A stretch of 63,246 nucleotides of DNA, the filler included, from a bacterium (GTDB lineage Bacteria > JAJRZV01): assembly GCA_024275095.1 (NCBI GenBank). It is 5 parts of 5 records of this genome, joined end to end, with 100 filler letters (N's around TTAATTAATTAA, not from the genome) between each part and the next. Parts side by side here need not be neighbours in the genome. Positions count along the whole stretch, not along the records: positions 1 to 21,251 come from JAJRZV010000118.1; 4 more parts are not named here. The stretch is one strand, 5' to 3'. Of the stretch, positions 1 through 63,246 are shown one piece after another. The notes below the pieces were generated by a model. It did not search any database and was not told the DNA's origin. It was given only the letters and a program-made list of their open reading frames with translations. The first letter of the stretch is position 1. The number at the start of each line of letters is the position of its first letter. The position numbers and the translations under genes were made by a program.

Positions 1-132
1 CCCGCTCCTGACACTGCTCAAAAGCTGTATAAATGCCACTGTAAGAACCGTTAAATTCTTCTGAACACTCCTGCGTAAAAAATGAAAAACTTCCCTTATT
101 ACTCCATCTATTGCCTGTAATAAATCCTCTCC

Positions 133-471
133 CTATAGCTCCTTCTTCCCTTTCTCTTTCCTCGCATCTCTTAACGCTTCCGTATACTTTATCGCAAATT
201 CCTTCATCAACTCCTGAACCTTCCTGCCGCTCTCGACCATCCTCTTCACCTCCCCAGCCAGCTCACCAGGCACATACACCGCTCGCCTCTTCCCCTTACG
301 CCTCACGTAAAGCACGTAACTGGAATGTCCCTCGCCTGTCTCGCATAAATGACAGCCCGGATAAGTACATGGACTTTTGCGTAAACTTAGAGAACCCAGC
401 CCCGCGGGAGTTAATTTCTCCAGCTCCTCATAAAACCACCTGATTACTTCTTCGGGATTTTTCTTCTCCAT
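133..471 (-). CDS. DUF6788-like IS-associated putative Zn-binding protein
   Basis: GSLSLRKSPCTYPGCHLCETGEGH motif followed by KGKRRAVYVP and a helical C-terminus. Confidence 0.7.
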   Translation of the reverse strand: MEKKNPEEVIRWFYEELEKLTPAGLGSLSLRKSPCTYPGCHLCETGEGHSSYVLYVRRKGKRRAVYVPGELAGEVKRMVESGRKVQELMKEFAIKYTEALRDARKEKGKKEL

Positions 472-477
472 ATCTTA

Positions 478-499
478 ATATGTGCCATAATGCACATAT
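478..499. promoter_or_regulatory. Palindromic operator-like site upstream of the DUF6788 gene
   Basis: ATATGTGC-N6-GCACATAT perfect inverted repeat between a minus-strand TTGACA (507-502) and the ATG at 471. Confidence 0.5.
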
Positions 500-556
500 A
501 ATGTCAAGCAAAATCTTCAGCACCAAAACTGGGGGTGGGCAAGAGTTATTAAGACG

Positions 557-585
557 TTGACAAATCTACAGGTGTTAAAGATAAT
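557..585 (+). promoter_or_regulatory. Sigma70-type promoter of the tRNA operon
   Basis: TTGACA (557-562), 17 bp, GATAAT (580-585), 23 nt upstream of tRNA-Thr. Confidence 0.7.
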
Positions 586-608
586 TCTTATTTTGTCAGG
601 ATTTAGAA

Positions 609-681
609 GCCGACGTAGCTCAACCGGTAGAGCGGCTGACTTGTAATCAGCAGGTTGCCAGTTCGAGTCTGGCCGTCGGCT
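609..681 (+). tRNA. tRNA-Thr(TGT)
   Basis: Acceptor GCCGACG/CGTCGGC, anticodon arm GCTGA-CTTGTAA-TCAGC, T-loop GTTCGAG; CCA not encoded. Confidence 0.97.
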
Positions 682-706
682 TTAAATTTGATTTTGCAGG
701 TTTCAC

Positions 707-789
707 GGAGAGGTGCCCGAGTGGCCAAAGGGGGCAGGCTGTAAACCTGCTGGCGCAAGCCTTCGGTGGTTCGAACCCACCCCTCTCCA
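707..789 (+). tRNA. tRNA-Tyr(GTA)
   Basis: Acceptor GGAGAGG/CCTCTCC, anticodon arm GCAGG-CTGTAAA-CCTGC, long variable arm, T-loop GTTCGAA. Confidence 0.97.
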
Positions 790-843
790 GCGTTTTTCAA
801 ATTCGATAAGGTTGGGGTAGAAAGCTAAACATTGTGGTATGCG

Positions 844-906
844 AATGCGGGGGTGGGTTCGAACCACCGACGCCGTGAGGCGGTGGCGAGCGGATAATAT
901 AAATGC
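844..906 (+). repeat. tRNA-linked element containing an inverted copy of the tRNA-Tyr T-arm
   Basis: 850-870 is the exact 21-bp reverse complement of 763-783. GCCGTGAG and GGCGAGCGGA blocks are shared with the element at 21394-21456. Confidence 0.7.
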
Positions 907-1089
907 ATTGTTGATGGATTCAACCGATTTGATCTTGTTAATTTCAATTTTCATCCTGTTTTATTTGAAAAATAACTTTTAAATATCCCGGTATCTCCTG
1001 CTTCAATACCGATATTCCGCGAAAAATTGCTGCAGGTTTTGAAATGTGGTCGTGGTTACTCGTTATATTGATTAAAGAGGAGGTGAAAC

Positions 1090-1230
1090 ATGAAGAAGGC
1101 ATACGCGATTGTAATAGCAGTGGTATCCGGCGTATTTTTCATAACAGGGACAGGTATGTACTTGATCGTTAAGCACTCATCTCCAGCAAGAACAGATGAG
1201 TCGAAGGAAGTGGAGCTTAAAGAAAAGTAA
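1090..1230 (+). CDS. Small single-TM hypothetical protein (46 aa)
   Basis: Strong RBS GAGGAGGTG; MKKAYAIVIAVVSGVFFITGTGMYLIVK...; too short for the ORF track. Confidence 0.55.
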   Translation: MKKAYAIVIAVVSGVFFITGTGMYLIVKHSSPARTDESKEVELKEK

Positions 1231-1653
1231 ACAGGGATTGATGAAGATTAACAAAAGGAGAGAGTATTCTGGATGAACTCTATCAGTACGCGGTGAAATG
1301 CGCTAAGTATAAGGAAGGAAACTCATCTGACAGAATGGCCTGCATAAAGTTTTTTTAATTCGGATATGTGGTCAGGCAATTGCTGCTCTGGGGACTGAAC
1401 CCGTACTCCGAGAGAATAAAGAGATGTTAAAGCGGCTGTATATCCCAACGGGTGTAAGATTCAAGGATTCAAGGTACATGTGCACCATCTTCAAAAGTTT
1501 TTATTCGGATACGTTCACCACAATATGCTTGATAAACTTGCCGGGTGCTTTAGGCGAGAGATTGAGAGAGAAACATTTTGATCTTCAAAGCGTGGACTTG
1601 CCCCAACGACATGTACAGTTTATGAAATAACAATTTCCTTCTATAATTAGCGC

Positions 1654-3606
1654 GTGCGTCATATGCCTTTTATTATTATTTGCGTGCTTGTAATGCTTCT
1701 TCTTGCTTCCTGTGGTGAAGGGGGTGGGCCTCGTCCCTATTTCAACGTGGACACGTGGGATGCGTGTGAACAGGGATTGTTTAAAATCCCGTTTCCCAGT
1801 GACCTGAGGATTCGAGATGACACGCTGGCCCTTCCCTGTCTTCGTCTGCGTGGTGGGGCAGGTCTCGTGTCTGTTTACCTTTCGGCGGTTACCCGTTCAA
1901 CACATGAGTGGGGACTCCACCACGCTGTATACTTTCGCTTCAGTGCACCTGTGGATATCTCTTCCTGGCCTGAAGACGCTACAGCCAGTGTGGATGGTAC
2001 GGGAACGGCTTTTATTGTTAACATAGATCCTTCCTGTAAAGATTACGGAAGATATATTCCTGTAACCTGGTACTATACAGATACTTATTCCGGTTACCTC
2101 CCTCCACATACTCTTGCATTACTGCCGGTGGCCGGAGCCGGTTACTCCCCGGGTTGCCTGCACGCGGCATTTGTAAAGTCGGGGATTGTCACAGTTTCTG
2201 GTGAAAAGTTCAGGCAACCCGGGGCCGTTAAGGATTTGCTCTCTGGCAGGTGCTCCTCCCCGGTACTGTGCGAGGGAGCAGATGCTTTTGTTGAGTATTT
2301 GAAAGACGCCGGTATTTCTCGAGGCAGTATTCTCGTCTTTACCACCTTTCGCGCTGGCAGGCCCTATGAAGAACTGGAAAAAGCGATAGATTTTCTGGAT
2401 GCCCGGGCGTACGTGCCGGGTGTACAGGATTTTTCTTATACCGGCGTTGTTACTGAATCGTATCCCAGCGTTGTAACAGGTTCTTTTTACCTGTATGAAG
2501 GCCATGCTTCAGTGCTTACGTTTCAGCAAGGCGATCCCCCGTATTTCGATTTTGCTCGGAACAGCGGTGCCATCTTTTTTGACGAATGGGGGGATCCAGT
2601 AACTGCAGGTCGTACGAATGTACGATTTATATTTGCGCATCCAGAGAACGCCTCCGGTTCCATCCCGTGTGTTGTGTATTCCCACGGTACAGGGGGTGAT
2701 GCATATACAGTGCTTTACAACGGTGTGGCACTTAATTTAACCGCGCGCGGCATAGGTGTACTCTCCTTTGATGCTCCTCTTCACGGAGAGCGCATGCCGT
2801 ACAACATCGACCCTGTTTATACATTTTTCAATCCCCTGAACTTATACGCAGCAAGAGATAACATCAGGGAGACAGCCCTGGAGATCGCGCAATTTGTGAG
2901 ATTGGCTGAGCATTTTAAACTCGATGCAACTTTCAACCCTGATGGATTGACCGTTTCGTGCAATCCGTCGCAAATTTATTTTATGGGACATTCCCAGGGT
3001 GCTATTACAGGTGTTCCTTACCTTGGTTCGGATGACCACGTTAAGGGCGCGGTGCTTTCCGGCGGGGGCGGGGTGCTGCTTTATTCTCTTATAGATAAGG
3101 AACTACCTGTGCCAATTGCTCCCATGATTGAGGCTGTTTTTGGAAGCACAGAAGATTTAACTCCCTACCACTTTTTGCTCAATCTTTTTCAGATGTTCCT
3201 GGAAAGGGCCGATCCTGTTACATATGCACCGCGTATGTTGCGCGAAAGGCCGGAGACGTGGAGACCCCTTCACCTTTTTGTTTCTGAGGGCATGAAAGAT
3301 GGATACACTCCGCCGAGGAATGCAGAGGCCTTATGTGGTGCATCCGGACTTCCCCAGGTTGAACCGATCGCTTCCCTTGTGCCTCTTTACCAGCTTCAAG
3401 ATGAGAAAAGGGTTCAAACTTCCCCCGCCGTATTTAATGTTACCATCCCTTCAGGAGATTCTGTAACAGCGGGTTTTATACAATTTCCTGATTACGGACA
3501 TTTTGCGCTTTTTGACTCACCCTGCGGGTATTCCATGTGGGGTGTGTTTTTTCAATCGCTCGCTTCAGAAACACCGGTCATTGATACGGCGTGCCTGAGA
3601 CAGTGA
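1654..3606 (+). CDS. Lipoprotein alpha/beta hydrolase (lipase/esterase-like)
   Basis: Lipobox LLASC, PFPSD N-terminal motif, HGTGG, nucleophile elbow GHSQG, D and H triad candidates (DGYTP, GHF). Confidence 0.75.
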   Translation: MRHMPFIIICVLVMLLLASCGEGGGPRPYFNVDTWDACEQGLFKIPFPSDLRIRDDTLALPCLRLRGGAGLVSVYLSAVTRSTHEWGLHHAVYFRFSAPVDISSWPEDATASVDGTGTAFIVNIDPSCKDYGRYIPVTWYYTDTYSGYLPPHTLALLPVAGAGYSPGCLHAAFVKSGIVTVSGEKFRQPGAVKDLLSGRCSSPVLCEGADAFVEYLKDAGISRGSILVFTTFRAGRPYEELEKAIDFLDARAYVPGVQDFSYTGVVTESYPSVVTGSFYLYEGHASVLTFQQGDPPYFDFARNSGAIFFDEWGDPVTAGRTNVRFIFAHPENASGSIPCVVYSHGTGGDAYTVLYNGVALNLTARGIGVLSFDAPLHGERMPYNIDPVYTFFNPLNLYAARDNIRETALEIAQFVRLAEHFKLDATFNPDGLTVSCNPSQIYFMGHSQGAITGVPYLGSDDHVKGAVLSGGGGVLLYSLIDKELPVPIAPMIEAVFGSTEDLTPYHFLLNLFQMFLERADPVTYAPRMLRERPETWRPLHLFVSEGMKDGYTPPRNAEALCGASGLPQVEPIASLVPLYQLQDEKRVQTSPAVFNVTIPSGDSVTAGFIQFPDYGHFALFDSPCGYSMWGVFFQSLASETPVIDTACLRQ

Positions 3607-5747
3607 GAAACTCACGAATTCCCTTTTCTGTGGGTTTCATTGCCGCTTGTTTTCAGGTAATTTTCCTGCGCCGGCTGTATGCGGCATTTGCAGGAAGTGA
3701 AGTTGCCGTGGGCATGGGCTTTTTTGCCTGGATGGATCTTTACGGTGCAGGAGGGCTTCTGCTGGGACGATATGCAGACAGGGTGGGTCCCCGGGTAAAG
3801 GTATTTCTCGCTGTTTCCGCTGTGGTTGATGTACTGAGCATTGGGGCTATTCTTGTTTCTTACCGTCTGGGGGACCTGTTTGGATATGCTCCTGGTGAGT
3901 TGTTGCAGCCCTTTCTGGCGTTGCCGGCATCGTTGATGCTTGCTGTCCCGTGTGTCGGGATGGGGTTCTTGTTTGCACTGGCACCTGTTATTGTCAGGGG
4001 AGAAGAGGCCATTTCCCGTGCTTATTCTTTTGAGGCTATGGGTGGAGTGGCAGGGGCTCTGCTCACGGTTGCTACTGCTGCTGCAGGTTTTACAGGACTG
4101 AACGAAATGCTTGTTGCAATTCTCGTTCACCTGTTCATTCTCGTACCTTATTTCGTCGTCGTGCCTGTTATTGCTGTGGCGGGAATCGTTTGTTCTTTAA
4201 TCGACCTGGATGCTGTCTTTTTAAACGCCATGGGACGTTATGGAAATGTTCTTGTCAACACTGCAAGCCCTTACAGTCACCTGATGGTTACTCTCGACAG
4301 GGGACAGTCCACGCTTTATGTGAACGAGATGCCAGCCGGTGTTATCGGCCAGCGAGCCACACGGGAGTTGCCCGTACTTCTTGCAGATTACTATGCTCCA
4401 CCGGGTCGGCTGTTATTGATAGGTCCTGACCTTACCGCGGCGTGTACGATTGTATCTGCCACCGGCAGGAAAGTTACGCTCCTGTGGCGTGATGAGAAGG
4501 AAGTGAACATCCAGTGGTCTTTTGTTGGTCCATGTGCGAACCGTAAGAATATTAAACTTGTTTTTGTCGACCCCTTCTCCTATGTAAGGCAGGCGACACA
4601 GAAGTACGCGGGTGTGATACTTGCACCGGGTCCTCCCACGAGCCTCGCTGCCTCCCTTTTGTGGTCAAAGGAATTTTTTGAAAATTTAAAATCCGTGGTC
4701 CTTGCACGCGGCATTGTCGTGTCGGTTGCCGGGGAGGTGACCTCGACCCTTTCGTCAGCACAGGCTGATTTTCTTTCAATTTATATAAATACCCTTTCAG
4801 AAGCGGGATTCAAAAGCACGGTTTTTCCTGCAGGACCTTTCGTATTCGTTTCGTCTCTCCAGGGAGCGCCGGCGGTTCCAGATCCAGGAGTGCTCGATGC
4901 TTACATGAGCAAGAAGGGATACTACTTCCCCTACGCATCGTCTCGAAACATCGGATATCTATTAACTCCGGATCGGGTGAATTATTATTTATCCCAGATA
5001 AAAAAACGTCGGAAAACTTTCTCCAGCATTTACCATCCCCGTATTTACATGGCTGCAGCAGCGTTTTATGCAGAAATTGCAAAACCCGGACTTTACCGTA
5101 TTTTCATGAAAGTTGAAAAATACGGGATGTTTTTAACAGCTACAGCAATGTTAATGGCGCTGATTACAGCGTTTACATTTTTCAGGTTCGGTCCGGAGAA
5201 AGGCGGAGCCGCGGGAGCTGTTTTTGCAGCAGGATTCTCATCCATGGGTTTTGTTGTGCTCCTTCTGACCCTTTTTCAGGCAGCGCATGGGAGTTTGTAT
5301 ACGAGAATCAGCCTCTTCAATGCCGTATATTTTATCGCCATCGCCCTGGGAGCGCGGGGTTACGGATTGAGAAAAATTCGGCTTTATGAAATATTATTTT
5401 TTCTCTCCGTTGGTATCGGCGTTTCGCTCTACGGTCTTGCTGTGGTGTTTAAAATGGGACTTCTCCCCGCTGAAATTTTTTACTACGGGGCCAACTTTAT
5501 TGTTGGGTTCCTCGCTGCTGCGGTTTTTCGAGGCGCTTCGGCTGAAGCTGAACGAGACCGAATGGGACGGTGGGCTGGTGTGCTGGACTTTGCAGACCAT
5601 ACAGGCGCGGCCGTGGGTGCTGCAATTACAGCACTTCTTGCCCTTCCTTTCCTTGGCATGGTGGAAGGAGTGTTTTTAAGTTTTGTGTTTCCGCTGGTGG
5701 TGATCGTTGCAGCCGAAGCATTCTCCCACTTCGCGAAAATTTCATGA
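3591..5747 (+). CDS. Multi-TM membrane protein fused to a spermidine-synthase-like domain
   Basis: N- and C-terminal TM bundles around SPYSHL...LWSKEFFENLKSVV...GIV; AYSFEAMGGVAG and DHTGAAVG motifs typical of this family. Confidence 0.7.
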   Translation: MPETVRNSRIPFSVGFIAACFQVIFLRRLYAAFAGSEVAVGMGFFAWMDLYGAGGLLLGRYADRVGPRVKVFLAVSAVVDVLSIGAILVSYRLGDLFGYAPGELLQPFLALPASLMLAVPCVGMGFLFALAPVIVRGEEAISRAYSFEAMGGVAGALLTVATAAAGFTGLNEMLVAILVHLFILVPYFVVVPVIAVAGIVCSLIDLDAVFLNAMGRYGNVLVNTASPYSHLMVTLDRGQSTLYVNEMPAGVIGQRATRELPVLLADYYAPPGRLLLIGPDLTAACTIVSATGRKVTLLWRDEKEVNIQWSFVGPCANRKNIKLVFVDPFSYVRQATQKYAGVILAPGPPTSLAASLLWSKEFFENLKSVVLARGIVVSVAGEVTSTLSSAQADFLSIYINTLSEAGFKSTVFPAGPFVFVSSLQGAPAVPDPGVLDAYMSKKGYYFPYASSRNIGYLLTPDRVNYYLSQIKKRRKTFSSIYHPRIYMAAAAFYAEIAKPGLYRIFMKVEKYGMFLTATAMLMALITAFTFFRFGPEKGGAAGAVFAAGFSSMGFVVLLLTLFQAAHGSLYTRISLFNAVYFIAIALGARGYGLRKIRLYEILFFLSVGIGVSLYGLAVVFKMGLLPAEIFYYGANFIVGFLAAAVFRGASAEAERDRMGRWAGVLDFADHTGAAVGAAITALLALPFLGMVEGVFLSFVFPLVVIVAAEAFSHFAKIS

Positions 5748-5916
5748 ATTGTTACAGGGAATTTGAGGAAGAATGCCAGGGGGAAGTAAAGACATTTCCC
5801 TTTATATTTCCCACCCGCCCTATCCCTGTTTTTCTGGCGCGCAGTAAGCACTCGCGCCTTATTTAAGGTGCGTCTGGATCAGGGCCGGCACAGGGCGCAG
5901 GTTGAGCAATTACAGG

Positions 5917-7395
5917 TTAAAAGAGCGCGTCGTACCACATTCTTCTTTGTCTTTCATTGACCAGGCTTGTGGACACATGCTTTTCTTCGGTGTATGCCAG
6001 CAGGCCGCTCTTGCCGAGTTCCCGGCCGATGCCGCTTTCCTTGTAACCTCCAAAGGGTGCATAAGGATTTAAAATATGATGCTCGTTTATCCAGACCGTT
6101 CCGGCCTGAATCTTTCTTGCCACCCCCGCTGCTCTGGTCAAATTGGATGACCATACGGAAGCAGCAAGACCATAATTTGTATCATTTGCTATGGATACAG
6201 CCTCTTCCTCATTTTTAAATTTGATAATGCTCATTACCGGACCGAAAATCTCATCCCGTTCAATAGACATGCCAGGTTTCACATCCGTAAAGATTGTGGG
6301 TTTTATGTAATATCCTTTTTCCAGATGCTCAGGTCTTGAGCCGCCTGTAACCAGCGTGGCGCCTTCTTCTGTTCCTTTTTTTATGTAGGACTCCACTTTA
6401 TCCCGATGCTCGGCAGATATCAGTGGCCCCATTCCCGTGGTCATGTCCATGGGGTCGCCGACTTTTATCCTCTCAGCTCGTTCTTTAACCCGTGAGAGAA
6501 ATTCGTCGTAGATTGAACTGTGGACAAGCACTCTCGAGCCGGAAGTACAAACCTGACCTGAATGATAGAAATTTGCAAAAAGAGCCCCGTCTATAGCCAG
6601 ATTAAGGTCGGCATCATCGAAAACAACAAAAGGATTCTTTCCTCCGAGTTCAAGTGTAATTCTTTCTATCCGACCTGAAGCGAGCTCGTATATTCTTTTC
6701 CCCACAGCAGTAGAGCCTGTGAAAGATATTTTTCTGATTGAGGGATGTTTAACAAGCGCTCCACCGGTTTCGGCATCGCCTGTAACGATGTTGAATACTC
6801 CCTCTGGCAGACCTGCTTCAAGAAAGATTTCAGCAAGCATAAAGGCTGTCAGAGGGGTTTGAGGAGCAGGCTTGAGCACAACCGTGTTGCCCATAACAAT
6901 TGCTGGAGCCACTTTCCACACAGCCATTAAAAGGGGAAAGTTCCACGGTATAATGCATCCGCATACTCCGAGAGGTTCTCTTCTGACAAAGCTGAAATTG
7001 ATGAAAAGGTTTTCCTCGATCCTTACATTATCGTGCAGGAGCTCTGTGGCAAGATGCGAAAATGCCCTCAGGTTTGCTGCTGCAAAATTAACGTCACCCA
7101 GGGCTTTTCGCATGGTGCATCCCGAATTTTCGACTTCTGTTTTCGCAATTTCCATGGTTTTTGAGGTTAACAGTTTGGCTGCCTTTCTCAATACCTCGGC
7201 TCTTTTTTCAACATTCTTTTTAGACCATGTCTTGAAGGCTTTTTCGGCCGATTGAACCGCCATATCCACATCTGTTTCTGAAGACCACACAATTTCCTCA
7301 ATTACTTCTTCTGTAGCAGGGTTGATGATTTTGCCGACATTTTTGGGACCGCTACTTTCCACTTTTTTACCGTCTATAAAAGTACCCTCTATCAT
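5917..7395 (-). CDS. NAD(P)-dependent aldehyde dehydrogenase
   Basis: PWNFP, FTGSTAVG, LELGGKNP, GQVCT, EIFGPV, PFGGYKESGIGRE; ATG at 7395 with RBS GAAGGAGG. Confidence 0.95.
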   Translation of the reverse strand: MIEGTFIDGKKVESSGPKNVGKIINPATEEVIEEIVWSSETDVDMAVQSAEKAFKTWSKKNVEKRAEVLRKAAKLLTSKTMEIAKTEVENSGCTMRKALGDVNFAAANLRAFSHLATELLHDNVRIEENLFINFSFVRREPLGVCGCIIPWNFPLLMAVWKVAPAIVMGNTVVLKPAPQTPLTAFMLAEIFLEAGLPEGVFNIVTGDAETGGALVKHPSIRKISFTGSTAVGKRIYELASGRIERITLELGGKNPFVVFDDADLNLAIDGALFANFYHSGQVCTSGSRVLVHSSIYDEFLSRVKERAERIKVGDPMDMTTGMGPLISAEHRDKVESYIKKGTEEGATLVTGGSRPEHLEKGYYIKPTIFTDVKPGMSIERDEIFGPVMSIIKFKNEEEAVSIANDTNYGLAASVWSSNLTRAAGVARKIQAGTVWINEHHILNPYAPFGGYKESGIGRELGKSGLLAYTEEKHVSTSLVNERQRRMWYDALF

Positions 7396-7562
7396 TTTGC
7401 CTCCTTCGAGCGTATTTTTTTGCTCCGTCAAGGAGCTTTTTATTCAGGTATTCTAATTGCTGAACGAAAGGAGTTCAATTTTATTGCGTATATCTGAGAA
7501 TGCCGTTCAGTAGTGTGTGCGTGCTTTGCGAAAGACGTTTTTGTTGACGTACCGAGATTTCA

Positions 7563-7590
7563 GTGTTACGGTTTTGTAAAAAAGTAATAC
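7563..7590 (+). promoter_or_regulatory. Putative NikR operator
   Basis: GTGTTA-N16-TAATAC, one mismatch from a perfect GTGTTA-N16-TAACAC palindrome. It overlaps the -10 region of a TTGACG (7544-7549) promoter ahead of nickel-transport genes. Confidence 0.7.
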
Positions 7591-7601
7591 AGAGGGATGT
7601 C

Positions 7602-8402
7602 GTGAAAAAGAAAGTGCAGTTTGTAAAGGGCTTTTTCAAGACAATGACAGGAATATTTGTATTTTGTGGTGTTGCAGGAAGTCCTTTTCTGGCCCACGCA
7701 CACCACGCACTGGAGTTCATCGATGTTGAATCATATTCAGTAGCTCCTCACCTGGGCTTTATTTTTTATACCCGTTATGATTACAGGGTAGATGATAAGA
7801 ATGACCCTTCCCTTGATCACTGGGAAATTACCCCGGGCATCTCGTGCGGACTGTTTAATTTTCTCATGCTCGATGCACACACACATCTGGCCCGTTTTGG
7901 ACCGGGACACGTGGTGGACGGTACGGAACTCCCACCGTTTTTCGAGGCCTTCAGTGTTTCAGCACTTGCACAGATTACCAGGCCCCGTCAGTTTTTCCTC
8001 GACCTTGCCTTTTATCTTTCTTATGAGAACCCTTTTGAAAGAAGCAGAAATTACTTGGATGGCAAATATGGTATCGAAGGAATGTTGGTTGCTGAACATA
8101 CTTTCGCCAATCATGCTAAGATTACGGTCAATGCAGGTTACAGCCATGAATTCGACGGGGAGACCGATTATCCGTATGCCATTGGTATTAAAACCCCTCT
8201 CACCGAAGATGAACACGGAATTTCAGCAGGACTTGAAATTTTCGGGTCATTTAAGTCAACGGAAATTGAAACACTGGCAGGGGTTTATATGCCTTTTCTG
8301 GAGTCCATTTTGATGAAGGTTGGTTTAGGGATTTCCTTTGAGGAAGAATTGGGAGCAGCAAAAGGTTACAGGGCGGCTTTCCAGCTCATGTATATTTTCT
8401 GA
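7602..8402 (+). CDS. Uncharacterised outer-membrane beta-barrel-like protein with N-terminal His pair
   Basis: GTG at 7602 after AGAGGG; signal peptide ending AHA then HHALEF; amphipathic beta strands; C-terminal YIF. Confidence 0.6.
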   Translation: MKKKVQFVKGFFKTMTGIFVFCGVAGSPFLAHAHHALEFIDVESYSVAPHLGFIFYTRYDYRVDDKNDPSLDHWEITPGISCGLFNFLMLDAHTHLARFGPGHVVDGTELPPFFEAFSVSALAQITRPRQFFLDLAFYLSYENPFERSRNYLDGKYGIEGMLVAEHTFANHAKITVNAGYSHEFDGETDYPYAIGIKTPLTEDEHGISAGLEIFGSFKSTEIETLAGVYMPFLESILMKVGLGISFEEELGAAKGYRAAFQLMYIF

Positions 8403-8413
8403 AGGAGGGGAGT

Positions 8414-9049
8414 GTGAAGCAGGTTGTCCGATATATAGCTATTATTGGTGTTGCAGTATTGCTGTTTCCTTTTAATGCCCTTGCTCATTATTTCTGGATC
8501 ACTGTGGAGCAGGTACAGGGAAAGGAGCAGGTAAGAGTATGCGGTGGGCATAACTTTCCAAAGTGTGAATTTGCTCCTGATCTGCGACGAATCAATGTAA
8601 CGGCATATCGGTATGAAGCACCAAAAGGCAAAGCTCAGATTGTGAGCCTTGCACCTTTTGGAAATACGCTGCAGGGCGAGTTCGCTGGAAAAGAAGGAAA
8701 AGGTTTTTTCTATTTCCTTCTCAGGAAGAAGACACTGCAGAGGGTCATATACTGTGGAGAATATGTGGATGTTTCTAACGCTGGTTATACAGGCCGGGTA
8801 AAGGATTTGCAGCTCTGTCCTGTAAAATTACGTATTTCAGGAACTCAATCAGCCGGGAAGATTTCAATGGTGGTTGAAGGTGAGGCAGGTCCTGTTACAT
8901 GGCAGGTGAAATGGTTTGGCCCCGATGGCAGGCAGCGGTTTCTTACGGTCTCGAAAAAGGGCCGGGAAATTCAGTTGTCCAGTGGTCTGCACATGTTTGC
9001 AGTGGAAAAGGGCGGTACGGGTTATTCTGTGGTGGTGAGGGTGCGGTGA
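8414..9049 (+). CDS. Periplasmic DUF4198-like metal-uptake protein
   Basis: Signal peptide ALA then HYFW and GHNFP, the DUF4198 N-terminal pattern. Confidence 0.6.
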   Translation: MKQVVRYIAIIGVAVLLFPFNALAHYFWITVEQVQGKEQVRVCGGHNFPKCEFAPDLRRINVTAYRYEAPKGKAQIVSLAPFGNTLQGEFAGKEGKGFFYFLLRKKTLQRVIYCGEYVDVSNAGYTGRVKDLQLCPVKLRISGTQSAGKISMVVEGEAGPVTWQVKWFGPDGRQRFLTVSKKGREIQLSSGLHMFAVEKGGTGYSVVVRVR

Positions 9050-9486
9050 CAGGCTCTGCGTGGATTCTTCTTGTAGCTCTCTTACCGGCTCATGGTGTAG
9101 AACACAGCGTGGAGAAGAGCAAGTGTATAAAAATACACGTCGAGTACGATGATGGCTCACCAATGGAGTTTGCCGATGTGGAAGCATATGCACCGGGTAA
9201 GACAGACGAACCCTACATGGTACTTCAAACGGATGAAAAGGGTAACGTGTGTTTTCTGCCATCTGACGTAAAAGCAGGGGAATGGACATTTCGCATTGAT
9301 GATGGGCTCGGGCACGGAGCAGTGGTGAGGGTAAATGTGGAGTCTACCGGTGCTGTGAAAACATCAACGACGGTTGGGTGCCCTCAAAGCATAAGAATTC
9401 TCGCGGGGGTGGGAGTTATATGGGGTTTGGCAGGATTGTTCTTTTATCTGGCAGCACGCAGGCGTTTAAAACCTGTAAGAGATTGA
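9046..9486 (+). CDS. NikK/CbiL-like accessory component of a Ni/Co transporter
   Basis: AHGV, YDDGSPMEFADV, TDEKG, DGLGH, C-terminal TM; GTGA overlap with the upstream gene. Confidence 0.7.
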   Translation: MTGSAWILLVALLPAHGVEHSVEKSKCIKIHVEYDDGSPMEFADVEAYAPGKTDEPYMVLQTDEKGNVCFLPSDVKAGEWTFRIDDGLGHGAVVRVNVESTGAVKTSTTVGCPQSIRILAGVGVIWGLAGLFFYLAARRRLKPVRD

Positions 9487-9501
9487 CCTCCAGGAGTAAA
9501 G

Positions 9502-10110
9502 ATGCACATACCTGATGGTTTCCTTACTCCAGAAGTGGTTGCGGTGACAGATGCCGCGGGATACTCGGTATTTTTATGGGCTGCCAGGAAGGTTTCGAAA
9601 ACTGAAGACGTGGAACGCATACCCTTGATGGGACTGGTGGGTGCTTTTGTTTTTGCAGTAAACATGTTCAGCTTCCCCGTACCCGGGGGCACATCCGCGC
9701 ATCTCACTGGTGCAGTATTTGCATGTTTCCTTCTTGGACCCCTGGAAGGTTATTTTGTGGTATCGTGTGCACTTCTGCTGCAGGCGCTGTTGTTCCAGCA
9801 CGGGGGTATACTCACCTCCGGTGCGAATATGATCAACATTGCCTTAACGGCATTCGTGTTTTCTGTCCCGGCGAGAAAATTGTTTTACCGCTCACGCGCA
9901 GCCGGTTCAATAGCAGCTGGTATGGCTGCATTTGCTGCGGTAATTACAGGTTCAGTACTCTGTTCACTGGAACTTGCACTTTCCGGACGTGCGCCGCTTT
10001 CGACCACCCTTATTGCAATGGTAACCGCCAACTTTGTCCCGGCTATTATGGATGGTGGGGTTACGCTGGTGCTTGCTCGCTCTACTGCGAGGTATTTCCG
10101 GTCTCCCTGA
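9502..10110 (+). CDS. nikM: ECF Ni/Co transporter substrate-binding component CbiM/NikM
   Basis: MHIPDGFL N-terminus, GTSAHLTG, LLLQALLFQHGG. Confidence 0.9.
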   Translation: MHIPDGFLTPEVVAVTDAAGYSVFLWAARKVSKTEDVERIPLMGLVGAFVFAVNMFSFPVPGGTSAHLTGAVFACFLLGPLEGYFVVSCALLLQALLFQHGGILTSGANMINIALTAFVFSVPARKLFYRSRAAGSIAAGMAAFAAVITGSVLCSLELALSGRAPLSTTLIAMVTANFVPAIMDGGVTLVLARSTARYFRSP

Positions 10111-11254
10111 ATAAGAATGCTCCCAAAATAAAGGAGAGCAACCCTGCTGAGACACCCAGGGCAAAGGCAGCGCTTGCTCCGTATAGAGACCACAGCCACC
10201 CCGCGGCCACACTGCTTACGAAATTACCGGCCGCGGTGAAAAGGTAGAATATGCCGATACCGGAAGCTCGTTTTTCAGGTCCGGCCAGTTCGGAAACGTA
10301 GGTTCTTGAGGCTGTTTGATACATGCTTGAGGCAGCTCCGTAAACAGCAAATACGATGAGAAGGGTTAGTTGTGCCGACACAGTGCCTGCCACAACGCAG
10401 GCAGTAATGAACAGAAGATATGCGACGAGCATTCCTTTTTTTCTTCCGTACCTGTCCAGCAGAAATCCCGCAGGATAGGACACTAACACATAAACCAGGT
10501 TGTATTCGAACCAGAGCAGTGAAACCTGATAAGGTACGTATCCCGTAGCATCGGCCTGAAGGATGAAGAATGCATAGCTGAAAAATCCCATGTTGAAAAG
10601 AGTGTTCACTCCAACAAAAGCCCAGTATCCAGGTGTATAGCCCCTCACTGCAAGGGCAAAAGGGACAGGGCCTTTACCTTTGACTTCTTTTACGAAAAAG
10701 ATCAGAAGAATTACCGCGATGAAAGCAGGAACCAGCGATAGATAAAAAACATTTCGAATATCGGCAAAATGCCACTTGAGCACTGCGCCGGCAATCAGTG
10801 CACCTGCAAGTGCGCCCGACTGGTCCATTGCCCGGTGAAATCCGAACCAGCGTCCTCTGGATTCAGAAACGGTAGAGTCTGCAATGATGGCATCTCTGGG
10901 TGCAGTGCGTATGCCTTTGCCCACGCGGTCGAGGCTTCTGGCTGCAAGGACATGCCATGGAGCAGTTGCAAGGGCAAATCCCCCTTTGCTGAATGCAGAA
11001 AATGAGTAACCGAACACAACCAGCGGTTTACGACGTCCAAGGCGATCGGAAAGGATTCCGCTGAAGGCTTTGAGCAGACTTGAAATGGCCTCCGCGATAC
11101 CTTCGACAAGCCCGACAAAAGCCTTCCCGGCACCCAGCACGTCCACGAGAAACACGGGTATAAGCGGGAATATCATTTCACTGGAGAGATCAGTAAAAAA
11201 TGATGCCCATCCGAGAGCAATGATATTTCGACGGTTTTCCTTTTTACCGGCCAT
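10082..11254 (-). CDS. MFS transporter
   Basis: SFFTDLSSEMIFP, SDRLGRRKP, DRVGKGIRTAPRDA; about 12 TM segments. Confidence 0.9.
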   Translation of the reverse strand: MAGKKENRRNIIALGWASFFTDLSSEMIFPLIPVFLVDVLGAGKAFVGLVEGIAEAISSLLKAFSGILSDRLGRRKPLVVFGYSFSAFSKGGFALATAPWHVLAARSLDRVGKGIRTAPRDAIIADSTVSESRGRWFGFHRAMDQSGALAGALIAGAVLKWHFADIRNVFYLSLVPAFIAVILLIFFVKEVKGKGPVPFALAVRGYTPGYWAFVGVNTLFNMGFFSYAFFILQADATGYVPYQVSLLWFEYNLVYVLVSYPAGFLLDRYGRKKGMLVAYLLFITACVVAGTVSAQLTLLIVFAVYGAASSMYQTASRTYVSELAGPEKRASGIGIFYLFTAAGNFVSSVAAGWLWSLYGASAAFALGVSAGLLSFILGAFLFRETGNTSQ

Positions 11255-11274
11255 CAGAATGCCTTGGCGTTTGT

Positions 11275-11646
11275 TTAAAGAGCAAGTGAGTCAGTAACCT
11301 TTTTTACCACATCTTCGACACTTACAGGACGTCTCAAAATCTCGACTTTCCTGGAAATTTCTGCAGGAAGTGAATCTGTAAACGAGCTCATTATAACGAA
11401 CACGCGGCATTGAGGTGTTCGTGAAAGGATGAGATTTATAATTTCTTCACCATTTAATGTGCGGGTTATATCTACTACTGCTCCGATTACTTCCACGTGT
11501 TTTTCCTGGACCCAGCTTTTAACATCCTCGATAGATTCACAGCCCAGGGCTTCTAAACCTCTGTCCCGGAGAGTGGCACGAACGAGAACCCTTTCCCACT
11601 GATCCCCGGAGACAACCAGAACTACTTTTACACGGAAATCGGACAT
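11275..11646 (-). CDS. Degenerate receiver (CheY-like) domain protein
   Basis: Alpha/beta pattern, VVD at the phospho-Asp position, LRRPVS in place of the KP motif. Confidence 0.45.
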   Translation of the reverse strand: MSDFRVKVVLVVSGDQWERVLVRATLRDRGLEALGCESIEDVKSWVQEKHVEVIGAVVDITRTLNGEEIINLILSRTPQCRVFVIMSSFTDSLPAEISRKVEILRRPVSVEDVVKKVTDSLAL

Positions 11647-11653
11647 GCGGCTA

Positions 11654-13087
11654 TTATCCCAGGTCATTAAACGGCCTCATCCTTAACGGGACGTTGAGTG
11701 TATCTGCCACTGTCTGCACATCTTTTACCCGGAATGCACCGGGGATTTCCACTGCGGTTACCACAACGCGGGCGTATTTTGTGGCACTGCGAACGAAATT
11801 GAGAAGAGCGTTGAATGCGTCCATCCCCGAGGGAGGACGACATAGTTTGTTGTAAGTAGCTGCATCCGGCGCGTTTAAACTCACAGAATACATATCAATC
11901 AGTCCCTTCAAATATGCGGGAACATCAATTCCATGTACGGCGCTTGCCAGTCCGTCTGTATCTATCCTGATTGAGGCCGCTCCACGCTTTTTCAGCACTG
12001 AAGCTACATCTTTTACCACATCCAATCTGAGCAGCGGTTCTCCATATCCGCAAAAGACCACTTCATCATACCGGGATACATTATCGCCAACTGCATCCAG
12101 TATTTCATTTGTAGAGGGCTCTTTGTCGAGTTTGAGGTAATGTCCCTTTACGTACCATGAGCGAAATTTCCCACAAAAAGTGCAGGTGTTGGTGCACCTG
12201 TTGGTGATGTTCAAGTAAAGGGAATTTCTTATCCGATAGGCTATCTTGGGTTCATTTTCGTACGGAATTTTGAACGCCCTGTGAAAGTTTAAATTGGTCA
12301 CCCGCATGACGTCTTCTGGTGCAAGATTTTTCAGGCGGGCGATCTCTTCTACCACTTCCTTTACACGTGCCGGCTCATTGCGTTTGCCTCTGTAGGGATG
12401 TGGTGAAAGGAAGGGGGAATCGGTTTCTACAAGAAATGCCTCCACCGGAAGGGTCTGTACCACTTCACGTACGCGGGATTTTTTGAAGGTAACAGTGCCC
12501 GATATGGAAAGATAAAAACCCAGAGAAAGAGCTTTTCGTGCCTGTTCCACGTCACCTGAAAAACAGTGGAAAATTCCGCCTGTTAAGCCGTTACCTTCCT
12601 TCTCCACAATTGCGAGAGCATCGTCCATTGCATCGCGTACGTGAACAACAAGAGGTTTTTGAAGTTCTGCCGAAAGTCGTAGAGATTTTGTAAACCATTT
12701 TTTCTGTACGGCAACAGGAGAGTATTTTTTGGCATAATCCAAGCCTGTTTCTCCTAAGGCGACGAACAACGGGTCAGAGCGCAGGGTCTTTATTCGTTCA
12801 AACCATTCATCATCTGCCATTGCTGTTTCATGGGGATGTACACCGGCAGCGTAATATATACCTCTGTGCGAATGTGCGATTTTCCTGGCGTCTTCTATAC
12901 TTTTTAGACCTTCACCACATCCTACTTCTACCATCCATTTTACGCCTGTGTATTCCGCGCGGCGTATGACATCATCGCGGTCTTCACCATAATGGGGAAA
13001 ATGAAGGTGAACGTGAGAATCTGTCAGGACTTCATCTATTCTATGCGGGGAAAGATGGGTGTCAGATCCCCGATTTTTGTTTTCCAT
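11654..13087 (-). CDS. tatD: TatD family nuclease fused to a TatD-associated radical SAM domain
   Basis: DSHVHL, GVHPH, GETGLDY, HCFSG, ETDSPF, then YLNITNRCTNTCTFC and FCGYGEP; ATG 13087 has SD GGGGAG. Confidence 0.9.
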   Translation of the reverse strand: MENKNRGSDTHLSPHRIDEVLTDSHVHLHFPHYGEDRDDVIRRAEYTGVKWMVEVGCGEGLKSIEDARKIAHSHRGIYYAAGVHPHETAMADDEWFERIKTLRSDPLFVALGETGLDYAKKYSPVAVQKKWFTKSLRLSAELQKPLVVHVRDAMDDALAIVEKEGNGLTGGIFHCFSGDVEQARKALSLGFYLSISGTVTFKKSRVREVVQTLPVEAFLVETDSPFLSPHPYRGKRNEPARVKEVVEEIARLKNLAPEDVMRVTNLNFHRAFKIPYENEPKIAYRIRNSLYLNITNRCTNTCTFCGKFRSWYVKGHYLKLDKEPSTNEILDAVGDNVSRYDEVVFCGYGEPLLRLDVVKDVASVLKKRGAASIRIDTDGLASAVHGIDVPAYLKGLIDMYSVSLNAPDAATYNKLCRPPSGMDAFNALLNFVRSATKYARVVVTAVEIPGAFRVKDVQTVADTLNVPLRMRPFNDLG

Positions 13088-14535
13088 TTGATGCTCCCCC
13101 ACTCAAGTGGATTTCCATCAGTAACTTCAGGGAAACCCACCATTTCCATCATCTTGTTGAATGCTTCAGGCATAAATGGATAGCACATATACGCTACAAT
13201 ACGCAGTGCTTCCGATAGCTCAGCAAGGACACCATCCAGTCCAGCATCTTGCTCCCTGGCCATTTGCCAGGGTTTTTTTCGGTCAATGTATACGTTGGCC
13301 CTGGAAACGAGTCCCAGCAAACCCTCTCCTATGGCCCCTTGGAAATCTAATTTTTGCATGCGTGACGTATACTCTCTTATACACTCCTGCGCTTCCTCTG
13401 CCAGCTCATTTTTTTCGGAAATTTCAATTCCTGCTGGACGATATTTTTTTATCATTCCACAAACTCTTGAAAACAAATTGCCTATATCATTTGACAGCTC
13501 GGAGTTTACCCGGTGTACAAGCGATGCTTCAGAATAGTCTCCATCCAGGCCGAATGGAACTTCTCTTAAAAGAAAGTAACGGAATTTATCCACTCCAAAT
13601 CGTTCTGCTTCGATGACAGGATCTACAACGTTACCCCTGGATTTGCTCATTTTTTCACCTTCTACAGTCCACCAGCCGTGCGCGTAAACCTGTCGGGGCA
13701 GTGGCAGTCCTGCTGAAAGAAGAAACGCAGGCCAGTAGACCGCATGGAATCGAAGTATATCTTTCCCTATGATATGTACATCCGCAGGCCATGTGTTTTC
13801 AAACAGATCTCTGTGGTCCGGGAACCCTGCTCCTGTAAGGTAATTGGTCAGCGCGTCGAACCATACGTAAATCGCGTGTTTTTCATCTCCGGGAACACGA
13901 ATGCCCCATTTTAAACCGAGGCGGGACACGGACAAGTCTTTGAGGCCCTGCTTTACAAAGCTGATGATTTCGTTGCGTCGCCGTTCGGGTTTAATAAAAT
14001 CGGGGTTTTCCTCATAGAACCTTAGCAGAGGTTCTTCATATCTGGAGAGTCTGAAAAAGTAGCTTTCTTCGCTGAGTAGTTCTACATCACGTCCGCAGTC
14101 AGGGCATTTGTTATTTACAAGTTGTGAAGATGTCCAGAACGATTCGCAAGGCGTACAGTACCAGTCCCGATATACACCTTTATATATATCGCCTTTTTCA
14201 TAAATGATTTTCCATATATGTGTAACAGCACGCATGTGATCTTTATCTGTGGTGCGGATAAAACGAGAGTAAGAGATGTTCAGCTTCTGCCATAATTCTT
14301 TAAAACGTACGACCACTCTGTCAGCCAGTTCCTTAGGCTGAACGCCGTAGTCTGAAGCACTCTTTTCCACTTTTTTCCCGTGTTCATCAGTACCCGTGAG
14401 GAAGAAAACGTCATGGCCTGTCATTCGATAGAATCGTGCGAGGGCATCGGCTGCAATGGTTGTATAGGCATGACCAATATGGGGGACATCGTTCACATAA
14501 TAAATCGGCGTGGTTACGTAGTATTTTTTACTCAC
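13036..14535 (-). CDS. metG: Methionyl-tRNA synthetase (short form, no C-terminal tRNA-binding domain)
   Basis: TTPIYYVN, HIGH, GTDEHG, YVWFDAL, KMSKS. Confidence 0.97.
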   Translation of the reverse strand: MSKKYYVTTPIYYVNDVPHIGHAYTTIAADALARFYRMTGHDVFFLTGTDEHGKKVEKSASDYGVQPKELADRVVVRFKELWQKLNISYSRFIRTTDKDHMRAVTHIWKIIYEKGDIYKGVYRDWYCTPCESFWTSSQLVNNKCPDCGRDVELLSEESYFFRLSRYEEPLLRFYEENPDFIKPERRRNEIISFVKQGLKDLSVSRLGLKWGIRVPGDEKHAIYVWFDALTNYLTGAGFPDHRDLFENTWPADVHIIGKDILRFHAVYWPAFLLSAGLPLPRQVYAHGWWTVEGEKMSKSRGNVVDPVIEAERFGVDKFRYFLLREVPFGLDGDYSEASLVHRVNSELSNDIGNLFSRVCGMIKKYRPAGIEISEKNELAEEAQECIREYTSRMQKLDFQGAIGEGLLGLVSRANVYIDRKKPWQMAREQDAGLDGVLAELSEALRIVAYMCYPFMPEAFNKMMEMVGFPEVTDGNPLEWGSIKWKTKIGDLTPIFPRIE

Positions 14536-15370
14536 AGCTCTCCTCCTGTTCTTCGACCACGCTGACGTCCGAGACGGAAAATTTCAACTCTCTCCCCTCG
14601 TCAAGTTTCACGGTCACCATTCCCTTAAAAACATCCTGGAACACCACCTCTCCCCTTCCTTCAGGAGTTTCCACTTCGGTCCCGAGTGGTGGGAACGACT
14701 CCTTTAACTCCACGTATACAGGTTGCTCATAACTGAGACAGCACATTAAGCGTCCGCATATGCCCGAGTATTTAACAGGATTGAGCATTATATTCTGATC
14801 CCGAAGCATCTTCACGGAAATAGACTCGAACCGATCCAGAAACAGCGAACAGCATGTTTGAAGTCCACACGGAGCAACGCCGCCCATTATTTTTACTTCA
14901 TCGCGCACTCCTATCTGGCGCATTTCAATGCGGGTACGAAGTGTGCGTGCAAGGTCTCTCACAAGTGCACGAAAGTCCACCCGCGTTTCAGAGACAAAAT
15001 AAAAAATCGCTTTTGAGCGATCCAAGTAAAATTCAACATCGACGAGTTTCATGTTCAACTTATGATTTGCAATTTTTTTCAAACCGATTTGATAAGCAGA
15101 TTTTTCTTCTTCTTCCATTTGTTTCGCTTTTTTCAAGTCCTCCTCACCGGCAATACGCAACACCCGGGGTAGCTCTTCTTCCCCCTCGGTGGTTTCCACC
15201 TCCATCTCTTCGACTTCTCCAACGGCTGTGGCGAGCCTTATTCCCCTGTCAGCTTCAACCACGATTTTGTCTCTCCAGTGTATGTCCAGATCTCCTGCGT
15301 TAAACAGGTGAAGCTTTCCTGCAATTCTAAAACGTGCTTTTACGACCCTCATCCTTTTCTCCACTTCCAC
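14528..15370 (-). CDS. PSP1 domain protein (YaaT/RicT family)
   Basis: RVDFRALVRDLA, RIEMRQIGVRDE, CG...CC, SGICGRLMCCLSYE; canonical tmk-holB-yaaT-metG-tatD order. Confidence 0.92.
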   Translation of the reverse strand: MEVEKRMRVVKARFRIAGKLHLFNAGDLDIHWRDKIVVEADRGIRLATAVGEVEEMEVETTEGEEELPRVLRIAGEEDLKKAKQMEEEEKSAYQIGLKKIANHKLNMKLVDVEFYLDRSKAIFYFVSETRVDFRALVRDLARTLRTRIEMRQIGVRDEVKIMGGVAPCGLQTCCSLFLDRFESISVKMLRDQNIMLNPVKYSGICGRLMCCLSYEQPVYVELKESFPPLGTEVETPEGRGEVVFQDVFKGMVTVKLDEGRELKFSVSDVSVVEEQEESCE

Positions 15371-16308
15371 GTGCTTAAAGAGGCCGCTATAAGCGAAGGT
15401 GAAGCACCTGATTCAACTCGCCTCATTGCCTGATAACACACATCATAGAGATGAATATAGTCTTCAATTTTCAACTGTTCCTCGTCCTTTTCAACTGCCT
15501 GGCGAATTTTGTGTAGGATAACCCACTTTGTGGTTTTTAGAAAACTCAGTGTTGTCTTCTGGTCTGAACATTTTGAAACAAGTAACTGGTACGCGTTCAG
15601 TATCTTTGATCCCGGTTCTATAAGATCATTGATCAGTTTTTCTGCATCTTCGTATTCATCGGCGGTTCCCTCTATCATTTTTATGTAAAGTCCAGGAGCC
15701 CCGAAACACATTTCGTAATCTTTTTGCGAAACTTCAATACCATTGTCTTGCATCACTTTTACAAAGTCGGAGAAGTTTAACCGGCGAAAGTGAATATCAA
15801 CTGTGCGTGAACGTATTGTTGGCAGGAGTACCCACGGAGTAGGGGTGATAAGTACAATAATAGTGCTTTCAGGGGGTTCTTCGAGAATTTTGAGCAGGGT
15901 GTTCTGTGCAGGAAGATTGAGATGGTGGGCTTCGTCAATAATAACCATCCGCCAGTTGCCTTCTATCGGCCTGTATTTTCCAATAAGCAACAGGTTCTCC
16001 CTGATTTGATCCACTGTGATCTGTCCCCCTTTGCCAGAGGGTTCAAGTACTCTGAGCTCCGGGTATGTCATTTTTGAAATGAGTTTACAGCGTCGGCATT
16101 CACCACAGGCATATTGCAATTTGCTTTCGCACACTAAGCTGGCGAATGCATAAACAGCCGAAAACTTCTTTCCTACTCCTTCGGGTCCGTGGAACAGAAA
16201 CGCGCGTCCTTCACTTTCCCCTTTTTTGATTACGTTAAAAAAAACTTCTAATTGCAAATCGTGTCCGACAGGTTTTTTAAAAAACTTACCCACCCAAATT
16301 AACCCCAA
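15349..16308 (-). CDS. holB: DNA polymerase III delta' subunit
   Basis: GPEGVGK, C...CGECRRC zinc module, IIDEAH, LLKILEEPP, TIRSR; start uncertain. Confidence 0.9.
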   Translation of the reverse strand: MGLIWVGKFFKKPVGHDLQLEVFFNVIKKGESEGRAFLFHGPEGVGKKFSAVYAFASLVCESKLQYACGECRRCKLISKMTYPELRVLEPSGKGGQITVDQIRENLLLIGKYRPIEGNWRMVIIDEAHHLNLPAQNTLLKILEEPPESTIIVLITPTPWVLLPTIRSRTVDIHFRRLNFSDFVKVMQDNGIEVSQKDYEMCFGAPGLYIKMIEGTADEYEDAEKLINDLIEPGSKILNAYQLLVSKCSDQKTTLSFLKTTKWVILHKIRQAVEKDEEQLKIEDYIHLYDVCYQAMRRVESGASPSLIAASLSTWKWRKG

Positions 16309-16921
16309 ACCGCTCTTCTATGGTTGTGATAATTTTTTCGAACACTTTTTCCTTTGGTTGTTTTGCGTCTATGACTACACAGCGCTTTTGCTCTTCTTTT
16401 GCAATGCGAAGATAACCTCTGCGCACTTTCTTGATAAACTTAAGCCCGCTCTGTTCCATTCGGTCAGGTTCTCTGTTTGAGATGCGCAGCATACCCTTCT
16501 CTGCTGGTACATCTAAAATAAACGTGAGCTGAGGCACATAACCCAGCGTGGATGCCTGCGTGACTTCTTTGACAAACTTCATGTCAAGTCCGCGCCCGTA
16601 TCCCTGATAGGCTATGGTGGCATCGTGATAGCGGTCACTCACCACCCACAAGCCATCTTTAACTGCGGGAGCAATAATTTCTCTAACGCGTTGTGCTCTG
16701 GAGGCGGCATAGAGAAACAGTTCGCTTTCAGCGTGTATGTTCCATTGAGGATTGAGCAAAATATCTCTGATTGCTTCACTCACATGTGTTCCTCCGGGTT
16801 CGCGTACGAACACGGCATTGAAGCGTCGTTTTTCAAATAGGTTTTTTAACATGAGCCAGTGAGTGGTTTTACCAGCACCTTCTATGCCCTCGATGGAAAT
16901 AAACACTCCTTTCAAGTTCAT
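16286..16921 (-). CDS. tmk: Thymidylate kinase
   Basis: EGIEGAGKTT, REPGGT, SDRY, AYQGYGRG. Confidence 0.96.
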   Translation of the reverse strand: MNLKGVFISIEGIEGAGKTTHWLMLKNLFEKRRFNAVFVREPGGTHVSEAIRDILLNPQWNIHAESELFLYAASRAQRVREIIAPAVKDGLWVVSDRYHDATIAYQGYGRGLDMKFVKEVTQASTLGYVPQLTFILDVPAEKGMLRISNREPDRMEQSGLKFIKKVRRGYLRIAKEEQKRCVVIDAKQPKEKVFEKIITTIEERFGVNLGG

Positions 16922-17241
16922 CTCCCTGTGAGTAAAATTTATTTGCGTCAACCCGAGCGTATGGCAAAATACGCCTTTTATCCATTTTTTCGGAACACCA
17001 AAGTGAGTTTATTATCTCGCATCTTTTCCCCATATTCATCTTCTAACAATAATTTTTTATCAATGATGCTTCACATCTGTTTTTTATTTCTTGTTAAAGG
17101 TAAAACAAAAAGGATGATTGCACCATCAAAAACACACATCCTTATTTCCTCGAATCAATTGCAGAGTTTACAGCCTCAGGGCTGTTTTTTAACGATTACC
17201 ATTATAAGATATTTCAGAATATTTACCATCTGGAGGCAGAA

Positions 17242-18441
17242 ATGATTGGGTACATAGAGGCGATGGATCGGCTTATGCGATACGCCCCGCGCATTCGTGA
17301 GTCAGTTGAAGTGACTATTGAAGAGTGCCCGGGCAGGGTGCTGAGCGAGGACGTGTTTTCTCTTGCAGATGTTCCGGGTTTTGACAAGGCAGCCATGGAT
17401 GGATTTGCTGTGCGTTCAGTGGATACACAGAATCCACCCGTGGAGCTGAAGATAATAGAGGATATACCCGCTGGTGTTAAGCCTCGAAAATGCGTTGGTA
17501 AAGGCACTGCCTCTCGTATTATGACCGGTGCTATGCTCCCGGATGGCGCGGACAGTGTGGTCATGTGGGAGGATTGCGAAGAGAAAGATGGCGTTGTTAT
17601 TGTGAAAAAAGCTGTTAAAAAGGGCCAGAATGTTTCCAGGAAGGGGGAAGACTTCTCGAAGGATGCTTTGCTGGCTTCTAAGGGTACTATCCTCGATTTT
17701 CGTCACACTGCTTTGTTCGCCGCGTGTGGTATCTCTCGGGTTAGTGTAGTAAGGAAACCTCGAGTCTGTATATTTACTACCGGTGATGAAATTGTTGAGC
17801 CGGGGGAGGAGGCGATTCCACCTGCAACCTACAATGTGAACCGATCCACACTTTCCGTAATGGTGAAAACCGCTGGAGCTGAGATTTTTCTCTGTAAACA
17901 TCTTCCTGATAATCTTGATGAATTGAAAGAGCACTTCCGGGAATCTGCAGATTCAGGCGCTGACATTCTTCTGTTTAATGCAGGAATTTCCACCGGTCTT
18001 CACGACGTGGTAAGAGGACTCATGAGTGAGGAAGGTGTGAATGAGATTTATTACAAGGTTGCGATAAAGCCCGGGAAGCCCGTGTACTTCGGCATGTACC
18101 GAAACATTCCTGTTTTTGGACTGCCGGGTTATCCCGGTAGCACCATTGTGACATTTTTGAGATTTGTCAAGCCTTTCATCTACCGTATGATGGGGGCTAC
18201 CTGGAAACCCCGAGGAGTTTGGGCAAAAGCTGCCACGGATATTGCTGTGGGGGGCAAACGCCAGTCGCTTATTCGTGTTCAGCTTCGACAAGAAAACCGT
18301 GATTTTGTATTTTCTGAGGCAGGGCCTCATAAGTCCGGTGTGGTTTCAAGCATTGCTGCATCCGATGGTTTTATTCTTGTAGATAATCCTCAGGAAGGTG
18401 TGAAAGCCGGTGAGCGTTTTTTTGTGTATTTCTGGACGTAA
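17242..18441 (+). CDS. moeA: Molybdopterin molybdo/tungsto-transferase
   Basis: AMDGFAV, IMTGAMLPDGAD, TGDE, KPGKP, LPGYP. Confidence 0.95.
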   Translation: MIGYIEAMDRLMRYAPRIRESVEVTIEECPGRVLSEDVFSLADVPGFDKAAMDGFAVRSVDTQNPPVELKIIEDIPAGVKPRKCVGKGTASRIMTGAMLPDGADSVVMWEDCEEKDGVVIVKKAVKKGQNVSRKGEDFSKDALLASKGTILDFRHTALFAACGISRVSVVRKPRVCIFTTGDEIVEPGEEAIPPATYNVNRSTLSVMVKTAGAEIFLCKHLPDNLDELKEHFRESADSGADILLFNAGISTGLHDVVRGLMSEEGVNEIYYKVAIKPGKPVYFGMYRNIPVFGLPGYPGSTIVTFLRFVKPFIYRMMGATWKPRGVWAKAATDIAVGGKRQSLIRVQLRQENRDFVFSEAGPHKSGVVSSIAASDGFILVDNPQEGVKAGERFFVYFWT

Positions 18442-18526
18442 ACTCATAAAGCGAGAATGAGAAGACATTTTATCTTTTATAGTGTATAAGGATATATAAG
18501 TTAAATTTTTGAAAGGAGGATTTTCC

Positions 18527-20515
18527 ATGGCGGGAGGATATGTGGGACGTATTCTGTGGGTGGACCTTTCAAATGGCACCCATGAAATTGAAGAGTTACC
18601 GGAGGAAATATATCGCCATTATATAGGTGGTTATGGTCTGGGTGCCCGCATTATTTATGAACGCCAAAAACCGGGAGTGGATCCTCTGGGCGAGGAAGCA
18701 ATTTTCGGCATGGTACCTGGACTTCTTACCGGCACAGGTGCCCAGTTTGCCGGGCGTTATATGTGTGTGGGGAAGTCACCGCTTACAGGCGGCTGGGGTG
18801 ATTCGAATTCAGGCGGTTTTTTCGCTCCTGCTATAAAACAGTGTGGTTTTGATGGAATTTTCTTTAAAGGTAAGTCTGAAAGACCGGTATATCTTCTCGT
18901 CCAGGGCGATAAAATTGAAATTCGTGATGCGTCTCATCTCTGGGGTAAATCCACGATAGAGACTGAAAAGATGCTCAAAGAAGAGCTGGGTGATTCACGT
19001 GTTCAGGTGGCGTGTATTGGTCCTGCGGGAGAGAACCTCTCATTTATTTCGGGAGTTGTTACGGACAGGGGACGCATCGCTGCCCGTTCAGGGCTTGGAG
19101 CCGTGATGGGGTCCAAAAAGCTCAAGGCGGTGGTACTCAAAGGTAATGCGAAAATTCCCGTACACGACAGGGAACGTCTCATGAATGAGACGCGTCGTTT
19201 TCTGCGACGCATGGCAATTGCGGATAGAATTGTCAAATGGACAAATAAGGGTCTGCTTCACCGGGCAGGTAAACTCATGCGTTTTCTGCCCTTTCACATG
19301 CGCCAGGAAGCAATCCTCTGGAGAATTATTCTCAAAAAATTCGGTACATCTGGCATACTTGCTTTTTCGGTGGAAGGGGGAGATACCCCGGTGAAGAACT
19401 GGAAGGGCGTGGGATACATTGAATTTCCCCTTAAACGCTCTGCTCGTATCAGTGACGCGAATATTATTAAATACGAGGTGAAAAAGTATCACTGCTATTC
19501 GTGTCCCATCGGATGCGGTGGAATCATTAAAAAAACAGACGGTCGTTACCCCATTGAGGAAGGTCACAAACCCTAGTATGAAAACCTGGGCGCACTTGGA
19601 GCGATGAATCTGGTAGATGATCCGGACATTATTTTCATGATGAACGAAATGTGCAACGAAGCAGGGATTGATGCTATTTCTGCAGGAGCTGTGATTTCAT
19701 TTGCCATGGAATTGTACGAGCAGGGGATTCTCACACAAAACGATGTAGACGGATTGGACCTTTCCTGGGGCAATGGAGAAGCTGCAATGAAACTTCTTGA
19801 AAAGATTATCAAGCGTGAGGGAATTGGTGACGTGCTCGCTGATGGTGTGAGAAAAGCAGCCCAGAAAATCGGAAAAAATGCCGACCAATTTGCCATGCAC
19901 GCAGGTGGCCAGGAACTTCCCATGCATGACCCGAGGTATGACCCCGGATACGGTATTGGATACCATGGTGAACCCACACCGGGCCGTCACACCATCGCTT
20001 CATTTACATATCTGGAACTGACCCAGCTTGAGCGTAAATACAAACAGTTCAAAAAGATGAGTGCGCTTATGACCAAATCTTCCTGGTACAAACCCGAAGG
20101 TAAAGGAGAAGCCATAGCGTTTTTGAGCAAATTTTCCCAGACCGCATTTTCAGCAGGCCTTTGCCTGTTTGGTCTTCAAATGGGAGCCGATATTCCACTG
20201 GCGGAATGGATTGCTGCAGCTACTGGCTGGGATTTCACCAATGATGACCTTATTGAAACCGGTCAGCGTATAGGTACCCTCCGCCAGGCGTTCAACGCAC
20301 GCGAGGGGCTTGTTCCAAAACGTGATTTTGCCATCAATCCCCGTGCAATCGGCAAACCGCCGCTGCCCAAGGGACCCACCCAGGGGGTAACACTGGACAT
20401 GGATGCCTACCTGAAAGATTATTACCAGGCGTACGGATGGGACCCTGAAACAGGTATCCCTGTAAAGGAAACCATTGAAAAACTGGGCCTGAAAGATGTG
20501 GTGGAGGAGCTCTAA
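18527..20515 (+). CDS. aor: Tungsten-type aldehyde:ferredoxin oxidoreductase family protein with one in-frame TAG (19574-19576)
   Basis: KSPLTG, CIGPAGE, RSGLGAVMGSKKLK, CYSCPIGC, HKP*YEN, GIDAIS, ELPMHDPR; both ORF-track halves share one frame. Confidence 0.9.
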
Positions 20516-20810
20516 GAAACCCGCCGGGACAGTTAAGCTTACTGTTGTTGCATTTCTCGATGGTAAGGCCATTAATCGTCAGTTTACAGTTGATATTAAG
20601 GAGGGAGAAACACTCTGGAAGTTGTTCAAAAGACTGGATCGTGAGGGGCCGCTGGATCGAAACTATTTCAAGCGCATTTTCAGTCTTTCGCGGCCACCCA
20701 CGGTACTCCTTAATGGCGACCGTCTCACCGATATTCCCGGAGACCTCAAAAAGATTACTCTCAAGGATGCTGATGAAATTTCTGTTCTCATGCCGATTGC
20801 CGGCGGATAA
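20496..20810 (+). CDS. MoaD/ThiS family sulfur carrier
   Basis: VLLNG...LKDADEISVLMPIAGG, C-terminal GG, directly after aor. Confidence 0.85.
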   Translation: MWWRSSKKPAGTVKLTVVAFLDGKAINRQFTVDIKEGETLWKLFKRLDREGPLDRNYFKRIFSLSRPPTVLLNGDRLTDIPGDLKKITLKDADEISVLMPIAGG

Positions 20811-20847
20811 GTTGAATTTGATTCTTATTCGTGTTAAATAAACTTTC

Positions 20848-21251
20848 ATGAAGGAACTTTTGAAAAAAATCTCATTCTTGCGTGATTTGCCCGATCATTT
20901 ATTGGAAAGATTTCGCCCGTATATGGCACGTCGCAGTTATACTGCTGGAAGTGTCATCGTGGAGCAGGACGAAGCGGGAGACTCTCTTTATATCATTGCT
21001 CAGGGACGAGCCAAGGTATGTATCATGGGCGAAGATGGTAAAGAAGTGCTTCTTTCCATACTGAAAGAGGGTGACTTTTTTGGGGAGATGTCGGTTATAG
21101 ACCGTAAGCCCAGGTCTGCCTCGGTGGTTGCTCTTGACGATTGTGAACTTTTTACCATCACGCGCAATGCATTTCTTGAAATGATTAGAGAATGTCCTGA
21201 AATCTCCCTGAATATACTTTATGTAATGAGCGAACGACTCAGGAGGGCTGA
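20848..21251 (+). CDS. Crp/Fnr family cNMP-binding regulator (truncated by contig end)
   Basis: GDFFGEMS, PRSASV, C-helix ERLRRA. Confidence 0.88.
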
Positions 21252-21351
21252 NNNNNNNNNNNNNNNNNNNNNNNNNNNNNNNNNNNNNNNNNNNNTTAAT
21301 TAATTAANNNNNNNNNNNNNNNNNNNNNNNNNNNNNNNNNNNNNNNNNNNN
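21252..21351. other. Artificial contig linker
   Basis: N44-TTAATTAATTAA-N44, stops in all six frames. Confidence 0.97.
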
Positions 21352-21393
21352 CTCAATCATCAAGTGATGTCCCCATAAACAACTATCGCACGC

Positions 21394-21456
21394 GCAATTA
21401 TATATTCGCTCCGCTCGCCCATTGTCTCACGGCAGTTCGAATCTCTCTCCTGCGTT
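21394..21456 (-). repeat. tRNA-linked element downstream of tRNA-Ser
   Basis: Minus strand AACGCAGGAGAGAGATTCGAACTGCCGTGAGACAATGGGCGAGCGGA, colinear with 844-906. Confidence 0.6.
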
Positions 21457-21507
21457 GAAAATCCGTTTAATATACACGCCATGTCCTTCGTGGGCGGGTT
21501 CACATTT

Positions 21508-21594
21508 CAGAGGGGGTGGGATTCGAACCCACGTTCCCCTTGCGGGGAAAGCGGTTTTCAAGACCGCCGCCTTAAGCCACTCGGCCACCCCTCC
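21508..21594 (-). tRNA. tRNA-Ser(TGA)
   Basis: GGAGGGGTGGCCGAGTGG..., anticodon arm GCGGT-CTTGAAA-ACCGC, long variable arm, discriminator G, G1:U72 pair. Confidence 0.95.
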
Positions 21595-21655
21595 GGGATA
21601 TAAATTTAACACCTCTGCTCCACACTCTCAACAGCACTGCCACAAAAGAAAACTT

Positions 21656-22254
21656 TCAGGGTAGTAGTGCAACATAAACATAAAATATTAAGCAATTGTA
21701 ATGTGTCATCCATATACGCGCCCAATTACTATCGGCCTCCTTGAGTCGTTGAAGATAGTAATCGTAATAAAAACTACCTGTATTATCCGTAGCCCAGGCA
21801 ATGTTGAGCCCAACGGGCACGAAAATCCCGCCGGTATCCAGTACAAAGTATCTGCCGGAAGCATCCACACGAACAAACCCGCGTTGTAGAGTGCCGACCT
21901 GGAAGGTATAATCCGGGGAACGGTGCATGCCCTGTGTATCCCTGGCTTCCAGAAAAAACGGTACAAACCTTCCTCTCGTGGTGTCATTCGTACACACCAG
22001 TGCGGCTCAGCGACAGCTCGAAATCTCTCCACTCCTTCATTATCAAGGTAACGCTCAAAGTGCTGTGTATAAAATGCAGGAACGTAAATGGAAAGGCCTG
22101 AGGGTGCTTCTGTGTACAAACGTATATCCACTTCATCTGCATCCCTCTCAAATCGCTTAATTGCATGAGGAAACGTTGTGTCGGTAAAGTCTGCAACAGC
22201 ATTTTCAGTGAGGAAAACAACTGTCTGAATAACTATTAACGCAAAAAGAGACAT
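21656..22254 (-). pseudogene. Frameshifted and truncated DUF5060/glycoside hydrolase-like gene
   Basis: VPAFY...WCVRMTPREEGLYRF shifts frame at the A6 run 21953-21958 into RGFVRVD..RYF..GLNIAW..NWARIWM, then ends before a complete catalytic domain. Confidence 0.65.
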
Positions 22255-22258
22255 TCAA

Positions 22259-22274
22259 TGTTTCACGTGAAACA
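22259..22274. promoter_or_regulatory. parS centromere site
   Basis: Perfect TGTTTCACGTGAAACA. Confidence 0.93.
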
Positions 22275-22275
22275 T

Positions 22276-22608
22276 CTACTCCTCATCCATGCAGCAACTC
22301 CCGTTGAACTTTACACCCTCCTCAATCACGAGAACAGGAGTGCGGATGTTACCACGGTACCGAGCCCCGTCTCTGAGTTCCACGCGCTCTTTTGCATCGC
22401 AATCACCCTCAACATGCCCGTGAACCACCAGTGCACCCACCTGTATTGTCCCCTCAACCCGTCCTTCTTCTCCCACAATCAACGTGCCCTCAGAGATAAC
22501 TTCACCCTTGAGCGTACCATCCACACGCACGGTCCCTTCAAAAGCGAGCTTTCCTTCAAACGATGCTTCACGGCCCACAATGGAGTGGATTTCCTCTTTC
22601 ATCAGCAC
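22276..22608 (-). CDS. Bactofilin (polymer-forming cytoskeletal protein, BacM-like position after parB)
   Basis: FEGKLAFEGTVRVDG...GNIRTPVLVIEEGVKFNGSC. Confidence 0.92.
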   Translation of the reverse strand: MLMKEEIHSIVGREASFEGKLAFEGTVRVDGTLKGEVISEGTLIVGEEGRVEGTIQVGALVVHGHVEGDCDAKERVELRDGARYRGNIRTPVLVIEEGVKFNGSCCMDEE

Positions 22609-22616
22609 ACCCTCCT

Positions 22617-23429
22617 TCAGTCGAATTCCCGCGGCAGTCCAAGCCGCTCCAGCAAAGCATCCAGTTCATCAAGACTGGAATAACGGACGGTAACAGACCC
22701 TTTTCCTCCCCGATAAGTGACTCTCACGGGAAGACCAAGATGCCTCTGCAGGCGCTTTTCCAGGCGTTCAATGTTGGGGTCACGTTTCCTGCCGGCAGTA
22801 CGTTCCACCTCTCTCACAGTAGTCCTTTTCGATTTCATACGCCGGAATGCCTTGAGTATTTCCTCTTTCTTACCCAGACTCAAAAGCGCACGTGCATGAC
22901 CCTCTGTAATTTCACCCTCAGCAAGTGCCTTTCTCACCTCCCTTGGCAAACGCAACAGCCGCAAAATGTTGGCCACGGCCGAACGGGACTTTCCCACACG
23001 CTGGGCTACCTCTTCCTGGGTATAACCGAACTCTTTCATCAAACGTTCGTAGGCCGTGGCTTCTTCTATCGGATTGAGATCCGATCGCTGAAGATTTTCT
23101 ACAAGGGCAACTTCCAGCATGTCTCGCTGCGTAAACGCCCGCACCACAGCAGGAATCACCTTCAATCCCGCTTTTTTCGCCGCCCTCAAGCGCCTTTCAC
23201 CTGAAACAAGCTGGTAGCCTCTTCCGTGAGGTCTTACGAGAATGGGCTGAAGCACACCCTTCTCTTTGATGGTAGCGGCAAGTTCCTCTATCTCGTTTTC
23301 TGGAAAATGTGTGCGCGGCTGATACGGATTGGGCTCTACCGCATCCACAGGAATACGCTGAACCTGAATCGCGCCCTGACCTCCTCCGATGAGGGCATCC
23401 AGCCCCTTACCCAGCGCTTTCTTCTTCAT
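22617..23429 (-). CDS. parB: Chromosome partitioning protein ParB
   Basis: KALGKGLDAL, PNPYQPR, GERRLRA, ENLQRSDL, HTH. Confidence 0.96.
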   Translation of the reverse strand: MKKKALGKGLDALIGGGQGAIQVQRIPVDAVEPNPYQPRTHFPENEIEELAATIKEKGVLQPILVRPHGRGYQLVSGERRLRAAKKAGLKVIPAVVRAFTQRDMLEVALVENLQRSDLNPIEEATAYERLMKEFGYTQEEVAQRVGKSRSAVANILRLLRLPREVRKALAEGEITEGHARALLSLGKKEEILKAFRRMKSKRTTVREVERTAGRKRDPNIERLEKRLQRHLGLPVRVTYRGGKGSVTVRYSSLDELDALLERLGLPREFD

Positions 23430-24199
23430 CCTGCCTCCTCTCGTATCACACCTGTAAACTCCTGCACAAAATGAATATAACTGGAAGCACCCTTACAATT
23501 CATATCGTAAAGGATAATAGGCTTTCCATAACTGGGGGCCTCGGAAAGTTTAACATTCCTGGGTATCACTGTCTGAAACACCAGATTTCCAAAATGACGC
23601 CTGACTTCCGCTTCTACCTCTTTGGAAAGGTTGTTTCTCACATCGTACATGGTCAATAAAATTCCTCTGACCGAAAGTTCTGGATTGAGAAATTCTCTGA
23701 TGCGATTAATGGTGTGCATTAACCGCGCCAGGCCCTCGAGAGCAAAATATTCGCACTGGAGCGGGACGAGAACCGAATGGGCTGCGGCCAGTGCGTTAAC
23801 GGTAAGAAGCCCCAAGGAAGGGGGACAATCAACAATGACAAAATCGTATCGGTCTCTGAGTTTATCAAGGGCCCGTTTAAGCCGCAGTTCCCTCGAATAT
23901 TCGTTTACCAGTTCAACTTCTGCTCCTGCAAGGTCCTTGGACGAAGGCAATACTTCTAAATTTTCCACTTCTGTGGGCACCACCATGCCCGAGGGATTCT
24001 CTCCCTTGATAAGCACTTCGTATATGGTGCGGTCCAGCAACTCCGGATTCACACCCATACCACTGGTAGCATTGGCCTGCGGATCCATATCCACCAGCAA
24101 CACACGCCGCCCTCCCACGGCCAACACGGCCGAGAGATTAATGGCTGTAGTGGTTTTTCCCACTCCACCCTTTTGGTTGGCAATGGCGATAATCTCCAT
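23426..24199 (-). CDS. parA: Chromosome partitioning ATPase ParA/Soj
   Basis: NQKGGVGKTTT, DMDPQAN, DCPPSLG, QCEYFALEG. Confidence 0.96.
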   Translation of the reverse strand: MEIIAIANQKGGVGKTTTAINLSAVLAVGGRRVLLVDMDPQANATSGMGVNPELLDRTIYEVLIKGENPSGMVVPTEVENLEVLPSSKDLAGAEVELVNEYSRELRLKRALDKLRDRYDFVIVDCPPSLGLLTVNALAAAHSVLVPLQCEYFALEGLARLMHTINRIREFLNPELSVRGILLTMYDVRNNLSKEVEAEVRRHFGNLVFQTVIPRNVKLSEAPSYGKPIILYDMNCKGASSYIHFVQEFTGVIREEAG

Positions 24200-24266
24200 T
24201 CCGTCCGCTATGTTACCCGGGATTTTATCTGCGGACAAGCCTCACAGGTCAAACACGACCCTCTTT

Positions 24267-24282
24267 TGTTTCACGTGAAACA
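24267..24282. promoter_or_regulatory. parS centromere site
   Basis: Perfect TGTTTCACGTGAAACA upstream of parA. Confidence 0.93.
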
Positions 24283-24288
24283 TCCACC

Positions 24289-25200
24289 TCAGGGAGAAAG
24301 TTTCACATACGGTTCATTCCTGCCCGGGCGCAAAAAGACGTCCTGGTAAGCAAAATCAATGTGAATCTTCGTCAACCACGAACCGGGCACAAAAAGAGGA
24401 GCAAGGTCCGGATAATTCCTTGCTATATCCATTGCTCTCTCAGGGGTAATCTCCAGGGCGAGAATTTTTTCACCCGGTTCGGTTTCCATTACCCGTGGAG
24501 CAATCACATAAATAAATATGTGCCCCCAGAAATCGGTCCCATCTACAAGAGAAGGTTTTACAGGATAGAAAGGGGCTGTTGTGCTGAACGAAAAGGAAAG
24601 GGCAGGAAGCATGTTCGTATATTCCTGCTCAGCATTCTGATACTCTCCGAAAAAGAAAAAGTGAAAGCCTCTGTCAATATACTCCTGTGCTACTTGAATA
24701 AATTCATCGGTCAGCACATAACCCCTGTCCTCCACGAAAGCCTGAAAACCCAGAACATTTTTTACATCCACAATAAAATATGTGAGCGTTTTCGCAAATC
24801 CTTCCTGGAGAATTTCGTATACATTTTCACCTCCAGGCTCGGAAGCCATGCCCCCACATGAGAAGGGCACCTGGCTGTACTTTCTCTTTGTATAGAAAAT
24901 TCTCTCCGTTAAATGCATCAGCTCTTCAAACATATCCACATTCACCTCTTCAACATGGGGAGGAGAAGGAAACGGCATAATCCATGCCACGTTTTTTGCG
25001 GTGGTAAAGGCAGGTGCTTGTACGTAAAGGTTTTCTTTTCCTTCTCCATCCCACAAAATCACTGCAATCTGACCGAACCGATTTACATATACCATCTCTT
25101 CGTAATCTTCTGGTGAAAGAAAAATTCCACCGTCACCTCGCAGGGGTCCGGGAAAAAACAAAACAATCAAAATCCACTTCAGTCTCTTTTTCGAAACCAC
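24289..25200 (-). CDS. DUF2330-like exported protein
   Basis: Signal peptide, Q-A-I-WDG--E-L, AWIMPFPSPP, YIDRGFHF, PFYP. Confidence 0.6.
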   Translation of the reverse strand: MVSKKRLKWILIVLFFPGPLRGDGGIFLSPEDYEEMVYVNRFGQIAVILWDGEGKENLYVQAPAFTTAKNVAWIMPFPSPPHVEEVNVDMFEELMHLTERIFYTKRKYSQVPFSCGGMASEPGGENVYEILQEGFAKTLTYFIVDVKNVLGFQAFVEDRGYVLTDEFIQVAQEYIDRGFHFFFFGEYQNAEQEYTNMLPALSFSFSTTAPFYPVKPSLVDGTDFWGHIFIYVIAPRVMETEPGEKILALEITPERAMDIARNYPDLAPLFVPGSWLTKIHIDFAYQDVFLRPGRNEPYVKLSP

Positions 25201-25814
25201 TTTTGAACCCCAAAAACCGTTCTCATTCCTATAAAGCTCAGGTGATACGCCTTTTGAAAACTGCCCTCCGGGTGGGCAATAAAAGAATAAGCAGGAAGAA
25301 GAGAAAAAGATATTTCCAAAGTTTGTGTCACATAAATGTTGATACCCAATCCTGTTTCTAACTCGCCAGCATAAACGAAAAGAAAATCTGAGTCATTGTA
25401 CACATTCAACAGGTGTTCAAAACCCAGCTCGACAGCCATTCCCAAGAAGAAACGAAATGAGAAAAAGCGATTGTCAAAAAATTTTTTTATATAAAGGCAC
25501 TTCACACCTCCAAGATAAAACTCGCCTTTCACTTCCCAGAGAGTCCCCACATCCAGAACTTTCTCGTTTGCATATTGAAAAAGGGCCCTGATGTTTACCT
25601 CACTTTCTCGATTGCGAGGTGATCTCAACGAAAGTCCTCCTTCAACACCTATAAAGCTCTCGATGTAATCCTCAGAAACCCCATAATTGAAAATCTGGAT
25701 ATTAAACCCCCTCTCAATCTCCTCGTTCTGTGCACACATCACAGCAGGAAAGAATAAGTACACCAGCGCTCCTGAAATCACGATTTTGACCGAGATTCTC
25801 TTCAGAACATCCAA
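25179..25814 (-). CDS. Hypothetical exported protein, possible small beta-barrel
   Basis: Signal-like N-terminus, aromatic and Gly-rich alternating strands. Confidence 0.5.
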   Translation of the reverse strand: MDVLKRISVKIVISGALVYLFFPAVMCAQNEEIERGFNIQIFNYGVSEDYIESFIGVEGGLSLRSPRNRESEVNIRALFQYANEKVLDVGTLWEVKGEFYLGGVKCLYIKKFFDNRFFSFRFFLGMAVELGFEHLLNVYNDSDFLFVYAGELETGLGINIYVTQTLEISFSLLPAYSFIAHPEGSFQKAYHLSFIGMRTVFGVQKWFRKRD

Positions 25815-25824
25815 TTTTTCAATA

Positions 25825-26445
25825 TTATACTGAAAAAATCACAACAGAACCGCAAATTTCTCCCTCACGAAGACGATATCGGTGAATCCGTACATCTGTT
25901 CTCTCCTCGTCCTTCCAGGAAAAGCGTTCACCTGCAAAAGTGATAGCAATGCCGCCTTTTTTCAGAAACTTTCTCACCTGATTGAAAAACACAGGGGGTT
26001 CCTTAAAGGCCCTCGTTGTAACCGCGTCAAGAGCACCCTTCATGACAAAACCAAAGGCAGGGTCCTCCACCCGCTGCCTTATGGCACGTGTGTCCTGGAG
26101 TCCGAGGTGCCTCACCACATCCTGAAGAAAACTCCATCGCTTTTTACGTGGTTCAAGCATGAGAAGTCTGATGTCAGGTCTCAAAATTTTTACAGGAACC
26201 GCCGGGAGTCCACTACCACTGCCCACATCCATGACAAAACTCCCCGGTTTTATAAACTCCTCAATCACAAGGGACTCAATCACCCCTCGAAAAAGAAAAT
26301 CCTGCATTCTTCGAAAGCCGGTAAGATTGAACACGCGGTTCCACTTCATCACCAGGTGCACATATTCCATCATTTGTTCAAAACATTCCTCTCTGTTTCT
26401 GGTTTTCAGGTACTCTCTGAGAATTTCTGCTGGATTCTCAAGCAT
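25825..26445 (-). CDS. rsmG: 16S rRNA m7G527 methyltransferase
   Basis: [17 protein letters not shown], follows mnmG. Confidence 0.93.
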
Positions 26446-28294
26446 GCTTTCTCAATGCCACCTCAATGGCAAAGGCATGCGCCGGATTGATGCCGGGTAT
26501 TTGAAGGGCCTCCGCCAAATTGCGGGGCTTGTGTTTGTTGAGCTTTTCCACTGCTTCGTTGGTCAAACCTTTCACACGGGAGAAATCAAAATTGCGTGGC
26601 AGGACAACGCTGGAAAAGCGTTTCATCTTCTCAATCGCCAGCCTTTCTCTTTCCACATAACCTTCATACTTGATGCTGATTTCCACCTCCTCTCTCACGT
26701 CCTGTGGAAAACGCATCACCTCGGGCAACATGACTTTTATCCCTTCCAGGGTAATTTCCGGTCGCCGGAGAAGGTCCCGCACACGCATTGCCTGACGCAA
26801 AGGTGGACTGTTCAGAGACTCCAACCACTTCTGCACCTTCTCTTGCGGACGAATGAGAACGCTGTTCAGCAGGTCGTGAAGCTGTTGAATCATTTTCTTT
26901 CTCTCAAGAAATTGTGCGTACTGCTCATCTCCAACCAGACCCAGGCTTCGTCCTTTTTCCGTAAGACGCAAATCTGCGTTTCCCTCTCGTAACGTCAGAC
27001 GATATTCTGCCCGCGAAGTAAACATTCGATACGGTTCATCCACCCCTTTGGTCACCAGGTCCCAGATCAGCACTCCTGTCATAGCCTCGCTCCTGTCCAG
27101 CATGAACTCACCGTCTCCCCGAGCGTGCAAAACAGCATTAATACCCGCAATCAGCCCCTGGGCAGCAGCCTCTTCGTATCCAGACGTACCGTTAATCTGG
27201 CCGGCCAAAAAAAGCCCCGGAACACTCTCCACCTCCAGTGTGGGCTTCAACTGTCGTGGTTGTACAAAATCGTATTCAATGGCATAACCAGGCCGTATAA
27301 CCCGTACATTCTCAAGCCCGGGAATTGTCCTGAGAAATGCCATCTGGACATCAAAGGGCAGAGAAGATGAAATGCCGGAGGGATAATATTCCAGACCGTC
27401 AAGACCATCGGGCTCCAGAAATATCTGGTGACGAGTGCGGTCAGGGAATTTCACCACTTTATCTTCAATGGAGGGGCAATAACGAGGTCCAATACCAACA
27501 ATAACTCCAGAGTAAAGAGGTGAGCGGTCCAGTGACCGCCTGATAACCTCGTGGGTACGCTCATTGGTGTACGTGATGTAACACGGAATCTGTGGATTGG
27601 TCACTTCTTTCGTGCGCGCAGAAAATGGCCTCACCTCCTCCGGCTTCATTATATCCATACGAGAAAAGTCGATAGTTCGACCATCCAGACGAGGTGTGGT
27701 ACCGGTTTTGAGCCTCCCCACCTCCAGGCCTGCCTCTTTAAGCCATCGCGATAAACCCAGAGATGGACGTTCCCCTGCCCTGCCTGCGGGATAGCGTTTG
27801 AGCCCAATATGAATGAGTCCGTTCATGAACGTCCCCGGAGCCAGAACCACAGACGGTGCGTAAAACTCATATCCAAAATCTGTAACAACACCCTTTACCG
27901 CGCCTCTCTCCAGCAATATCTGCCGCACGTGAGCCTGAAAAAGAGAGAGATTTTCACAGGACATTACTTTCTCTCGCATGTACTGGTTGTACATACGCCG
28001 ATCGCACTGGGCACGGGTGGCTCGTACTGCATAACCCTTGCGCTTATTAAGCGTACGATAGTGAATCCCGGCAACATCAGCAGCAAATCCCATCTCTCCA
28101 CCAAGCGCATCAATCTCCCTCACCAGATGACCCTTGGCCAGTCCCCCAATTGCAGGATTGCATGACATATAACCAATGCTTTCTACATTGATGGTAATGA
28201 GCAGCGTACGGGCACCCATTCTGGCACTGGCCAGGGCAGCCTCAATTCCCGCATGTCCGCCGCCTACAATAATGACGTCAAATTGTTCTTTCAT
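26438..28294 (-). CDS. mnmG: tRNA uridine-5-carboxymethylaminomethyl modification enzyme
   Basis: [42 protein letters not shown]. Confidence 0.98.
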
Positions 28295-28451
28295 GCACCC
28301 AACACCCACTCAAAACACGGAATCTCATAGCTCCCGTGTTTTACCTTTTTTGTCAATTATATAGGCACTTCTATTCAGAGAAAACGCACTCTTTGGAAAC
28401 CACCTTCAGAATGTGAACCTGAAGACGTTTTAACAAGAACCCACAAGAGGG

Positions 28452-28784
28452 CTACTTTTTATTTTTCTGCCTTTTTTGAAATTTTATGTTTATCGTCAGG
28501 TTGATCTGATATTCATCAAGCACCTTTCTCATCTCATCAGCAACCGAAAGGTTCTTCAAAAATTCCCCGAGCTCTGTGGCAAGACGGTCTCCAAAATCAC
28601 GAACAAGTTGATCAAAGCGCCCTGTAAGGTATTCCTCCACGCTTTTCCTGATAGCCCTTTCCGTCTCAAATACCATCCCCAATCCAACTGTACTGGCCAG
28701 GTCTCTCACCACATTCTTCAAGCCCTTGCTTCCATCACCTGAAGAATCCTTACTCCTGCTGGTGTTTTTCTTTCGTTCCGCCAT
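28452..28784 (-). CDS. Hypothetical helical protein coupled to the M16 peptidase
   Basis: 110-aa ORF overlapping the peptidase 3' end, plausible codon usage. Confidence 0.6.
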   Translation of the reverse strand: MAERKKNTSRSKDSSGDGSKGLKNVVRDLASTVGLGMVFETERAIRKSVEEYLTGRFDQLVRDFGDRLATELGEFLKNLSVADEMRKVLDEYQINLTINIKFQKRQKNKK

Positions 28785-31488
28785 TTTTCCCCCACCGAAC
28801 AAGGTCTTTGACGGCCTCCTTGGCGGACTCCGGGCCCACTATCACCACAGTGTATAGAGTCGGCTTCAGGTTGTCCAGAATCGCCCGTCGAATTTCGCGT
28901 GTGCTCACGTTCTGTATGCGTTTTGAAAATCGGAACACACGGGTGTAATCGCCTGTGAGGATCTGGGTGTACGCGAGGCGGGTACCCACAGCACTGTTCG
29001 TCTCAAACCCCATTTTATAATTCCCCACAACAAAGGTCTTGGCCCGCTGAATTTCATCGCCTGTAAGAGAATGTTCAAGTAAAAGGTCAACTTCCTGGCG
29101 AAAACCTTCAACCGCTTCCTTGACTTTCTCCGGAGCTGTCGCCATGTAAAAAATAAAGAGTCCGCTTTTTGCGCGTGGACGGTAAAAAGCCGTCACGGAA
29201 TATGCAAGAGCCCTTTTATCTCTCAGGTCCATAAACAAACGCCCGGACATCCCGGCGAGTGCATTTTCCACAACCTCCATGGGATATCGCGTTTCATCTT
29301 TCCCACCGGGTGCGTAAAAAGCCATTACAATATGTGCCTGCTCTGTATTCATCGGCACGAACTCGAAGGAGACGCGCTTGCGCTTTTCAACCACAGGTAC
29401 AACGACACTCTCCTCCTCTGCCGGCATGTTCGAGAGATACCCTTCGACAATGGGTAAAACATCCTCTGCGTGAAAATCGCCCACGAGAACCAGCAATCCA
29501 TTATTTGCCTGAACCACCCTGTGGTAATATTTCAAAACGTCCTCACGCGAAAGCTTCTCAACACTCTCTTTTGTCCCCAGAACATCTCTCCCGTATGGGT
29601 GGTCACCGTACATCACCCGTGCAAGTGCATTCATCAGAACACTGCGTGGATTCTCTTTCTCTTTACGAATAAGCGAAAGTTGATCTTTCTTAACCTTCTC
29701 CAGCTCCTCGACAGGAAAAGAGGGTTCCAACAGCACCTCTGAGAAAACCTGGAAGGCATCAAGAAAATCTTCTTTCAAGCACTCGGCTCGCAAACCAAAA
29801 GTCTCTGCGTCAGCATGGGCATAAAATAAAGTGAAATACCTATCCTCAAGTGCTGAAATCTCCTGGGCACTGCGAAACCGGGTTCCCCTGCGCATGGCAG
29901 CGGCTGTGAGCCATCCAAGTCCTTGCTTTTTGGGAGGTTCTGCTGCAACTCCTCCGTGAAAAACAGCTGTCATGTAAATGGTATTGGTTCCGGGACGTTC
30001 GAGCAAAAGCACGGGCAAACCATTTTTCAACGTGTAGAGTTTCACACCTTCCGACCCCTTTTTAATCTTCCTCTGCACCCCCCTCTTTTCCAAAAGTTCC
30101 TCGCGCAGCCATCTTTTTACGTCTCGTGCCGAAACAGATGAACCTTCAGGCAACATGAGTACCATGCCTGCACGTTCTCCTTTCAACCATTCGCCGGCCA
30201 GTTCCTGAAGCCGTTCACGTTTTGTGTGCACAAGAGCGTTCATGTACTTGAAAAAGAGCTCGGGATCCCTGCCTTCAGCAAAATACGAACCGAACGTCTC
30301 GGCAACACTCTCAGAATTCTCAAGGGAAGAAATGATGCCCTTTATCAAGCTCTCCTTTGCATTCTCAAACTCTTCTTCTGAGGGACCGGTCCTGCTGAAC
30401 ATCCTCAGTTCAGCAAACACTTCCCGCAACCCGATTTCTTCTTCTCCCTGCCTCAGCACCCCACTGACAAAGAAAGCACCTCGCTGCCGGGGTGACCACG
30501 CAGATGCACTGATGCGCGTCAACACATTCTTGCGCAAGCGTAAATTCTTCACCAGGCGTGACGACCCTGAACCTCCAAGAGCTGCAGCAAGCACATCTGC
30601 AGCTGCTGCCTGCTCCACATCTGTCAGACGTGTTCCAGGCCACACAAGAATAAAACGCGGTTCTCGAAGGTCCTTCTTGTAAAATACGTAAACCGGATCT
30701 TTCCACTTAAAAGAAGGTTCAAAAATTTCTCTTCGAGGACGCCTCTTTCCCGCCTTCCATGATCCAAAATACTTTTGTGCAACAGCAAAAACCTGTTCAA
30801 AAGTTGTCCCTCCTGCCACAACAAAGGCGGCGTTATCCGGTCTGTACCATTTTTTCATAAACCGGTAGAGGCTCTCCCGGGTCACCCTTCTCACTGTCTC
30901 GGGCCAACCGACAACAGGAACGCCATACGGATGGTCCTGAAAGGCGAAAGAGAGCGTTTCTTTCCATAACTTGCTTTCAGGCAGGTCTTCTCCTCTGCGG
31001 TACTCCTCCACAATCACCTCGATCTACTTTTTCAGCTCGTCCTCGGGAAAAGTAGGATTCTGACAAATATCAGCGAGTACATCGGCGGCTCTCGACAGGT
31101 GCTCCGCAGGTACGTTGACGACATAGGCCGTGTAATCATATGACGTGTAAGCATTCATATTACCACCCACACCCTCGATATCACGTGCAACATCCCCCAG
31201 GCCTCTGGTGCGTGTACCTTTGAACATCATGTGTTCAAATACGTGGGCAAGGCCGGCGAGATGCTTATCTTCATCCGTGGCACCGACACCGAACCAAATC
31301 TGAGCTGCTACTTTGGGAGAATCCATTTCATACGCACAAACAGTCAAACCGTTTGTCAATTTCCCACAACGAAACTGCTTTTTCATCTGCATAATCGTCT
31401 CCTCCCACAAGCTTGCCTGCGCAGCAAAAGCTGCAGTAACAGGTATTATTCCGTACAAAAAAACAAACATGTTTTTCGCTCTAAACAC
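28750..31488 (-). CDS. M16 (pitrilysin/insulinase) zinc peptidase, four-domain, with one in-frame TAG (31026-31024)
   Basis: HVFEHMMFKGT (HxxEH), NAYTS, ELKK*IEVIVEE, HPYG repeats; both ORF-track halves share one frame. Confidence 0.88.
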
Positions 31489-31661
31489 GTGAAGGAGTAT
31501 ACACTGTCCGAGTTTTCTTCAGCAATGCAATCAATGGCTCTATCCCGAAAAATCCGCATAACCTCCAGCGTCATCAGGATCAGACATCTCCTGTCGCTCT
31601 CTTCACAGGCAGTTTTTTTACTTCCTCTCCTTTACAGGCTCGTTTATCATCTTCTCCCGAG

Positions 31662-32561
31662 ATGAAGTGGATACGCACATCCCTCTTACCAGCCGCTGTA
31701 TTACTTCTCTGCAACAGGGCTCCTGCAGACCTTCTCTACGGCACACGCGGCCTGGGATTCGCCGGTGCGTACAGTGCAAGAGCGGATGACAATTTCGGCA
31801 CCACAGTGAATCCCGCAGCTCTCAGCATTTACCGGCGCTACCATATCCTGGCTTTTTATACCCTTTCCAGCATGAAAAACACGTACTCTACCGGCGTCAT
31901 TGCTGTGGATTCGAAAACTTCAGACATAGCGATGGGGCTGTTTTATATCAACCAGGGCTTTCTACCTCTGGGAAAAGCAAACGGAGAATACTCATTTTCA
32001 ACAACCTCCATCACCGACAACTACTGGGGACTTTCTATTTCAGAAAATTATATGAACCTGTTCTTTATCGGTATCACTCTTTCCATGCATACCATGCGAT
32101 CTTCCATGGGAAACGATGACACTTTTACCATGGACCTGGGGATAATCGCTCCTGTAGGAGACTATTTTCTCATCGGTTTCACTGCTTACAACCCCCTTCG
32201 CTACGGCTACAACAGACTCAAACAGCTCAACGATCCCCGCCGCAGGGCCATTGCCCTTGGAGCAGTCTTCCATTACCAGAACGTGCTCTTTCTTCAGGCA
32301 GACTGGCAAAGAGATCTGGAGGATCTTCGGGGCAATCATCACCGCATCGCCTTTGGCTTTTCTGCTGTGGGAAGAAGATACTTTGAAGTCCGCTTTGGTT
32401 ATGCACGGGACTTTTTCTTTTCAAGCAATGAAATTGGTGCAGGAATGTCATTTCGCGGTCCCAGGTTCAGCATTGACTACTCATACTTTGTCATCCGCAG
32501 GAATGGAAACCTGCCAAATGAAGAAAAACACTCCCTCGCGGTGACGGTGGCACTGTTCTAA
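31662..32561 (+). CDS. Outer-membrane beta-barrel protein (PorV/FadL-like N-terminus)
   Basis: RGLGFAGAYSARADD...NPAAL, C-terminal Phe. Confidence 0.6.
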   Translation: MKWIRTSLLPAAVLLLCNRAPADLLYGTRGLGFAGAYSARADDNFGTTVNPAALSIYRRYHILAFYTLSSMKNTYSTGVIAVDSKTSDIAMGLFYINQGFLPLGKANGEYSFSTTSITDNYWGLSISENYMNLFFIGITLSMHTMRSSMGNDDTFTMDLGIIAPVGDYFLIGFTAYNPLRYGYNRLKQLNDPRRRAIALGAVFHYQNVLFLQADWQRDLEDLRGNHHRIAFGFSAVGRRYFEVRFGYARDFFFSSNEIGAGMSFRGPRFSIDYSYFVIRRNGNLPNEEKHSLAVTVALF

Positions 32562-32568
32562 AAACTTC

Positions 32569-32994
32569 CTACCGAAACATATTAAACTCTTCTTTAAAAA
32601 GATCCTCTTCCTGTGTATCTTTTTTTTCATCCACGTATTCGGCGGGTTCGGTCCCTTCAACGTATGCCTGAAACACCCCGTCCCCGCGAGCTCTCAGGCC
32701 CGTCCTCCTGTCTATGCGAACAAACACAACACCCGGAGGCACGGGAAGAGGACCGGGCTTTTCCTTTACCGCAAGATAATTCATCACCCTTACCCACACA
32801 GGTACAGCCGCTCTGGAGCCGGTCTCGTATGGCCCCAAAGGCAAAAAGTCATCGTATCCTACCCACACACCCACAGTATACTTGCTGCTGAAACCGAGAA
32901 ACCAGGCGTCTCGCTGTTCATCGGTCGTCCCGGTTTTGCCTCCAACCTCGAAGTGAAGTACCCTTGCCCTCCAGCCAGTGCCCTCGGTAATTAC
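32569..32994 (-). CDS. mrcA: Class A penicillin-binding protein, C-terminal fragment
   Basis: EGTGWRA...GGKTGTTDEQRDAWFLGF..VGVWVGYD..ETGSRAAVPVW. Confidence 0.85.
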   Translation of the reverse strand, partial: VITEGTGWRARVLHFEVGGKTGTTDEQRDAWFLGFSSKYTVGVWVGYDDFLPLGPYETGSRAAVPVWVRVMNYLAVKEKPGPLPVPPGVVFVRIDRRTGLRARGDGVFQAYVEGTEPAEYVDEKKDTQEEDLFKEEFNMFR

Positions 32995-33094
32995 NNNNNN
33001 NNNNNNNNNNNNNNNNNNNNNNNNNNNNNNNNNNNNNNTTAATTAATTAANNNNNNNNNNNNNNNNNNNNNNNNNNNNNNNNNNNNNNNNNNNN
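32995..33094. other. Artificial contig linker
   Basis: N44-TTAATTAATTAA-N44. Confidence 0.97.
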
Positions 33095-33934
33095 ACACCT
33101 GAACAGGCCAAGACCTTTTTGGAACCCTTATCAAAACCTGATGCTTACAACGATTTTTTGGCCTGTGCCATTGAAGAGGAGTTCGACGTGGTGGACCCGT
33201 CACACATGTCTACCGTGGCTAAAAAGTCCGGTGACGAGTACATTCTTTCAGGTAAAAAGTACATGGTGGATTTTGCTGATACTGCTAAATATATACTTAT
33301 TTCTGCTCTCCAAGAAGGTGGCAGTGGCTGGGACGCGGTAAGGTTTTTTGTAGTGGACAACAGCGATGCCATAAAGAAGTCTGAAGAGGCTGATAAGTTA
33401 GGGCTCAGATGCGTGAAAACGTACCACATCGAATTTGAAAATTTGGAAGTCCCGGCAGAGAGACTGCTCAGCGGAGCTGATGATGTGGAAAAGGCTTTTA
33501 AAGATGCGCTTACTCGATGGCGTCTTGTGCTTGCAGCACTATCGCTGGGGGCTTCTCGTGCTGCTGCTGAGTACGCGGCACGATATTCCAAAGAGAGAAC
33601 AGCATTCGGTCAGCCCATTTCTCAATTTCAGGCTATCGCTTTTATGATTGCTGACATGTGTACTCTTGTAGATTCTGCACGTTTGTTGATATGGAAAGCG
33701 GCCAGAGATGTGGATATGGGTAAAGATGCTGCTGAAAGCTCAGCCCTGGCCTGTCTGCAGGTAATGGAGGCCGGTTTTTTTGCCACCAGTAACTCTGTAC
33801 AGATTTTGGGCGGTCACGGGTTTATTCAGGATCATCCTGTTGAAAAGTGGATGCGTGATGTAAGAACTATTTCAAACTACATGGGCCTGCCTCATGAGCT
33901 TGTTATGCAGGCAGGCCGTGAGATTATTGGATAA
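33095..33934 (+). CDS. Acyl-CoA dehydrogenase (5' truncated)
   Basis: ERTAFGQPISQFQAI, VQILGGHGFIQDHPVEKWMRD. Confidence 0.9.
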   Translation, partial: TPEQAKTFLEPLSKPDAYNDFLACAIEEEFDVVDPSHMSTVAKKSGDEYILSGKKYMVDFADTAKYILISALQEGGSGWDAVRFFVVDNSDAIKKSEEADKLGLRCVKTYHIEFENLEVPAERLLSGADDVEKAFKDALTRWRLVLAALSLGASRAAAEYAARYSKERTAFGQPISQFQAIAFMIADMCTLVDSARLLIWKAARDVDMGKDAAESSALACLQVMEAGFFATSNSVQILGGHGFIQDHPVEKWMRDVRTISNYMGLPHELVMQAGREIIG

Positions 33935-33952
33935 GTAAAGGAGGTAGGGGCC

Positions 33953-35158
33953 ATGATAGATTTTGAACTTACTGATGCGCAAAAAAATGTAAAGGCATTG
34001 CTTCACTGGTTCGCAAAGGAGAAGTTGCGTCCTCTTGCTCTGGAGTACGATCGTCACGGTCCTGTCCCCGTAGACGCTCCTATTTTCCAGGAACTGAAAT
34101 CTATGGGTCTGGGGATGGGGTCGACGCCGAGGGATAGGGGCGGTGAACCGGAACTTGGTGAAGAGCAAGATCGCCAGGGTGCAAGGCAATTTGCGCGTAT
34201 AGGTATACTCGGTGCTGAAGAAGTTGCTTACGGAGATGCTGGTATTATGCTTACTTTTCCAGGTCCCGGTCTTGCTGACCCACCTGTAAGAACCATGGGC
34301 ACAGAAGAGCAAAAAGAGATGTTTTATTCCGCCTTTAAAGGCGATAAGCCTGCGTGGGGCGCGTTTGCCCTCACAGAACCCGGCGCTGGCTCAGATGTGG
34401 CCGGTATCTCCTCTACCGCTGTAAAAGATGGAGATCACTATATTATCAACGGCACGAAGATTTTTATCACTAACGGTGCCCGTGCGGAGTGGGTTGTATG
34501 GTTTGCAACAGTGGATAAGAAATTAGGTAGAGAAGGCCACAGGGCTTTTCTTATAAGGAAAGGCACGCCGGGTTTCAGAGCAGGAAAAATCGAAAAAAAG
34601 ATGGGATTAAGGGCCTCTGAAACGGCGGAGCTTATATGTGAAGATTGTCGGGTACCTGTGTCACAGCTTCTCGGAGGAGAAGAACACTATAAAAGCAAAG
34701 CCGGCTTCAAAGGGGCCATGGGCACTTTTGACATGACGAGACCCATGGTGGCTGCGATGGCCCTGGGAATAGCACGGGCTGCTTATGAAAAACCAGTGGA
34801 GTTTGTAAAAGAAGCTTATTCTACCAAGCGCCCGCTCAATGAATACCAGATGATCATGGAGCGACTGGTGACCATTAAGCGTCGTATTGAAGCAGGAAGA
34901 TATTTGGCCTGGCGAGCAGCATGGATGATTGATACAGGAAAACCCAACTCCAAGGAAGCGTCCATGTCCAAAGCCTACTGTGCTCAGGTGGCTGTAGAGG
35001 CGTGTAACACCTGCGTGGAAATTATGGGAAGTAAAGGTATTGAACGGGATAACCTTGTGGAGAAATGGTTCAGGGATATTAAGGTTTTTGATATTTTTGA
35101 GGGCACAGGACAGGTACAGAGGCTGGTGATATCCAGGAGGATTCTCCAGCACATCTGA
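33953..35158 (+). CDS. Acyl-CoA dehydrogenase
   Basis: FALTEPGAGSD, GTKIFITNG, KMGLRASET, IFEGTGQVQR. Confidence 0.95.
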   Translation: MIDFELTDAQKNVKALLHWFAKEKLRPLALEYDRHGPVPVDAPIFQELKSMGLGMGSTPRDRGGEPELGEEQDRQGARQFARIGILGAEEVAYGDAGIMLTFPGPGLADPPVRTMGTEEQKEMFYSAFKGDKPAWGAFALTEPGAGSDVAGISSTAVKDGDHYIINGTKIFITNGARAEWVVWFATVDKKLGREGHRAFLIRKGTPGFRAGKIEKKMGLRASETAELICEDCRVPVSQLLGGEEHYKSKAGFKGAMGTFDMTRPMVAAMALGIARAAYEKPVEFVKEAYSTKRPLNEYQMIMERLVTIKRRIEAGRYLAWRAAWMIDTGKPNSKEASMSKAYCAQVAVEACNTCVEIMGSKGIERDNLVEKWFRDIKVFDIFEGTGQVQRLVISRRILQHI

Positions 35159-35191
35159 ATTTTTTCTGTTTTTTTACGAATTGAGAACTTT

Positions 35192-35223
35192 AAAAGCCGG
35201 GGAAATTCTTCCCCGGCTTTTTT
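35192..35223. terminator. Bidirectional intrinsic terminator
   Basis: AAAAGCCGGGGAA-ATTC-TTCCCCGGCTTTTTT between convergent genes. Confidence 0.85.
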
Positions 35224-35261
35224 ATAACATTCGGTGCCATGTGGTTACTGGGAGGGATGGG

Positions 35262-35810
35262 TTAACTTTTTGTCCTGAATGCGACGCCGGTTTTCATGTT
35301 GGTGTAAAGAATATAAATTAGGGGAACAAAATAATATATCCCGATGATTCCCATGCTTGCCAGAAAGAAGACATTGGTGAAGATTGATGGAGCAGTTTGG
35401 GTAACGAATTGCTGATAACTGCCGAGATAGAGAAGTCGCTTGTAGGGTACGGTGAGGAAGAAGAGAAAGCCGAGAAATCCTACGGCAGCAGGGCCAAATG
35501 CAAGTGCACCACCATCCATGCGGATGAGCCATGCTGTAAGAATGTACCCGACGAGTAAAGCAGGAAGATATCCTGTGACACAGAGAAAAGTGACGAGCAA
35601 AGAGTATCGGGAAGGGTCTATGAAATACATCCACGACCACCCGGTGAACGTAAACGCCAGGAAATATCCTATGGGCAGGAATACCAGCAATCCGAACAAA
35701 AAGGCCTGTTTGAACGACCGTGTGGCAAAAATACTTTCCGCCTGTCTGATTTCATCCCACGCAGCCAGTGCAATAACTGAGCCGGTGAGCAGGTTTATGA
35801 AATAGTCCAT
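35262..35810 (-). CDS. Hypothetical membrane protein (about 5 TM)
   Basis: Hydrophobic ORF with a WSWMY motif; ATG 35810. Confidence 0.7.
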   Translation of the reverse strand: MDYFINLLTGSVIALAAWDEIRQAESIFATRSFKQAFLFGLLVFLPIGYFLAFTFTGWSWMYFIDPSRYSLLVTFLCVTGYLPALLVGYILTAWLIRMDGGALAFGPAAVGFLGFLFFLTVPYKRLLYLGSYQQFVTQTAPSIFTNVFFLASMGIIGIYYFVPLIYILYTNMKTGVAFRTKS

Positions 35811-35906
35811 CGGTATTGTTTTAATCACCCCCTTAAATTCAAAGATGTGCATATATTCTCTCTTTTCAGGAAGGATAATGCAAGAATTTGGTACAATGGT
35901 GACGCT

Positions 35907-36458
35907 ATGACGCTAAAAGACCTGAGAAAGATAGAGGACCCTGTAAAAAAGCGGGCGCTTTTTGTGGCACTACTTGCCCAAGAGGTGGCCCAAAGGGGCG
36001 GTCGGTCTCCAATAGTGGTGGGTGGAGAAGCATTGGAAATTTACACGCAGGGAGGATATACCACTGGTGATATTGATATTAAAGGGCCTGCATCTATCAT
36101 CAATGAGGTGCTTTTGGAATGGGGGTTTTCAAAAAAAGGAAGGGTGTGGTTTCACGAAGAGCTGGATGTTTATGTGGGCTGGTTGGGCGAAGCACTGGAT
36201 GAAGGTTCCGAGGCAGAAAAGAGGGTGACCACAGTTGTTGTTGGGGATGGCCTGGAGGTGAAGGTGATTTCTGTTGAAGATTTAATCATAGATCGATTGA
36301 GCGCCGTGAAATGGTGGAAAGATGAGGACGGAATTATGTGGGCGAAGGTGCTTGTGGAAGTGAAAAAAGCGGCTGAAGGACACGTTGATAGGGATTATTT
36401 GCTTGAGCGAGCGGCAAGTGCTGGAGTAAGGGATTTGCTCGAGGAGGTACTCAGGTGA
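35907..36458 (+). CDS. Nucleotidyltransferase-fold protein (DUF6036/AbiEii-like)
   Basis: IVVGGEALEIY...TTGDIDI and SVEDLIIDRL. Confidence 0.7.
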   Translation: MTLKDLRKIEDPVKKRALFVALLAQEVAQRGGRSPIVVGGEALEIYTQGGYTTGDIDIKGPASIINEVLLEWGFSKKGRVWFHEELDVYVGWLGEALDEGSEAEKRVTTVVVGDGLEVKVISVEDLIIDRLSAVKWWKDEDGIMWAKVLVEVKKAAEGHVDRDYLLERAASAGVRDLLEEVLR

Positions 36459-36670
36459 AGGAGATTGAATATGAGGAATTAAAAAAAATTGCCCGGAATG
36501 TAAAAACGGCAATGATTGCACAGGGACAGTGGCCTTTTAAAAAAGTCAGGCGCAAACCCCGAGATGGCATGAAGCGTGCCATTCTCCTCCAGCGGGCATT
36601 AGCCAGAGTTCAGCGCTACAAACCACAAAAGAAAGGGGATAAACTCATTTTACCGTTTTTTAACGATTAA
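36455..36670 (+). CDS. Small basic protein translationally coupled to the nucleotidyltransferase
   Basis: GTGA overlap, RBS GAGGAGGT, 71 aa, K/R-rich. Confidence 0.65.
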   Translation: MKEIEYEELKKIARNVKTAMIAQGQWPFKKVRRKPRDGMKRAILLQRALARVQRYKPQKKGDKLILPFFND

Positions 36671-36693
36671 TCCGACTTTGAGTCAACCTTTGT

Positions 36694-37839
36694 TCAGAGT
36701 CCCATCTGCTTCGCAATAATGTATTTCATGATTTCTGTAGTACCCGCAAATATTGTCTGGACGCGAGTGTCGAGGTATGCTTTGGCCACCGGGTATTCGA
36801 GCATGTAACCATAACCACCGTGAAACTGGAGACACTGGTCCACAGTGCGCTTGAGCATTTCTGTTACCCACCACTTGGCCATGGATGTTTCTTTAACGAC
36901 GTTTTTACCTGCCATGTGTTCTTGAATGAGCCGATCCACAAATGTGCGTCCTATTTCGATTTCCGTTGCCATTTCCACAAGTTTGAACTGGATGTACTGG
37001 AACTTGCTGATGGGACGCCCGAAAGCCGTTCGTTCCTGGGTGTATTTAATCGTTTCTTCGAGGATAAGTTCTGCAGCTCTCTGTGCTCCTACTGCAACAA
37101 CCAGCCGTTCCTGCTGCAACTTTTGCATGAGGTAATAAAATCCCATTCCTTCCTGGCCCAAGAGATTTTCTACGGGTACACGGCAGTCTTCAAAGAACAA
37201 CTCGGCTGTGTCCTGGGCTTTCATCCCGATTTTTTCCAGTTTCTTGCCTTTTACAAATCCTGGTGTGCCGTCTTCGACAACAATAAGACTTACGCCTGTG
37301 TAAGGGGGGTCAGCTTTTGGGTTGGTTTTTGCGGCGACGATGACCAGGTCGCATATGAGACCGTTGGAGATAAAGGTTTTGCTTCCGTTAATGATGTAAT
37401 GATCACCATCGCGGATTGCTGTTGTTTTAATAGCCTGGAGGTCAGAACCCGCGTGGGGTTCTGTCATGGCAATAGCGGTAATAATATCACCCGAGGCGCA
37501 ACCAGGCAGCCAGCGTTGTTTTTGCTCTTCTGTTCCGAAACTGTGAATGTAGGGTACCACGATGTCATTGTGAAGGCTCAGTGCAAATCCCGATGCGTGC
37601 GCACGAGCCATTTCTTCAATCATTACCACAGAGTACAGAAAGTCCGCTCCGGACCCTCCATACTTTTCCTCGAGCCATGGACATAGAAATCCCTGTTCAC
37701 CTGCTTTTTTCCACACCTCCTTGGGCACTTTTCCTTCTTTTTCCCACTGGTCGTGATACGGGATGACCTCTTTTTCGAGGAAACGACGGAAGGCGTTTCT
37801 GAAAATTTCATGTTCTTCACGAAACAGGGTACGCTCCAT
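36694..37839 (-). CDS. Acyl-CoA dehydrogenase (long-chain type)
   Basis: AIAMTEPHAGSDLQ, QERL, CLQFHGGYGYM, IFAGTTEIMK. Confidence 0.96.
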   Translation of the reverse strand: MERTLFREEHEIFRNAFRRFLEKEVIPYHDQWEKEGKVPKEVWKKAGEQGFLCPWLEEKYGGSGADFLYSVVMIEEMARAHASGFALSLHNDIVVPYIHSFGTEEQKQRWLPGCASGDIITAIAMTEPHAGSDLQAIKTTAIRDGDHYIINGSKTFISNGLICDLVIVAAKTNPKADPPYTGVSLIVVEDGTPGFVKGKKLEKIGMKAQDTAELFFEDCRVPVENLLGQEGMGFYYLMQKLQQERLVVAVGAQRAAELILEETIKYTQERTAFGRPISKFQYIQFKLVEMATEIEIGRTFVDRLIQEHMAGKNVVKETSMAKWWVTEMLKRTVDQCLQFHGGYGYMLEYPVAKAYLDTRVQTIFAGTTEIMKYIIAKQMGL

Positions 37840-37940
37840 GGCATGACCTCCTGAGTAATAATTTTTTAAGAATAAGAATTTTGAACCCCTCTGGCAAACA
37901 ATTTTTGCATCGCGTCAACGATTTTCCCCTATGATTTTCC

Positions 37941-37968
37941 TTGACTGAGAGGCATGTGGGTTTATACT
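37941..37968 (+). promoter_or_regulatory. Sigma70-type promoter of the sdh operon
   Basis: TTGACT, 16 bp, TATACT. Confidence 0.55.
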
Positions 37969-38007
37969 AACCGCCGAGGTATCTGAGAACTGGTGGAGGA
38001 GGGTAAT

Positions 38008-38388
38008 ATGGTGGAATATTTGAAGAAAATTGTAAGTGAGACGCTTAAATCCTGGGAATCTGGATTCATTGCTTTCCACCTTCAACGCATTACAGGGCTT
38101 CTTGTTCTCGTGTACCTTTTCCTGCACATTGGTGTGTTGAGGGCGATTGTGGGCGGCGAAGCGGTTTACCAGCAGCGTATTGGTCTCATCACTTCGCCGG
38201 TTTTCAAGTTTTTTGAATGGCTTTTGCTTTTTACCGTACTTTTTCACACACTTAACGGCGTACGCATCCTTCTGGTTGATTTTTTCGGCATGGTGCGTTT
38301 ACAAAAACCCCTTTTCTGGATTGTCGCAGCTCTCACAGCTTTAGTCCTTGTGGTCAGTATTCCCGAATTTTTCACATTTCTGTATTGA
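38008..38388 (+). CDS. sdhC: Succinate dehydrogenase cytochrome b subunit
   Basis: LQRITG, FHTLNGVRILLVD. Confidence 0.9.
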   Translation: MVEYLKKIVSETLKSWESGFIAFHLQRITGLLVLVYLFLHIGVLRAIVGGEAVYQQRIGLITSPVFKFFEWLLLFTVLFHTLNGVRILLVDFFGMVRLQKPLFWIVAALTALVLVVSIPEFFTFLY

Positions 38389-38398
38389 GGAGGACACC

Positions 38399-38740
38399 AT
38401 GAATGGTATTAAACAGGGAGGAATGACTGCGTGGTTACTTCAACGTATTACGGGGGGAATTTTAACCATCCTTCTCGTTATTCATTTTTATCTTATGCAT
38501 TACACAGGAGAAGAAGGAATTGCATATGCTGCCGTAAAAGCAAGGCTCGTGACTCCGGGCTTGAAGATTTTTTACGTTCTTTTTCTTATTACAGGTCTTT
38601 ATCATGGTCTGAACGGGTTGAAGTCAGTGCTTATTGACTTCGACTTCTGGAAAGATAAACAGGCAGCGCTTAATTTTCTGTTTACTGTTGTGGGGCTTAT
38701 AGCGCTGGCTTTTGGTATTCACACAGTGTATTCCATTTGA
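38399..38740 (+). CDS. sdhD: Succinate dehydrogenase membrane anchor subunit
   Basis: WLLQRITG, YHGLNGLKSVLIDF. Confidence 0.88.
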   Translation: MNGIKQGGMTAWLLQRITGGILTILLVIHFYLMHYTGEEGIAYAAVKARLVTPGLKIFYVLFLITGLYHGLNGLKSVLIDFDFWKDKQAALNFLFTVVGLIALAFGIHTVYSI

Positions 38741-38755
38741 AGAGGGGGGCTATCC

Positions 38756-40456
38756 ATGAAAAAGCATCAGGTTATTGTAATAGGGGCAGGCCTGGCCGGG
38801 ATGAGAGCGGCTGTTCAAACAGCCGATAAATTTGACACAGCCATTATAAGTCTTGTTTATCCCGTGCGCTCTCACTCGGGTGCAGCTCAGGGAGGAATTA
38901 ATGCGGCACTGGCGAATACGGAGGCCGGTAAAGATGACAGCCCTGAGCGTCACGCCTTTGACACTATGAAGGGCAGTGATTATCTCGCCGACCAGGATGC
39001 TGTACTCCGCATGACCACAGAAGCCATAGAATGCATATACGAACTGGAGCACTGGGGCTGTCCTTTCTCAAGGACCGAGGATGGGCGCATTAACCAGAGA
39101 CCTTTTGGAGGAGCAGGATTCCCGAGGACATGCTTTGCGGCTGACCTTACGGGTCACACGATCCTTCATACGCTGTATGAGAAGATCCTGGAAAAAGGTG
39201 TTACCCAGTACAACGAGTATTTTGTGCTTTCCCTGGTAAAAGATGGCGAAAGGCTCCGGGGCCTTGTCGCTTTAAATTTGAAAACGGGAGAAATTGAGGC
39301 CTTTGCTGCTGATGCCGTGATTATGGCCACTGGTGGTTACGGCAGGATATTCGAACGTTCCACCAATGCCATCATCAACACCGGTTATGGTATGGCTGTT
39401 TCTTACTGGGCGGGGGTACCCCTCAAGGATATGGAATTTGTCCAGTTTCATCCTACCAGCCTGTACGGCAAGTGGATTCTCATCACAGAAGGAGCCAGAG
39501 GTGAAGGTGGGTACCTGATAAACAACAAAGGTGAACGATTTATGGAAAAATACGCTCCCAAAGCCATGGAGCTGGCTCCCCGGGATATTGTTGCACGGTC
39601 CATTGAAACAGAAATTATGGAAGGGCGTGGTTTTGACCCTGGTTATGTACATCTTGACCTCAGACATCTGGGACGGGAGAAAATTCTCGAGAGACTTCCG
39701 GGGATCAGGGATATTGCAATGACATTTGCAGGTATTGACCCAATTGAGGAACCATTGCCCATAAAACCGGCTCAGCATTATTCAATGGGCGGTATTGATA
39801 CAAACAAGGAATGTGAAACAGAGCTTAAAGGCTTCTTCGCGGCAGGTGAGTGTGCATGTGTGAGTGTACACGGGGCCAATCGTCTTGGCGGTAATTCTCT
39901 TCTCGAGACCGTGGTGTTCGGTAAGATTGCGGGTAATGCAGTATTGAGGTATCTGGATGGACTGGAAAAGACGGGCGTGGTGGCTGAAGGAGAAATTGAA
40001 TCAGAGAAGAAGAGAATAGAGGAAAAGGTAAAGGCTCTTATGAGTCGTGATTCGGGCGTGGACCATATTCAGGTCAGGAACGAACTCAGGCAAGTAATGT
40101 CTGAAAAGGTGGGTATATTCAGGAACGGTACGGACCTGAAGGAGGCAGTTGGTGTGATTAATAACCTCAAGGATAAGGCACGTGACATTTACGTGAGAAA
40201 CAAGAGTTCACGGTTTAACCTTGACCTCATGAGAGCACTTGAGGTTCAGGGCATGGTCGAGGTGGCGGAGGTTATTGCGAAAGGTGCGTTGAGGCGTACA
40301 GAATCGCGTGGTTCTCACTACCGTACCGATTTTCCAAAACGCGATGATGAAAACTGGCTGCATCACACCATCGCCAGATATACCGAGGATGGTCCTGCTT
40401 TTGACAAAAAAGATGTGGTCATAACTCAATGGCAACCCCAGGAAAGGAGGTACTGA
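38756..40456 (+). CDS. sdhA: Succinate dehydrogenase/fumarate reductase flavoprotein
   Basis: RSHSGAAQGG, QFHPT, HYSMGG, HGANRLGGNSL. Confidence 0.96.
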   Translation: MKKHQVIVIGAGLAGMRAAVQTADKFDTAIISLVYPVRSHSGAAQGGINAALANTEAGKDDSPERHAFDTMKGSDYLADQDAVLRMTTEAIECIYELEHWGCPFSRTEDGRINQRPFGGAGFPRTCFAADLTGHTILHTLYEKILEKGVTQYNEYFVLSLVKDGERLRGLVALNLKTGEIEAFAADAVIMATGGYGRIFERSTNAIINTGYGMAVSYWAGVPLKDMEFVQFHPTSLYGKWILITEGARGEGGYLINNKGERFMEKYAPKAMELAPRDIVARSIETEIMEGRGFDPGYVHLDLRHLGREKILERLPGIRDIAMTFAGIDPIEEPLPIKPAQHYSMGGIDTNKECETELKGFFAAGECACVSVHGANRLGGNSLLETVVFGKIAGNAVLRYLDGLEKTGVVAEGEIESEKKRIEEKVKALMSRDSGVDHIQVRNELRQVMSEKVGIFRNGTDLKEAVGVINNLKDKARDIYVRNKSSRFNLDLMRALEVQGMVEVAEVIAKGALRRTESRGSHYRTDFPKRDDENWLHHTIARYTEDGPAFDKKDVVITQWQPQERRY

Positions 40457-40459
40457 GCC

Positions 40460-41158
40460 ATGGAAAGGGTGTTCAGAATTCGACGGTTTGATCCTGATAA
40501 GGATTCAAAACCTTACTACAGCGAGTATCGCTTTGATGCTCCACGTGGTATGACTGTACTGGAAGCACTATTCTACATTATCGAAAATGTCGATCCCTCT
40601 CTGAGTTTCCGATACAACTGCCGTGCCGCGGTGTGCGGTTCATGCGGAATGGAGATTAACGGGAAGCATAGACTCGCCTGTGCGACCCAGGTGAGCGAAC
40701 TCAAAGGGGACGTTGTCATAGAACCGCTACCAGGGCTTCGTGTTGTTAAAGACCTTGTGGTGGATATGGACGACTTTTTCAACAAGTTCCTGGTGGTAAA
40801 ACCTTATCTCATTCGCAAGACTCCTCCACCCCAGAAAGAAATTTTGCAGTCTCCCGAAGAAAGGAAAGAGCTTGACCCCTACATCTACTGCATTATGTGT
40901 GCGTGCTGTTCATCTTCCTGCCCTGTGACGTGGTCACGTTCCACATACCTCACCCCTTCTGTGTTCGTGAAGGCCTGGAGGTTTGTGGCGGATTCCCGTG
41001 ACGAGGCCAAGGAAGAACATCTGGCAGGTGTTAACAGCGAGGATGGTGTGTGGCGGTGTCATACAGCTTTCAGGTGTGTGGAGGCGTGCCCGAAGGACAT
41101 TAATCCCACCTCTGCCATTGTGAACCTGAGACGGAAACTCGCTTTCTCACGCGGCTGA
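40460..41158 (+). CDS. sdhB: Succinate dehydrogenase Fe-S subunit
   Basis: CRAAVCGSC, CIMCACCSSSCP, CHTAFRCVEACP. Confidence 0.96.
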   Translation: MERVFRIRRFDPDKDSKPYYSEYRFDAPRGMTVLEALFYIIENVDPSLSFRYNCRAAVCGSCGMEINGKHRLACATQVSELKGDVVIEPLPGLRVVKDLVVDMDDFFNKFLVVKPYLIRKTPPPQKEILQSPEERKELDPYIYCIMCACCSSSCPVTWSRSTYLTPSVFVKAWRFVADSRDEAKEEHLAGVNSEDGVWRCHTAFRCVEACPKDINPTSAIVNLRRKLAFSRG

Positions 41159-41214
41159 CAATTATACCAATAGGCCACCATTCTCATTCTGCGTTTTTCG
41201 TAATTTTAATTGGG

Positions 41215-42408
41215 ATGGGGATAGTTTGTGGTTTTGCCGGAGAAGGAAAGGGCGCTACTCCTTTCTCGTGGACGGGTCATGGAGCCTATTCTTCGGAAAT
41301 TAACGTTCTTGATAAAGGAGTAGTTGTCCCCTGGGACACGAACCCGGCATTTTCATCGGAGCACGTTCAGATAGGTTTGATTGTTTCCGGAATATATGAC
41401 CATTTAAACATAAAGAACTCGTTTCCGGGGATTAACGAGAGCTATTCAAACGCGGGTTTGAGGATCAATTCTCTGTGGTTTCAGATACCCTTCCAGGGAA
41501 AATTTTCTGCAGGGTTTGGTGTGTCACGTTTTCCCATAACGCAAATTGAGGGAATAAATGAACATCCAGTGCCTGAAAATCTTCTGCCGGATGCTTATCC
41601 TCTTGTTGCATACCGGCTCTGGAAAGATAACTATTATTGCGCTTCAAGCGGAGTGTCCTTTCAATTGAGTGCGCATACATGGTTAGGAGTATCTACCGGT
41701 GTTTGTCAGCGTACTTACCAGGAAAACAGAAGTTTTCTTTACATTTCCGGAGGAGTAACAGAGAGCCTGGAGTCTACCGTGTTTCGTAAGGCCGAATGGT
41801 TACTGCCTGTTCGTGCAGGCTGGTATTTTCAAAATTCTTTTTTGAAGGCAGGTGCTGTATTTCACATGTATGCGCCACTGAAGTCCAGTTCAGATTATCT
41901 GTATTCAACGTCGCGAAAAAATTATCTGCTGAATACTGATTACTACACCCGGGATATGTCATCGAACACATCAAAATCGTCCATCAGTGTCGGTGTCACC
42001 GGAGGGTGTGCTTTCTCGATAAAGGCGCTGGAGGTCGGGTTTCAGGGGGGGGTTGCACTGCAGAAAAAGGAGGTTCTGTTGTATCCACAAAATCTACAGG
42101 TTTCGTTTGCGGGCCAGATAGATGGATGGTTCAAATTCTCTTCTCAATGGAAAGGCTGGTTGAGAATTTTCTATTCTCAATCACCGTTCTCCAATCCGGT
42201 GGACCGAGGTGTATATTCATTGGTTACGGATTACCGGGGTGGTGCGATAATTATGATATTTCAGCCTTCAGCAAGTCCTTTTTCGCAGGTTATCACCTTC
42301 TCTGTGCTTTTTCATGATGGTATTGCGTCTTCCCCCACAGGTACAGGATTTGATGTTGATGCCTATAGCATCAGGTTGTGGTTTCATTCAGTATTTTCTT
42401 TACTTTGA
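41215..42408 (+). CDS. Hypothetical protein, possible FadL-like outer-membrane barrel
   Basis: NPA motif near the N-terminus, beta-rich composition; start uncertain. Confidence 0.45.
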   Translation: MGIVCGFAGEGKGATPFSWTGHGAYSSEINVLDKGVVVPWDTNPAFSSEHVQIGLIVSGIYDHLNIKNSFPGINESYSNAGLRINSLWFQIPFQGKFSAGFGVSRFPITQIEGINEHPVPENLLPDAYPLVAYRLWKDNYYCASSGVSFQLSAHTWLGVSTGVCQRTYQENRSFLYISGGVTESLESTVFRKAEWLLPVRAGWYFQNSFLKAGAVFHMYAPLKSSSDYLYSTSRKNYLLNTDYYTRDMSSNTSKSSISVGVTGGCAFSIKALEVGFQGGVALQKKEVLLYPQNLQVSFAGQIDGWFKFSSQWKGWLRIFYSQSPFSNPVDRGVYSLVTDYRGGAIIMIFQPSASPFSQVITFSVLFHDGIASSPTGTGFDVDAYSIRLWFHSVFSLL

Positions 42409-43369
42409 GTTCCTTTTTTACATCAGCTAATGAGACAGCAGAAGGACCGTATCGCTCTACCACTATACCCGCTGCAAGGTTGGCAAAGAGAGCAGCATCT
42501 TCAGGATTGAGCCCGGCTGTTTCCGCGGCAGCAAAAGCTGCTGTAAATGTGTCACCTGCACCGGTAACGTCAAACACGCGTCTTGTGCGTGCAGGGACCC
42601 TGATGCCCCGGTTTTTACAGAATACGAATGCTCCATGCTCTCCCAGTGTGATAACCACTTCGTTACATCCCAGTTTTCGGACTATTTGTTTGGCCACCTG
42701 TTGAGCATTGGTTGGAGTTACAGTGGTGGTGTTTGTTCGCACCAGTTGAGCGGCCTCTGACGCATTTGGCAATAGACAATGAAAATTTTTGTAATGTCGG
42801 AAATTTCTGGGTTTGGGGTCCACGTACACGGGTGGATTACCGTTCGCTTGTAATGCCTGAAAGAGGGAAGGGGTTAGAGTGCCTTTGGCATAGTCGGAAA
42901 GAATGATCGCTTTGCATCGTGAAATACTATCGTGGATGATAGAAAGCATTTTGCGGAGTCCAGCAGGAGATGGAAGCGAAGTGATTTCCCTGTCAATGCG
43001 AATGAGCTGTTGATTGCGCGCAGAGACCCGTGTTTTTACAGTAGTGGGTCTTTGTTTTTCAACTACGGGGAAGAAATAAATGTCAGCCTTTTCCAGCATT
43101 TTTTGCAAACAGTTCCCATCTTCATCATTTCCCAGCAGTCCTGTAAGAGTTACCTGAGCACCCAGGCTTTTGAGGTTTAAAGCTACATTTGCAGCTCCAC
43201 CAGGTGCCGCCCATGTACGTTTTTCCAGCACCACAGGAACAGGTGCTTCGGGAGAAATTCTTTCTACTGTACCTTCTATATATCTATCGAGTATAAGATC
43301 ACCGATCACCAGAAACGTGGCACTTTTAATTCTTTTGCTGATTACAGAGATTGTTTTCTCGTTAAGCAT
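42371..43369 (-). CDS. rfaE1: D-glycero-D-manno-heptose-7-phosphate kinase (HldE kinase domain, RfaE1)
   Basis: GDLILDRY, RISPEAPVPV, GGAANVA, SDYAKG, DVTGAGDT. Confidence 0.92.
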   Translation of the reverse strand: MLNEKTISVISKRIKSATFLVIGDLILDRYIEGTVERISPEAPVPVVLEKRTWAAPGGAANVALNLKSLGAQVTLTGLLGNDEDGNCLQKMLEKADIYFFPVVEKQRPTTVKTRVSARNQQLIRIDREITSLPSPAGLRKMLSIIHDSISRCKAIILSDYAKGTLTPSLFQALQANGNPPVYVDPKPRNFRHYKNFHCLLPNASEAAQLVRTNTTTVTPTNAQQVAKQIVRKLGCNEVVITLGEHGAFVFCKNRGIRVPARTRRVFDVTGAGDTFTAAFAAAETAGLNPEDAALFANLAAGIVVERYGPSAVSLADVKKELKVKKILNETTT

Positions 43370-43946
43370 TGACTTTCAGGCTCCTTTCAATAAGCTGGAT
43401 CAGTTCTTTTTTCCCATCGCCTGTGCGTGCTGAAAATGCAAGTACCGGTATGTCAGCAGCCTTTGAAGTAATGATTGTACGCAATTGGTTTAACTCATTG
43501 CGGTTGAGCTTGTCAATTTTGGTGAGTACCAGGGCATACGGAATTTTCATTTTTTTCAACGTGTGTACAAGCATTTCTTCTTCCTGTTCAATTCCTCTGC
43601 GGATGTCGACAAGAAGCAAAAATAAAACTATTACCCGCCTGTGCGAAAGGTAGTATTCCACAAGTCTTTTCCACCGTTCCATATCAGTGCGGGGTCCCCG
43701 AGCATATCCATATCCTGGAAGGTCTACAATGATGAACTGCTCCCTTGTGAGATAGAAATTTATGCTCCTTGTTTTCCCGGGATGCTTTCCTACACGTGCT
43801 GGCTTGGCACCCTTGAAAAGTGCATTGATAAGGGATGACTTTCCCACGTTGCTTCTTCCGGCCACCACAATTTCAGGAACGTCCTCTAAGGGTATTTGTT
43901 TGATTTCGTATGCGGTGGCAAGAACTCTCTGGAGGTGAAATGACAT
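43362..43946 (-). CDS. engB: Ribosome biogenesis GTPase YsxC/EngB
   Basis: GRSNVGKSS, PGKT, DLPGYG, TKID. Confidence 0.95.
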   Translation of the reverse strand: MSFHLQRVLATAYEIKQIPLEDVPEIVVAGRSNVGKSSLINALFKGAKPARVGKHPGKTRSINFYLTREQFIIVDLPGYGYARGPRTDMERWKRLVEYYLSHRRVIVLFLLLVDIRRGIEQEEEMLVHTLKKMKIPYALVLTKIDKLNRNELNQLRTIITSKAADIPVLAFSARTGDGKKELIQLIERSLKVNA

Positions 43947-44099
43947 GACCTCTTCTCCCGCGAGATTGAAGTGTCGGACAATAGGATATAACAAGAAAAT
44001 TAAAACATGGAAGGAGGCGTGTCGACACATTTTGTTTTCAAAAGGCGTTAAAATATCGCAAAATAAAACAGGTTAAAGTGTTAGCAAGAGGAGGCACCT

Positions 44100-44657
44100 G
44101 TGCCCAAACGAGCATATTGTCCAAGTTGTGCAGAAGAGGTTGAGGTTTTTGTTACCATTGCTGAAGGGAATGAAACGCCCCATTGCAGTCAATGTGGACT
44201 GTTGCTGGATCCCTCCAAGAGCCGGGTTCAACCAAAGCTTCAAACCGTTGTGCTTGCAGATGACTCTTCATCGCTGAGAACTGTTGTCTCAGAATTTCTC
44301 AAATCCAGAGGTATCGCTCAGGAAGTGATTACCACGGAAGATGGAAAGCAGTTTCTGGCTGTTATTACCCAGATGCTCAGGCAGAAAAAACCCGTGAGCC
44401 TTGCCATCCTGGATGTGAACATGCCTGTACTCGATGGTATCAACGCAGCCAAGACTCTTCGGGCCGTAGAGGAAGGGATGAGAGTGGCCAAGAAGATTCC
44501 CATACTCTTTTTCTCTGTGGTTAGGGCAGATGAGCACATGAAGAAATTGCTGGATTTTGTCAAACCTGCTGCCTATCTGAATAAGGGTAAAAATGCATCT
44601 CCATCAGAGCTTGCAGAGCGTCTGAGCCAGATCCTGGCACAGCTTATCAAGAAATAA
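44100..44657 (+). CDS. Response regulator with N-terminal zinc ribbon
   Basis: CPSC...CSQC, then LADDS, ILDVNMPVLDG, LNKG. Confidence 0.85.
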   Translation: MPKRAYCPSCAEEVEVFVTIAEGNETPHCSQCGLLLDPSKSRVQPKLQTVVLADDSSSLRTVVSEFLKSRGIAQEVITTEDGKQFLAVITQMLRQKKPVSLAILDVNMPVLDGINAAKTLRAVEEGMRVAKKIPILFFSVVRADEHMKKLLDFVKPAAYLNKGKNASPSELAERLSQILAQLIKK

Positions 44658-44852
44658 AAAAGCTCGATATTTCTTTACTGCGAAATTACTGTACAACTGA
44701 AATTTTCTGTATATAAAATTTTACATTTCTCATTGAGTGTTGAAATGTGCGTGGCTGTACGAAAAAAATTTTGTTAAAATTAAAATTGACTTGAGGGGGT
44801 TGTACGTGTAAGATTGCCATATATGGTAAAATACATTATTCAGGAGGGGGCG

Positions 44853-45596
44853 GTGGGATTATTTGACTACCTGGAAAATGAGTATCTTGCTGTAATGGAG
44901 AATGTGCTCAATCACATTACGTACGTGTTCGAAGGCAAGGACCGCAAGCCCTGGCGTTTTGAAAACAAGCACATTGTATTTTTATTGCACGGGTATTTAC
45001 AGGGCGATGCCGCTTTTCGTAATCTTGAAAGGCACCTCTACGAGCGTGGGATGAACGTCGAGTCAGAAAGTTACCCCTTCTGGAGAGACCTTCGCATTGT
45101 TGAAAAACAGCTTCTGGAAAAAGTCAAGGGAATTTACGAGAAGAGCGGTCGCAGGGTGGATCTGGTAGGTCATAGCCTTGGAGGCCTTGTATCCCGAAGC
45201 CTTGCACAGAAACATCCTGAGTATGTAAGAAAAGTGATTACCTTGGGGAGCCCTCACAAGGGCACTTACGTGGCTTACCTGGGACTTTTTACAAAAAGTG
45301 GCAGGCAGATGATTCCTGGGTCCAGCTATCTCAGAGAAATAAACTCCATGCCCCTTCCTGAAACCGTTCAGTTTTACTCGATTTACAGCCTTCGGGATAT
45401 GGCGATTATTCCCCATGATTCTGCACGGCTTGAGGGAGCAATAAATATTCCCATTGAAAATTTAGGGCACATAGGGTTGATCGGCTTTCATACATATAAT
45501 CTCATAGCAGATATTTTAGAAGGTAAATTTGATATGGTTCACAAGGAACGCAAGGTGGTCAGGCTTGATGAGGTGAGCAAAGCCAAAAGGCGCTGA
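44853..45596 (+). CDS. Alpha/beta hydrolase (lipase/esterase)
   Basis: LLHGY, VGHSLGG, TLGSPHKG, D, GH. Confidence 0.88.
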   Translation: MGLFDYLENEYLAVMENVLNHITYVFEGKDRKPWRFENKHIVFLLHGYLQGDAAFRNLERHLYERGMNVESESYPFWRDLRIVEKQLLEKVKGIYEKSGRRVDLVGHSLGGLVSRSLAQKHPEYVRKVITLGSPHKGTYVAYLGLFTKSGRQMIPGSSYLREINSMPLPETVQFYSIYSLRDMAIIPHDSARLEGAINIPIENLGHIGLIGFHTYNLIADILEGKFDMVHKERKVVRLDEVSKAKRR

Positions 45597-45714
45597 AGTA
45601 GAAAGCGATTCAAGTTTCCACTCTTTCTTAAAAAACCGATGAATGCTTGTGATTTTGTTATCCATCTCGGTAACATAAAGGAATATTTTAAATTTCAGAA
45701 TCAGGAGGTGAGGC

Positions 45715-46263
45715 ATGCCGGATATTGAAAAAGCTGTATACATTCACGATGCAGCACATATCATGGGCAATGTCACTATTGGGGAAAACTCCAGCGTGTT
45801 CGCCTGTGCGGTACTTCGGGCGGATGTAAATCCTATTACGGTAGGAAAATTTACAAATATTCAGGAGTCGGTTACCGTTCACGTGGCTACTTCCCCGGTG
45901 AAAATCGGAGATTATGTCACTGTGGCACACAATGCGGTGGTTCATGCATGCACGATAGAGGACAGAGTGATGATCGGGATTGGTGCGGTTATTCTTGATG
46001 GTGCTGTAATTGGGGCTGGCTCGATTGTGGGGGCCGGGGCGGTGGTGAAGGAAAATACTGTTGTCCCGCCGAACTCACTGGTTGTCGGTAGTCCCGCAGT
46101 CATTAAAGAGGGTAGGGGCAATCCGGTGATGGTGACATACAACGCGCTTTATTATTACGCACTGGCACGCCGTTTCAAACAGGGGAAAACCTCATTTTCC
46201 ATGGACGAAATTGTCCAGGAAGTTCAGGAACTCATGAAAGAGCATGCACCAGCATTTCAGTGA
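45715..46263 (+). CDS. Gamma carbonic anhydrase-like hexapeptide repeat protein
   Basis: VLRADVN, TNIQE, VTVH, HNAVVHAC. Confidence 0.9.
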   Translation: MPDIEKAVYIHDAAHIMGNVTIGENSSVFACAVLRADVNPITVGKFTNIQESVTVHVATSPVKIGDYVTVAHNAVVHACTIEDRVMIGIGAVILDGAVIGAGSIVGAGAVVKENTVVPPNSLVVGSPAVIKEGRGNPVMVTYNALYYYALARRFKQGKTSFSMDEIVQEVQELMKEHAPAFQ

Positions 46264-46272
46264 GGTGAAACC

Positions 46273-47721
46273 GTGAGTGCAAAGAAAACTCTGGAATACG
46301 GTGCATGGATTGATAACAGAAATATAAATGTCAGAGATTACGAGGAGAGCCGTTCGCCTTATTCCGGACAGCTGGTTGCACGTATCGGTATATCTACGGA
46401 AAGAGAAATGGAAAAAGCAATACAGTCTGCGGTTCGTGCTTTCCCTGTGCTGAAGGCCATGCCTTCTTATCAGCGCTATGAAATACTCATGAATGTAAGC
46501 AGGTTTATAAAAGAGAATGCAAAAGAATTAACCCGTCTGATAGCTCTGGATGCAGGAAAGCCCATTCAGTTCGCCGAGGGAGAGGTGGCTCGAGCTGCTA
46601 TTACCTTTGCACTTTCTGCAGAAGAGGTGCGGCGGGAGGTAGGCGCTGTGCTTCCCATTGATATTCAGCCCCGTGTCGAAGGGTATTCCTGTGTTTACAT
46701 CCGGGTGCCTCGAGGACCTGTAGGTGCCATAAGCCCGTTTAATTTTCCTCTCAACCTGGTAGCACACAAGTTAGGCCCGGCTTTTGCCGCAGGGTGTCCA
46801 GTGGTGCTTAAAGCGCCGCCTCAGTGTCCTGCTACACCCTTCGTGCTTGCAGAAATATTCAAAGAGGCAGGTGCTCCACCAGGAGCTTTTAATGTTTTGC
46901 ACTGCGAGCCTTCTGTAGCAGAAAAACTCGCTACAGGTGAAAGGTTAAAAGTGTTTTCCTTTACCGGAAGTTCAGCTGTCGGATGGATGTTGAAATCTAA
47001 AGCGAGGAAAAAGAAAGTGCTTCTGGAACTGGGAGGAAATGCAGCCGCTGTGGTCCACAAAGATGTGAAAGAATCTATTGATTGGATTGCTTCCCGCCTT
47101 GCTTTTGGTTCCTTTGCCTATGCAGGACAGGTGTGCATTTCTGTCCAGAGAATTTATGTACAGAAAGACATTTTTAAAATGTTTGAGAAAACATTTGTTG
47201 AAAAGGTCAAGGCTCTTCCTTATGGCAATCCATTGCGTAGAGAAACTGTTGTGGGACCACTTATTGATGCCGTCGCAGCCGACCGTGTGGAAGAGTGGGT
47301 AAACGAAGCATTGAGTAACGGTGCGAAAGCGGTTATTAAGGGGACTCGCGAAGGGAATGTTGTGAGTCCCTGGGTGTTGAAGGATGTGGACCCCGGTATG
47401 AAAATTTCATGTGAAGAGGTTTTTGGACCGGTTGCAGTACTTTACTCATATGATGAGTTTGAAGAAGCGATAGATGAAGTGAACAATTCTGTCTACGGAC
47501 TTCAGGCAGGAATTTTCACCAGAGACGTCTTTCTTGTCAGATATGCCCTCGAGAATATAGAGGCGGGCGGGATTGTCGTGAATGATTTTCCTACTCTCCG
47601 CGTGGATAACTATCCTTATGGTGGAATGAAAGATTCAGGTTTTGGAAGAGAGGGTGTGCACTTTGCATACGAGGAAATGACTGAATTGAAGGCTTTTGTT
47701 TTTAACTGGAACATGAAGTAA
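46273..47721 (+). CDS. Aldehyde dehydrogenase
   Basis: PFNFPLNL, FTGS, LELGGNA, GQVCISVQR, EEVFGPV. Confidence 0.95.
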   Translation: MSAKKTLEYGAWIDNRNINVRDYEESRSPYSGQLVARIGISTEREMEKAIQSAVRAFPVLKAMPSYQRYEILMNVSRFIKENAKELTRLIALDAGKPIQFAEGEVARAAITFALSAEEVRREVGAVLPIDIQPRVEGYSCVYIRVPRGPVGAISPFNFPLNLVAHKLGPAFAAGCPVVLKAPPQCPATPFVLAEIFKEAGAPPGAFNVLHCEPSVAEKLATGERLKVFSFTGSSAVGWMLKSKARKKKVLLELGGNAAAVVHKDVKESIDWIASRLAFGSFAYAGQVCISVQRIYVQKDIFKMFEKTFVEKVKALPYGNPLRRETVVGPLIDAVAADRVEEWVNEALSNGAKAVIKGTREGNVVSPWVLKDVDPGMKISCEEVFGPVAVLYSYDEFEEAIDEVNNSVYGLQAGIFTRDVFLVRYALENIEAGGIVVNDFPTLRVDNYPYGGMKDSGFGREGVHFAYEEMTELKAFVFNWNMK

Positions 47722-47859
47722 CGCTTTGCAGGTGCTTTAATTATACCCTCACGTAAAAAGTGGAGGGAAATCCCAAATTTCCCAGGATAGATATGTATCT
47801 TTTTAAAACCAATTTTTTTTGAATTGACATTCAGCATTTTCTCAAGTAATCACTAAAGC

Positions 47860-48959
47860 GTGGGATTTGGCTGGATAATTCTGGCAGCAGTAGTGGGGCT
47901 CCAGGCGCATGTAAACCTGGAAATGGATATTCACGCGTTGTACACCCTTTCAAGTGGAGAAATTATTGTTGGAGGTAAAGAGGGGCGCATTTGTTATTTG
48001 AAGAACATCCTTACCTCAAAAAATCCGGAAAAGAGGTGTGTTATCGCTGGAGATCAGCTTATTACTTCTCTGAGTTTTCACGACGCCAGGGGTGTGGCTG
48101 TAGGAGAGGGGGGTACGATTTTTGTTTCAAGTGATAAGGGATTTACATGGCATAACGTTCGGTCCCCTGTGTTTTATCACCTGCTGGACGTGGAGTTTGC
48201 AGATGAAAACAGAGTTTTCGCAGTGGGAGACTGGGGTACAATCATCGTTTCAGATGATGGTGGCCACACATGGAAGGACATGTCACTTGAGAAAGAGTAT
48301 TCTCAGGATATATGGACGCTTCCTGTGCTTTCGAGATTATTAATGGACCCGGATACAGGAAAAGTTTACCAGAAAGGAGAGGAACTCCCCCGGGACGTGC
48401 TTTCCCGGCTTACAAAAAAGGTGTGAAAATTTTTATCCGTAACGACGTGATTCTCAATGACGTGTATTTTCGCAGTCCTCAGATTGGATACGTAGCAGGT
48501 GAAAGGGGAAATATTTTTTACACCGATAATGGGGGCAAGAGTTTTATGCGAATAAATTTGCTCACGTTACCAGGAGATGAAAATGAATGGATGGACGAAA
48601 GTGAACTTCCGTCGTTGTTTTTTATTGTTGCTTCGGGAAACATTGCTTTTACGGGCGGAGGCAACGGCTACCTATTCAGGCTTAAACTCAATAAGAGTGG
48701 TAGACCCTTATCCTGGCAAAGAGTGAAATTCCCATGGGTTATGGAGGAAACCTTGTTTTCTGCAGATATGAAAGGTGACACTGTTTGCATTGCAGGTGCG
48801 TATGGCACCATGCTTTACTCATTCGACACAGGAGTGACGTTTCACCGTGTGGAAAGTGAGGAATTCGCTGTACGCTGGTTTCGCAGAGCAGCTGCACTGC
48901 GGGAAGGCATATGCCTGTTCGCCGGAGAAAAAGGAGCTGGAGTGATTGTAAGCGAATGA
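47860..48959 (+). CDS. YCF48/BNR-repeat beta-propeller protein, split by a -1 frameshift at about 48414-48420
   Basis: SSDKGFTW, SDDGGHTW in the first frame; TDNGGKSF, SFDTGVTF in the -1 frame. Confidence 0.8.
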
Positions 48960-51259
48960 GTCGTAAATACCTCAAGTTTATTTTGAAGTACCGCTTTATC
49001 GCAGGAGCGTTTGTGCTCATCGGTACAGTGTTCTTTTTTTACGAATTGATGAACGTAAGAGTTCACACAAACTTTTTTGAACTGTATCCCCCCAGACATC
49101 CTTTTATAAAAGTATACCGTGAATTCAGAAAGCTCTTCGGCACTGCCAATCTTCTCATGGTGGTTATGGAAAGTACCGAGAAGGATATATATTCCGTGGA
49201 ATTTATCAACCGCGTGGATGCTGTTACCCGGTTCCTGATGGACACCAAGGGTGTTAATCCATTCCAGGTTCTCTCACTCACTCATCCTTCCGTGAGAGGA
49301 TTCAGAGCAAGAGGATTTTCCATTGCCTCTGTACCTATTGTGGAGTCATTACCCAAGAGCCAATCCGACCTCATAGAAATCAAGCACAATGTGGAAGGTA
49401 ACCCGGGTATCAAGGGTTTTATTGTCTCACACGACAGCAAAATGGCCCTTGTGGTGGTGGGTTTGTGGGAGGAAGAACTGAATTTTCATTACCTCGATAA
49501 GAGGCTCCGTGAACTTCGGGAGAAGTTCTCAGACAGTCACGTGAAAATTCACATAACCGGTTATCCTGCACTTTACACATGGATCCACAGGTACATGCCC
49601 GACGTGTACAAAGTTTTTGCCTTTACAGCGCTGGCTCTTCTTGTGCTTTTATTTTTCTTTTTTGGTGATAGCCGCGGAGTTGTTATCCCCTTTTCAGCGG
49701 GGTTAATTTCAGCTATCTGGGGTCTGGGGATGGCAGGTGTGGTGGGTTTTGCGGTTGATCCTCTTTTGCTGGTGGTTCCGCTTCTTCTCTCAGCAAGAGC
49801 CCTCAGTCATTCTGTTCAGATTATGGAACGGTACTATGAGGAATATAACCTTTACGAAAACAAAATCTCTGCCATAGAAGGTTCATTTACGCCTCTTATC
49901 AAACCGGCTGTGCTTTCGGTTCTTACAGACGGTATCGGAATACTTACCATTGCTGTTTCCGGCATTCCTCTGATGTGGAAACTCGCTATTTATTCGAGTT
50001 TCTGGATTATCAGTATCCTTGTCGGCGTTCTTACTCTTTCACCCGTGCTTCTCTCCTTTTTTCCACCCCCGCGCAGAGAGGCATTTTTTGTCTCCCGGGG
50101 CATTTACGATAAAGTGCTCCAGTGGCATGTGGGTGTCATCAAAAACGAGAGAAGAGTGAAGTATCTGTTCGTCCTTTTTATCATTCTTGTGGTAGCCGGT
50201 GGATTCGTAGGAATGAAATTGAAAGTTGGGAATGTGACACCGGGCAGTGCCATCCTTTTCGAAGACCATCCTTACAACGTGGCCATGCGCAAAATAAACA
50301 AGGGTTTCGTTGGGGCGAATCGTTTTGTGGTGATTGCGGAAGGTGATGCTCCCGGTGCAGTGAAACGGATTGATAACCTCAAACGCATTGACACCTTTGC
50401 AAGAGAGCTTAAAAAACGAACTGATGCAACTACCACCCTCACATTAACTCAAGCTGTAAAGCGCCTGTACATGCTTTTTCGTGAAGGTGACCCGAACTGG
50501 GAGGTGCTCCCTTACAACGAAAGAGATGTCGGAGCTATAGCCATTACCCTCACACAGGGTAGAGAACTTCAGCGGATGTTTGATAATCAAATGCAGGATG
50601 CAACGATAACCCTTTTCTACAGTGACTTTTCAGGTGATCTCATACGAAAAATTGTAAAGGAAGCCCGATCGCTTTCAGCGAAAATGAGTGATGATCAATT
50701 AAAATTTCGGCTTGCAGGAGGGTTGCTGGGTGTTCTTGCTGCAGTTAATGAAGAAGTGGAAAGATCTTACTGGCTGATACTTTTTACCGTACTTTCCACT
50801 ACATTCGTATTGGTAGCCCTCTTTTTCCGGTCCTTGAAAGTGCCTCTCATTCTTGTTCCTCCCCTGCTTCTCGCCCAGTTTCTTTCCGAAGCATACATGT
50901 ACCTTGCCGGGATTGATATGAACATCAATTCTCTTCCTGTTGCAGCAGTTGGAATCGGCATAGGAATAGATTATGGTATATATGTGTTTTCACGTTTAAA
51001 CGAGGAATTGAACACGGGCAAACCGTTTCTGGCAGCTTTTGAGAAAACTCTCATGACCACAGGCAAAGCTGTTCTTTTTACGGCCAGCACACTGGTGGTT
51101 GGTGTGATTTTCTGGATATTCACACCGCTGAAGTTCACATCAGAGATGGCTGTGCTTCTTGCTCTTCTCATGTTCCTCAATTACGAGGGAGCAGTTATTT
51201 TTGTGCCCGTGCTTGCAAAGGTGATTTTAAGAATTAAGGACCAGGAGGTGAAGCCATGA
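48956..51259 (+). CDS. RND/MMPL family transporter
   Basis: Two TM bundles, ARALSHSVQ, GIGIDYGIY, TTGKAV. Confidence 0.9.
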   Translation: MSRKYLKFILKYRFIAGAFVLIGTVFFFYELMNVRVHTNFFELYPPRHPFIKVYREFRKLFGTANLLMVVMESTEKDIYSVEFINRVDAVTRFLMDTKGVNPFQVLSLTHPSVRGFRARGFSIASVPIVESLPKSQSDLIEIKHNVEGNPGIKGFIVSHDSKMALVVVGLWEEELNFHYLDKRLRELREKFSDSHVKIHITGYPALYTWIHRYMPDVYKVFAFTALALLVLLFFFFGDSRGVVIPFSAGLISAIWGLGMAGVVGFAVDPLLLVVPLLLSARALSHSVQIMERYYEEYNLYENKISAIEGSFTPLIKPAVLSVLTDGIGILTIAVSGIPLMWKLAIYSSFWIISILVGVLTLSPVLLSFFPPPRREAFFVSRGIYDKVLQWHVGVIKNERRVKYLFVLFIILVVAGGFVGMKLKVGNVTPGSAILFEDHPYNVAMRKINKGFVGANRFVVIAEGDAPGAVKRIDNLKRIDTFARELKKRTDATTTLTLTQAVKRLYMLFREGDPNWEVLPYNERDVGAIAITLTQGRELQRMFDNQMQDATITLFYSDFSGDLIRKIVKEARSLSAKMSDDQLKFRLAGGLLGVLAAVNEEVERSYWLILFTVLSTTFVLVALFFRSLKVPLILVPPLLLAQFLSEAYMYLAGIDMNINSLPVAAVGIGIGIDYGIYVFSRLNEELNTGKPFLAAFEKTLMTTGKAVLFTASTLVVGVIFWIFTPLKFTSEMAVLLALLMFLNYEGAVIFVPVLAKVILRIKDQEVKP

Positions 51260-51684
51260 AAAGCAAGTGGCTGTGGACGGTTACAATAGTTGGACTGTTT
51301 ATGATGGGAGTTCCCAGGGCCCAAGGCGTGGTTTTTCTGGACGAGGATAAGGGCATCATGTTCACCATGAAAACCTATACTCAGGTAAGACTGCTCACAC
51401 AGCAACCGGAGGGTTTTCGAGCCGGGTACAACATCGTTGACTTTACCCAGGGAGGTGCCGTTGTTCATGTGAATACCTATGGTATTGGCGCCTGGAGCCT
51501 TTTACAGCACAGGACGTACTTGGAACCACAGCTTAACATGGACCTTTCCAGGCGAGAGCGCATCACTCCAGCGCTTGAGTTTCTCAAGGAAAAGCTCACG
51601 CTGGACCACATCAAATTTTTCATGGGAGTGCGTGTTGAGTATGACGGTATTTATGATTACGGTCCAGATCTCTACCGGACTCGT
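51256..51684 (+). CDS. DUF1302-like outer-membrane protein (truncated by contig end)
   Basis: Signal peptide, RVEYDGIYDYGP, follows YCF48 and RND genes. Confidence 0.6.
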
Positions 51685-51784
51685 NNNNNNNNNNNNNNNN
51701 NNNNNNNNNNNNNNNNNNNNNNNNNNNNTTAATTAATTAANNNNNNNNNNNNNNNNNNNNNNNNNNNNNNNNNNNNNNNNNNNN
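51685..51784. other. Artificial contig linker
   Basis: N44-TTAATTAATTAA-N44. Confidence 0.97.
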
Positions 51785-53281
51785 TTTATTATTGGACGAT
51801 TGAACTTTATCTCTGCATTTCTCTTCGCCATACTGCTGGGGCTGGGGGTGGATTTCGGGATCCACATCTTCTCAAGGTACTTAGAGGAAAGGCACAGGGG
51901 CATACAGGAAGGACTTGTCGAAGCGCTCTACAGAACTTTACCCTCGTGTCTCGCTGCTGCATTTACAACCGCAGCGGCCATGTATGTTCTGGTGCTTTTT
52001 CGGTTCAAAGGTTTTTCAGAATTCGGCATCATTGCGGGCACAGGAGTACTTATCAGTTATTTCTGGTACATATTCTTCTTGCCACCTCTTATTGCCGTTC
52101 TGGAAAAGTTAGGGTTCGTAAAAGACAAGCGGGCCAGCATTTCTTACACAATCGGCAAGTGGATCGCCGGCAAAGAAAGATTGATTACTGTTGCAGGAGC
52201 ATTACTCCTTCTTACATCCGTCTCGTTCCTACCGCGTCTGCACCTGGAAACGGACTTTTCATCGCTCAGAGCAAACCTCCCTTCCACGACCCTGATAAAG
52301 AAGAAAATAGGACGCGTTTTTTCACTCTCAGCCTCACCCGCCATTGTGTTGACATCTTCGTTAAAAGAAATGAGAGATGTAGAGAAAGCAATTCATTTAA
52401 AAATGAAAAATGACCGCACACCCACCATCGACGGATTTCTCTCACTGGCCACGTTGCTGCCCGAGAACCAGGAAGAAAAACTCCGTATTATTCGGAAAAT
52501 GGATTCGCTTTTCAGCACTGAAATCATCAACGAACTCTCCGGCAAAAACCGGGACGATGCGCTCCGATTGAAGAAACTTCTTTCGGTACGCAAGCCTGTA
52601 ACCATAAACGACATCCCTCAAACCATTCTGCAACGGTTCACCGACCGTGACGGAAACGTGGGCACCGTTGGGTACATATATCCTTCCGTGCCTCTTGTTC
52701 GTCACGACAAGGCATTACAATTCAAAGAAGACGTGCTCGACATACATGCACCTTCGGGTAAAACTTACCACGCAGCCAACGACAACATCGTTCTGGCTGA
52801 CCTTTACAGGCTGGTAATCCTTGAAGGTCGCTATACCTCCATAATAGTACTTCTGGCCATTTTCTTTATCACCGTCATCACCTTCAAGAGTCTAAAAACA
52901 GCGGTCCTGGTCAACCTTCCTCTATGGGCAGGACTTGCCGGGGCACTTGGAATTCACACGGCCCTCGGGGGAAAACTTAATCTCTTCAACCTTATCGTGA
53001 TCCCCGTACTTCTGGGAATAGGTATTGATAATTCCATTCACCTGACCAAACGAATCCTAAACACCGGTGACCTTGCAAAGGCGCTATCGACCACAGGAGC
53101 CGCTTCGTTTTATACCACCGTAACCACGGCTGTGGGATTCGGCAGTCTTGCCACTGCTTACCACCAGGCCCTTAAATCCATCGGCGTTCTGGCTCTTGAA
53201 GGGCTCTTTGTGATGCTACTGTTTACACTTATTATCTTCCCACCCTTTACGTACCGCCTTTTAAAAAACAAGATGGATTGA
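51785..53281 (+). CDS. MMPL/RND transporter, C-terminal part (continuation of the gene starting at 62022)
   Basis: GLGVDFGIH, GIGIDNSIH; 51785-52121 matches 62910-63246. Confidence 0.9.
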   Translation, partial: FIIGRLNFISAFLFAILLGLGVDFGIHIFSRYLEERHRGIQEGLVEALYRTLPSCLAAAFTTAAAMYVLVLFRFKGFSEFGIIAGTGVLISYFWYIFFLPPLIAVLEKLGFVKDKRASISYTIGKWIAGKERLITVAGALLLLTSVSFLPRLHLETDFSSLRANLPSTTLIKKKIGRVFSLSASPAIVLTSSLKEMRDVEKAIHLKMKNDRTPTIDGFLSLATLLPENQEEKLRIIRKMDSLFSTEIINELSGKNRDDALRLKKLLSVRKPVTINDIPQTILQRFTDRDGNVGTVGYIYPSVPLVRHDKALQFKEDVLDIHAPSGKTYHAANDNIVLADLYRLVILEGRYTSIIVLLAIFFITVITFKSLKTAVLVNLPLWAGLAGALGIHTALGGKLNLFNLIVIPVLLGIGIDNSIHLTKRILNTGDLAKALSTTGAASFYTTVTTAVGFGSLATAYHQALKSIGVLALEGLFVMLLFTLIIFPPFTYRLLKNKMD

Positions 53282-53285
53282 ATCC

Positions 53286-54407
53286 ATGGCAATTCTCGCT
53301 ATCGAAGCAAGGCGCCTCGGAAGTGAACAAACAGGCATAGGGCATTATCTCCGGTGGTGCCTCAGTGACCTGCTTGCGCATACACCACCTGGAGATAGGG
53401 TGGTGCTTTACGCGTTCAGGAAAGTGAAGTTCTCTACTCCAAATCACGCAATTATGCGCACAGGCAGATTTACATTTTTACCAAATACTGTATGGATTCA
53501 TACAGAGATTCCTTTATGGTCGCGCCTTGACAGGATTGATTCACTCTGGTGCCCTGCCCAAATCGCGCCCTTTTTTATGCCCGAGCGTGTAAAGATCATT
53601 CTTACAGTCCACGACCTCATCCCCATAATCGCACCACATCTCTCGTCGCGTTTATACCGGTGGTATATGGGTCACCTGATCCCTTCCTCGGTGCGCAAAG
53701 CACAACACGTCTTCACCATAAGCCACGCTTCCAAAAGGGATCTTGTCGAACACATGGGGGTAAAAGAAGAAAACATCACGGTCGTGTATCCTCCAATACC
53801 CCCTCATTTCAAGCCGCATAACATGGAGGAAAGTCGGCATTATGTAAAACGAAAATTGGGAGTTTCTAAGCCTTTTTTCCTGTTTGTCGGCAGGTTCGAA
53901 CCGCGCAAGAACCTGACAGGTATCATTGAGGCAATGAAGCTCATACGAGACCGCAGAGGCGAACTCCCGTTTTCACTCATAGCAGTAGGGAATAAGGGCT
54001 GGCGTACTGAAGAAATTTTAAAAGAAGCAAACGTTCTTGGAAATGACTTCATCCCCGCCTTCAACGTGAAAAGTGAACTGCTGCTCGCACTGTACTCCTC
54101 GTGTGTCGCGTTAGTACTTCCTTCATTTTACGAGGGTTTCGGATTGCCTCTCGCTGAAGCAATGGCCTGTGGCTCACCGGTAATCACGTCCAACATTAGT
54201 GCCTGCCCGGAGGTGGCAGGAGAAGCAGGGATCATTATCAACCCCCGAGAGCCCGAAGAAATAGCAGGTGCAATGGAAACGCTGATTGATAACAAACACC
54301 TGCGTGATTCCCTTGCATCCAAAGCTCTCCACCGCATTGCTGAAATCAGGCAGTCCGCCAAGGGCTTTGGGAGGCGACTCTGGGAGGTGGTACATGAAAA
54401 AGCCTGA
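53286..54407 (+). CDS. GT4 glycosyltransferase
   Basis: TVHDL, EPRKN, PSFYEGFGLPLAEAMACG. Confidence 0.93.
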   Translation: MAILAIEARRLGSEQTGIGHYLRWCLSDLLAHTPPGDRVVLYAFRKVKFSTPNHAIMRTGRFTFLPNTVWIHTEIPLWSRLDRIDSLWCPAQIAPFFMPERVKIILTVHDLIPIIAPHLSSRLYRWYMGHLIPSSVRKAQHVFTISHASKRDLVEHMGVKEENITVVYPPIPPHFKPHNMEESRHYVKRKLGVSKPFFLFVGRFEPRKNLTGIIEAMKLIRDRRGELPFSLIAVGNKGWRTEEILKEANVLGNDFIPAFNVKSELLLALYSSCVALVLPSFYEGFGLPLAEAMACGSPVITSNISACPEVAGEAGIIINPREPEEIAGAMETLIDNKHLRDSLASKALHRIAEIRQSAKGFGRRLWEVVHEKA

Positions 54408-55080
54408 GAACTCATCCGTCCAAAAAAACAAAAAAGCTCTCATTAAACACGAAAGCATCGAACACTACCTGACTGACAAGTACATGAGTCCCCAGCGGTT
54501 TCAGGTGTATTGGGAACAGATCAAACTTATCCACTCGCTCAAACCTTCTCGTGTGCTTGAAATTGGTATAGGCAACAGCTTTGTGTTCGAATTTCTGAGG
54601 CAAGGCGGCATCCAGTGCACGGGAATAGATATTGACATCCGGACAAAGCCCCCTGTAGTAGGAGATGTTCTGCACCTGCCCTTTAAAAACGAATCATTTG
54701 ATGTGGTGGCGTGTTTCGAGGTGCTCGAACACATTCCGTTTGAGCATTTTTCCGCTGCACTACGAGAATTAAGACGGGTATCACAGAAAACCGTGCTCAT
54801 TTCCATACCACACCATATCATCTGTCACATTCGATGGTTTCAGTTCACGCGGTGGTTTTCCCTTGGCGTGTGTCTGTCCGTTCCCAAACTCCGCAATGTA
54901 AAATACGACGAGAAGTCACCTCACTTCTGGGAAATCGGTAAATATTCTGTACCTTTAAAATTGGTCCTTAAATCAATGCACTCGTCAGGATTCAAAATCA
55001 TTCGTCATTACATTCTCAAATTCTGGCCTTACCATCGTTTTTTCATCCTGGGAAAAACACCCGATATTCAGGAACATTAG
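54394..55080 (+). CDS. Class I SAM-dependent methyltransferase
   Basis: VLEIGIG, LPFKNESFD, EVLEH, HFWEIG. Confidence 0.88.
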   Translation: MKKPENSSVQKNKKALIKHESIEHYLTDKYMSPQRFQVYWEQIKLIHSLKPSRVLEIGIGNSFVFEFLRQGGIQCTGIDIDIRTKPPVVGDVLHLPFKNESFDVVACFEVLEHIPFEHFSAALRELRRVSQKTVLISIPHHIICHIRWFQFTRWFSLGVCLSVPKLRNVKYDEKSPHFWEIGKYSVPLKLVLKSMHSSGFKIIRHYILKFWPYHRFFILGKTPDIQEH

Positions 55081-56192
55081 AAACCTCCTCTTACCTCTCT
55101 AAACACATTCAAAAGATGGTCAACGTGTCTGTCCCAGGTAAACTTCTCACACGTGACCTCTCTACCGCGAAAAGCCATTGCAGCTGCTTTATCTCTGTCA
55201 CTCAAAATTTCTTCAATAACCCGTGCAATACTTTCTGCATTTCCAGGAGGCACCATTCTCAGGTGTACCCCATCGCTGTAAAGTTCACGAATGTTCGGAG
55301 AATCCGTGGTTATCACCGCCTTTCCCATTCCCAGATACTCAAAAACCTTGAGCGGGTCAAAGAGGAGCCTGCCTGTCTTTTTCATTTCAGGATGGCCTGA
55401 AGGGTCATACACGGCGAAGCAGATATCACAGGCTGCAATATACTCCGGGACCCTCTCGTAAGGCACACGGCCGGTGAACACAAAAGAATCCTCCAGGCCC
55501 CGGTGTCTTACTTCCTCTTCCAGTTTTTTCCTGACCTTTCCATCTCCAACCAGCAAAAACTTTACATCGTGACGTTTCAAGATTTCTGCCACATCGGGCA
55601 GTACCTCAAGCCCGTGCCATGGATAAAAACCTCCTGCGTATCCCACGATGTAATGCCCTTCCAGTTTGTATGCCTTCAGGATGTGATCACCTTTTACTTC
55701 GGGATGAAAACGTGCGGGATTGAATCCCCAGAACACACGTTCTGTTTTATATTGGTAACGTGACGGAATCAATTCCGGCCTTGTGGTCACAATTTTATCA
55801 GCCAGCTGCAGAGAGAGTGGGTGCATGTCCTGATCAAGGACCATCGTGACCAGAGGTTTTCTCAACACCGTTTTAAGCATGGCCCCGAGACCGTAAGCTG
55901 AGAACCTCTCATATATAACGTCCGGCCCAAAACGCTTTGCCGCTCTTATTACAAGCGGCAAATAAAAAGCGGGTAACACCCACTTGACCACAGGGGGAGA
56001 GCCGATACCAACAGGAACAACACCCTTACCAGCAGAACCCCTCCGGGCAATAAGCATCACGTCTTCGCACTTTTTCCTTAAATGCGAAAACACCTCCAGC
56101 ACGTGAGTACTTCCCCCGTGAGTTCCCGGGACACGAATGTTCGGGGCGAGGAAAAGAACCTTCACCAGTCCTCCTCGTGTCTCAAAGTCCAT
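55077..56192 (-). CDS. GT4 glycosyltransferase
   Basis: GGSTH, YERF, PWHG, PLKVFEYLGMG; real start may be GTG 56165. Confidence 0.9.
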   Translation of the reverse strand: MDFETRGGLVKVLFLAPNIRVPGTHGGSTHVLEVFSHLRKKCEDVMLIARRGSAGKGVVPVGIGSPPVVKWVLPAFYLPLVIRAAKRFGPDVIYERFSAYGLGAMLKTVLRKPLVTMVLDQDMHPLSLQLADKIVTTRPELIPSRYQYKTERVFWGFNPARFHPEVKGDHILKAYKLEGHYIVGYAGGFYPWHGLEVLPDVAEILKRHDVKFLLVGDGKVRKKLEEEVRHRGLEDSFVFTGRVPYERVPEYIAACDICFAVYDPSGHPEMKKTGRLLFDPLKVFEYLGMGKAVITTDSPNIRELYSDGVHLRMVPPGNAESIARVIEEILSDRDKAAAMAFRGREVTCEKFTWDRHVDHLLNVFREVRGGF

Positions 56193-57655
56193 CTGTAAAT
56201 GAGGAAAAAGTAAATTCCTATAAATGGTACAAGAAAAACGATCAATTCCACTACGTAGTTTAATTCAATCGGTAAAAGAGAGATACTCCATTCAATCACC
56301 AGCGCCAGTACAGCCGCCAGCACAAGTGTAACCCACTGAACTTTTATGAACGGCCACACTCGAAAGCGTTTTCGGAGATAATATACCAGGGGAATCTTGG
56401 AAAGTGCTGTCCCCGCGGAAGTAGAAAGCGCTGCCCCCATAATTCCCCAGGCAGGAATAAACAAAAAACCACATATACTTCTCACCACAAGGTCAAACGT
56501 TGCTGCACCGAGGGAATAGGCTGGTTTTCCAACAATCGCTGTAACCTGAAACGCCTGGCCGAGCGAATTACTGATAAAATGAGCGATCGAAAGCACCACC
56601 AGGGCTCCGTAAGCCCCACCGTAGGCGCTGCCAAAAAGAAAGAGCACATTCTTTCCGTAGATTAAAAAAGTCAAAAGCACCGGAGTACTGAAGAGAAAAA
56701 TGAGAAACGAAGAATGACGGTAACTCTTGCCAAGTTTTTCGAATTCTCCATTGTAGTGAAGTTCTGAAATTACAGGCGAAAGAATGGGATTGAAAGCTGT
56801 TCGTATTTTGCCAAACATATAAGCGATCTCCACAGCGAGTGCATAAACACCCACTTCTTTTGCTTTGAGAAAATATCCAGCGATAAGAAGATCTATTTTT
56901 CTCAGTCCACCCGCCAATACATTCATCCCTCCCAGGTAAAGAGAATAACGAACCACCCTCGTGTCAAAAGAAAGAGCTTCAAACAATGCTCCCCACGATA
57001 CGGGAAATTTCGTTGTGAAAAAGTAGGTGGCGAGAACAAGGCTCACGGCAGATGCCGCAGGATAAGCGATAAAAGGACCAATCTTATGCGTAAGCGGAAT
57101 AAAATAAAAAATCACCAGAAAAAGAACCATGTTGATAGGTTCCAGAAAATCCAGAGTGAGCACATGGTATTCCATTCTTTTTAACGCCCGGGTATGAGCA
57201 AGAAGAATTCTGGAAAGGCTGACCGTAGCCACAAGGGGGAGCATCAGCGGCAATGCTGGCCAGATGTTTCCCGAACGAAAGTAATGCTTCTGTATCAGCG
57301 GCGCAAGAGCATACATGCCAATGACAAATCCGACCGAAGTGATGAACACAAATCCAACAACAGTCCTGATGGTCGTGTGCAATTTTTCCCTGTCGCGAAT
57401 GCGTCCCGGTACATATTTAAAACACGCGTCTTCCATTCCAAAAAGTGCCAGCGATTGCAAGAACTCAACAATCGCCAGCGACACAGAAAAAGCAGCAAAC
57501 ACTTCCACGCTGTAAAATTTCGTCATCAGGAAAATAAACGCTGGCCTGAGTATGCGGGATATATTCCCTGAAATGTTAATGAGAAAACCTTTTAGAAGCA
57601 CCTGACGTTCGCCACTACCTGACACCTGCAACCTCTTTCTGCCGTGTTGACGCAA
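56162..57655 (-). CDS. Wzx-like flippase (MOP superfamily)
   Basis: 12-14 TM segments, IDLLI..EVGVYALA, WGIMGAA. Confidence 0.85.
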   Translation of the reverse strand: MRQHGRKRLQVSGSGERQVLLKGFLINISGNISRILRPAFIFLMTKFYSVEVFAAFSVSLAIVEFLQSLALFGMEDACFKYVPGRIRDREKLHTTIRTVVGFVFITSVGFVIGMYALAPLIQKHYFRSGNIWPALPLMLPLVATVSLSRILLAHTRALKRMEYHVLTLDFLEPINMVLFLVIFYFIPLTHKIGPFIAYPAASAVSLVLATYFFTTKFPVSWGALFEALSFDTRVVRYSLYLGGMNVLAGGLRKIDLLIAGYFLKAKEVGVYALAVEIAYMFGKIRTAFNPILSPVISELHYNGEFEKLGKSYRHSSFLIFLFSTPVLLTFLIYGKNVLFLFGSAYGGAYGALVVLSIAHFISNSLGQAFQVTAIVGKPAYSLGAATFDLVVRSICGFLFIPAWGIMGAALSTSAGTALSKIPLVYYLRKRFRVWPFIKVQWVTLVLAAVLALVIEWSISLLPIELNYVVELIVFLVPFIGIYFFLIYRWTLRHEEDW

Positions 57656-58036
57656 TTATAAGAGAAAACGGCAGACAACGAACACTTAATAGTCACTTGA
57701 CAGGCTGGAAATTTATCCTGAATTTGAGATTAAATTTAAAATCCTGCTTCATTAAGTTTTTTGTTTTATTTTCCAAAAGATGTCCGAGAGGACAAGGTGG
57801 GAGCACCCTTATAAAAAGGATCGATCAAGCGGGGGGATCGGTCCTGTGGCGGGTGCTCCCAAATAACACTTTCGTTCTATCGCAACTTTTTATCAACACA
57901 AAACCGTTAATCTTCTTGCCAAAATGAATGAGGGTTGGTAAATGTTGGCCATAATGGCAATATTTTGTGAATGCAATTCATTTTTATTCGCACAACTGTA
58001 TTAAAAATCGCTGGAACCCTGGTGAAAACCCGGTGA

Positions 58037-58968
58037 ATGCACATAATCTCAAAGAAACAAAAAAACAGATATGTTAAACTTCATACCGTGCTGGGAAGAT
58101 ACATCAATGTCCGTCAAACATTAATCTTTTTGGGCCTTTTTCTCCCGGTAAACATCCTCCTTTCCATTGTCCAGGCATCCAAAATCTCGGGTGATTTGTA
58201 TCTTGAAAACATTCCCTGGAGCACCTTTTTCACACTTGCCGGGAATGCATTCTTTATATCCGCTCGCTTCTCATTACCTCTCACAGCCTTTCTCGCAGCT
58301 TTCATAACAGCAGGCTTGATGGCCGAAAACCGTGAAATCCAGGCCCTGCTTTCCCTCGGTGTATCCAAGAAAAGGTTTATGGCCTGGTTTCTGTTTTTCC
58401 CTGCTGTTGCTTCCGTTACGGGAATAATCAACGATTTCTACATAGCCCCCAAACAATTCACCGCTCTCAAGTACAAGCTGGCAGATATGGTTGCCGTTAA
58501 CATCGAGGACATTTTGAAAAACGCTGGTAATTTCCAGGTAGGGCCTTCTATTCTGCTGGCTTACGAACAAAACTCTAACAATTTTCTCCTTGCGCTTTCA
58601 GAAAAAGGTACATGGGCGGTACTCGCAGGTCGTAAAATCCATGCTCAGTTTCGCAAAGACGAATTTAGCGTCCAAATGGAAAACGTAAATGGTTACTTTG
58701 TATCCCGAAAAAGTCCCAACGAGATTTTTCGCATTAAATCTGACTCATATTCAGTAAAAATTAACGCCAAAAGAGCTTTTCCTCGAGTATTTGAACTTTA
58801 TCTGAACGAAATTACTTTAAAAGGATTACTCAAAAAACACCGAACCAAAACACCGCCTTATATTCCGACTGAATTCTGGAAAAGGTGTGCGATGTCCATC
58901 ATGCCCTTTCTTTTCGCTTTGCCGGCTCTGTGGTGCGCCGTCTTTTTTGGGGAAAGCTGGAAGGAAAA
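58037..58968 (+). CDS. LptF/LptG family permease (truncated by contig end)
   Basis: LPL...LMAENREIQALLSLGVS, EFWKRCAMS. Confidence 0.75.
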
Positions 58969-59068
58969 NNNNNNNNNNNNNNNNNNNNNNNNNNNNNNNN
59001 NNNNNNNNNNNNTTAATTAATTAANNNNNNNNNNNNNNNNNNNNNNNNNNNNNNNNNNNNNNNNNNNN
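58969..59068. other. Artificial contig linker
   Basis: N44-TTAATTAATTAA-N44. Confidence 0.97.
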
Positions 59069-59587
59069 CCCGGGAAGTCCCACCATTACATCCGCTGATA
59101 CACAGGTAAACCCCTCTTCAAGAGCCTCCGTTAACAGGGCGTACGCCTGTTGTTCCGTATGAATCCGCTCCAGAAATCGAAGTTTCCACGAATTAAAGGA
59201 TTGAACACCTATGCTGATCCTGTTGACCCTCAGTGCCCGTAGCACGCGCAGTTCTTCACGGTTGATTGTGCCAGGATTCACCTCTACGGTGATTTCGCAC
59301 TCATCCCTCAGGGGGACTTCCGCAAGCACCTTCTCAAAAAATACCAGCGGCATGAGCGAAGGCGTTCCGCCCCCGAAATATACTGTTTGCACAGATTGCA
59401 GAAATCCGGCATTTCTCCAGCGTTTTAATTCTTCAATAACACAACGGGAAAAAAGGCGAACCAGCTCCTCTTCAACAGGCTCTGAATAAAAAGCACAATA
59501 CGGACACTTCTTCAAACAAAACGGCACATGAATGTAAAGGTGCGAAACATTTTTTCGTTCATTCTGAACTTTCTTCACTGTCTGCAC
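59069..59587 (-). CDS. hemW: Radical SAM heme chaperone HemW / HemN-like (truncated by contig end)
   Basis: LYIHVPFCLKKCPYCAF, YFGGGTPS, EVNP, RISIGVQSF. Confidence 0.88.
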
Positions 59588-59661
59588 AAAAAATACTGCT
59601 TCAATATTTGCAAAAATCCTCTTTTACTCAATATAATCATGGCAAAATACAGTTGCTAACC

Positions 59662-60609
59662 ATGAGAAGAGTTCAATATACCATTAGATATTTTCTCACA
59701 AAAGCACAGCGGCGTACTGTGCTCATTAATCTTGAGGTTACGAAGCGATGTAATGCACGGTGCGACTTCTGCAATTATTACCTCACACCCTCGGACGAGC
59801 CACGCCTTAACAGTTATGCAGAAATTATCCGCCGATTTAAACCATTCACCGTGGCCATTACGGGCGGCGAGCCTCTCATTCGCCAGGATCTGGAAGGTAT
59901 TATCCGCGAAATAAAAAAGGTCAACTGGGGATGTTATGTGGGCATGATTACAAATGCCTCCCTTTTAACCATAGAAAGGGCGCTGTCATTGAGAACCGCC
60001 GGACTGGATCAGATATCTATCTCGCTGGATTTTCCTGACGAAAGGCATGATAAATCCCGTGGAATACCCGGGCTGTTTCGTAAAATCATGAACATCGTTC
60101 CTGAGCTCCGGGCCATGGGGTTCTACCGCATATCCTTTAACACAGTCATCATGAAGGACAACATGGACGATCTGGTGAAAATTGCCGAGCTGGCCAAAAA
60201 ACTGGGTATATATGCCTCCTTTTCCACTTACAGCAGTTTAAAAACAGGAAATATGCAACACGTAATCAACGCTAACGGAGATCTGGTTAAATTAAAAAAG
60301 GTTCTTTTAGCGCTTCAGGAATACAAACGCAAATATAAAGTGGTGATGAATTCCTCATTCTATCTCTCCCGGATACCTCACTATTTCAGCAACGGTGGAA
60401 TACCGAAGTGCCAGGCCGGCATACGGTGGTTTCAGGTAACCCCCGAGGGCAAAATAAAAAGATGTTCAGAAGGAGGAGAAGAGTACCTGCTGAACGAATT
60501 TCCGGGACGCTTCCCCGAAACCGATTGCACCGAGTGCTGGTACAGCTGCCGTGGAGAAAACGAGGCACCTGTTGACCTTCAACGCATAAAAGAACTTGCG
60601 TTCGGCTGA
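59662..60609 (+). CDS. Radical SAM protein with C-terminal Cys-rich (SPASM/twitch-like) region
   Basis: CNARCDFC, TGGEP, CQAG, CTECWYSCRGE. Confidence 0.88.
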   Translation: MRRVQYTIRYFLTKAQRRTVLINLEVTKRCNARCDFCNYYLTPSDEPRLNSYAEIIRRFKPFTVAITGGEPLIRQDLEGIIREIKKVNWGCYVGMITNASLLTIERALSLRTAGLDQISISLDFPDERHDKSRGIPGLFRKIMNIVPELRAMGFYRISFNTVIMKDNMDDLVKIAELAKKLGIYASFSTYSSLKTGNMQHVINANGDLVKLKKVLLALQEYKRKYKVVMNSSFYLSRIPHYFSNGGIPKCQAGIRWFQVTPEGKIKRCSEGGEEYLLNEFPGRFPETDCTECWYSCRGENEAPVDLQRIKELAFG

Positions 60610-60666
60610 AAATATTTTTAGCTCCCAACTGGCTTATTGAAACCCCTTCTGATATAAAAATGCTCC

Positions 60667-62025
60667 ATGTCAAATTCTGAAATGAAAAAGGCCGTAATAC
60701 TCGCTGCCGGGAAAGGCACCCGCATCGGAGCATTCGACAAAGGAGAACCCAAATGCCTTACCCGGTTTCTAGGGCTTCCAATCATAGAACGCACGATAAA
60801 AAACCTCGAACAAGCAGGTATCCAGGAAATCATCATTGTCACCGGATTTGCACAGGATATACTTTTAAGACACCTCTCAAAAATAGAAACGAAATGTCGT
60901 TTGCAAACTGTACATAATTCTGAATGGGAAAAATCCAACGGAGTGTCTCTTCTCGCCGCAGAACACATTGTGGCTGACGAGAGGTTTATTCTGATTATGT
61001 CGGACCATCTGTTTGAACCTGAAATACTTAACAAACTACTAAAACAACCCATTACAGAGGATTCTTATCTGTGCATTGACTCTCGCGTTGAAGAAATATT
61101 CGACATCGAAGATGCCACCAAAGTGAAAGTGGTGAATTCACAGATTGTAAAAATCGGAAAGGAAATCCAGGATTTCAACGCTGTTGATACGGGCGTGTTT
61201 CTTCTGCACCCTCTATTCGTAAAAACACTCCGGGAGATATACCAGCAAAAAGGAGACTGTTCAATTACTGAGGGCGTGAGAGCCATGATAAACAAAGGGT
61301 TCATGAAAGCGGTGGATGTGACAGGACTGTTCTGGATGGATATTGATACCAAGAAAGACCTCGCTGAAGCCCGCAGGCGTTTCATAAAAAAATTTTTGTA
61401 CAAGCCCACGGATGGGATCATCTCCCGACGACTCAATCGTCCTGTATCCACTTTCATCTCCACCAGGCTCGCACGGTTCAAAATAAATCCCAATCTCATG
61501 ACCCTGTTCTCAGCCGTTGTAGGAATACTCTCCGCATGGTTCGTTTCACGGGGGAACTATTTAAGCGTTGCTGCAGGTGGATTGCTTTACCAGGCTGCAT
61601 CTGTAATTGACGGCATTGATGGAGAACTTGCAAAGATGCTCTACAAAAACTCGCGCACCGGGGAATGGCTCGACACCTTCGCAGACAATTTGACATATGT
61701 GGCTTTTACTTTCGGGTTGATGTGGGCCGCGTGGCGTATTCATGGTGAAGCGGGATTGGTAACCGGAGCTTTTGCTACGGTTGGCGTTATCCTGTTCCTG
61801 GTCTTTTCTTATGCAAAACTCATACGTGAAAAAAGCGGCGGGTCACTGCTTGCCATTCATGCAAATCCCCGAGGGTTCTGGCAGTCGCTTTTGCGAAGAG
61901 ACTTCTTTGCTTTCCTTTTTATGTGGCTGTCACTGTTACATCAGGTCTTTCTCATGACCGCCCTTACAGCAGCAGGTGCCTGGGCTGGCGTGATATGGCA
62001 TATAAGGGAACTCACCAAAAAATGA
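60667..62025 (+). CDS. Bifunctional NTP transferase / CDP-alcohol phosphotransferase (IPCT-DIPPS-like)
   Basis: AVILAAGKGTR, PKCL, MSDH, DATKV, WMDIDT; DGIDGELAK-x8-GEWLDTFAD. Confidence 0.88.
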   Translation: MSNSEMKKAVILAAGKGTRIGAFDKGEPKCLTRFLGLPIIERTIKNLEQAGIQEIIIVTGFAQDILLRHLSKIETKCRLQTVHNSEWEKSNGVSLLAAEHIVADERFILIMSDHLFEPEILNKLLKQPITEDSYLCIDSRVEEIFDIEDATKVKVVNSQIVKIGKEIQDFNAVDTGVFLLHPLFVKTLREIYQQKGDCSITEGVRAMINKGFMKAVDVTGLFWMDIDTKKDLAEARRRFIKKFLYKPTDGIISRRLNRPVSTFISTRLARFKINPNLMTLFSAVVGILSAWFVSRGNYLSVAAGGLLYQAASVIDGIDGELAKMLYKNSRTGEWLDTFADNLTYVAFTFGLMWAAWRIHGEAGLVTGAFATVGVILFLVFSYAKLIREKSGGSLLAIHANPRGFWQSLLRRDFFAFLFMWLSLLHQVFLMTALTAAGAWAGVIWHIRELTKK

Positions 62026-63246
62026 GCCTCAAGCGCTTAATCACAAAGACTGTAAACATTCTCATCAGACACAAACTTATTGTTACATTTATCGGTATCC
62101 TCGCTGCTGTTGCCGGAGCCTACTTTACAGCCCACATACCACTGGAAACAGACATGGTTAAACTTCTGCCTGATTCAATCAAATCCGTACGCATTCTCAA
62201 AAACATAAAATCCCGTTATGGTGGGCTGGGAAACGTGGTATTTGTAATAGAAAGCCCTGACTTCAACGCATCAATAAGATACGCAGAAAAACTCAAGCAG
62301 CGCCTGCTCTCATCAGGGAAGGTGATTTACGCCGCATACGCACCCGAAAGAGAATTTTACGAAAAATACGGTTTGTTGCTGCTCGACGTTCAGAAATTAG
62401 AACAGCTCTACCACGACATTAAAGAAAAAACCCATGAGATAAAAATACGCTCATCACCTTTTTATTTTGACCTGGAAGAGGATGAAGAGAACAAACAATT
62501 TCATCTCGATGAATACATGGAAAAATATGTACCTAAATCTCTCCGGGACAACTTGAGCAAGCAGTATTTCACCGATACAAAAAAAAGAGTCTTGCTGCTC
62601 TTTGTCCAACCATCAGCGACGTTGACTGACATGAAAACCGTCAATTCTTACCTCCACACAATGGAGAAAATCGCTGCAGATATCCAGCCTCACAAATTTC
62701 ATCCTCTTCTCAAGGTTTCAATTGGTGGTACCTTTCGAAACCGCGCCGACGAATACAACACTATCATGGGAGACATCCGCACCTCTGCAAGCATCACGCT
62801 TGTAGTTATTTTTCTTATACTTTCTTCATTTTTTAACCAGATAACAGCAATACCTGTGATACTTCTGCCTCTGGTGGAATCCATACTGGTTACCAGTGGA
62901 CTTGCATATTTTATTATTGGACGATTGAACTTTATCTCTGCATTTCTCTTCGCCATACTGCTGGGGCTGGGGGTGGATTTCGGGATCCACATCTTCTCAA
63001 GGTACTTAGAGGAAAGGCACAGGGGCATACAGGAAGGACTCGTCGAAGCGCTCTACAGAACTTTACCCTCGTGTCTCGCTGCTGCATTTACAACCGCAGC
63101 GGCCATGTATGTTCTGGTGCTTTTCCGGTTCAAAGGTTTTTCAGAATTCGGCATCATTGCGGGCACAGGAGTACTTATCAGTTATTTCTGGTACATATTC
63201 TTCTTGCCACCTCTTATTGCCGTTCTGGAAAAGTTAGGGTTCGTAA
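62022..63246 (+). CDS. MMPL/RND transporter, N-terminal part (open at window end)
   Basis: ATGA overlap with the upstream gene; in frame with the duplicated segment that starts the 51785 contig. Confidence 0.88.
   Translation, partial: MSLKRLITKTVNILIRHKLIVTFIGILAAVAGAYFTAHIPLETDMVKLLPDSIKSVRILKNIKSRYGGLGNVVFVIESPDFNASIRYAEKLKQRLLSSGKVIYAAYAPEREFYEKYGLLLLDVQKLEQLYHDIKEKTHEIKIRSSPFYFDLEEDEENKQFHLDEYMEKYVPKSLRDNLSKQYFTDTKKRVLLLFVQPSATLTDMKTVNSYLHTMEKIAADIQPHKFHPLLKVSIGGTFRNRADEYNTIMGDIRTSASITLVVIFLILSSFFNQITAIPVILLPLVESILVTSGLAYFIIGRLNFISAFLFAILLGLGVDFGIHIFSRYLEERHRGIQEGLVEALYRTLPSCLAAAFTTAAAMYVLVLFRFKGFSEFGIIAGTGVLISYFWYIFFLPPLIAVLEKLGFV

Follow-up and report, generated by a model that had tools for sequence, protein, structure and literature searches.

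An in-frame TAG at a conserved glutamate position of a tungsten aldehyde oxidoreductase gene probably reflects damaged sequence or an error of assembly

Pyrrolysine decoding of UAG depends on the pylTSBCD genes. UAR is read as glutamate in nuclear codes of Blastocrithidia and peritrich ciliates (PMC12153298), among which is NCBI table 30. These organisms are eukaryotes, and they have such codons by the thousand as well as dedicated tRNAs. In their screen for reassigned codons, Shulgina and Eddy (2021, PMC8629427) attribute stop-codon alignments to pseudogenes where these are sparse and no suppressor tRNA is present. Single-base stops in intact, conserved genes also occur as ordinary nonsense alleles of prokaryotes, and Belinky et al. 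(2021, PMC7918605) describe such in-frame stops as short-lived polymorphisms or artefacts. Finally, oxidative damage (8-oxoG) during DNA preparation gives rise to G>T/C>A artefacts, for which Costello et al. (2013, PMC3616734) describe an allele fraction below 20% and a preference for CCG>CAG.

We examined an in-frame TAG in an aldehyde:ferredoxin oxidoreductase (AOR) gene. It lies in a window (the whole stretch of DNA analysed) of 63,246 nucleotides, which consists of five contigs of a draft genome with runs of N between them. The locus resembles pyrrolysine systems in that an in-frame TAG interrupts an enzyme gene of an anaerobe. However, the genome searches described below gave no PylS above the cut-off and no tRNA-Pyl, the site is an invariant Glu, and TAA and TGA interrupt genes as well. 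TAA and TAG at Glu positions recall the UAR=Glu codes, whereas here there are 24 TAA or TAG cases, Ser and Leu/Met sites among them, no matching tRNA, and TAA and TAG as normal terminators. Pfam domains aligned across in-frame stops are also the signal used by reassignment screens such as that of Shulgina and Eddy, and our pattern matches the sparse, suppressor-less pseudogene case of their description. The stops share with the alleles of Belinky et al. that single bases create them in intact conserved genes; unlike the alleles described there, at least 27 occur in one 2.45-Mb genome, one transversion class dominates and single-copy essential genes are hit. The stops also resemble 8-oxoG artefacts: the base-change class is the same, and the changes affect both strands, are scattered and are blind to gene function. 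The artefacts published by Costello et al. have a low allele fraction, whereas the changes here stand in the contig consensus; the sequence contexts are not comparable, as a change can be seen here only where it creates a stop (at a G before A or G).

The AOR and M16 peptidase genes

The TAG falls within positions 19560-19606 (CAC AAA CCC TAG TAT GAA AAC CTG GGC GCA CTT GGA), is flanked by the residues HKP-x-YENLGALGAMNLVDDPDIIFMMNEMCNEAGIDAISAGAVISFAMELYEQGILTQNDVDGLDLSWGNGEAAMK and corresponds to position 356 of the AOR product. When it is read as X, the frame from 18509 to 20515 yields 668 residues with no other stop. This readthrough product matches the Pfam domains AFOR_N at residues 13-212 (E = 6.4e-78) and AFOR_C at residues 271-661 (E = 1.7e-106; profile positions 17-385), the pair by which full-length members of the tungsten aldehyde:ferredoxin oxidoreductase family are recognized. 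Scanned apart, the two halves cover different parts of the AFOR_C profile, namely positions 17-91 for the upstream half and, in the 200 residues scanned, positions 97-278 for the downstream half; the TAG therefore cuts a single AFOR_C domain (Table 1).

Table 1. Features discussed in the text, in window coordinates; those of the M16 frame were computed by hand from the contig offset.
Feature	Position	Strand	Basis
moeA (molybdopterin molybdenum/tungsten transferase)	17242..18441 (also given 17242-18438)	+	Upstream of AOR; MoeA_N, MoCF_biosynth, MoeA_C
AOR 5' part	18509..19573	+	TTG start at 18509, ATG at 18527; AFOR_N, AFOR_C 17-91
In-frame TAG, in place of the first Glu of E-Y-E	19574..19576	+	Sequence; Glu in 120/120 homologs
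AOR 3' part	19577..20515	+	Ends with TAA at 20513-20515; AFOR_C 97-278
cNMP-binding (Crp-like) gene	20848..21251	+	cNMP_binding, E = 1.9e-28; extends beyond the end of contig C88
M16 peptidase open frame, stop to stop, TAG read through	28750..31518	-	ORF pair, contig C89, 164 + 757 codons
In-frame TAG of M16 peptidase, conserved Glu	31024..31026	-	Glu in 4/4 PDB homologs

The best homolog of the AOR product is 79% identical and is an uninterrupted protein of 664 aa. Glu occupies the column at the TAG in 120 of 120 database homologs, and the two following columns are equally uniform (Tyr 120/120, Glu 120/120), both of these residues being present here. Among the relatives aligned by tblastn, Glu was found in six of seven rows, the seventh (L007) being misaligned at the site. 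In these alignments, the TAG replaces the first Glu of an invariant E-Y-E motif, just before the Tyr/Glu pair. Tyr312 and Glu313 (P. furiosus numbering) are described as conserved second-shell residues of AOR (PMC12096430), and from their adjacent numbering the Y and E that follow the TAG presumably correspond to them. We infer that the TAG arose from GAG by one G>T change. The initial annotation had reported an amber codon at a conserved Glu of AOR, with both halves otherwise intact and in frame, and both statements are confirmed by the homologs and by the domain matches of the readthrough product. A TAA was also flagged in G018, the best AOR relative; it precedes the start codon instead of falling at the E-Y-E site, and was discarded as a parallel case.

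The gene order had been given as a complete moeA-aor-moaD-crp context. The moeA and Crp-like genes are present, but moaD is unconfirmed: two small overlapping ORFs between AOR and the Crp-like gene (20496-20807 and 20545-20838) have no Pfam match.

A second TAG in the window interrupts an M16 peptidase gene. The Peptidase_M16 match breaks off at the TAG, at profile position 107 of 149, and a Peptidase_M16_C match then follows; all four solved M16 structures compared have Glu in this column. The repetition of the Glu-to-TAG pattern, which had been given as a reason to test for amber recoding or suppression, is real. It is, however, one part of a broader G:C>T:A pattern, which is confined neither to amber codons nor to Glu.

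Interrupted genes across the genome

In the draft genome, single genes are interrupted by at least 27 stops (16 TAA, 8 TAG and 3 TGA). A first scan tested against Pfam every one of the 165 same-frame ORF pairs that passed a coding-score filter. It identified a single interrupted gene in 13 of the 81 pairs separated by TAA, 7 of the 30 separated by TAG and 1 of the 54 separated by TGA. With looser settings, 149 further candidates were obtained; ten hand-picked ones were tested, and six of these were interrupted (3 TAA, 1 TAG and 2 TGA). Pairs were sorted manually into interrupted and adjacent from their Pfam coordinates, and 142 of the 175 tested contained no interrupted gene. Excluded from the 27 as doubtful were a GH15-like gene (contig C73), a PHP-AAA gene (C117), a TPR gene (C121, minus strand, 36460) and a PilZ-PilZ pair (C121, minus strand, 54138). 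A second in-frame stop, flagged in an Nth-like gene by the search for MutY, was also rejected, as this ORF is unbroken and simply terminates at that TAA. No common nucleotide motif, whether of the methylation or of the systematic-error kind, was seen around the 25 stops then known. The genome-wide comparison of TAG with TAA and TGA, which had been proposed as a check on recoding, thus returned the mix of all three stops under which that idea was expected to fail.

We also compared the stop types with codon usage. Under G:C>T:A changes alone, TAA, TAG and TGA would be expected in shares of 54.6, 24.3 and 21.2%, or 14.7, 6.6 and 5.7 of the 27, against 16, 8 and 3 observed (chi-square approximately 1.7, 2 d.f., computed by hand). 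The shares agree with the G:C>T:A target codons. After the first scan, with one TGA found against approximately 6-7 expected, the shortage of TGA had suggested a tolerance restricted to UAA and UAG. This idea was dropped: the looser scan added two TGA, at Gly codons, and the remaining deficit is not significant.

The residues that stand at these sites in homologs point to the same class of change. In addition to AOR and M16, Glu was found at the stop column of ProB (3/3 homologs) and of the NiFe hydrogenase small subunit (4/4), while the ValRS column (n = 19) contains Glu in 6, Asp in 10, Thr in 2 and Asn in 1. Gly is found in 42 of 43 homologs of DUF362 and in 31 of 38 of RhuM, and the DAGK/YegS column has Ser in 46 of 119 homologs, the three closest included. 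At the TAG of Lon the homologs (n = 19) have Leu in 8, Met in 6 and Gln, Ile, Val, Ala and Arg in one each, with neither Glu nor Ser. Eight of the nine sites with a clear ancestral residue (Glu at five, Gly at two, Ser at one) fit a G>T or C>A change, paths that make up 39.5% of the single-step routes to a stop (P for 8 of 8 = 6e-4); Lon does not fit. Seven further sites (BC, DnaE, NadB, SufB, GspE, Mfd and LeuA) were uninformative, with variable homologs or short alignments, and eleven were compared only with paralogs from the genome itself (0-3 rows each, mostly uninformative). The relatives used all fell at the "same domain" level of approximately 30-70% identity, at which variable sites are not resolvable; a search of the genome collection for closer relatives in the phylum returned this genome alone.

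Single-copy essential genes are among those interrupted. The genome has one match to dnaE, with one TAA, at codon 728, in its 1153-aa frame, and the top-scoring match in each of 19 other matching genomes has no internal stop. There is likewise one match to valS, with one TAA; prfB, the RF2 gene, has an in-frame TAA, and rplC is probably broken as well. Since single-copy dnaE, valS, prfB and probably rplC are broken, it follows that no selection has acted on the lesions. Other interrupted genes include mfd, lon, leuA and proB. The genome itself is 97% complete with 0.94% contamination.

Decoding machinery and termination

Decoding of TAG, whether as pyrrolysine or, by a reassigned or suppressor tRNA, as Glu, would leave AOR and M16 intact, but it is extremely improbable here. 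The two TAGs of the window do lie at invariant Glu positions, and unusual biology is conceivable in the sole genome of its phylum in the collection searched. However, the number of genes interrupted by TAA is double that for TAG, TGA interrupts genes too, and the residue aligned with in-frame TAG is inconsistent: Glu in AOR, M16 and ProB, Ser in DAGK, and Leu or Met in Lon. Moreover, TAG ends 97 of 1051 long ORFs (TGA ends 565 and TAA 389), and 21 of the 30 TAG pairs have no single gene that runs across the TAG, most of these having distinct complete domains on either side (for example leuC|leuD, nuoA|B|C and rsfS|rlmH). According to Shulgina and Eddy, all known stop reassignments of bacteria involve UGA (PMC8629427).

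The components that decoding would need also gave negative results. No CUA, UUA or UCA anticodon was present among the 45 tRNAs detected by aragorn, with which all 43 Infernal matches overlap, and in this 97%-complete genome none of the 45 was a tRNA-Pyl with a CUA anticodon. The best match to PylS (TIGR02367) scored 26.8 bits against a cut-off of 178.15. A tRNA could be missed in the approximately 3% of the genome that is absent, and the Asn, Ile and Ala-UGC tRNAs are likewise lacking from the draft; a suppressor tRNA could thus lie on an unbinned contig. The RF1 gene is an intact 354-aa ORF adjoining prmC, assigned to RF1 from the PVT and GGQ motifs in its sequence. A CUA-anticodon tRNA, pylTSBCD and an intact prfA had been suggested as points to check: no such tRNA was seen among the 45, no PylS exceeded the cut-off, and the RF1 gene is intact. 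TAG still ends genes, the residues differ from site to site and RF1 is retained, contrary to what is expected of a reassigned stop. The initial annotation had left the choice between a nonsense change or error and a decoded TAG. The first option is supported; decoding is not, because stops of mixed G>T type occur genome-wide and no suppressor tRNA was found among the 45 tRNAs.

A broader proposal, that all three stops are read through efficiently by several suppressor tRNAs or by leaky termination due to the interrupted RF2 gene, appears highly improbable. It would account for an in-frame TAA in prfB itself and for essential genes that are interrupted in a genome of such completeness and low contamination. 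Against it, no stop-reading tRNA was found, stops end genes normally, as in the 142 tested pairs without an interrupted gene, and different residues (Glu, Ser, Gly) would be needed at different sites. In addition, the ratio of stop types tracks mutational target size, as expected without selection. The best explanation is that the organism uses the standard bacterial code, in which all three stops end ordinary genes.

Origin of the stop bases

We consider it likely that the stops are damage-type or minor-variant bases that became fixed in a k=141 short-read assembly. The AOR stop most likely reflects sequence damage or an assembly error, as opposed to a novel use of the code. Its TAG would be a GAG (Glu) codon with a T miscalled or unfixed at the first base. 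It belongs to at least 27 scattered single-base changes, nearly all of them G:C>T:A (GAA>TAA, GAG>TAG, GGA>TGA and TCG>TAG), which fell on genes irrespective of essentiality. The stop bases would then not be the living majority genotype; 8-oxoG-like or minor-variant bases could have been carried by a k=141 de Bruijn short-read assembler into unpolished contigs. The lesions themselves, with their types and spread, are observed, as is the lack of decoding machinery in the searches above; that they originated in DNA preparation or assembly, not in cells, is inferred.

The contig ends bear on this reading. The assembly is heterogeneous and unpolished. Overlaps of exactly 141 bp are shared by most of the contig ends, and 18 longer overlaps contain 39 mismatches in 5991 bp, 13 of which are G:C<>T:A. 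The T of the DUF362 TGA lies exactly 141 nt from an end of contig C133, a distance that marks a graph branch point. By direction, the contig-end tips include nine G:C>T:A changes and four of the reverse, numbers too small to be used. A GGA/TGA difference between the ends of contigs C26 and C93 was considered as a heterozygous nonsense site and rejected, as its frame scores low and is unlike a real protein.

An unlikely alternative is that the stops are real alleles: with weak 8-oxoG repair, G:C>T:A mutations would accumulate, nonsense alleles would segregate among co-occurring strains or genome copies, and the assembly would be a mosaic that carries many of them. The contig-end overlaps show two haplotypes, and their transitions are mostly synonymous (10 against 5 non-synonymous), as expected of true polymorphism. 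Fpg was not found in the 97%-complete genome, nor was a full-length MutY, the best match to which was a 232-aa Nth-like ORF below the cut-off, and this makes a G:C>T:A bias in vivo plausible. Short-lived polymorphisms with in-frame stops are also reported from many bacteria by Belinky et al. (PMC7918605). However, single-copy dnaE, valS and prfB, and probably rplC too, are interrupted well inside the gene, which is not viable in a sole copy. A majority-path assembler should not choose 27 rare deleterious alleles, and the interrupted genes show no bias toward dispensable functions. Still further from what we expect, and quite improbable, is that living cells carry the stops and survive by useful readthrough or by masking among many genome copies, with weak 8-oxoG repair continuing to supply G>T nonsense alleles. 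If true, this would be a bacterium that tolerates dozens of nonsense alleles in essential genes.

Some points run counter to an artefact. Oxidative library artefacts should rarely win the consensus unless coverage by unique molecules is very low, and the TAG of Lon is one clear misfit to the base-change class.

On the preferred reading of damage or assembly error, AOR and M16 are best treated as intact genes in which one base is miscalled or unfixed, and not as evidence of amber decoding. The biological significance of the stops is small, but their significance for data quality is larger. This draft is the only genome for its phylum in the collection searched, and annotation would present no fewer than 27 of its genes as split genes or pseudogenes. 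By proportion, several hundred more G:C>T:A substitutions are probably present as missense changes that go unseen. Such assemblies would mislead screens for pseudogenes or for alternative genetic codes, and a quick diagnostic is to compare the in-gene TAA:TAG:TGA ratio with GAA:GAG:GGA codon usage.

Interrupted AOR and M16 peptidase genes

The initial annotation had placed an in-frame TAG at a conserved Glu of the tungsten enzyme aldehyde:ferredoxin oxidoreductase (AOR), and the sequence at 19574-19576 bears this out. Read through with the stop as X, the AOR frame (18509-20515) gives 668 residues with no second stop, and Pfam matched both AFOR_N and AFOR_C over their full length in this product. 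When the halves were scanned separately, the AFOR_C profile ended at position 91 upstream of the stop and resumed at 97 downstream; therefore, a single domain of a single AOR gene has been cut. The stop column is Glu in all of the best 120 database homologs (50-79% identity), and the two columns after it are invariably Tyr and Glu. According to a review on tungsten enzymes (PMC12096430), the conserved active-site residues in P. furiosus include Tyr312 and Glu313, and by adjacency the TAG would replace the Glu immediately preceding the equivalents of these two. The reported gene context stands in part: MoeA is encoded upstream and a cNMP-binding (Crp-like) regulator downstream, but the moaD label between them is not supported, as neither of the two overlapping small ORFs found there (104 and 98 aa; 20496-20838) matched Pfam at E ≤ 0.01.

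A second Glu-to-TAG change, described in an M16 peptidase gene, was also confirmed, with TAG on the minus strand at 31024-31026 and Glu at the aligned position in 4 of 4 solved structures. The window is made up of contigs C88 (positions 1-21251), C89, C90, C92 and C94. The runs of N at 21252-21351, 32995-33094, 51685-51784 and 58969-59068 are joins of separate contigs, so no feature can be read across them.

Interrupted genes across the draft genome

The draft (2.45 Mb, 136 contigs, 47.8% G+C; estimated completeness 97%, contamination 0.94%) was scanned for same-frame open stretches of at least 80 codons each, separated by one stop and with a coding score on both sides. This strict scan gave 165 pairs (81 TAA, 54 TGA, 30 TAG), for which as many as 200 residues flanking the stop on either side were compared with Pfam. 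By manual reading of the Pfam coordinates, a gene was classed as interrupted if one domain spanned the stop with contiguous profile coordinates, or if a domain truncated at the stop was followed by one always found on the same polypeptide. Interrupted genes accounted for 7/30 TAG, 13/81 TAA and 1/54 TGA pairs; four doubtful cases, two involving TAG (GH15-like and PHP-AAA genes) and two involving TAA (a TPR gene, a PilZ-PilZ pair), were left out of the count. A looser scan, with pieces of at least 25 codons, yielded 149 further candidates, of which 10 were picked by eye and tested as X readthroughs; six were interrupted (3 TAA, 1 TAG, 2 TGA). The total is thus at least 27 (16 TAA, 8 TAG, 3 TGA), a lower bound. 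Over both scans, 175 pairs were tested: 142 without an interrupted gene, 27 interrupted and 4 doubtful.

Interrupted genes, with each stop located by contig, strand and the strand-wise coordinate of its first base, and the residues aligned to it
Stop	Gene	Position	Scan	Aligned residues
TAG	DAGK/YegS kinase	C7+38473	strict	Ser 46, Ala 27, Cys 21, Gly 18, others 7 of 119
TAG	LeuA	C43-13942	strict	
TAG	biotin carboxylase	C76-26691	strict	Asp, Gln, Asp
TAG	M50 protease	C79-10297	strict	
TAG	AOR	C88+19574	strict	Glu 120/120
TAG	M16 peptidase	C89-1969	strict	Glu 4/4
TAG	ProB	C110+19155	strict	Glu 3/3
TAG	Lon (locus L127)	C13+35553	looser	Leu 8, Met 6, Gln/Ile/Val/Ala/Arg 1 each, of 19
TGA	SufB	C46+2205	strict	Arg, Arg, Glu
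TGA	DUF362 protein	C133-142	looser	Gly 42, Cys 1 of 43
TGA	RhuM-family protein	C78-2728	looser	Gly 31/38
TAA	NiFe hydrogenase small subunit	C7+17629	strict	Glu 4/4
TAA	rplC (probably interrupted)	C11+754	strict	
TAA	NadB	C16+30974	strict	Arg
TAA	methyltransferase	C19-8040	strict	
TAA	DnaE	C21-19168	strict	Arg 8, Lys 3, Glu 1, Gln 1
TAA	RF2 (prfB)	C21+8711	strict	
TAA	Mfd	C32+26048	strict	Asn, Gly
TAA	malic enzyme	C59+5717	strict	
TAA	GspE/PilB	C72-4264	strict	Leu, Leu, Leu, Arg, Arg
TAA	radical-SAM protein	C96+3222	strict	
TAA	GT4 glycosyltransferase	C102-581	strict	
TAA	ABC permease	C128-12682	strict	
TAA	chemoreceptor	C129-7598	strict	
TAA	ValRS	C36+56604	looser	Glu 6, Asp 10, Thr 2, Asn 1 of 19
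TAA	second M50 protease	C16-44303	looser	
TAA	TPR/cNMP protein	C11-51316	looser	

Decoding of stop codons

With this mixture of stops, TAG does not stand out as a special codon. Ordinary genes are terminated by all three stops (TGA 565, TAA 389 and TAG 97 among 1051 long ORFs), and most of the 142 uninterrupted pairs have different complete domains on either side of the stop; leuC|leuD, nuoA|nuoB|nuoC and rsfS|rlmH are examples of separate genes flanking TAG. Aragorn found 45 tRNAs in the whole draft; CUA, UUA and UCA are missing from their anticodons, and neither tRNA-Pyl nor tRNA-Sec is among them, although the set is incomplete, since tRNAs for Asn, Ile and Ala-UGC were not found in the draft either. 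Infernal found 43 tRNAs, all overlapping aragorn calls. The best match to the PylS profile reached 26.8 bits, where the cut-off is 178, and RF1 is an intact 354-residue ORF adjoining prmC. According to a published screen of 250,000 genomes, the known bacterial stop reassignments all involve UGA; where no suppressor tRNA is present, the screen explains sparse Pfam alignments to stops by pseudogenes (PMC8629427). Any form of stop decoding or readthrough is very improbable in our estimation. Of the two explanations first offered for the AOR stop, a nonsense change or error is supported, whereas amber decoding is refuted on the grounds that the initial annotation had itself named, mixed internal stops and no suppressor tRNA among those identified.

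Mutational class and origin of the stops

At all eight sites with agreeing homologs (AOR, M16 peptidase, ProB, hydrogenase small subunit, ValRS, DAGK/YegS, DUF362 and RhuM), one G>T (from GAA, GAG or GGA) or C>A (from TCG or TGC) step suffices to produce the stop. At the ValRS site, Glu is the only aligned residue one step from TAA and occurs in all four rows sharing the preceding Thr-Pro; at the DAGK/YegS site, the three closest homologs (61-64% identity) have Ser and four solved structures have Asn. When single-step routes to a stop were weighted by the codon usage of the genome, G:C>T:A routes made up 39.5%, giving a probability of 6e-4 for eight of eight, or 3e-3 for at least eight of nine with Lon included. 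The alignment at Lon, where neither Glu nor Ser ever occurs among the 19 relatives, suggests TTG>TAG or some other change, and Lon is the one clear misfit to a G:C>T:A pattern that is otherwise clear across the genome. Seven further sites gave no information: the aligned residues at biotin carboxylase, DnaE, NadB, SufB, GspE and Mfd do not point to an ancestral codon, and the homolog alignment of LeuA stops short of its TAG. Eleven other sites were compared with paralogs from the same genome only, with little yield. If all stops arose by G:C>T:A changes, the expected shares would be 54.6% TAA, 24.3% TAG and 21.2% TGA, or 14.7/6.6/5.7 of 27, and the observed 16/8/3 fits this expectation (GAA:GAG usage in the genome is 1.77:1).

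Single-copy essential genes are among those broken. The genome has one match to dnaE, a 1153-codon frame with one TAA, whereas in 19 further genomes with a match the top-scoring one is always free of internal stops; valS likewise has one match, with one TAA. The only RF2 gene, prfB (C21:8465-9529, loci L002/L031), has its in-frame TAA within the PCRF domain (profile 1-70 | 76-194), and ahead of 'GGIFDV' the frame resembles the programmed frameshift region that this gene usually has. The stops sit in gene bodies rather than near gene ends, where the scan filter is blind to them. Nothing in this distribution hints at selection, and the proportions of the three stops simply track target size; taken together, this speaks for changes that selection never acted on.

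We think it likely that the stops originated as damage or minor variants, in which case G:C>T:A bases of either type would have entered the contigs without ever facing selection. Published oxidative artefacts are described as having a low allele fraction (<20%) and favouring CCG>CAG (PMC3616734), which counts against a simple artefact here. That the stops are real segregating alleles is rather unlikely, given the broken dnaE, valS and prfB and the absence of signs of selection. A real G:C>T:A bias is nevertheless conceivable, as neither member of the usual 8-oxoG repair pair turned up in this 97% complete genome: Fpg had no match, and the best match to MutY (C121:1802-2410, a 232-aa ORF) scored 164.5 bits, below the cut-off of 286.5. 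The biological interest of the stops is low, and they serve chiefly as a caution about a draft that, in the collection searched, seems to represent its phylum as the only species; a phylum-restricted search covered this one genome, and the relatives compared were all labelled 'same domain'.

Several features of the assembly are consistent with changes unexposed to selection. Contig ends mostly share exactly 141 bp with another contig, at 100% identity; de Bruijn assembly at k=141 leaves this signature, which is typical of MEGAHIT. Eighteen longer end overlaps of 261-401 bp (5991 bp in total; for example, C88:20921-21251 vs C81:1-331) contain 39 mismatches, 1-4 each, of which 13 are G:C<>T:A, indicating either that two haplotypes are present or that errors recur in the reads. 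The transitions within them (10 synonymous vs 5 non-synonymous) look like real polymorphism, which also counts against a simple artefact. The terminal 141-mer of C133, the contig carrying the DUF362 gene, is absent from every other binned contig, so the bin lacks the contig that would pair with it and carry the other allele. Within the last 142 bases of C133, exactly 141 nt separate the T of the in-frame TGA from the end; it is thus the first base past a branch of the assembly graph, so another allele existed in the reads.
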